This document shows, piece by piece, positions 1 to 64,000 of a stretch of DNA of 64,000 bases; the stretch's first letter is position 1; each line of letters begins with the position of its first letter. The notes beneath the pieces are model-generated. The model was not told the origin of the DNA. It saw nothing but the letters and a program-made list of their open reading frames with translations, and did not search any database. This DNA comes from Sminthopsis crassicaudata (Eukaryota): the NCBI RefSeq assembly GCF_048593235.1, contig NC_133620.1, positions 37,078,852-37,142,851 on the forward strand, written 5' to 3'. The position numbers were made by a program, and so were the translations under genes.

Positions 1-224
1 AATTAATGATATCTAATTGATACCATTATAATGTGATTATAAATGATAATTGATAATGATCTAGAGGGAGGTCTCCAGTAGAGAGCCCCAAGGATCTGTC
101 ATTGGCTACATTCCAGAAGATATAGATAGTGTGGGTATCACATTGGTAGATGATACAAAACAGTGAGAAGTAACTAATATACTGAATCACAGAATCATGT
201 TACAGCAAGTTTTCCACAGACTAG

Positions 225-1085
225 AAACCTAGACTAACAATAACATGACTAAATTTAATAAGGATGAAAATTTAAGATCTAGATGGATTAAAGAAATTAT
301 ACATAAAAATGGGGAAAGTGTGTCTAGAAAACAATTCATCTGCAAATAATCTGGAAGGTCTAAGTGGACTACAAGATCAATAAGATATGTGTATGATATG
401 ATACGGTAACTCCTCCAAAAATAATGATCATTTTGTTGTTGTTTAGTCATTTCAGTCACGGTCAATTCTTCAAGACCCCATTTGGAGTTGGCAAAAATGT
501 TAGAATAATTTACTATTTTCTCTCCAATGATAATCATGGGCAGAAGAAGACAGGTTCTCTTTCCATCGTAGTATGCACTGATCAGATCATATATATCTGA
601 TTAGGAGAAATACACTTTGGGAAGGATATCGATAAACTAGATTGTCAAAAGAGGACCATCAAGATGTTATAAAGAGACTGGAGAGTGGACAATATGAAAA
701 TTGGTTAAAAATATTTATCCTAGAGAAAGGGCTTGTTGAGGTAATGGAGAATGGACAGATTTTGCCAAGCATTTGAAGGACCATCCCATGAAAAAGGGAT
801 TAAATCTATTCTGCTTATTCCCAGATGACAAAACCAGAAGTAAATTGACGAAAATTAGAGTGCCAGATCTTTACTCGGTGCAAGGGAAAATTTGATAATT
901 GGAGCTTTCTATCAGTGGAATGGGCTACCTTGGGAGATAGTGGACTCTCTATCACTAGAGACCTTCAGTTGAGGGCTGAATGATCACTTGTCAGAGACAG
1001 TGTAGAAGGACTGACTGCTCAGGGGCAGGATGAACTAGAGCACCTCTGAAGGCCCTTTAAATTCTGAGACTGATTCTATAACGTC
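225..1085 (+). mobile_element. CR1/L3 LINE 3' fragment (degenerate ORF2 C-terminus plus 3' end), interrupted by a SINE piece
   Basis: Translation near 245 gives MTKFNKDEN, resembling the CR1 ORF2 motif MKFNKDKC. 890-1075 matches the typical L3 3' end (cagtggaatgggctaccttgggag...cctctgaaggccctttaaattctgaga). Boundaries approximate. Confidence 0.75.
432..525 (-). mobile_element. MAR1-like (RTE/BovB-tailed CORE) SINE 3' fragment
   Basis: ttgttgttgtttagtcatttcagtcacggtcaattcttcaagaccccatttgg is the reverse complement of the MAR1-type tail. Confidence 0.65.
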
Positions 1086-1364
1086 ATGACGCTATCTTCT
1101 GAGTGGAAAAACAGAAAGTGGGAGCAATTAAACAAGTGAATTCATCCAATGCATTGGGGAAAGACCTAAGCAAAGAATGCCATTCTCTGTCAGAGAATTT
1201 ATCATCCATGTAACTGGCTGTCCGTTCTTCCATCATTATGACAAGAGTCTTTTGAAAACAGAGTTGGATATCTATTTTAGTGGCTAGAGCAATAGAATGA
1301 CAGTAAAAGGCCCCAGAATTTCATTCCAGGATGTGTGCTTTCTTTTTTTAAAATGGCTTCATAG

Positions 1365-1515
1365 AAATAATACTGATCTAGGAGTCTTCAACCTGAGTCT
1401 TAATCTGTTATTAACTAGCCGCATGACTTTGGCAGATCTCATTTCTCTCAACCTCAGTTTCCTCAAATAGTAACTGAACTAGATGGTCTCTGAAGTCACT
1501 TCCAGCTCTAGTGTT
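1365..1515 (+). mobile_element. MIR/CORE-SINE
   Basis: Core motifs ggagtc...actagc...tgactttggcag...ctcaacctcagtttcctcaaa...ctagatggtctctgaagtcacttccagctct. Confidence 0.7.
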
Positions 1516-1599
1516 TCGGGATTAGATGGTTCTTTTTAGACTTTAGAGATCTGACTTGTCCTTCTTGGACCAAGAGCAGCAGTTGGAAGTAGAACCTGG

Positions 1600-2015
1600 A
1601 CTTGAGGTCAGGAACTAACATTTGGAGCTATCCAAAAGTTGAATAGGGTTCTTCAAGAAGTAGTGGATTCTTCCTCCTTGGAAGTGTTTAAGAGAAGCTG
1701 GATGACCATTTGACCCTAATGTTATAGTGGCAATTCCTGTTGGACATGGGTTGGACCAGGAGGTCATTTAAATGCCCTCCAGTTCTCCAATTCTGTAATT
1801 CCATGTGATGCAGTGACATTATAAAGAACTGCCTAGCAATAAGAGCTATTTAAAAATAGAATGGGCTGTGTCAGAGGGTATGAAATCCCCCATCAGTGGA
1901 GACCATCAAAGAGAGGCTGCCTGACCACACACCCGAGATATTGTAGTTTAGATTTATTACTTGGGTAGGGATTGGAATAAATCACTTTTGAGGTCCCTTC
2001 CAGCTCAGGGGACGC
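1600..2015 (+). mobile_element. Two consecutive CR1/L3 3'-end fragments
   Basis: Two degenerate copies of the same L3 tail seen at 890-1075 (…tccttggaagtgtttaagagaagctggatgaccatttg…; …ccccatcagtggagaccatcaaagagaggctgcctgaccac…). Confidence 0.65.
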
Positions 2016-2029
2016 TTTGATCCTAGGCT

Positions 2030-2405
2030 TATTGGTTTCTCTGGCTTCCTTCAAGGCTTAGCTCAAAGCATAGCTTCTTCAGGAAGCCTTTCACAGTCTG
2101 TCCAGTTGCTAATGTCTGCTCTTTTAGATTAGTTTTCATCTGCCCTGTGTATATATTTATATGTACCTTTTTTCGTAGGCCCAGTTCTTAGAACAGCGCT
2201 TGACACATAGCAAATGTGTAATAAATGCTTGTTGATTGACTGTACTTAACTATTATTACATATTCTCTCCTATATCAAAAAGCACTCTTTTTGAGGGGCA
2301 AGGACAGTTTTTTGTTTATTTGTTTGCCTTTGTTTCCCCAGGGCTTAGCACAATATTGGACAGATAGTAAACACTTAATAAGAGTTTGTTGTTTGGCTGA
2401 TTGCT
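2030..2405 (+). mobile_element. L2 LINE 3'-end fragments (two)
   Basis: L2 tail motifs cagcgcttgacacatagcaaatgtgtaataaatgcttgttgattgact and gggcttagcacaatattggacagatagtaaacacttaataa. Confidence 0.7.
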
Positions 2406-3659
2406 TCTAGTTCCATGCCAAAATTGACCTCTGAAGTCCCTTCCAGGTATAAAATTCATTAATTATTATGATTTGACCTTGATCAACTGGTTTAACTTTT
2501 CTTAACTTCACTTTCCATAGTTATAAAATACTACTTATCTTCTAGTAATTGAGAGAATTAGTAAATAAAAAGGGAATGAGGAGGATTGTGGAAAAGAGGT
2601 GGTATTAGATCACATACCCACAACTAGAGAACCTCATATTATAGAAACTGCTGGAACTCCCTGCTTGGACAGAGCCTGCAGGGCTTGCAAAATGGCTCAT
2701 GAACAACAAAATGAGTTGGAGCTCCTTGGATGAAAGGCACTCACAGAATAGACATCTCTATATTACATTTGGATATGTATTGGATGATCTTTGACATATG
2801 TTTGGTATTTAGATTTCCAAGATTACTCATATTAATATCCGTTGCACATCTTACGTGGTTTCTTTTTCTTATTTTTGCCTTTTGTGCACACTGGGAGATG
2901 TGGGTTTGGATAGACTTCAAGCCAGATTTGTTCCTGTTGCTTTATTGTTGCTAACCATGGGATCACTAAAATGGGAAAATCATCTGCTTCTTCCTCTATG
3001 AAACTTTGAATTCAGAACTTAAAAAAAAAAGAAAGAAACAGGGAAATGAATAATGAACGTGGTAAAAATAAATGTGTAGATTTTGAGCCCATTTAATTTC
3101 CTTTAAATGACAGTTTTGTTAATGCTGTGAAATATTTCCCCTGATAAATATGAGTTAGCTAATTTGAATGGGTGACTATTCTGTCCCCCTTTTTAAAAAA
3201 ATCTATTGAATTATGAGGTTTTAAATTTCTCTTCATTTTCTTTATGGTTTTGTATACTTTTTATTATATTTGATAATTGAGCTGCCCTAATGCCATATTG
3301 AGAAACACTGTTTTTATCTCTTTTTTTTCAAAAATGGAAATTAATTTGGGAAAATCATTTATGCAATAATAAAGCTGTGTTCAGCTAAATGCATTTCTAA
3401 GGAAAAAACAATTTACATTTCTTTCTGTCCTAGTTTTTCTAAATGCAAAATTATTTTTCTGTCATAATTTCAAATATGCAGAAAAGGAAAAATTAAAAAT
3501 GAGCATTCCAGTCTTTGACCTCCAGGCTTCAGTCTGGTATTCAGGGATTGTATTTCCCATTTATTTGCCCAACAGACCTGTCTATACTGCAAGACTCCAC
3601 CCCTAGAGCCAGGGAACAAAATGTACCCTAGAGGAAAATACTGAAAGCTAGGTATTTAA

Positions 3660-4135
3660 ATGTGACTATTGTCCAATTAACTTTAATCACAATTGTGTTT
3701 TTAAAATACTTTCAAAATTCAACTCAAATGCTACCTTCATTCCTGCAGTCTTTTCCTGATCTGTCTAGCATTTTGGTAATTTCCTTGCTTCCCCCTCAAA
3801 TTACTTTGTGTTTGCTTTTTAAAGATATAGATATAGATACATGTGTACATATATATATATATGCAACACACACACACACATATGCATTTCCCAGTTACTA
3901 ATGCTCCCTTCAAGTTTATCTTCAGTCTATTTTGTATTTATTTTATATGTACATACTTATTGAAATATTTGTCTCCCCACTAAAATGTAATCTCCTTGAA
4001 GGAAGGGATTGTTATATGTTATTTTATCTCTGGAGTTTAGTACCTACAATTTAAGTGCTTAATACATCTCAGTTGATTGATTAATTGAACACAGTGGATG
4101 CTTAATAAAAAGCTTATTGATTGAATGAATGGATT
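3660..4135 (+). mobile_element. L2 3' end with embedded (TA)/(CA) microsatellite and duplicated tail
   Basis: ctccccactaaaatgtaatctccttgaaggaagggattg...aagtgcttaata...ggatgcttaataaaagcttattgattgaatgaatg. Confidence 0.65.
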
Positions 4136-5214
4136 TTTTTTTTCCTTAAAGGAGAAGGCAGGAAAAAAGGGCCAAGAGAGAAGGAGCATTTCCAAAAAAG
4201 AAAAGAAAAGAGCCACATTTCAAAAAAGGCTATCCTAAAAATCCCTCTACAAAACCATTCATTCCTGATGCTATTTGTTCTTTTTTTTCACATTGGATGT
4301 TGTTTTATTAGTCTCAATGGATTCCTGAAGACTACAGCTGCCTCTATTTAAATGCCAGCTCCTCTAAAAAAAAAGCTGAATCGCATTTCCACAGCAACAT
4401 TTAACCCACAATACACTTCACCTGTAGACTAAAGGCCTGTTAGAGAATAAACAGACAGTTTGACAGATAGGTAGATGGATGGACAGACAGATAGGTAAAC
4501 AAATAAATAAACAGATGAATGAATGAATCAGCATAGGAGATAATTGCTCCAGAGTTCTAATTCTTGAGAAATGGAATTATGATGAGATTAAGGTATCATG
4601 GTAGCCACCTCAATAGAAAGCATTAACAAATAAATAGATTCTGGCAGCCTTCTCTCATAAATGATGAAAATTCTTCTCTAAAACCACTAGGAACAGACAT
4701 ATTGGAATAAAGAAGGGGCCAAGGCACAGCTTAGATAATTCAGTGGAGAACTGGCCATTTTGCAGTGTTTCTGGATTATTTTTATTGCCTATCCACCCCT
4801 TTTCTTCTGACAGCATCCAAAAGAATTCAGATGCTCTCCTTTTCTTTTTCAAGCTGTAAGATTTCTACCCTAAAGAGCAAAGAAGCCCTAATTGTGTCCA
4901 AATCACAAAAGTAACTGTTCTTTGATCATCATTGTCACCATCATCATCACAAAAAAAAAGGATTTATTAAGTCATTCCCCTTCCCCCCTCCATCAGGGGA
5001 TTTCATTTGGTGACTAAAGGATTTTACAAAATTTTGGAAGCATAGAGTGAAGAGATCAGAAGAAAGCATGGGAAGAGCATTAATTCAAGCATTAGAGGAT
5101 CTGATGTTTTCTGATTTTTGTGACCTTGAAGCAATCCCATGGCTTATGATCTTATGAATAGTGGACAGGTACTTCCCAGCTCTGATCTTTAGTGCTATAT
5201 TCAATCTACTGATT

Positions 5215-5460
5215 TGTCCAACGTTTATCCATTCCACAAACATTTATTAAGCACCATGCTGGGCACTATGGTAAGCACAAGGGAATATCAAGACTGAAAT
5301 AGAACAGTCTCTGCCCTTAAGTAAAATGTTTTATGAGACGGAGAAACATCAAGCTAACATGTACACTCAAGTAAACACAAAATGTATTTTTGGAGGACAC
5401 TAGGAACTAAAAGAACCATGAAAGGCTTCTTATAAGAAGCCACTTGAGATGAGTCTTGAA
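5215..5460 (-). mobile_element. L2 3' end
   Basis: cattccacaaacatttattaagcacc...tgctgggcactatgg...acagtctctgcccttaag is the reverse-strand L2 tail. Confidence 0.65.
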
Positions 5461-6624
5461 TAATGGATTGTTGTTGTTGAGGCTGGATCTGGGATTTTTG
5501 TCACTGCAGGAAACTTGTAATATGGAAACCCTATCCATGCAGATGGTGAACTCTACAATTTATGGTTATAATGGGGGGTGCTGGCCAATGAGGCTCCATC
5601 AGTCTTTGAAGTATGCATCTACATTCCTGCCAAATCTTAGTCCAAGAGATCATGAGGATGCAGGAGGGGAGAATGGTTTGGGGAATGATGATTCAAAGTC
5701 ATTGCTTTGGGATTATGAAAAGCCTTCTCGTTGGCTTCAGACCTGGAACTGATGACTCAGGAGAGACCGAGCCAGAGCTGAATGAGCATCCAAAAGGTTC
5801 TAGTAGCAGCTTCTTGCATGAATTTTGCAGAGTGAGGGTTACTTTGAGCTGCCAGATGAACTAGAGCTAGCTACTTTTCCACATCTGGGCAATAGCAACT
5901 CTATTTCTTTCTATTTCTTGTTTCCTAATTTTGTAAAGGAGTATCCCGAAATGGGAAGGCCCAAGTAAACAGTGATCTCCAAAGATTCATCAGCCATCTT
6001 GGAGGTCATGTCAGTGAGCAAAGTACTTACTAGAGTCCACTGGAATAGTAATAGATGATAATGGAAGGAAGCATCTGCAAATGGAGGCAAAAAATCCAAC
6101 AAATTTCCATCAACTTTAGAGGCCATAACTCCTTGTGACAGATAAAAATTGTCTATCATCTGTTGAAAGGCATCAATCCACCAAGGACACAAGAGACTGC
6201 ACTTGAAGGGAGCACCTCATGGGTATTCTGTGATGAGAGGAAATAACTTCTAGGACTAAGAGTTCAGAAATAACTCTTGGTCACAGATTTGTGCTTCATT
6301 TTCATTATACTTAAAGATACTTCTCAGGGACTTTGTATGTGTAGTGAAAAGATTACTCTCTGGTTATAATGAGAGAGAGATAGGGAAAGAGACAGACAGA
6401 GAAAGAGACAGAGAGAGAAGGAAGAAAGGCAGGAGGGATGGAGAGAATGAGGGAAATGATAAATAGAGAGAGAGAAAGGCCTTATGTGATATATATGTAT
6501 AAATATGTTAGTCATATATGTGTATAAATATACATATAAAATATTTTCAGTAAATATCCTTCAGGGGAAGTTAAATGATGTTAAAAATTGTCAATTGATA
6601 ATGGAAGCTCAAGAGCTATAATGT

Positions 6625-7100
6625 TGTTATTCATCATTGCTTTTCAAAGAGGACCAATGACATCCCAAGATGATATCTTGTCTTGGATATGGAATGGATT
6701 TAAGTGTATCAAAGTTGCACAAAGTCATCAGCCTTCCTTTCTCTTCGAGCAGCCATCAAAATCCAATAAGAAAGCAAAATTCAAGATGAATGATGTGGCC
6801 AGGATGAAGTAGATGACCTTGGCATTTTTGTTGTTTGACCAAGCTGTAAGCTTTTCACAACACCCGCTTCAGCCACCTTCTTGGCTGTTGGAACAAATTG
6901 TTCTTACCTGCCCACTTCACAGGGAAAGTTTTCACATGCTTGGATTATACATACCCCCCCAATTTGCTGATTATCAGCCTACTCTCAGCCTTGTGTAGTT
7001 AGTCTGCTGAGATAGCTTACCAATTACCATGCATATGAAACCTTCATGGCTCTTGATGATATTTGGGTGGCTTGGATGAGCAGGTGGATGAGCAGCTCTG
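6625..7100. mobile_element. WALLSI-type (RTE-related) marsupial SINE, old
   Basis: ttttcaaagaggaccaatgacatc...ggatttaagtg...caaagtcatcagcct...ggaacaaattgttct...ttcacatgcttgg resembles the recalled WALLSI-family consensus. Exact family and strand unverified. Confidence 0.5.
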
Positions 7101-7859
7101 AGTCCTCACACCGGAAATGTTAGTCCTCTCTGAACACTCCATATATCCTAGAGTTTTAGCAATAGAAACCAAAACTATTTAGGATTATTTCTAGAACCCT
7201 AAGGTGAGAAATAGTATACTCCCTTCTAGGAACCTATCATGTCAATGCTGTACTAATGGCCCCAGAGGTTATGTATATGGTATATATGTATTATGTATAT
7301 AATATATAGTATAGCATATAGTTTGGTGTACTTAGAGATTAATATTCAACAGAGGCAAGACTTGAATTCAGATCTTCCAACTATAAGAAAGATTTCATCT
7401 CCTCTAGTCCCAATCAATGTAAGTAATATGTTCTCTACCTTGATGTCTTTGTCAGATAATATTGATTCTTGGATTAAGTTATAGAATCAATCAAAAGTGT
7501 AAAATACAAAATAAAAGTCTTTGATGAAAGGAACTAATGAAAAATATCTGGATTGCTTGTGAAGAAATTAATCCTGTCTCTGGACTTACAGATATCAGAG
7601 AAGATACTCTAGCAAGAGGTAATCATGCTTTGGAAAGTGCTCTGAACTCCTCAGAGATACTCCTAGTACTTTGAAGGGAAAAGTAGTCAATCCCTCTCTG
7701 GAGATCCAGAACACCAGTTTAAGTAAGAGTTGGACTGATTCAAGATTTTTTTTAGTCATTATGACAGAATCTCAATAATAAAAATAACAATAACAATAAT
7801 ATTGTCTTTATGTAGCACTTTCGGTTTTCAAAGCCCTTTCTGTACTATTAAATAATAAT

Positions 7860-8070
7860 TGGACATGAATGAAAATGACTCAACAAAAAAGGGATATTAG
7901 GTGTCCACATTAAATCTAACTGCAATGTAGGCAATACTTGGTAGGAACTTTAGAGGTACTGGTATGCATCAGGTTGAACAAGTTGAAGTAAATCAGTATA
8001 GGTCAGAAATAGAGAGGGTAAAAGCTTCCATAGATTCTGTACTCTCAGCTAGGGGAGATTTCATTCAGCC
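7860..8070 (-). repeat. Inverted copy of 9677-9881 flanked by 15-bp direct repeat ctattaaataataat
   Basis: 7859-8060 is the reverse complement of 9677-9881 with 6 substitutions and one 3-bp indel (hand alignment). ctattaaataataat occurs at 7845-7859 and 8071-8085. Confidence 0.9.
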
Positions 8071-8074
8071 CTAT

Positions 8075-8076
8075 TA

Positions 8077-8120
<44 letters not shown>

Positions 8121-8235
8121 TTATTTATATATTATAAATATACATGCTATAAAATAAATATAAGTAAAATAAATAAGAATAGCAAATAATAATAAATAGT
8201 ATTGGTAATGATTGTACTAAATAATAATAATCATA
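8075..8235. repeat. (AAT)n microsatellite and AT-rich low complexity
   Basis: Direct reading. Confidence 0.9.
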
Positions 8236-9851
8236 GTTAACATTTATATATAACATGCGATGTGATTTTATGAGTATTTATCTCATTTGATTCCCCCCAA
8301 CAGCCCTGCAGTGCTATTATTTATCTCCATTTTACAAACGAGCACACTGAGGCAAAGAGAGATTAAGTGGCATATTGAGGGGCACACAGATAGTATCTGA
8401 GACCAGATTTGAACTCAAGTATTCCCGAATCCAGACTGAGCATTCTATTCATGATTCACCTACTTTGCCCCAAGTCACTTAATCCATCTTAGGCTGTTTT
8501 TTCATCTGTAAAATGAACTTAGACTGGACTACCTCTAAGGTCCCTTCCATCTCTGAAGCTATGCTTCTGTGATGCTGAGTATAATTATCCTCATTTTGTA
8601 TATGGGCTCAGAAAATTGAAGTGACTTACCCAGCACTTACCAAGATGGTTAGAGAGCTTTGAAGCCAGGAGTTTTAGTCAGATATTCCAAGAGATATTCA
8701 ATTCAATAAACACTTACTATATGCTATGGAACTCTAAGTTCTAGAGGGAGATGTGAAAATTTGAATGGTTCCTGACCTCAAAAATGTTCTATTTCCAGGA
8801 TATGGACAGATAAACAGACACAAAGGTTTTGGGGGATTTTTTTGGTCCAGATTCATGAATTCCTACTACAAATAATCATCAGCAACATTTCTGAAACTCA
8901 GCTTTCTAAGGGGTACGATTGTCAGAAAAGTTCAATGATTTACCAAAGAGATGATAGTCAGCATGGATCAAGAGTTGAACTTGAGGCAGAATTTTTTGGC
9001 AAGCCAAAAAGGTAGCACCCTACCCACTCTATCACGCTGTCATTGAATACAAAAAAATATAGAATATTGACAAGGTAATTTGGGGTAGTAGTATCAACAA
9101 CTAGGGGGAATAAGAAAAGTCTCCCACAGAAAGCTTGTAGGAGATGACTCCTGAGTTGTACTTTTAAAGATTCTGCATGTTGGAGGTGAAGAGGGAGGGC
9201 ATTCCAGACCTGGAAGGAGTGAGCACCTGAACAAGAACAAGTATACAAGGTACAGGAAGTTGGCCAGTCTTGTTGGAGCTGAAAATATAAAAGAGAGATT
9301 GATGTGAAATAAGTTTAAAAAGACAACCTTCCAATCTAAAAAGGACTAGAGTCCAAAGGATCATAGGTTGGAAAGGAATTTGAAAGTCATTTAGTTCAAC
9401 TCCCTTCATTTTATAAATAAGAAAATGGAAACCCATCCAAAGTCAAACAGGCTGGATTCAAACCNNNNNNNNNNNNNNNNNNNNNNNNNNNNNNNNNNNN
9501 NNNNNNNNNNNNNNNNNNNNNNNNNNNNNNNNNNNNNNNNNNNNNNNNNNNNNNNNNNNNNNNNNNNNNNNNNNNNNNNNNNNNNNNNNNNNNNNNNNNN
9601 NNNNNNNNNNNNNNNNNNNNNNNNNNNNNNNNNNNNNNNNNNNNNNNTTTCTCCTCTTTCCTCCCTCTCTCCAACCAATCTCTCCTAGCTGAGAGTACAG
9701 AATCTATGGAAGCTTTTACCCTCTCTATTTCTGACCTATACTGGTTTACCTCAACTTGTTCAACCTGATGCATACCAGTACCTCTAAAGTCCCTACCAAG
9801 TATTCCCTACATTGCAGTTAGATTTAATGTGGACACCTAATATCCCTTTTT

Positions 9852-10005
9852 TGTTATTGAGTCATTTTCATTCATGTCTAACTCTCCAAGAAACTATTTG
9901 GCATTTTCTTGGCAAAGTTACTGAAGTCATTTTCCATTTCCTTCTCTGGCTTATTTTACAGATGAGGAAACTGAGGCAAAGAGGGTTAAGGTACTTTTCC
10001 AAAGT
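9852..10005 (-). mobile_element. MAR1-like SINE
   Basis: ttgttattgagtcattttcattcatgtctaactc...ttcttggcaaag...ttccatttccttctc...ttttacagatgaggaaactgaggcaaa. Confidence 0.75.
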
Positions 10006-10007
10006 TA

Positions 10008-10096
10008 CATTACTGCAACCCAAAACTCCTAAACTCAAGCTATCCATCATTCTCAGCCTTCCCTCCTGAGATTACAGCCATGTACCACCACACCCA
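10008..10096 (-). pseudogene. 7SL RNA 5' (Alu-domain) derived fragment
   Basis: The reverse complement (…ggtgtggtggtacatggctgtaatctcagg…aaggctgagaatgatggatagcttgagtttaggagttttgggttgcagta) aligns by eye with 7SL gggcgcggtggcgcgtgcctgtagtcccagctactcgggaggctgag…ggatcgcttgagtccaggagttctgggctg. Confidence 0.7.
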
Positions 10097-11279
10097 TGTG
10101 CCACAGTTGTTTCCATAAAGGACAAGAATCCAGGATAACAGTATGTTAGATCCCTCCAGGTCCTTTGATAATAGGAGAGATAATATAGTTGCTAGAAATG
10201 AAATAAAACATTAAGATGTGTGAGATAGATGAAAAGAGAGACAGATGGTGGCTCATGAGGGTAAAGGGACCATTAGAAAACCACTAGTTATAAAACCCTA
10301 ATGAGCCGGAAGTATTCATACAATTTCTCACAGGGCAGGACAAAAGCAACAAGTAGATAATACTGTGTACTGAACAGGGATCCTTTGAGGACACCCCATT
10401 TGCTCTTTGAGATATATAACCTATCCCGTTATTATTAGAAGGTCATATTGTCTGCTCCATGTGTCCTTTGTCAAGTTAGTCACCTATGACTAAGGTGGCA
10501 ATGAGAAGTCTGAGACCTAGAAACAACCCAAATGAGGTGGAACCCATAGTTGGCTTGAAATGAGTTGTTTCACAAGAAAGAATGGATGATACTATTGGAG
10601 CCAAAATAGACCCGGGGAAAGAGCAAGACCCAATTATCGGAAGGCAGCATAGCTTGAAAGGAAGCATGATTCAATTAATAGAGAAATGGCCTCATTGTTA
10701 TCGAGACCAAGATTCAAATCCTGCTTCTGACATACACCGGAGCTGTCAAATGCTCCCCGTTAGGCAACTCTCGAAGATTATGAATTGCAAAGAAATCACT
10801 CATCAGCATGGTAGAAAAAATTCCTCACTAGCCCACGTGCCATATTTTCCATGAATCCTTCCCATAAGGTATCCTCCAACCCAAATTAATGATTTCTTTT
10901 TCTCTTGTGGTATTATATCTGCCATATGAGATGCTATGATCCCAGAAAGACACATTATGGTAGAAAGAGCACTGCATTTCAGGATAAATCTTAGTTCTTC
11001 TATTTCTTATTTCTTATCTGTAAAATTATGGCACTAATCTAATGGCTTGTGAAGTTTTGTCCAGTTCTCAAACCTAGGACCTTATGAAATAACTTCCAAA
11101 GTCAACTTGTCCAACCTGCACCTAAAGAGAGCTGCCCTCTACAACACTCCTGACTGATTCTGACAAGCCTACGTCAACATCCATTGGACTGTTGAAGGCT
11201 TGGGAACATTTCGGTCCCATTGTTGTAAAGTTCTTCCTTGGATTGGGCTGAAATATGACTCATTTCAACATCTTCCCTC

Positions 11280-11520
11280 AGTCATGTCCAGCTATCTGTG
11301 ACCCATTTGGGGCTTTCTTGGACACGACACTGAAGTGGTTTTTCATTTCCTTCTCCAGCTCATTTTACAGTTGAGGAAACTGAGACAAATAGGGTAAAGT
11401 GACTTGCCCACAGTCACACAACTAGAAAATGTTTGAGATCAGATTAGAACTCAGGAAGATGAGTCTTTATGTCTCCAGACCCAGAGCTTCATGCACTCCA
11501 CTACCTAGTTGTCCTACTGT
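11280..11520 (-). mobile_element. MAR1-like SINE
   Basis: gtgacccatttggggctttcttgg...ttcatttccttctccagctcattttacagttgaggaaactgag...ccacctagttgtcc. Confidence 0.8.
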
Positions 11521-11783
11521 ATACAGTTTAATGTTCTCCAGTGAAATTATTGCTCTAGATACCCTTCACCTTGAGTCAATGTCCTTTCTAAAATGCAGCA
11601 CCAAGAGCTGAGCACAATATTCCAGTCCAATTTTTCCTTTTTCTCTGTGTTCACCATTTAAGGAGGAAGGAGATAGAACATACATTTGTTAAACTACCAC
11701 TGTATGGTAAACAACTTACAAAAATTAACTCATTTGACACTCATATTAGCCATGGGTTGCAGATTCTATTAATCCCCATTTAC

Positions 11784-11923
11784 TCTTCCCCCTAAGCTGG
11801 GGTTAAGTGACTTGGCCAGGGTCACACAGCTAGGAAGTGTTAAGTGTCTGAGACCACATTTGAACTCGGGTCCTCCTGAATTCAAGGCTGGTGCTCTATC
11901 CACTGCGCCACCTAGCTGCCCCC
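11784..11923 (-). mobile_element. WSINE1-like young tRNA-derived SINE with 14-bp TSD, nested in an older MIR
   Basis: The reverse complement starts ggggcagctaggtggcgcagtggatagagcaccagccttgaattcaggaggacccgagttcaaa. TSD taatccccatttac at 11770-11783 and 11924-11937. Confidence 0.9.
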
Positions 11924-24848: not shown

Positions 24849-25715
24849 TTCCTTTGCCTCTCTGCTTTTGTCTCCCTTTGCCTCTCTCTCTGTATTTCTT
24901 TGTGTATCTTTCTGTCTGGCTCTTTCCAATCCTTTCCCTGACCTCTCCTCCCTGCCTCTCTTCCTCCTTTCCTGCCTTTCTCCCTCCCTCCCTCCTCCCT
25001 TTCCTCTCTTCTCTTTTCTCTCTCTCTTTCATTCTCTCCCCATTTTCTTTTGTCTCTGTCTCTCCCTCTGACTCTGTCTTCCTCTCTTTTCTGTCTCTCT
25101 ATCTCTCTGTTTTTTTTTCACTTTCTGCCTCTGTCTCTTTCTCTTCACCTCTTTCTGTTTCTGTCTCACTGTCTTCGTGTATGTATAACTATCTCTGTGT
25201 CTCTTCATCTCTGTCTCTACTTCTCTGTCTCTACCTCTACTCTATGAGTCTGTTTCTGTCTTTGTCTCTTTATATATGTGTGTGTGTGTGTGTGTATGCA
25301 TGCCTCTCTAACTCTCTCCCCCCCCTCTGTTTCTGTCTTTCTGTCTCTCTCTTCTTCATTCTCTCTCTCTTTAATTCTCTCTGTATCTCTGTCTTTCTAT
25401 CTGCCTGTCTCTGTCTCTCTCTTCCTCTCTGTTTCTGTATACCTCTGAATCCTTCTCTCTGTTTCTGTTGTTCTCTGTCTTTCCCCCTCTCTGTCTCTCT
25501 CTGTCTTTCTGTCTCTCTGTTTCAGTGTGTTTGTCTCTGCCTCTATCTCTGGCTTTCTCTCTGCCTCCCAATTTCTGTTTCTTTCTGTGTCTCTCTCTGC
25601 TTCTCTCTTTTTTTCTGTCTCTGTCTTTCTCTGTATCTCTGTCTCTGTCTGTCTGTCTATCTGTCTGTCTCTCTCTATCTCTCACACACACCCCTTCCCT
25701 CTTTTTCTTCCTCCT
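24725..25715. repeat. About 1-kb polypyrimidine (CT/CTGT)n tract with (TG)n runs
   Basis: Direct reading; it explains the 345-aa S/L/C ORF. Confidence 0.95.
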
Positions 25716-25924
25716 AAAAGAGTTATTCACAAATTCTTAAATTTATCTTTCATGTTTACAAAAGATGGAGCAATTGCCCCCTCTGCATCTAATTTGTGAC
25801 CAATAAGAATTAGTAAGTGAAATAGCAACAATTAGGACCTTGAGATGCAATGATCATGTTTTATTAATATTTGTGATAAAGAGTAAATGATACACCTAGT
25901 CAGCCTTACATTTTTAAATTGAGA

Positions 25925-26189
25925 ACAGATTTGACTATCTTGCAGCACTCAGTGAATGCAATTCACCTGGTCCAGATGAACTATATCCTAGGGACTTAGC
26001 AAATTAGCAAATGTGATTGCTGAACTACTGTCAGTAACCTCAAAAGACTATGGAGAGCAGGAGTGATGTCACAGGAATGGAGAAGGGCCAATGTCCCAAT
26101 TCCAAAAATAAAAGGGAGGTGCGTGGGAGCTGGAAACTATTAGTCAGAAAACTTAACTATGATTTCTAGCAACATTAATCAACAAACAT
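25925..26189 (+). mobile_element. CR1/L3 ORF2 (RT N-terminal region) degenerate fragment
   Basis: Piecewise translation SPGPDELYPR…VIAELLSV…QEWRRANVP…GNY matches CR1 ORF2 SPGPDELHPR…VIAEPLS…EDWRRANV…GNYRPVSL, with frameshifts. Confidence 0.8.
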
Positions 26190-26758
26190 NNNNNNNNNNN
26201 NNNNNNNNNNNNNNNNNNNNNNNNNNNNNNNNNNNNNNNNNNNNNNNNNNNNNNTATCTGTACAATGACTTAGTTGGACTAGAAAATCCCTAAGATCCTT
26301 ACCAGCTCTAAGAGTCTACAATTCTAAGCCACCATAAGGGAAAACTCCCTAACAATTACTGTCAAAAAAATCATATGGTATGTGTTAAGGGATAAGGAGT
26401 TTACCATCAGTGAAAGTCTTCAAACAGGTTTGAATTTATGGAATGAGGTGGGGTGAGACAAAATGACCCTGAACCTTTGCCCCTACTAAGAGGAGGAAGG
26501 GAATGTTCTAAGTAGCATGGCCCCCGAATCTAGTCTTGTAACAGAGTAGGGAGATTTCTTGGACAGCACCAACCTAAAGACTGGCCTCAATAGTAACTTC
26601 AAGAGTTCAAGTATATAGAAATCTAAGCTTCCATAAAGAAGGGAACACCTTAAGCAGCATGAGCCTTGAAAATAGAAGAGGTTCATTCTCATGACCTCAT
26701 ATCTGGAAGATACTAAGGGGATGGAATTCAAGGCATGAAAGAATAACAGATCAGTATC

Positions 26759-26801
<43 letters not shown>

Positions 26802-27701
26802 ATCATAAGTTATATGGAGAATATAGAGGAAAATAAGACTGCTTGTCCAGGACCCTAAAATACTGCTATTTAAGGGGCTACTAAGCCACAGAGTAGCATT
26901 ATAACTCTGGAAAGGTCTGTGGAAAAATGATAATTTTACCAGGGGGAACAGAAGGTTCCCCAATGGCAAACCCAAAGTTGAGTTTCCTTCTAATGAGGAG
27001 ATTATGGGTTTGTGTGAGTACTTTGTGCATTTACTGGATCAGTTTATAGTCTCCTATGAGCCCTTTACATCTTCTACATTTTTACTGCTAAAATAAAAAG
27101 AATAGGAATGACAAGTGTAAGTTGCTATCATTTCTTACATCATGACCCTGTGGATTCAGGATGATACTACATCAATTCTAAATGGCAGAATCACAAAATC
27201 TCGAGGTGGAAGAGCAACCACATCCAATTCCTACCAGAAAAGGCTTTTTTTTTTTAAACTTGTTTTTGTATCCCCAGAATTTAGCACATTGCCTTGCACG
27301 CAGTAAGCACTAAATAAATGATTGCTGATTGACTGACTGACCCTCTATAACATATTTGATGAAGGCCATTCAGCTGCTGCTTTAAGACTTCCAATGAAGG
27401 ACAAGTCAATGTCTTTCAGGAAGGCCTATTCCATTTCTAAATTCTTCCCCAACATTGATTTTCTGCTTCTCAATCTTCAAGAATTTTGCTTCTGATTTTA
27501 CCACTGGGAACCCACAGAACAAAATTCTAATTTTTCGTCCACATGGGAAAATGCTTGAAATACTTAAAGAGAGCTGCCATGTTCCTCTTCATTTTCTCTT
27601 TTATGCAATAAACATTTTAAATCCCTTTAACCAATCCAAAATTTGGTTAAAGTGAGTCCAAAGTTATGAATAAATCCCAGAATCAAATCATGTTTCCAAA
27701 C

Positions 27702-27850
27702 CAGGAGTTCTTAAATATGGGATCCATGGATATGTTTAACATTTTGATAATCATATCCATATTTTATTTTATCCATTAAAAATTATTTTAAAGGGGGGTT
27801 CATAGACTGTCAAAGGGGTCCAAGACACACAAAAAGGCTAAAAACTCCTC
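27702..27850. mobile_element. Non-autonomous hAT/Charlie-type DNA transposon (MITE), degenerate
   Basis: Imperfect TIRs caggagttcttaaat … aggctaaaaactcctc and the internal aaaggggtccaagacacacaaaaagg typical of this class. No intact TSD seen. Confidence 0.6.
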
Positions 27851-29574
27851 TTTTGAGGTTGAAAGTTGTCACAGTAAATAGCATACCAGAACTGGAATCA
27901 AAAAGACCTGAGTTTAAATATAGCCTCAGCCACTTAATAGCTGTTGGACATTGGGCAAGTCACTTAATCCCTTTTTTGCTTCAGTTTCTTCATCTGTAAA
28001 ATGGGAGTAATAAGAGTACATATCTCTCAGGGTTGTAATGAGGATCAAATGAAAAAATAATCTTAAAGAGTTTAGCACAGTGTCTGACACATAGTAAGTG
28101 CTATATAAATGTTAACTATAATTATTATTATTCAGATACCTCTAACTCCTTTTACCAAAGCTTTTACTGCTCCTGAGAAAAGAAATGATTGGTGGGGGGA
28201 GGGACTGGAGTCACATATTACCTTCTGAAAATTGGGTCTGGGGTTGGAATAGTCTAGGAAAAAAAAAACAAGCAAGAAAATACAGTATATAGTGTCAACA
28301 TCTCCCCATTTATCAAGGCACTCTAATGTGCCAACTCCACCTAACTCAACTTTGATGAGTTCAATGTTTTCAAGACTAGCAGAACTTTCTGTGACCTGTA
28401 TNNNNNNNNNNNNNNNNNNNNNNNNNNNNNNNNNNNNNNNNNNNNNNNNNNNNNNNNNNNNNNNNNNNNNNNNNNNNNNNNNNNNNNNNNNNNNNNNNNN
28501 NNNNNNNNNNNNNNNNNNNNNNNNNNNNNNNNNNNNNNNNNNNNNNNNNNNNNNNNNAGAAAACTTAACTGTTCTGAGAGCTGCTGCCACCATGGACTCA
28601 GAAACACAATCAGAAAATGTTCACGGAAACTCTTGAAGGATGCAAGTAAAGAATTTGGCTTTCCTTGTGTGGAAATACCATACTGGGTGCCAGATTTTAG
28701 TCCCAGCCTGTAGCAATCAAGGTAATCAGGTTGAAGAGGTAATCGGGGCTCGGTATGTGTAAGGATCATAGATTTCCAGTTGAAAAGGACCTTAGAGACC
28801 ATTGAGTTCAACCCATTCTTTTTATAGGTACTATAAAATAATGAAGAAATTGTTACCCAAGGCCTCACTAGTGGTAAATAACAGCATTCTAAAATTTGAA
28901 TCCAATTCCAAAGTCTAAACTCTAAATCCAGAGGTGCTTTGACTTTGTTCTGCCTCAAAATTTAAAGGAGAACTATGGCAGATGTGATATCCCAACACTG
29001 CTCTGATTAACACAAAAGCATTCCAGAGGGAAGCTGATAGGAGCTTATGATCCCTTAGCATTAGTCTATGGGATGTTGGGAAGATCAAAGAGCTTCCAAA
29101 GACTCTTATCAAGGAATGGCTTTTCTCACTTCCTGTCTGGAATGCCTTGTTCCATTTAGTGCTCTCTATTATGAGTATAGAGGCGGTTCATCCCCAGCCC
29201 ACAGAATCAAAAAAAAACTGCATGGGGTGTACAGAACATAAAAGGTTTTGAATGGAGGCAGGATGGAGAAAAGGATAAGGAGAAGTTAAGAGATAGAGGA
29301 AGAAAGACTTAATCAGGTACTTCTTCCTACAGGAAGTCTTCCTTGAGCCCTCCCCATTGGGTGGATGCTCTCTTCTTCCTCAATTTAACTTGTATATTTT
29401 TTTACTTTTCATGTATGTGGTTTTTTCTTCCTACCCCCAATAAAGTATAAATTTCTTTGAGGGAAAAAGCTATTTGGTTTTTGTTTTTATTTTGGGTTTT
29501 TATAATTATTTGTATCCCAAACATTTAGCATATTGTCTTGCAAACAATAAACAGTTAATAAATGCTTACTGATT

Positions 29575-30170
29575 TATAACAGCTTTTTTATGGTGGCAAA
29601 GAAATGAAAATTGAGAGAATGCCTACCACTTGAGGAATGGCTTAACAAGTTGTAATATATTAATGGTAATGGAATATTATTGTGCTATAAGAAATGATGA
29701 GCAGGATGCTCTCAGAAAAACCTGGACTTACATGAACTGATGTAAAGTGAAATGAGCAAACCAGGAGGACACTGGTTTGTGCAATGATCAACTTTGAATG
29801 ACTTAGCTGTTCTCAGAAATAGAAATATCCAAGACAATTCTGAAAGGCCAATGATGAAAAATGCTATCCATATCTAAAGAAGGAACTCAGTCTGGATGCA
29901 GACTGAAACATACTTTTTGTGTGTTTCTTTATTTTTCTTGTGTTTCATTTGTCTGTAGGTTTTTTCACAACATTACTAATAGAGAAGTATGTTTTGCATG
30001 ACTTCACATGTATAACCTATATCAAGTTGATTTCCTTTTCAGAGAGGGGTTAGGTAGAGAGAGAAAAAGGGAGGGAGAGAAAAAGTTCCCTTTGGAACTC
30101 AAATGTTTTTAAATAATGTTAAAATTATTTCACATTTATGGGGTTGATAAAATATCAAATAAATGAATGC
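29575..30170 (+). mobile_element. Old L1 3' end (ORF2 end plus 3'UTR)
   Basis: atggaatattattgtgctataagaaatgatgagcagg…gacttacatgaactgatg is homologous to the younger L1 copies in this window. Confidence 0.8.
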
Positions 30171-31096
30171 TAACTGAATTAAATTGATTTGAGTTTAATT
30201 GAATTAAAATAGTGTAATTTAGAAGGAGAGAGGGAGNNNNNNNNNNNNNNNNNNNNNNNNNNNNNNNNNNNNNNNNNNNNNNNNNNNNNNNNNNNNNNNN
30301 NNNNNNNNNNNNNNNNNNNNNNNNNNNNNNNNNNNNNNNNNNNNNNNNNNNNNNNNNNNNNNNNNNNNNNNNNNNNNNNNNNNNNNNNNNNNNNNNNNNN
30401 NNNNNNNNNNNNNNNNNNNNNNNNNNNNNNNNNNNNNNNNNNNNNNNNNNNNNNNNNNNNNNNAGGGAGGAAGAGAAGAAGGAGGGAGGGAAGGGGGAAA
30501 GAAGTAAACAAGGAAGAGAAGGGAGGGAGGGAAGGAAGGAAACAGGGAGAAAGGAGAGAGGAGGGAGAGAGAAAAAAATTATTAGTCACTTTACTATATA
30601 TCAAGTTCTGTGCTAAGAATTGGAGATACAATTAGAAAAAGCAAAATAGTCTCTGCTCTCAATGGGCTGATTTTTTAAAAATTTTTTTACTTTGAGTTCC
30701 AAATTCTGTTCTTCCTCTATCCATTAAGAAGGAAAGCAATATGATAAGAGCTCACATTCTAAATGTAAGTGACAACACAGATTGAAGGACACAGTGACCT
30801 TGAGAGTGTAGGTGTAGGTCAGATGGCTCAGGGAACCTTAGCTTGCCTTGGTAGGTCAGATCCAGAGATCTGAGCCTCATAGTGGCAAGGCTGATTATGG
30901 TGATTTTTTTTTCCTGTCTGCTTGGTTGATGAACCCTCAACCTCTTCCTTATGGGAGAAAATAGTCTTTGCTTTGGCAAGAGGGTAAAGGTGGCCCAAAG
31001 TGCCTACTTCCTGCTGGATCTATAAGGCAAAATCTATTCCAGGTAGGTGAGCAGGCTGGGGTAGGGACAGCTAATGAGGTGCAATCGGACACAGTT

Positions 31097-31250
31097 AGGG
31101 ATGTCATGGAACCAGCTTAAACCAATCACCAGAGTCTATTGAGCCTTTATATCTACATGCTATAAATCAGGGTTTGATTTCTTGAACTATTGGTTTTCTA
31201 AATTTAAGAAATTGATGGAGAAAATGTAAATAAAGCAGATTAAACTCTGT
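31097..31250. mobile_element. Truncated hAT-Tip100 (Arthur1-like) element
   Basis: agggatgtcatggaaccagc…aagaaattgatggagaaaatg shares blocks with 46771-46996. Confidence 0.5.
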
Positions 31251-31251
31251 G

Positions 31252-31293
<42 letters not shown>

Positions 31294-33528
31294 CAAGATT
31301 AGAATTCTCTATGAGATTAAGACAGGCTACTGTCCAGAGGGGTGAGAAAAGCCTGCTTAGTTTTTAATTTTGAATGCAAAAAACAGTGTTTTGGGAAGGC
31401 TTTCCCTTCATAAGTATAAGAACTCAGGAAAAACTTCCTAAAAAATGAAAACTGTCCCAAAGAGTCCCAAACTGCTTCATAAAGTGGTGACTTTTTCAAT
31501 CTCAGAAATTCCTCCCAATTAGAGGCTGCATCATTCTCAAAGTGTGTGACAATGGGGATCCCTTTCACTCTACTTTGGAGGAGTTGGCTGAAAAAGTCCC
31601 TTCCAAGTTTCACGGTCTGTGATTTCAGCAATGGTTTTCTCTTCCTTCATGCCAGAGGCTGACCAGGATGGATTCTTTCCTCATTTAAATAACATCATAG
31701 GAAAATGCATCTCTAAAAATTTCAGAACTCCCTGAAACTCCTCTGGGAATTTGCGACCTGAAAAGAAGAAAAGGGGGAGGATTAAGGTAAAAGCTTTTTT
31801 CTCTTTAAAAAAAAGAGTCTTGATTTTTAATCTGTGAAGCCCAATTGTGAACACTCTAGTTAGTTGTCTTCTCTCTTAACTAGGCTCTTAGTACCTTAGA
31901 TTCAGGGACTACTCTATCCTATGTAGTAATAAAAGAAAAAGTCTGGTATTCATTCAACAAATATTAAGCACTCAGTAAAAAGCAATGGATCAGTTGCTGT
32001 GATGAGAACAGAGATTTTGGGCATCTCAGTGGCACTCCAAAAGCTTCAAGTTTGAAGACACTCACAACTTGTATAACTCTGGGCAAGTTATTTATAATTA
32101 ATTTATAAATAATAAATAAATAAATGTTCTGTGACTCAATTTCCTCATCTGTAAAATGGGAATAATGATAACACTTATTTTCCAAGGCAGCTGTGAGGAT
32201 CAAATGAGTTAGCATTTGTTATGTGCTTTGTAAACCTTAAAGCATATATAAATATGCTTTATATATATAGCAACTATGTAAATGGCAACTATTAACATTA
32301 TTTTGAAAAGAATTGGCCCTGCCTTCATGGGGCTTTCAGGTTAGTAAGGAGATAAAACGAAAACACTTGTAGCACCCTCACTCCACCTTTCCCTTCCCGT
32401 AGTGATGATTTAAAAAATACTAGAAGAAAAGGGAGTAGTCAGGGAAAATAAAGGAGAACTAGAGCTACAGACAGGAAAAATAATGTTTTGTTTTGTTTCT
32501 CCCCAAGGACAAAAAAAAGGAGAGGTGGCAATGGACTAAGGAAGATTTTCTCTACAGAGTTGGCCATTCTTTGACTACACTTTGCTGGACTTCTCATGAT
32601 ATATCATCCTCAGGGAGTATTGAGAACCCTATGCAGCCCAACCAATGGGCAACTGTGCTAGGAGATAAGAGAAAACCATGATCAGAGAGGCTCCTGACAG
32701 TGTCAAAGCTGGGAAAGTAACAGCCAGAGCACCACAACCCATCACCCTCTCCAGTCCATCTGCAGTTCTCAGACTAACTTGATTGTGACCACTTGGGAGA
32801 TCATGACTAGGAAAGCCCAGGGGGCACTTAGGCCAAGAATGGCAAAAGACACAATTACAAAGAAAACCAATTAGACTGATGGGTGTTTATTAAAATATAT
32901 ATAGAGAGATACATATATCTTAATATATTTATTTTGCACTAGAGTCTATTGCTAATGGTCACCAAAGATAATAACTGACATAGCACTTTAAGGCTTTGCA
33001 ACATGCTTAATGTATATTATAGAATTTGGTACAGACAACAAACTTGTGATGGAAAATACTTTGGAGACATTTGCAAAAATCTAATATTTGGGATATGTGT
33101 AATCCCCAGTGGGGGAAGTTAAGTTTACACATTGGAATTGTATCTGGGAACTCAGGTTTGGAGCAGGACTATAGAATGGTCAGACAGAGTGAGCCTGGAA
33201 GCAACTACAGATGAACAATACCAATAGTTGTTTTATTACATTCTGATTATATTCCTTTTATTTCTTTGTTTATAAGTAAAGACTATGTACAACTGAGCCA
33301 TGCTCATGGTAGACTCCATCGTACCAGGCTCACACCAACTGGGAGGAAAGCAGAGTTTCTGCAGTGAGTGGGGGCTCTAGCCAAGATTCACATTAGATAC
33401 ATCACACTGAGAACATTCTTCCTATTCTTCTAACAAGGCTGCCACTCACCAAAAGGCAATGTTGAGTGATATAGGTTTCCATGCCCTGAGAACTCCAGAG
33501 ACAACAGTGTTCTCCTCAAACATTCCCT

Positions 33529-35072
33529 TGTGATCAGTGGAATAGTTTAGGTTCACAGGGCAAGATAGTGAATAAAAATAGCAATCTAGTGTTTGACAAA
33601 CGCAAGCATCCCAACTTTTGGGATAAGAATTCATTATTTGACAAAAACTGCTGGGAAAATTGGAAATTAGTATGGCAAAAACTAGTCATGGACCCATATT
33701 TAACACCACATACTAAGATAAGATCAAAATGGGTCCATGATTTACACATAAAGAACGAGATCATAAATAAATTAGAGGAACATAGGATAGTTTACCTCTC
33801 AGACTTGTGGAGGAGGAAAGAATTTGTGACCAAAGGAGAACTAGAGATCATTATTGATCACAAAATAGAAAATTTTGATTACATCAAATTAAAAAACTTT
33901 TGTACAAACAAAACTAATGCAAACAACATTAGAAGGGAAGTAACAAATTGGGAAAACATTTTTACAGTTAAAGGTTCTGATAAAGACCTCATTTCCAAAA
34001 TATACAGAGAATTGACTCTAATTTATAAGAAATCAAGCCATTCTCCAATTGATAAATGGTCAAAGGATATGAACAATTTTCAGATAATGAAATTGAAACT
34101 ATTTCCACTCATATGAAAGAGAGTTCCAAATCTCTACTGATCAGAGAAATGCACATTAAGACAACTCTGAGATACCACTAGACACCTATCAGATTGGCTA
34201 AGATGACAGGGAAAGATAATGATGAATGTTGGAGGGGATGTGGGAAAACTGGGACACTGATGCATTATTGGTGGAGTTGTGAAAGAATCCAACAATTCTG
34301 GAGAGCAATCTGGAATTATGCCCAAAAAGTTATCAAACTGTGCATACTCTTTGATCCAGCAGTGCTACTACTGGGCTTATATCCCAAGGAAATACTAAAG
34401 AAGGGAAAGGGACCTGTATGTGCCAAAATGTTTGTGGCAGCCCTTTTTGTAGTGGCTAAAAACTGGAAAATGAACAGATACCCATCAATTGGAGAATGGT
34501 TGAGTAAATTATGGTATATGAATGTTATGGAATATTATTGTTCTGTAAGAAATGACCAACAGGATGAATGCAGTGAGGCTTGGAGAGACTTACATCACCT
34601 GAAGCTAAGTGAAACGAGCAGAACTAGGAGATCATTATACACTTCAACAATGACACTATATGAGGATGTATTCTGGTGGAAGCCGATATCTTCAACATAG
34701 AGAAGAGCTAATCCAATTCCAATTGATCAATGATGGACAGAATCAGCTACACCCAGAAAAGGAACACTGGGAAATGAGTGTAAACTGTTAGCATTTTTTG
34801 TTTTTCTCCTCAGATTATTTTTACCTTCCAAATACAATTCTTCCTTTGCAACAACAACAACAAAATTCAGTTCTGCATATATATATATTGTACCTAGGAT
34901 ATACTATAAGATATTTAATATGTATGGGAGTGCCTGCCATCTAGGGGATGGGGTGGAGGGAAGGAGGGGAAAAATTTGGAACAGAAGGGAGTACAAGGGA
35001 TAATGTTGTAAAAAATTACCTATGCATATGTACTGTCAAAAAAAGTATTATAATTATAAAATTAAAAAAAAA
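33529..35072 (+). mobile_element. 5'-truncated L1 (disabled ORF2 C-terminal part, 3'UTR, poly-A)
   Basis: ORF2 motifs DQWN…SNLVFDK…SLFDKNCWENW…YLTPHTKIRSKW and CWRGCGKTGTLMHYWW. Frameshift near 34075. Poly-A, and TSD aaacatt(t)ccct at 33518-33528 and 35073-35084. Confidence 0.95.
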
Positions 35073-37333
35073 AAACATTTCCCTATGTTGGTAAATGGCA
35101 GAAGTGCTAAGGTCAGCATAAGATTTCCTATCCTACCAAGTAACTGTATCAAGTAACTGGGAAGGGTGCCTCTTGGTGGGTTATCTACTGGGGACAAAGT
35201 TCTAGTTACCTGAGATAACTAAAAAAAGAAAAATTTAAGAAACCAAGAAGGATCCAGTCTCTCTCTACCCCAACTTTCTCATCTGTACAATAGGCATAAT
35301 AATATCTACCATGTTCCTCACATGGTGGTTGTGAGGACTAAATATTATAATGCCTGTAAAACAGGTTACAAGCCTTAAGTAACATATAAATGTCAATTAT
35401 TATTATATTTGGTGATCCTCAGCATTAGGCTCTAGTACAAGAGCAATCAAGATAAGATTGAAATGAAGGAGAGTCCTTAAAGATCCTCTGTACAGGGATT
35501 CTTAACCTGGGGGCCATGAACTTTGTGTATGTATGTATATACATGCACACATAGACATATGGAGAGATATTGACATATATAATATATAATATAATATAGA
35601 CATAAAACAAGACCTGATCCAATCTGATCCCTTCAAAATATTCAAGCTACAATATTTTACAGATGGGCCAGGGAGGCCCAGAGATATTAAGCAACTTGTT
35701 CATTCAGCTGGCAGATCATAGAGTTAAACTCAGAGGATCTGGGTTCAAATGCAAAATCAGTTAACTCTCCACTACATCACATTGCTTTAAATTGCTGGAA
35801 TAGAAGACAACACATGAGACATAGTGCGATAACCAAAGTGGGTGGGATTAGAAAAAGGAATGGAGCAAAGGAAAGGCAGGGATATATGAACAGATATGGA
35901 CACCCTTGATCCTAGGGACAGCATAGGTTATCTGCCATGAGAGGAACCATGAAAAGGATCTTCAACCATCAAGTGGAAAGTTAATTAAAAAGCAGTCAAA
36001 TTAGCATTGATTTTGTGGTAGCTGTGACCTTTTTATTATGATAATGATGATTCTCTCCTCTTCTCCTTCCTCTCTCCATTCTCATATCTCTAGCCCCTTC
36101 ACTACCCAAGTGCCCTTCAGTAGACAAACTATTCTAAAATAGCTTGCACATGGGCTTCCCAGAAGCCTGCTCTCCTTGCAGATGGCATAGTGGACCTCAG
36201 CTGATGCAAGCCGTTTTAACCTGGAGTATTTGCTGGTTCCGTTTTTTTTTTCTTTTTGTTCTGATGATTGTTAGCTCTTCTGGTTCATTGGTGATGGAAA
36301 TAAATCACATCTAACCTCTTTTGTACTAAAATTAACTGTCTCCTTGGACTGATTATCTTGCCCTTGGTCTCTCTGGAGTTGCACCCACAGGATCTCCAAC
36401 ATGCCTGGCAGCCTTAACAATTTGCTTAAGTCACATGTGAGGAGAGTCAAGTTAGTGTTCTCCCTCTGAGGTCAAGGGGGCAGTGGTGGCTGCAAGAAAA
36501 CCAACAGCCTCATTCTGATCAAAAGCTGAAAACAAAGGAGCCTCATGACTTTCATGATCTAGTCTTAAAAACACAGAAAGACAATGACTCCTTTTAGCTG
36601 TGTGACCTTTAACAAGTCCCTTAAATCTCTCTCTGCCTCAGTTTTTCCATCTCTAAAATGAGGAGAATAACAGCTTCCCAAAGTTGTTGTGAGGATAAAA
36701 TGACATAATTTTTGAAAAACATTTTGCAAACCTTATAGCTCTATATAAATGCTAGCTATCATTATTGTTTTCATTGTTACCATCGTGATGCTACTGTGGA
36801 GAGGTGATGGTGGCAATGATAGTGATTGCTGTTGTTATTTCCAGACGAGGAGCAGAAAGTGTATTTATAGTCAAATAAATCTGAATTCATATTTAGTTTC
36901 CAATAACATCTATCTATAACCATCGCGAAGAAACCATTTCATATCTCTGAGTCTCAGTTTCCTTTTCTGTAAAATGTAGTATTTATACCTATCTCACAGG
37001 ACTGTCACATAGATCAAGTGAGATAATATGTGAAAAATGCTTTTGCAAACCTTGGAGCCCAATATAACAATCAGCTGCCAGTATTATTACTGCTATTAGA
37101 CTTGCCAGGCTGTACATATGATAAGGACTAGATGGGGGGGAAGAGTAGGGCATCAGTTCCATTTGAATGTGCCTGGCTATATTTATTGTAAAGAAGTCAT
37201 AGCTTCTTTACCTCTATTGATTCAACTTCTTCAAGATCTCATCTGAAGCCTTGGGTCTGGGGGTGGTGATTTTGTATAATGTTTGAGGAACTGAGAAGAA
37301 GCAGGTGAAAAGAGCTGTATTAAAAGACTTTTT

Positions 37334-37700
37334 GATGTATCGGTCAACTTGCCATCAAGAGGAAGATGTTAGGATTACTAAGTGAGAACTGAGGTTGCGT
37401 CTGGGGCTGAGGTTGAGTCGGCTGAGGACCAGGAATCTCTTATAGCTGAAATGGGGCAGATGCTGAGGTCCAGGGATTGAATATAGCTAACATCTGCCCC
37501 ATTTCAGCTATAAGAGATTCCTGGTCCTCAGCCGACTCAACCTCAGCCCCAGACGCAACCTCAGTTCTCACTTAGTAATCCTAACAGGAAGGGGTGGGGA
37601 GAAGGAGGGGAGAAGTTGGAACAAAACGTTTTGCAATTGTCAATGCTGGAAAATTACCTATGCATAAAATTTTTGTAAAAATTAATTTAATTAATTAATT
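37334..37700 (+). mobile_element. Very short 5'-truncated L1 3'UTR remnant, interrupted by the 220-bp palindromic element
   Basis: Removing 37367-37586 and one target copy rejoins …caacttgccatcaagaggaaggggtggggagaaggagggg…, matching the L1 3'UTRs at 34930 and 47750. TSD aaaaga(c/t)ttttt at 37322-37333 and 37701-37712, at a TT/AAAA site. Confidence 0.8.
37367..37586. repeat. Perfect 96-bp inverted repeat with 28-nt spacer, TG...CA termini
   Basis: 37367-37462 is the exact reverse complement of 37491-37586. It is flanked by ggaaga (37361-37366) and ggaagg (37587-37592). Confidence 0.95.
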
Positions 37701-39974
37701 AAAAGATTTTTTTAATAGCATTATTCTTCCACTCAGGACCTCACCATAACTCCAGATTCAAGCATATGCTTTTGGAGTGAAACAGTCAACATTAGAATCA
37801 ACATGACAATCCCTTTCTCAAGGAGCTTCCATGTTTCCCTATTGTTTCTCGACTAAAACCCCAAACTAACAAATTTAAAATCATTCAGTCTGGCTCCAAT
37901 TTATCTTTCCAGGATGAATATGCATTATCCCCAGGGTCTATTTAATGTTCCCACACATGACATCCAATCTCCTAATGCAGGCTTTTCACAGGCATCTGCC
38001 CCATGCTTTGAAGACTTTCCCTCCTTGCCTCTACTTATTAGAATCCTTAAGTATCTATAACTCAGCTCCAATGTTTTCTCCTATAAGAAATCTCTCCTAA
38101 GTCTCCCCATCCTTCCCATAGGGAAAATGACATCTGCCATTATCTGTCCCTGACACATCGGCCCCAACAAGGCCATGCTATATTTCCCTAAGATCCCACC
38201 TCATGCAGGCTAGGTTTGTTTTTATTGTGTTTTTTCCTAATAGGGTATGGAAATTGTCCTTGAGATTGGATTGGGTCAAGAAACGAGATTCAGACTGTTG
38301 ACATGGCTCCCTGGTCACCTAAGGGCATAAAAGAGGCCTGCCCATGTGAAATCACTGGGGCTCAGCGGACTTGGCAATTGCCCCAAGGCCATATGAGTCA
38401 TTGGGCTGACCAGGCCTGGAGATGAGAGGAACTCTCCAAGTACTGCATCCTTGTGGAGAATCCTTCCTATACTAAGAAAACCTCCTTTTGTTATTTGTTA
38501 GATATTCTGTAAGTGTCTTTTCATTCCAATTCTGAAACTTAAGAGTCATTCTGACCTGACTCAGGCCTGATCCATAAATCTCATCCTCCCAGCCTACATC
38601 CCCCTGGGCCAAATTATTTCTTAATTCATTCTGTACTTATACAACTTTGTACATGTCATATTCCCCACCCTCACCCTAGCAGAATATTTGCTTCTTGAGG
38701 GACAGGACTGCTCCATTTTTAAAATTTGTATCCTGGAAATGTCTTGTACATTATACAATATGCTTAATAAATGTTTATTAAATCAATGGGCAAGAAAAGA
38801 TACAAGTAGAGGGAAGAGATTAGGTTGGAGAACTTCTTTCTCTAAACACGATACCTCTAGACATCCCTTAAACTCAAATACTGATCTCAAGAGTCAGTTG
38901 GTACCTGTACATTTATGCATGTACTGACTGCAAAGCACTGCTCTTCTATTGAATTATCCCCTCTCTAAATCTCCATGAAACTAATTTGGTTCTCTTCCTA
39001 TCTTTAGTTGCTCCTTTTTTTCCTATTCTTTTTCTGTCTCTTCCTACTATAAACCATCTTCCACAGGATTGCCAAAGAGATATTCCTAAAGCATAGGTTT
39101 TACCATGTCACTCTACCGTGCAAGAAGTGGATCCCCATCACTTCTGTTTGACATCTAAGGTCTTGACAATCTAGATCTAAACTGTTTTTCCATGCATTGT
39201 GGTCCCATCAAACTTATCACCATGTGGTTCCTCATAAATTAATCCATTTCCTTTCACTGGGCTTCTATATAAACTATCCAATAGCTAGAAAACTCTCTCT
39301 CTTCTCTTGGACCTCTTAGAATCCCTGCTTTCTTGCAGCTACTGTCTCCTATATAAGGCCTTTCCTTTCCGCCAGCTACTAATGTTTCCATATAAAAATT
39401 ACTTTGTATTTATTTAAATAGCTTGTATACACTCATATAGTCAAAGATTGTTTCCCCAATAATGTTACCTTCTTGAAGGTAGGGACTGTTTGGTTGTTGT
39501 TGGGGTGTTTTTTGTCTTTTTATCCCCATTTCCTAGCACAGTACCTGCCACATGGTAGGCATTTAATTAATAATTTGGTTTGACTTATTGATTGACTCCT
39601 ACCTACTGATTATTACGTTCACTGAGTTTGAAGATTGTTTTTTTATCTTTGTATTTCAATCATCAGTGACTAACCCAGTAACCTGCATGTAAAACATATT
39701 TAATAAAGGCTTGTTGATTGATTAATATCTCCTAACTGGGTTCTCTGCTCAAATCCAAAAATTGAAGTCATCATCTTGTGGCACCTCTGTCTTACGGTCT
39801 TACAGGATTGTAGATTCAGAGATAATTGAAACCAGCCCCCTTTTAGATACCACATTCTCCCCATCCCCTTGTCTTCAGACCTCAAGGTCAGATTTGTTCC
39901 TCTCATTTCACTCACACTCAGTTTCCAGTTGGGCACAAAGTCCAGTTAGTCAGTCAGCAAGAACTTATTGTTGT

Positions 39975-40230
39975 GGCTGAATTATTTCAATAGTGTCCAA
40001 TTCTCCATGACTTCATTGGAGTTTCTTTGGCAAAGATATTAGTTTGTCATTTCCTCCTCCAGCACATTTTACAGAAGAGGAAACTGAGGCAAACAGGACC
40101 TTTAAAACCAATGCTTTTTCCACTTCACTTCATTTAAGTAGGCACTTTCCCAGCTTGAATCTAAGACTGGATTTTAACTCAGGTTCCTCCTGACTCCAAG
40201 GCCAGCACTCTACTACATCACCTCACTGCT
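39975..40230 (-). mobile_element. MAR1-like SINE carrying a 50-bp non-SINE insert
   Basis: SINE motifs on both sides of 40098-40147. Confidence 0.75.
40098..40147 (+). repeat. Exact 50-bp direct duplicate of 40738-40787
   Basis: acctttaaaaccaatgctttttccacttcacttcatttaagtaggcactt at both positions. Confidence 0.95.
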
Positions 40231-41954
40231 CCTCCAAAGTTCCAAACAGAATATTAAGAGCTGAATAGACAAAGAAAGGCAAAATACAGCCACTGTTTGC
40301 AACTAGCTTATAATATGACCCAAAGTCCAGTCTTTTTTAATGGCACTCATAGCATCCCTTCCTTTCCAATTAGAGTGGCCCCAATCCTCGGCCCAATAGG
40401 TCCTTTTCACCTTTCATCTTGTATTAGGTTGTTGTGGGTATCTTGTAACAGGCTTTCCCTTCTTCTGGATGCTAAATCCGACATAAACCACAATTCCCTT
40501 GCATACTACTGCTGGATTTAGCTTCTGAAAGCACAGTTTTAACCATTGAAACAAGAAGTACCATTTCTGGAGCACTCTTGGGTTTACAAAGTGCTCTCTT
40601 TACAAAAATCCAGCGAGGCAGTTGATATAAGCTGGACTGGTTGGATTGTCTTCACTTTACAGATGAAAAAAAGGATCAGAGAGAATGGGTCCCAATGCTA
40701 GTGAGCACTTGAACTGGGACTTGAAGCCAACTCTCCCACCTTTAAAACCAATGCTTTTTCCACTTCACTTCATTTAAGTAGGCACTTAATAAATGCTCAT
40801 GGACTGATTGATCCCTAAAAACCAGTCCACATTTAGTATAGTCTCAAGGCACCTCACTGACCTGGCCCCTTTATTCTAAACACCCTCCAACTAGATGTCT
40901 GGGAATTTTCACAGAAAGATGAAACTGATGGTGATGAGCTATGAGAAGGTTTAGTCTTGTAACTATCCTGCTCAAAAAACTTCAATACCTTTGCATTGTC
41001 CCAAATTCCTTAGTTCAACTCCCTTGACAGTTCAGTTTCATCTTTCCAGTCTCACTATTCCCTAACCCAAAGCTCCAGACAAACTAGACTACTTAACTAT
41101 ATCCCACACACCAGTTAAACCTCTTTAATATATCTGCTCTTTCATGTAGGACCAGGTCCTCTGCCTAGAAGAACTCCCTCTTGCCTCTCTATTTATTTAA
41201 ACCTTCTCCTTCTTTCAAGGCCCATCTCAAAGTCCCATTCCTTTTTATTTTCTACAGCTCAATCCCTATAACATGCTGACTAATAGAAATAAGATGCTCT
41301 TAAAAACAGCAAGAAAGGAAAGGAAAGCCCAGAGATTCTAGCAGGATATTGAGTTGGCCTTTATACTTTTACGTAAGATTTCCTTATTTTTCTTATTTGT
41401 TTTTTTATTGCTGTTAGTTATTTTACAATTATTAAATTAAAATAAAAATTACTATAAAATAAACACAAAAAGAAAGAAAGAAAACAATTATTAAAAAAAA
41501 AAAAAAGAACACTAGCTTTGGAATTGGAAGATCTGAGTTTGGACTCCTAGAATTTATTTGCTCCATGTCTTTGGGACTGTTTTCTTCTCTGTGAAGTAAG
41601 GAGGTGATCCTACATAGTCCCTGAGGACCCTGGGTGTGGAAATAATCCTGGACTTAGAGGTGAGTTTAGCTCTGACCATTACAATCTGGGCAGTCTTTAA
41701 GTTTTTACCCATTCTAAAGTTGCTCCCTTGTCTAAAATGTGAGTGATCATACTCACAGCCCTTACCATGCAGACTTGGATAAGGAAAGTGCTTTACAAAG
41801 ATGAGCTTTTCTTATTCTCATCATTCAAAAATAAGGTTTTCCTCTTCTGACTTCTGCTAGCATATAACCACACTACATTTTCGGATAGTGTTTTGTCCTT
41901 TACTTCTTCATATGATGAACTTTCCTGCATGGTCCCAACTCTAAAATCTACTGT

Positions 41955-42160
41955 CATTGTTGTTCAGTCATTTCTGACTCTTCATGATCCCATTTGAGAT
42001 TTTCTTTCTGCATCTCATTTTACAGATAAGGAAACTGAGGCAAACAAGATTAAGTGACTTTCCCAAAATCTCACAGTTAGTATCTGAAACTAGTTTTGAA
42101 CTCAGCTCTTCTTGACTCCAGGCCCAATATCCGAGCCACTGCACCTCCTGGCTGCCCATT
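41955..42160 (-). mobile_element. MAR1-like SINE
   Basis: ttgttgttcagtcatttctgactcttcatgatcccatttg…ggaaactgaggcaaac…actgcacctcctggctgccc. Confidence 0.8.
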
Positions 42161-45100
42161 CTAAAATGCTGTATGTTCTGATCATCTCCCCAAGTACAAC
42201 TGCAAGCTTTGTGAGGGTAAGGATCATTTCTTAAACAAGTCTGTGCCTCCCACTTTTACCTAATATCATCCTACAATTATACTTCAGAATACTTAATAAA
42301 TATCCTTTGAATTGATCATCATAGAAGCATAGATTTAGAGCCAGAAAAGGCATGTAGTCCAAAGCCCCCTCATTTTGCAGATAAGAAAACTGAGACCCAG
42401 AGATTTAGGGTGACTTACCTAAGATCTCTTAGGCGGTAAATATCAGAGCTAACATGTAAATCCAGGCTTTCTCATTCCAGAGCCCACATTTTTTCCATTG
42501 TACTACACTTACTGTCATGGGACCATTGATTTGAGAGATTAACTAAGAAAATAATGAAAGAAAGGGATAAGACTTTTTATAAATCACTACTTTCCAACAC
42601 TACAGATGCTTTCTCCCAGATGGTATAGCATCATGGAGAAACCATACAAAAGTTAGCAAGTTAAGGGTGATTAGAGTACAATGACTCTTTTTTCAGATAT
42701 TTAGCCAGTGGGGGTAATGCAACTTTAATTAGTGCAACAGGACAATAGGGATCAAATTGGCTCCATCACAAGATTTTTGTGGGATGACNNNNNNNNNNNN
42801 NNNNNNNNNNNNNNNNNNNNNNNNNNNNNNNNNNNNNNNNNNNNNNNNNNNNNNNNNNNNNNNNNNNNNNNNNNNNNNNNNNNNNNNNNNNNNNNNNNNN
42901 NNNNNNNNNNNNNNNNNNNNNNNNNNNNNNNNNNNNNNNNNNNNTATTCAGAGGTTTTTATTCTGCTCAGTTCGTAATTAGTGCTGTTGAATTTTTAACA
43001 CTGCTTTGTCCAGTCATTCAATAATTCTGAATCTCTTGGTGGACTCCAGTGTCTACTGGGGGAAGAGGGTAGGTTGATTATCAAAAAGAAATAGAATGCG
43101 AGTAAATTACTTTAGAAGATTGAAATAATTCCTCAAAATGGTACTCCATGGTGAAAAGAGAGGGAGGGGCAACTTTTAATGGCTTACATACAGAAGAAAA
43201 TAACTATCCGAGGCAAACATATGGGGGATGAATGATGGGACTGTCTTTACCTCCAGAATTTCTGGTGGTTTTTCTCATTTTAATGCTATCCTCCAAACAG
43301 CCCACTCACACAGAGCAATGAGTGCCTGCTATTTCACCCCTCCTCCAACAGCCCAAATTGGACGGGCTTCCCGCCACAGAGTCGAGAAAAAGCTCAAAAG
43401 ATATTTTTTGGTTTGTTTCCTATGGCTGATTTCACTCTACGAGGTTTGGTTTTCCTGTTCTCATTTCGTTATAATAACAAGCTGATTGCTATAGAATAAA
43501 CTAATGCATTAAGCCTGGACACATGTTTCCACAGTCTGTCAAATAAACAAGAGCTCGGATTTTTAAGACGCTTGGTTTGCAAAATTAAGAGTTCCATGTT
43601 GGAATAATAATTAGCGATTAAATGGGTAAGGCCTAATTTAGGGGAGTTTGGCAACTTGGCCCAAAGTTGCATCCTGTTAAACATTACCATCACATCATTT
43701 ATTTTGTCCTAAGCTCAGCATCTCCCTCCAGTCAACATGTTGCAACTGACACCCTCAGAAAAGAGGCAGCAGGGAGAATCCCTTGGGGTGAACCACTGAT
43801 GAATATACAGGATGCCATCTTGCTTTTGCCCCTTAGATAATAGGGGCATTAGGGGCATCGATTTATAGCTAAAAAGGATCTCGGAGGTCATTGAGTCCAG
43901 TGCTCTTAATTAACTGATGAGGAAACTGAAGTGAAGAAATGCCAAATAACTTGCCCAGAGCAACCAGTATAGGAGGTGGAATCTGAATTCAGGTCTTCCT
44001 AAGTGCAAGACTATCTACTAAAGCAACCAGCCTGAAAGAAACTGGGGACAACGAGTTTGGAAAATTTTAGTAAAGTGTTAAAAGGATAGCTGGACTTGAT
44101 TAAAGTGTAGTTGTAGCAAGGTGAGTGAAAGATTTCTCTAATCTGATTGGTGAGTAAAAAGATGTGCACAGAACCTGGGTCAGATACCCTTTCCCTCCTC
44201 CTCTTCATCACTTACAATGTCCAGGCTAACTCTCTGGAGGGCCTCAGGATCTCAAGGGCCTCCAATCAAAAGTCAAATCTAGCTCAAGCCATTTCTCCCA
44301 AAGGGAGCATTGGCCTGGACTCTCCCATTTTTTGGAATCCACATCTATGTTATTTGTAACGCGGCATCTCCAAAGCTCCCGTTAGCATTGGCAGGAAGCA
44401 GCCGGGAGCTCCTCACCCCCAGAGAGCTAAGCTAACACATGTGGGCAGCTGGAATCAGGGAGGACAGCCTAGTCACTTACTAGCTATGTGGACTCGGGGC
44501 AAATTACTTCAACACAGAAGCTCAATTTTCTCATCTATAAAATGAAGGGGCTGACTAGAAGACCTCGAAGGCCATTTGTTTTGTTTGAAATTTATGATCC
44601 TCTGACCATCAGTTGGCTACCCATAGCCAAGATGGAAAAGTGTTAAGACAAAAAGAAAACATTCCTTCTTTCTCTCACCCATTTCTTTCTTCCTTCCCAC
44701 TAGCCCTTACTCCTTCTCTTCATCCATTTTCCTAGTGCTTTCTTCTTTCACATATATACTTGCTTTCACACTTAGATACAGGCACACTCATTCACCTTCA
44801 TTTTTCTCCCTCTTTCTAAAGAAAATGCCCAGCTCCGGGTAGTTTATCTGTCTAGTCCCTCTGAAGGTAACAGATATTTCTCTCCAAAGGCTAATGACTA
44901 GAACTGCCACTGAAATGAGACTGTTCCTCCCACCTCATCGCCCCTACACACTGTCAGAAGGAGAAAGAGGGTTACATAGGTTAGAAGGAGGGACAGCATT
45001 GGCAGCTAGAGATAGCCCAACAACAAGGAAACAACTTATTCTGCCTCCCTCCTTTCTGTCAGCCTTCAAAGGACTGGGGTATTTCCAGTGGCCTTGACTC

Positions 45101-46770
45101 CAGAAACAAACAAGAGAAAAGGAGAGATGAAGGCAGAGAGAGCCACTTCTGGGAAGTGGGGGCTGGGGTTAAGTCTTGGAACCTGCCCTGACCAAGTATA
45201 GAAGGGAGATGGACTTTGGGAAGGGGACTTACTGCTAATGTGATCCTTTGATCTGAGACAATAAATGAATGAGTGAATGAAGGAGTGAATGAATAAATGA
45301 AAAGTCCCCTGAACCCAGGAATAATTAGCAATCTTATTATCAAAGCTGGAAGACTAGTGGAAGGAGATAGAAGGAATAACTCTCTCCTTCTTTACCATTT
45401 TTTAAAAATTTCTAGCTTTATTTAAAATCCTAACTCCCTTAAAGGTTAACACTCTCTACTTCCCCATATTATTATCTACTCATCAATTTGGGGGCTGTAC
45501 CCCTACCCAATAGAACATAAGCCCTCTAAGGGCAGATATGGTTTACCTTCTTTGCATCTTTAGTGCAAGCATTAAAGCACCTTGTACATGAAAGGTTCTG
45601 ATTTATATCCAGTAATAATGCTTATTGGATTTGGATTGGGAGTAGCAAAGAACATTTGGAGAAAACCAGTTGAATTGGGGGGGGACACTATGAAGGCTAT
45701 GAATAATGTCATTTTCATTCCACCTGTTAGTTTCAAAGATCACAAATCACCACTCAGCACTAGCACAGTGCCTAACATATGTTAGGTACTTAATAAATGC
45801 TAATTGACCAACCCCTACTTCTAATATGTTTTTCTTTTATTTTATTTTCCTCAGACAGCTAGGTAACACAGTAGATAAAGCTACTAGACTTTTAGTCAGG
45901 AATATCTGAGTTCAAATTCAGCCTCAGATACTTACTAGCTACATCACCTTAGACAAGTCACAAACTTCTGCTTACCTCAGTTTCCTCAAATGTAAAAGGG
46001 AAATAAACACAGCACCAACCTTCTAGGGTTGGTATGAGGGCCCAATGAGATAATAGCTGTTAAATGCTTAGCAGAATGCCACTAAATAAATGGATTTTTT
46101 CCTCCCTCAATCCCTCTCTGCCCCAAAGTAATGGGGGAAATAATGGNNNNNNNNNNNNNNNNNNNNNNNNNNNNNNNNNNNNNNNNNNNNNNNNNNNNNN
46201 NNNNNNNNNNNNNNNNNNNNNNNNNNNNNNNNNNNNNNNNNNNNNNNNNNNNNNNNNNNNNNNNNNNNNNNNNNNNNNNNNNNNNNNNNNNNNNNNNNNN
46301 NNNNNNNNNNNNNNNNNNTCCCCTTTGACTGACAACCAGGCAAAGTCTGTTTGGAATGGTCTCAGTCTCAAAATTCAGCCTCAGTGAACTCATCCCACCC
46401 CCAGTTTTCTGTAATTACAGCACTAATGAGAGAGTTACGAATGTGTTATCAGCTTGGGCAAAAATCCAAACAGGCCCAGTTTGGATCCAAAGCAAGAAAA
46501 CAGAGCTCACCAAAGGTTAATAGTAGGCCATGATGAAGTGAGGAAAGCCCAGGCCAGTGCTAACCTATGGCAGAAATTGCTTGAGCTGAATTTATCTTTT
46601 GACGAGAGGCCCTTGAGACCCAATTTTGTGAAGCTTGTAATGAGAAATTGGTAGATCCTTGAAAGTCTATCCACACTCATAGAATCATAGATTTAAAGCT
46701 GGAAGGAACTTCCAGAGTACTTTTAGTCCAACCCTTTTATTTTACAAATAAGGAAATTGAAGCTGAGAGA

Positions 46771-46996
46771 AGGGATGTGCTGGAGCCAGCTCATCCAAGT
46801 TGGAAAGCCGAATGTTAAATTTTCAGAGGGAGCCTTTATACCCGGAAACTTACTACAGATGAGACCTTGATTTATTGTTTAGCTAATTATCTTAAGAAAA
46901 TGATGGAGAAAATGTTATTAATTCAAATTATATTTTAAAATTGTGCTGAAAAAATTATTTTTGAGCCAGTTGTTCAACTTGACCAGCTCATCCCAG
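46771..46996. mobile_element. hAT-Tip100 (Arthur1-like) non-autonomous DNA transposon
   Basis: The 5' end agggatgtgctggagccagctc…gccgaatgttaaattttcag resembles the recalled Arthur1 start. Imperfect TIR ccagctcatccca at 46983-46995. Confidence 0.6.
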
Positions 46997-47489
46997 CTGA
47001 AAGGCCTTGTTCAAGGTAACAGAGTAAAGAATAAAGCTAAGATTCAAAGCTAATTCTCTTTACCTCCAAATCCAGGATTTTCTCCAAAGATCTGAGGCTC
47101 CTTGTATTACATAAGATATCCAGAATGTTCAAGCTATAAGGAACGATTTAAGCTATAATGATCCTCTTGTTGAAGATCTTTTTAACCGTGAAAACACAAT
47201 ATCTAGAGAACTAATTTTGTCAAGATCAAACATGTCAGAATGGGTCCAGTGGATCTTGCACCCACAATTCCTGACTCCTTCATTCTTTTCAGTGTCCCAG
47301 GCTGCCTCTCTATGGAGCTTCATGATACAGAACAAGTGCCTCCCATATGGATTTCATCCTCTGGAAGACCTCAGTTTCTCATCTGGAGAAGTTTCTCCAA
47401 GTTAAGGTTCAATGCCATTTACTGAGCCATTGAGCAAGGGTAAAACAGACACAAAGCATGAAGTCCTAGAATATTTCTCCATAGAGAAG

Positions 47490-47885
47490 TAGAGGAAGGC
47501 TTTTGTTTGAAAGCAGATTTACTCAGGCCAGTTCCAATGGTCTTGTGATGGAAATCTTGTGATGCACCCAGAAAGAGGACTATGGGGACTGAGTGTGGAC
47601 CACAACATAGCATTTTCGCCCTTTTTATTGTTGTTTGCTTGCATTTTGTTTTCGTTCTCATTTCCTTTCCTTTTTGATCTGATTTTTCCACAATGATAAT
47701 TGTGAAAATATGTATAGAAGAATTGTGTGTTTAATATCTATTGGATTACTTGCCATCTAGGGGAGAGGTGGAAGGAAAGAAGGGAGGAAAACAATTTGGA
47801 ACACAAGCTTTTGCAAGGATGAATGTTGAAAACTATCTTTGCATATGTTTTGAAAATAAAAAAGCTTTTTAAAAAAATAAGAAAG
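47490..47885 (+). mobile_element. L1 3'UTR fragment
   Basis: ggccagttccaatggtcttgtgatg…cacccagaaagaggactatgggg…ttgccatctagggg…aatgttgaaaactatc, followed by an A-rich tail. Confidence 0.8.
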
Positions 47886-48559
47886 CAGATTCAAATTAAA
47901 GAACTTATGTCCAGAATCTGGTGGGAAGGAGAAGTCTACTCTCAGCTGCTTGACATCTGCTGGGTGATGAAGGGGGAAGGAGGGTTACTGAATAAAAGCT
48001 TTGCTTCCCCATTATCAAAATTCTCTAGAGAACTAAAAACTACATCTTCTGGTTTATTCTCTTTATTTTTGGATCTAGAGATATGATTCATCATTGTGGG
48101 TGTGGAAACTCCCTCCACTATTGCAGATGGGTGACTGACTTGAAATTTATTGTCTGTGAGAATAGCCTGGGGCATTGAGAAATTAAATAACTTGACCCAG
48201 GTCACCCAACTAATAGATGTCCAGAGGCAGGACCTGAATCCAGCCCTCCCTGACTCCCAGACTAATTCTTGCCCTGCTAAAACATACTGTTTCTCCCCAT
48301 TTATTATATAGAAGACTTTGGGAGAGGGAAGTCAGACTTATTTTATTTGGTACTGGGAATTAGCTCTACCAATGGAGTTTAATACTTGCTCTAAAGTGAA
48401 CAAATTTATTTTTTTAAGTTAACAGATTTAAAGAATTACTGGAAGCATTTTACAGTTAACTAACTTGTCCAGAGTGATTCAGTCAATATGTATTAGAGCC
48501 ATCTTTAAACTTGAACACAGGCTTTCCTGACTCTAAAGCTGTCTCTTTCTCCACTATAT

Positions 48560-48775
48560 CCCACTGCCTCTCACATTTTTGCTTTTGGGTCATTTCCAAC
48601 TCTTTGGGACCCCATCTGGGACTTTTGAAGTGTCTGCTATATCTTTTTCCAGTTCACTTTATAGATGAGGAAACTGAGGTAAATGGGGTTAAGTGACTTG
48701 ACCAGGGTCACACAGCTAGGAAGTATCTGAAGTCAGATTTGAATTCAGGAAGAGACTCATCTATTGAGCCATCAA
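48560..48775 (-). mobile_element. MAR1-like SINE
   Basis: gaccccatctggg…atagatgaggaaactgaggtaaatggggttaagtgacttgaccagggtcacacagc. Confidence 0.75.
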
Positions 48776-50169
48776 GGTACATTGCAAGTAAGATTATATC
48801 AGATTACATGCTCTATTCAAATGGGGCAGAAAGATGGGGTCAGGATATGTGATCCTTTGCAAGTTTCTTTATTCCCTGGTGAACCAAGAAGTTCCCGAGG
48901 ACTGCAAGGTGTACATGATCAATAATCTGCATTAATAAAATGGGTTTTTAACAAAGAAGTTCAATACCCCAGTTATATCATAGCTTTTGACCTCTCTCCT
49001 CCCATCAGCAAAAATAATAATATAATAATAATTAGGTTATCCCCATGGTGTGTTCTTATATCATAATATTTTAGAGCTCCATGGAAACAGCAGTGGCATT
49101 TGATTCAAATCCTTCCTTTGACAGAGAAGGAAACTGAGGCCCCAGAATGTCAAACATTCAATCTGAAAAAGAGACAAGACCCCAAATTGGCATTCCTGAT
49201 AACCAGTCAGCCTGGTGAGATGAGTGACTTCAGATTCAGGAGATGTGAGTTTGGATCCCAACTCTGACACTTGCTGACTTTGTGAATGTGGCAAAGGGGC
49301 TACTCTGCTCAAAGCCTCAATTTTCTCATCTGTATAAAAATGGGCATGATAACACTGGCACAAGCTACCTCACAGAAGAGAATTCTGACTGATGCTAATT
49401 TTTCCTCCCCAACAGTTAGCACACATGCTCTATTTGACCTTTGAAGTTATTCTGACTTGTAAAGTTAAATTCCAGGAAAATAAACTTATCCATCCATTAA
49501 TTAATATACTGAACTAGTGACTGTTAATAATGATAGAGAATCACAGTTTTTAACAGGATGAGCAGTGCCATGGTGGAAAGGAGAGAAAGCAAATATTTCC
49601 CAGGTAAAAAAGTTTTATCCCTGAGTGTTATATGTCTGGCATGGATTCCTTGGGGGGCTTTGGCAGGTAGGGCTTAATAATGATAATAATAACTGATCTT
49701 GCTGGGCTGCTGATCCCTCACTAAGTAAAAACATGGAGCCTTTGGGAAGTGGGGAAAGAGAAGGGACGTTGCACTAGCTAGATTATTGTTATTCGGTGAT
49801 TTATTTTCTCACAAAATCCCCCTGGAGGGCTACTATTGCAAATCTCAGCATCCCTGACATTCTCCCCATTTTATAGATGATGAAACTGAGGTCCTAAGAG
49901 ATTAAACATGTTCTCTGTGTCCCACTGAATAATACATAGGCCAAAGTTGCACCCAGACCTTCTGCTCCCAATGGCTTTGTTCTATGTAAGATGTCCCCAA
50001 CTCTGTCTCAGCTAGCTAAGAAGGATCACAGATTAGAGCAGGAAGACCTCCTAGACTAAGCCCCCTTCCCTTTACAGGTGAGGAAAAAAGGAGCCCAGAT
50101 AACATACAGTGGCTTGGTCAAGGTCTCTTCTGTCATAAGTAATGAAGGCAAACTTCAGGCTCTGGTCTT

Positions 50170-50375
50170 AGCAGTCCAAGGCTACCTTTTGTCATTATTC
50201 TGTCATTTCCATCATATCCAACTCTTTGTGCCCCCATCTGGGGTTTTCCTGGCAGTGATACTGGAGTGGTTTGCCATTTCCTTCTCCAGTTCCTTTGACA
50301 GATGAAGAAACTGAGGCAGAGTTAAATGACTTGCATGGAATCACCCAGCTAGTGTCTGAGGGCAGATCTGAATTC
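50170..50375 (-). mobile_element. MAR1-like SINE
   Basis: ggggttttcctggcagtgatactggagtggtttgccatttccttctccag…gaaactgaggcagagttaaatgacttg. Confidence 0.8.
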
Positions 50376-50445
50376 AACCTATATATAATTTATAGGCACT
50401 GAGAATCCTAGGTCCACTGAGAGAATAAGTTTAATGAAATAGTAT

Positions 50446-50590
50446 CTTTTTTTCCTAAGACAATTGGGGTTGAGTGACTTGCCCAGGGTCACACAGCCAG
50501 GAAAGTGTTAAGTGTCTGAGGTCACATTTGAACTCTGGTCCTCCTGACTTCAGGGCTGATGTTCTCTCCACTGCACCACCTAGCTGCCCT
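50446..50590 (-). mobile_element. WSINE1-like SINE
   Basis: gtgacttgcccagggtcacacagccaggaaagtgttaagtgtctgagg…ccactgcaccacctagctgccc. Confidence 0.85.
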
Positions 50591-51046
50591 CTTTGACAGT
50601 ATCTTAAAAGCTGAAAAGATGTCATCTAGTTTGACCTTCTCATTCTACCAATGAGGAAACTGAGTCTCAGACACATAAATGACTTATCAATAGTCACCTG
50701 ATTCAGGGATTCCAACCCAGGTCTCTTGCCTCCAAATCCCCCATTCTTTTTGCTACTCCTCTTTTATCTTCAGAACCCAGGACCCAGCAGTGTGTCTGGC
50801 AAACAGTAGGAGCTTAATAAACAGATGTAAATGATTGGCTGGTTCACATGGCTAGAAGCTGTCAGAGGCAAGATTTGACACCCTACGGCCTCCAACTACA
50901 AGTCTATCCGCTAGTCTATACTGTCTCTCCTTTTCCAATTAATTGAATGTTTGTTTTGGATGGGATATGAGAGACAAGCCACATCTAGAGCGGTGTCTCT
51001 GAGGTCTCTTTTCTTTGAAGGCCTCCTCCCTCCATTAAGGCGGAGG

Positions 51047-51056
51047 CCATATTTGG
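51047..51056. promoter_or_regulatory. Perfect CArG box (SRF-type motif) in repeat-free sequence
   Basis: CCATATTTGG fits CC(A/T)6GG, within aggCCATATTTGGcct. Function not shown. Confidence 0.3.
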
Positions 51057-62949: not shown

Positions 62950-63319
62950 TTTTTAAAGATAGAAAGGGATTCTATTCTTTTAAGGACTGCAAAACACAGG
63001 ATGGAAGGCAAATGCTTTTTTTATTCATTTTAACCAATATCCAGGAAGTTTGTACTATGTGGCAAGCATTTGTACACAAAGACAATTTCTACCCTCAAGG
63101 TGTTTATAATCTGAGAGAAGGGAGGAGGACCAACACTAAGAAATAGGATCTCCCATTTAATTAGTAGGAAGCCTAAGTAAACAAATGGGAAGTGAATGAT
63201 CCAAAGGTATGCAAAGAATTTAACAAACACTAAGCTGCCCCACTACCCCCATATCACTTGATATCTGTATGTCAAGTTTCAAATAATTTTCATATGATTA
63301 GCAGGAGTAATTAATATGG

Positions 63320-63575
63320 GAGGGGCAGCTAGAAAGCAGGAGTAAGGAAGACTCATATTTGGGTGTTCAAATTGGCCTAAGACACTTACTAGCTGTGTGA
63401 CCTAGGCAAGTCACGTAACCCTGTCTGCCTCAGTTTCCTCATCTGTAAAATGAACTGGAAAAGGAATTGGCAAACCATTTCGGTATCTTTGCCCCCCCCA
63501 AAAAAAAATCATAATAAATCCAAATGGAGTTATACAAAGTTGGACACTGCTGAAAATGATTGAATAATAATAAGT
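63320..63575 (+). mobile_element. MAR1-like SINE
   Basis: ggggcagctag…gacacttactagctgtgtgacctaggcaag…aaggaattggcaaaccatt…gttggacactgctgaaaatgattgaa. Confidence 0.8.
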
Positions 63576-64000
63576 AAATATTATGCAGACTCTATGAAAC
63601 TATTGGTCTGATGCCTAATTGTTAAGAGGAAGTGACCTTGAATCCTCAAGGCTATGTCAACAACAAGTAAGTTCTGGTAGAGCAAAGAGTAGGAAGTGGA
63701 CCTTTGATTTCGTTGGGATAGAGAGCTTCCCAGAAGAGAAAGTCTTCTCTGCTGCTCAGAGTCTTAGAGGGTATCCCATAGAATTGAGACATTAAGGGAC
63801 AGGTCCAATATCATATTGCTAAGATGTGTCAGAGACTTGAACCCAGGCCTTCATGGCTCCAAGTCCAAAGCACACCATGGTATCTCTAAGCTGTGATTGA
63901 GTTCAATCAATTTGGAACTGGTTCCTAAATTATTTTTGCAATGGACTTTACCTATCACCTAAGGCTCAACCCTGCTAAGATGCTTATTACCAGAGGGGAT

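What the first reader, a model, noticed from the sequence alone, without database searches (positions are those of the whole stretch)
37361..37592. 220-bp perfect fold-back element with TG...CA ends, inserted with a 5-6 bp TSD inside an L1 3'UTR
Seen: two 96-bp arms with no mismatches, separated by a 28-nt spacer. The termini are TGTTAGG...CCTAACA and the flanks are ggaaga and ggaagg. Excising the element restores a continuous L1 3'UTR, so it is a discrete insertion. The first 126 bp also end in CTAACA (37487-37492), and the fold-back point sits at an agatg microhomology (37364-37368 and 37458-37462). Known: TG...CA ends with a 4-6 bp TSD are the footprint of retroviral-type integrases (LTRs, Ginger transposons), and long perfect hairpins can feed Dicer. 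Inference: either a deleted solo LTR that underwent a template-switch fold-back, or an undescribed non-autonomous long-TIR element. The arms are identical while both nearby TSDs carry a mismatch, which suggests recent origin or arm-to-arm conversion.
Basis: partly seen in the sequence, partly recalled or inferred. Interest (0 to 1): 0.7.

Follow-up and report, generated by a model that had tools for sequence, protein, structure and literature searches.

The report
Retroviral misfire with two left ends
This 220-base mirror-image insert is a single dead scrap of a young endogenous retrovirus that carries the virus's left (U3) end at both termini, one of at least 60 such two-left-end inserts in this genome (some only 31 bases long), likely pasted in by the viral integrase from folded-back copying errors.

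Summary
The hairpin is real (96-bp perfect arms, 28-nt loop), but it is neither a MITE family nor a shrunken solo LTR. All 220 bases map without mismatch to a young class II (beta-like) ERV family with about 11,000 U3 starts. Each arm is the first 31 bases of U3 joined to inverted pieces of the leader and gag start. The inner joints are unique in the genome. It sits in an L1 3' tail, and one contig of another animal shows the empty site. The 'TSD mismatch' is a signature, not decay: the two bases before U3 in the provirus (GA) replace the inner two bases of a 6-bp duplication, seen at 8 loci. At least 64 inserts of 31 bp to 2 kb have U3 at both ends and such a duplication. A 74-bp form recurs 29 times; U5/U5 forms are far rarer (1 against 39). 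Likely route: plus-strand DNA folds back on its own start, integrase pairs two U3 ends, host repair closes the centre. No function is shown. The scan noted two-U3 inserts before in other genomes; my limited paper searches found no description.

The parts
37319..37333 (+). Left copy of the 15-bp duplication that flanks the 5'-truncated L1 tail (older host insertion)
   Evidence: direct repeat D2, 93% identical to 37698-37712
37334..37360 (+). Left part of the host L1-like 3' tail
   Evidence: aligns directly upstream of the target hexamer in paralogs; L1 label partly recalled
37361..37366 (+). Left target-site copy GGAAGA; its last two bases (GA, 37365-37366) are likely the unremoved viral bases that precede U3
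   Evidence: 24 of 24 paralogs have G, none A, at hexamer position 6; empty allele has one GGAAGG; purine tract before U3 ends in GA; same pattern at 7 other loci
37367..37397 (+). U3 bases 1-31 of the ERV LTR (left integrase attachment end)
   Evidence: exact 31-nt match to copy L101
37389..37427 (-). Early gag codons (copy positions 669-707), antisense; shares 9 bases (37389-37397) with U3, the recurrent switch point
   Evidence: exact match; this joint at 9 loci against 1595 native joints
37428..37462 (+). End of leader and gag start (copy positions 612-646, ATG at 37451), sense; unique joint at 37427/37428
   Evidence: exact match; joint found only in the window
37462..37525 (-). Copy positions 612-675, antisense; holds the 28-nt loop (37463-37490) and the inner part of the right arm
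   Evidence: 64-nt exact match to many family copies
37526..37564 (+). Early gag codons (copy positions 669-707), sense
   Evidence: exact match
37556..37586 (-). Inverted U3 bases 31-1 (right integrase attachment end, again U3)
   Evidence: exact match
37587..37592 (+). Right target-site copy GGAAGG (original target)
37593..37697 (+). Right part of the host L1-like 3' tail with A/T-rich end
   Evidence: 90-96% identical to 39 other places among 40 scored
37698..37712 (+). Right copy of the 15-bp duplication of the L1 tail

Best explanation
The element is a single, non-mobile scrap of a young class II (beta-like) ERV, with U3 attachment ends on both sides and a 6-bp target duplication, likely made when an aberrant plus-strand DNA folded back on its own start and the viral integrase inserted two U3 ends. 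SHOWN: the mosaic, the two U3 ends, the duplication with the viral GA on one side, uniqueness, an empty allele, and a class of at least 64 like inserts. INFERRED steps: (1) plus-strand synthesis passed the gag start, slipped back over the leader/gag hairpin (a 35-nt inverted copy), resumed, then annealed by 9 bases to its own U3 bases 23-31 and copied U3 back to its end, giving a panhandle with one double-stranded U3 end; (2) integrase paired this end with a second U3 end (a sister copy or another molecule) and cut the target 6 bp apart; (3) host repair joined one 5' end with its GA still attached, opened the loop, and closed the centre by copying over the 35-nt inverted repeat or annealing to the partner, which yields identical arms. 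It has no U5, primer site or purine tract, so it would not replicate; if transcribed it would form a 96-bp double strand matching the family's U3, leader and gag start, which is untested.
For: All 220 nt are covered by exact matches to single young copies; 11 of 63 sampled rows (one locus counted twice) hold all four pieces exactly. Family: Gag, protease, RT, RNase H and integrase domains; best PDB matches 7SR6 and 7USF/3JCA (recalled as HERV-K RT and MMTV integrase); 6-bp TSD perfect in 34 of 36 resolved copies of 43 examined. Class: 5 matches of 31-50 bp, 5 of 5 with perfect TSD; 49 of 59-119 bp; 37 of 181-241 bp. Perfect TSD in 30 of 54 short and 17 of 37 longer matches. GA in place of the inner two TSD bases: 6 of 37 longer (window included), 1 of 54 short, 1 of 36 normal copies. 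GA or its complement abuts an end in 20 of 24 short matches without TSD against 1 of 30 with TSD (p 6e-10). U5/U5 control: 1 locus against 39 U3/U3 matches of up to 84 bp (p 3e-5 after allowing for pattern sensitivity 25 of 40 against 38 of 39). Independent origins: the 8 other loci with the gag/U3 joint need 8 changes on a tree, one clade rejected at p-AU 0.011; the U3 position-15 variant agrees at both ends in 52 of 54 short matches. L170, L186 and L262 carry the folded-back end of the 74-bp form at BOTH termini with perfect TSD, as expected if two such molecules were paired. The joint of the 36-bp insert L136 also stands in contigs of run X1 at single-copy depth.
Against: No intermediate was observed; the route is read from end products. 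Both-end agreement of variants also fits two molecules from one parent, so it does not prove fold-back. Two of the three inner joints have 0-1 base of exact overlap, so host polymerase slips or later shrinkage of a longer palindrome fit the centre as well. 23 of 54 short and 14 of 37 longer matches have no adjacent duplication; some are parts of larger inserts (L145, L173, L188), others were not resolved. The tree is weakly supported, includes three long rows, and the family recombines. The empty allele rests on one contig of depth 2.7 in one of 4 runs laid. No read or contig spanning this element's own inner joints was seen. GA-type duplications are not significantly more common in two-U3 inserts than in normal copies (7 of 54 against 1 of 36, p 0.14).
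Confidence: 0.75

Rival explanations
1. Same origin, other route: two ordinary or unfinished cDNAs were integrated by their native U3 ends and host end-joining, with templated insertions or later shrinkage of a longer palindrome, made the centre; no fold-back in the particle.
For: Fits inserts with native U3 on both sides (L120, L195, L197, L260) and the 31-42-bp inserts whose centres are too tight for a hairpin loop. Inner joints with little overlap.
Against: Both arms of the window element carry the same two non-native joints, so one was copied from the other or from a sister. The same 74-bp length recurs 29 times in 19 sequence variants, 23 or more with the same joint, and the gag/U3 joint at 9 loci. 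U5/U5 inserts are rare.
Confidence: 0.15
2. A normal provirus or solo LTR inserted here and was later rearranged in the chromosome into a palindrome.
For: Short inverted repeats are known to seed fold-back palindromes at breaks (recalled); the leader/gag region holds an imperfect hairpin.
Against: Both duplication copies touch U3 ends exactly; a normal copy has U5 on the right, and none is left. At least 64 loci share the geometry. Zero divergence from living copies leaves little time.
Confidence: 0.04
3. A new non-autonomous long-TIR DNA element (MITE-like, Ginger-type) moving as a unit.
For: TG...CA termini, long TIRs, 6-bp duplication; a recurrent 74-bp form looks like a MITE family.
Against: Single copy. 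Every base is ERV sequence. The 74-bp forms carry the variants of different LTR lineages: 14 of 29 match a sampled LTR exactly over the first 58 bases. Retroviral integrase is not known to excise (established knowledge).
Confidence: 0.02
4. Assembly artefact (fold-back chimeric read).
For: Perfect arms; no read across the inner joints was seen.
Against: Clean duplication with a viral GA, empty allele lacking exactly 226 bases, asymmetric loop of native sequence, dozens of like inserts, one of them supported in read-derived contigs.
Confidence: 0.03
5. Auto-integration (inversion) product of a cDNA, later integrated.
For: Auto-integration makes inversions in MLV and avian retrovirus DNA (Shoemaker 1980; Lee and Coffin 1990; titles seen in the reference list of PMC12789967).
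Against: It would leave an LTR end joined to inner sequence; the three inner joints are not attachment ends.
Confidence: 0.01

Closest known systems
Class II (beta-like) env-less marsupial ERVs, probably MEBrv 3 (PMC11334065; sections 7 and 10 and passages read)
   Same: Parent family: gag, pro, pol domains and no env hit, identical LTR pairs (12 of 37 pairs at 100%), LTR 373-468 bp against 469 in the paper, very high copy number.
   Different: The insert itself has no U5, primer site, purine tract or gene. Longest sampled copies are 6.3-6.5 kb against 7.3 kb in the paper. No sequence comparison with the published clade was made. 'Inverted' does not occur in that paper's main text.
Aberrant reverse-transcription products: deletions with insertions and inversions by template switching (recalled, Pathak and Temin 1990; not read)
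   Same: Short inverted pieces copied from elsewhere in the element; L030, L035 and L039 are of this kind.
   Different: Here the slip rebuilds a second U3 attachment end, so the product is inserted with two left ends.
Two-ended (bimolecular) concerted integration of short U3 or U5 oligonucleotides in vitro (recalled); MMTV intasome (PMC9410886, search listing only)
   Same: Two short like ends joined to a target 6 bp apart.
   Different: Here fixed in a mammalian germ line and closed by repair; inserts down to 31 bp.
Mu killer of maize (PMC3440606, abstract read)
   Same: Partial inverted duplication with two copies of the same (left) terminus of the parent element; potential hairpin RNA against the parent.
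   Different: Mu killer derives from a DNA transposon, is about 4 kb as RNA, is transcribed from a flanking gene and is shown to silence; none of this is shown here.
MITEs and Ginger-type TG...CA DNA transposons (recalled)
   Same: Short, long TIRs, TG...CA, fixed-length duplication.
   Different: Not amplified as a unit; made anew from a retroelement each time.
Inverted tandems of LTR elements by double insertion (PMC5932611, passages read)
   Same: Inverted LTR-element junctions segregating in populations.
   Different: Those are two elements with a target copy in the junction; here one insert with no central target copy.

Membership tests
Insertion made by this ERV family's integrase | TG...CA attachment ends of the family at both termini | tested here: met
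   U3 1-31 exact on both sides
Insertion made by this ERV family's integrase | 6-bp target duplication | tested here: met
   family 34 of 36 perfect; here 5 of 6 with the viral GA inside, empty site one hexamer
Provirus or solo LTR | U3 at the left and U5 at the right end, direct orientation | tested here: not met
   no U5 or R sequence; right end is inverted U3
Non-autonomous LTR element (TRIM-like) | two direct LTRs, primer site and purine tract | tested here: not met
   none present
MITE / Ginger-type DNA element | many full-length copies with the same inner sequence | tested here: not met
   inner joint only in the window; no second full match
MITE / Ginger-type DNA element | autonomous partner with the same TIRs and a transposase; excision | not tested
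   termini are fully explained by the ERV LTR; no excision search made
Class II (beta-like) ERV, parent family | tRNA-Lys primer site, beta-like Pol, 6-bp TSD | tested here: met
   tRNA-Lys(CTT) copied at the primer site in L004; best PDB matches (identities of entries recalled); TSD
MEBrv 3 (PMC11334065) | RT sequence falls in the MEBrv 3 clade | not tested
   published sequences and supplements not seen; only gene order, LTR length and abundance agree
Mu-killer-type hairpin silencer | inverted duplication with two like termini of the parent | tested here: met
Mu-killer-type hairpin silencer | read-through transcript, siRNAs, silencing in trans | not testable with these tools
   needs small-RNA and genotype data

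The most novel reading that the evidence does not exclude
In this active marsupial ERV family roughly one insertion locus in ten is not a provirus but a pair of U3 ends. Snap-back plus-strand hairpins as short as 31-74 bases are true integrase substrates in the germ line, intasomes routinely assemble on ends of two different DNA molecules, and host repair closes the break. The family thus seeds MITE-like TIR elements and ready-made hairpins against itself, of which this leader/gag hairpin could be a Mu-killer-like silencer.
Probability: 0.3. Interest if true: 0.75.

Novelty: new variant of a known kind. Interest (0 to 1): 0.55.

Why it matters
The single insert is a dead by-product. The class is the interesting part: dozens of germ-line inserts whose geometry (31-50 bp, perfect 6-bp duplication, two U3 ends) is hard to make from one linear cDNA looped into one intasome. 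They are a natural record bearing on whether integrase pairs ends of separate molecules in vivo, where plus-strand synthesis stalls and snaps back, and how the 5' flap and the break are repaired; the retained GA marks the likely plus-strand start two bases before TG. For annotation, such inserts will be mistaken for MITEs or long-TIR elements, and TSD 'mismatches' next to U3 should not be used for dating. They also offer a one-step path from a retroelement to TIR-bounded DNA and to self-targeting hairpins.

Tried and rejected
Rfam at gathering threshold: 0 matches in the window. Second copies of the palindrome: none. No RNA holder listed for the region; this says nothing on expression. Contigs of runs X1, X5 and X7 neither span the element nor show the empty joint, and have holes over the left flank: no evidence either way. 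Joint of two LTRs fused at their primer sites, as in note e1-9002883: 0 matches with one narrow pattern, not a test of that note. Idea that the AAGA left of the TSD comes from the purine tract (8 of 10 bases alike): dropped because the X8 contig fits the flank up to 37359 with 2 differences in 158 bases. Single origin of the gag/U3 joint: rejected, and all four combinations of two flanking variants occur. Pfam on 13 L1-like peptides: no L1 family; one sub-cut-off chance hit. Sizes 120-180 bp and above 241 bp were not scanned; larger two-U3 inserts came up only as by-catch, so 64 is a lower bound. Papers: 10 searches listed nothing that describes two-U3 inserts of ERVs; I saw listings and abstract starts, passages of PMC11334065, PMC12789967 and PMC5932611, and the abstract of PMC3440606. 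Oh et al. 2008 is not held. Most subscription papers, Dfam and Repbase were not searchable, so 'not in print' is not shown.

Full report
OBSERVATION. The two arms (37367-37462, 37491-37586) are 96 nt, fully complementary, 28 nt apart; no shuffle of 200 folds as well.

WHAT IT IS MADE OF. A search of the genome gave one full-length match, the locus itself, among 40 scored of 441 candidates, and many exact 64-65-nt part matches. These lie at the 5' end of an ERV family: LTR, primer site, leader, gag start. Against single natural copies every base is covered by exact matches: U3 1-31 sense; gag 707-669 antisense; 612-646 sense with the gag ATG at 37451; 675-612 antisense; 669-707 sense; U3 31-1 antisense. 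There is no R or U5. The U3/gag joint overlaps by 9 bases; the other joints overlap by 0-1 base, though one falls at an imperfect hairpin native to the leader/gag region. The inner joint at 37427/37428 matches twice in the genome, both times in this element. So it is a single-copy mosaic, not a family.

PARENT FAMILY. Copies carry Gag p10/p24, zinc knuckle, protease, RT, RNase H and integrase domains; no env or dUTPase family was hit in the three frames sent. Best PDB matches are 7SR6 and 7USF/3JCA, which I recall as HERV-K RT and MMTV integrase. A tRNA-Lys is copied at the primer site in one copy. The U3 start occurs 10,979 times and the native gag stretch 1595 times. Of 43 copies examined, 37 gave an LTR pair (94-100% identical, 12 at 100%) and 36 gave both flanks: 34 perfect 6-bp duplications, one inner mismatch, one with GA next to U3; 7 stayed unresolved. 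The purine tract before U3 ends in GA. This fits MEBrv 3 of PMC11334065 (sections 7 and 10 read: env-less, identical LTRs, most ERVs of dasyurids), but I did not compare sequences and did not open its supplement.

THE SITE. The flanks are a short 5'-truncated repeat tail with its own 15-bp duplication, 90-96% like 39 other places scored. In all 24 paralogs aligned, position 6 of the target hexamer is G, never A. In run X8 (sample S4) one contig of depth 2.7 covers the unique left flank and joins 37359 to 37586, skipping 226 bases: an empty allele with one GGAAGG. So the insert is young and probably not fixed; the other three runs were uninformative. The L1 label for the host is recalled; Pfam did not confirm it.

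THE TSD 'MISMATCH'. The left copy reads GGAA-GA, the right GGAAGG. The same pattern (outer four bases duplicated, inner two replaced by the viral GA or its complement) is seen in 6 of 37 longer two-U3 matches including this one, 1 of 54 short ones and 1 of 36 normal copies. Among short matches without a TSD, 20 of 24 have GA or TC next to an end, against 1 of 30 with a TSD. I infer that the plus strand starts two bases before TG and that this flap is sometimes ligated instead of removed.

THE CLASS. Patterns for a U3 start facing an inverted U3 end gave 5 loci of 31-50 bp, 49 of 59-119 bp and 37 of 181-241 bp; about 2 facing pairs within 241 bp are expected by chance. Of the 54 short matches 30 have a perfect TSD and 1 a GA-type; of the 37 longer, 17 and 6; the remaining 23 and 14 abut purine tract, GA or other sequence, and some are parts of larger inserts. 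Ten larger inserts with perfect TSD came as by-catch (L031, L032, L033, L034, L120, L126, L145, L173, L188, L199). That makes at least 64 TSD-bounded two-U3 inserts; sizes 120-180 bp and most above 241 bp were not scanned. The window's arm is the second longest perfect arm of the 37 (96 against 100). In the first 100 U3 starts on C1, forming 68 loci, 6 are facing pairs (3 with perfect TSD) and 2 of 37 singles fetched (of 39) end in a short inverted U3 with TSD: 5-8 of 68, from one chromosome end with some duplicated loci. The matching U5/U5 pattern found 1 locus against 39 U3/U3 matches of up to 84 bp. The gag/U3 joint of the window element occurs at 8 other loci: three are LTR-leader-gag start-inverted U3 with perfect TSD, one is a 2-kb two-U3 insert, four are short or long inversions inside otherwise U3...U5-type copies. 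On a tree of 66 rows (five duplicate loci dropped) the 8 need 8 changes and one clade is rejected at p-AU 0.011; support is weak and three rows are long.

MECHANISM. Shown: two U3 ends, integrase-type duplication, unique mosaic, recurrent class, U3 bias. Inferred: a plus strand, which begins at U3, snaps back on its own start where a few bases match (U3 17-19 for the 74-bp form, U3 23-31 for the gag joint) and copies U3 to the end, making a hairpin or panhandle with one attachment end. Integrase needs two ends; for 31-74-bp inserts one duplex is too short to loop (established DNA stiffness), so two molecules or an open bubble are likely. L170, L186 and L262 show the folded-back end on both sides, as pairing of two hairpins predicts. 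After strand transfer the host opens the loops and joins the centre. For the window element both transferred ends are of the gag/U3 type and both carry an extra 35-nt inversion, so one arm was copied from the other, either from a sister strand or by fold-back over that 35-nt repeat during repair. I put 0.9 on 'integrase-inserted two-U3 by-product' and about 0.75 on this route; a version with plain U3 ends and host-made centre is the main rival.

FUNCTION. None shown. Transcribed, it would give a 96-bp duplex matching U3, leader and gag start of an active family, the layout of maize Mu killer (PMC3440606, abstract). I had no expression data and did not establish whether the site lies in a gene.

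NOVELTY. Template-switch errors, auto-integration and two-ended integration in vitro are known (partly recalled; passages of PMC12789967 read). Earlier notes of this scan report two-U3 inserts in other genomes and a primer-site-fused form in this one; they are unchecked, and my class-level reading was noted before I saw the seven. New here are the minimal 31-50-bp inserts, the 74-bp hot spot, the GA signature, the U5/U5 control and an empty allele. Verdict: new variant of a known kind; the single insert is inert as far as shown, the class is of real mechanistic interest; interest 0.55.

Noticed in passing
L134-L138 (G000 C2:539074788, C4:186404706, C4:221936309, C4:361543525, C4:452394630): Five inserts of only 31, 50, 36, 38 and 42 bp, made of two facing U3 stubs, each with a perfect 6-bp duplication.
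   Followed up: yes
29 loci, e.g. L152, L158, L162: A recurrent 74-bp form (mostly U3 1-58 plus inverted U3 16-1) in 19 sequence variants; 12 of 29 have a perfect TSD. It would pass for a MITE family.
   Followed up: partly
L079, L084, L095, L044; solo-type L203, L211, L216, L235, L237: The family has two primer-site-like sequences about 70 bp apart. These copies end just before the second one with a perfect TSD, so both sites appear to have been used, giving two LTR lengths. Lys1,2 and Lys3 labels are recalled.
   Followed up: partly
L004:1215-1291: A nearly whole tRNA-Lys(CTT) is copied in at the first primer site of one provirus, i.e. read-through of the primer tRNA.
   Followed up: partly
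An inner joint of the element falls inside this look-alike, but not at the place where integrase or RNase H would be expected to cut; unexplained.
   Followed up: partly
L033/L042 (C1:521.56 Mb), L120, L126, L145, L173, L188, L199: Larger two-U3 inserts (0.45-2.0 kb) with perfect TSD, some holding inverted pol pieces or non-ERV filler.
   Followed up: partly
L155, L175, L236, L249: Two-U3 inserts whose centres hold sequence that did not match the ruler copy (host DNA or other RNA captured?).
   Followed up: no
L205, L209, L212, L218, L220, L221, L223: Seven solo LTRs near one end of C1 share the same flanks, so they were multiplied inside a larger duplicated unit.
   Followed up: no
L173 and L179: Two different two-U3 inserts on different contigs sit at the same hexamer with like flanks, apparently the same site of a repeat.
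   Followed up: no
window 7862-8034 and 9684-9859: Another inverted pair of about 170 bp, 1.6 kb apart.
   Followed up: no
window 33490-34697 and 55755-56492: L1 ORF2-like fragments on the + strand (label recalled, no Pfam hit for the two tested).
   Followed up: no
window 58001-61000: Raised CpG content (observed/expected 0.31-0.53 against about 0.1), perhaps a promoter region.
   Followed up: no
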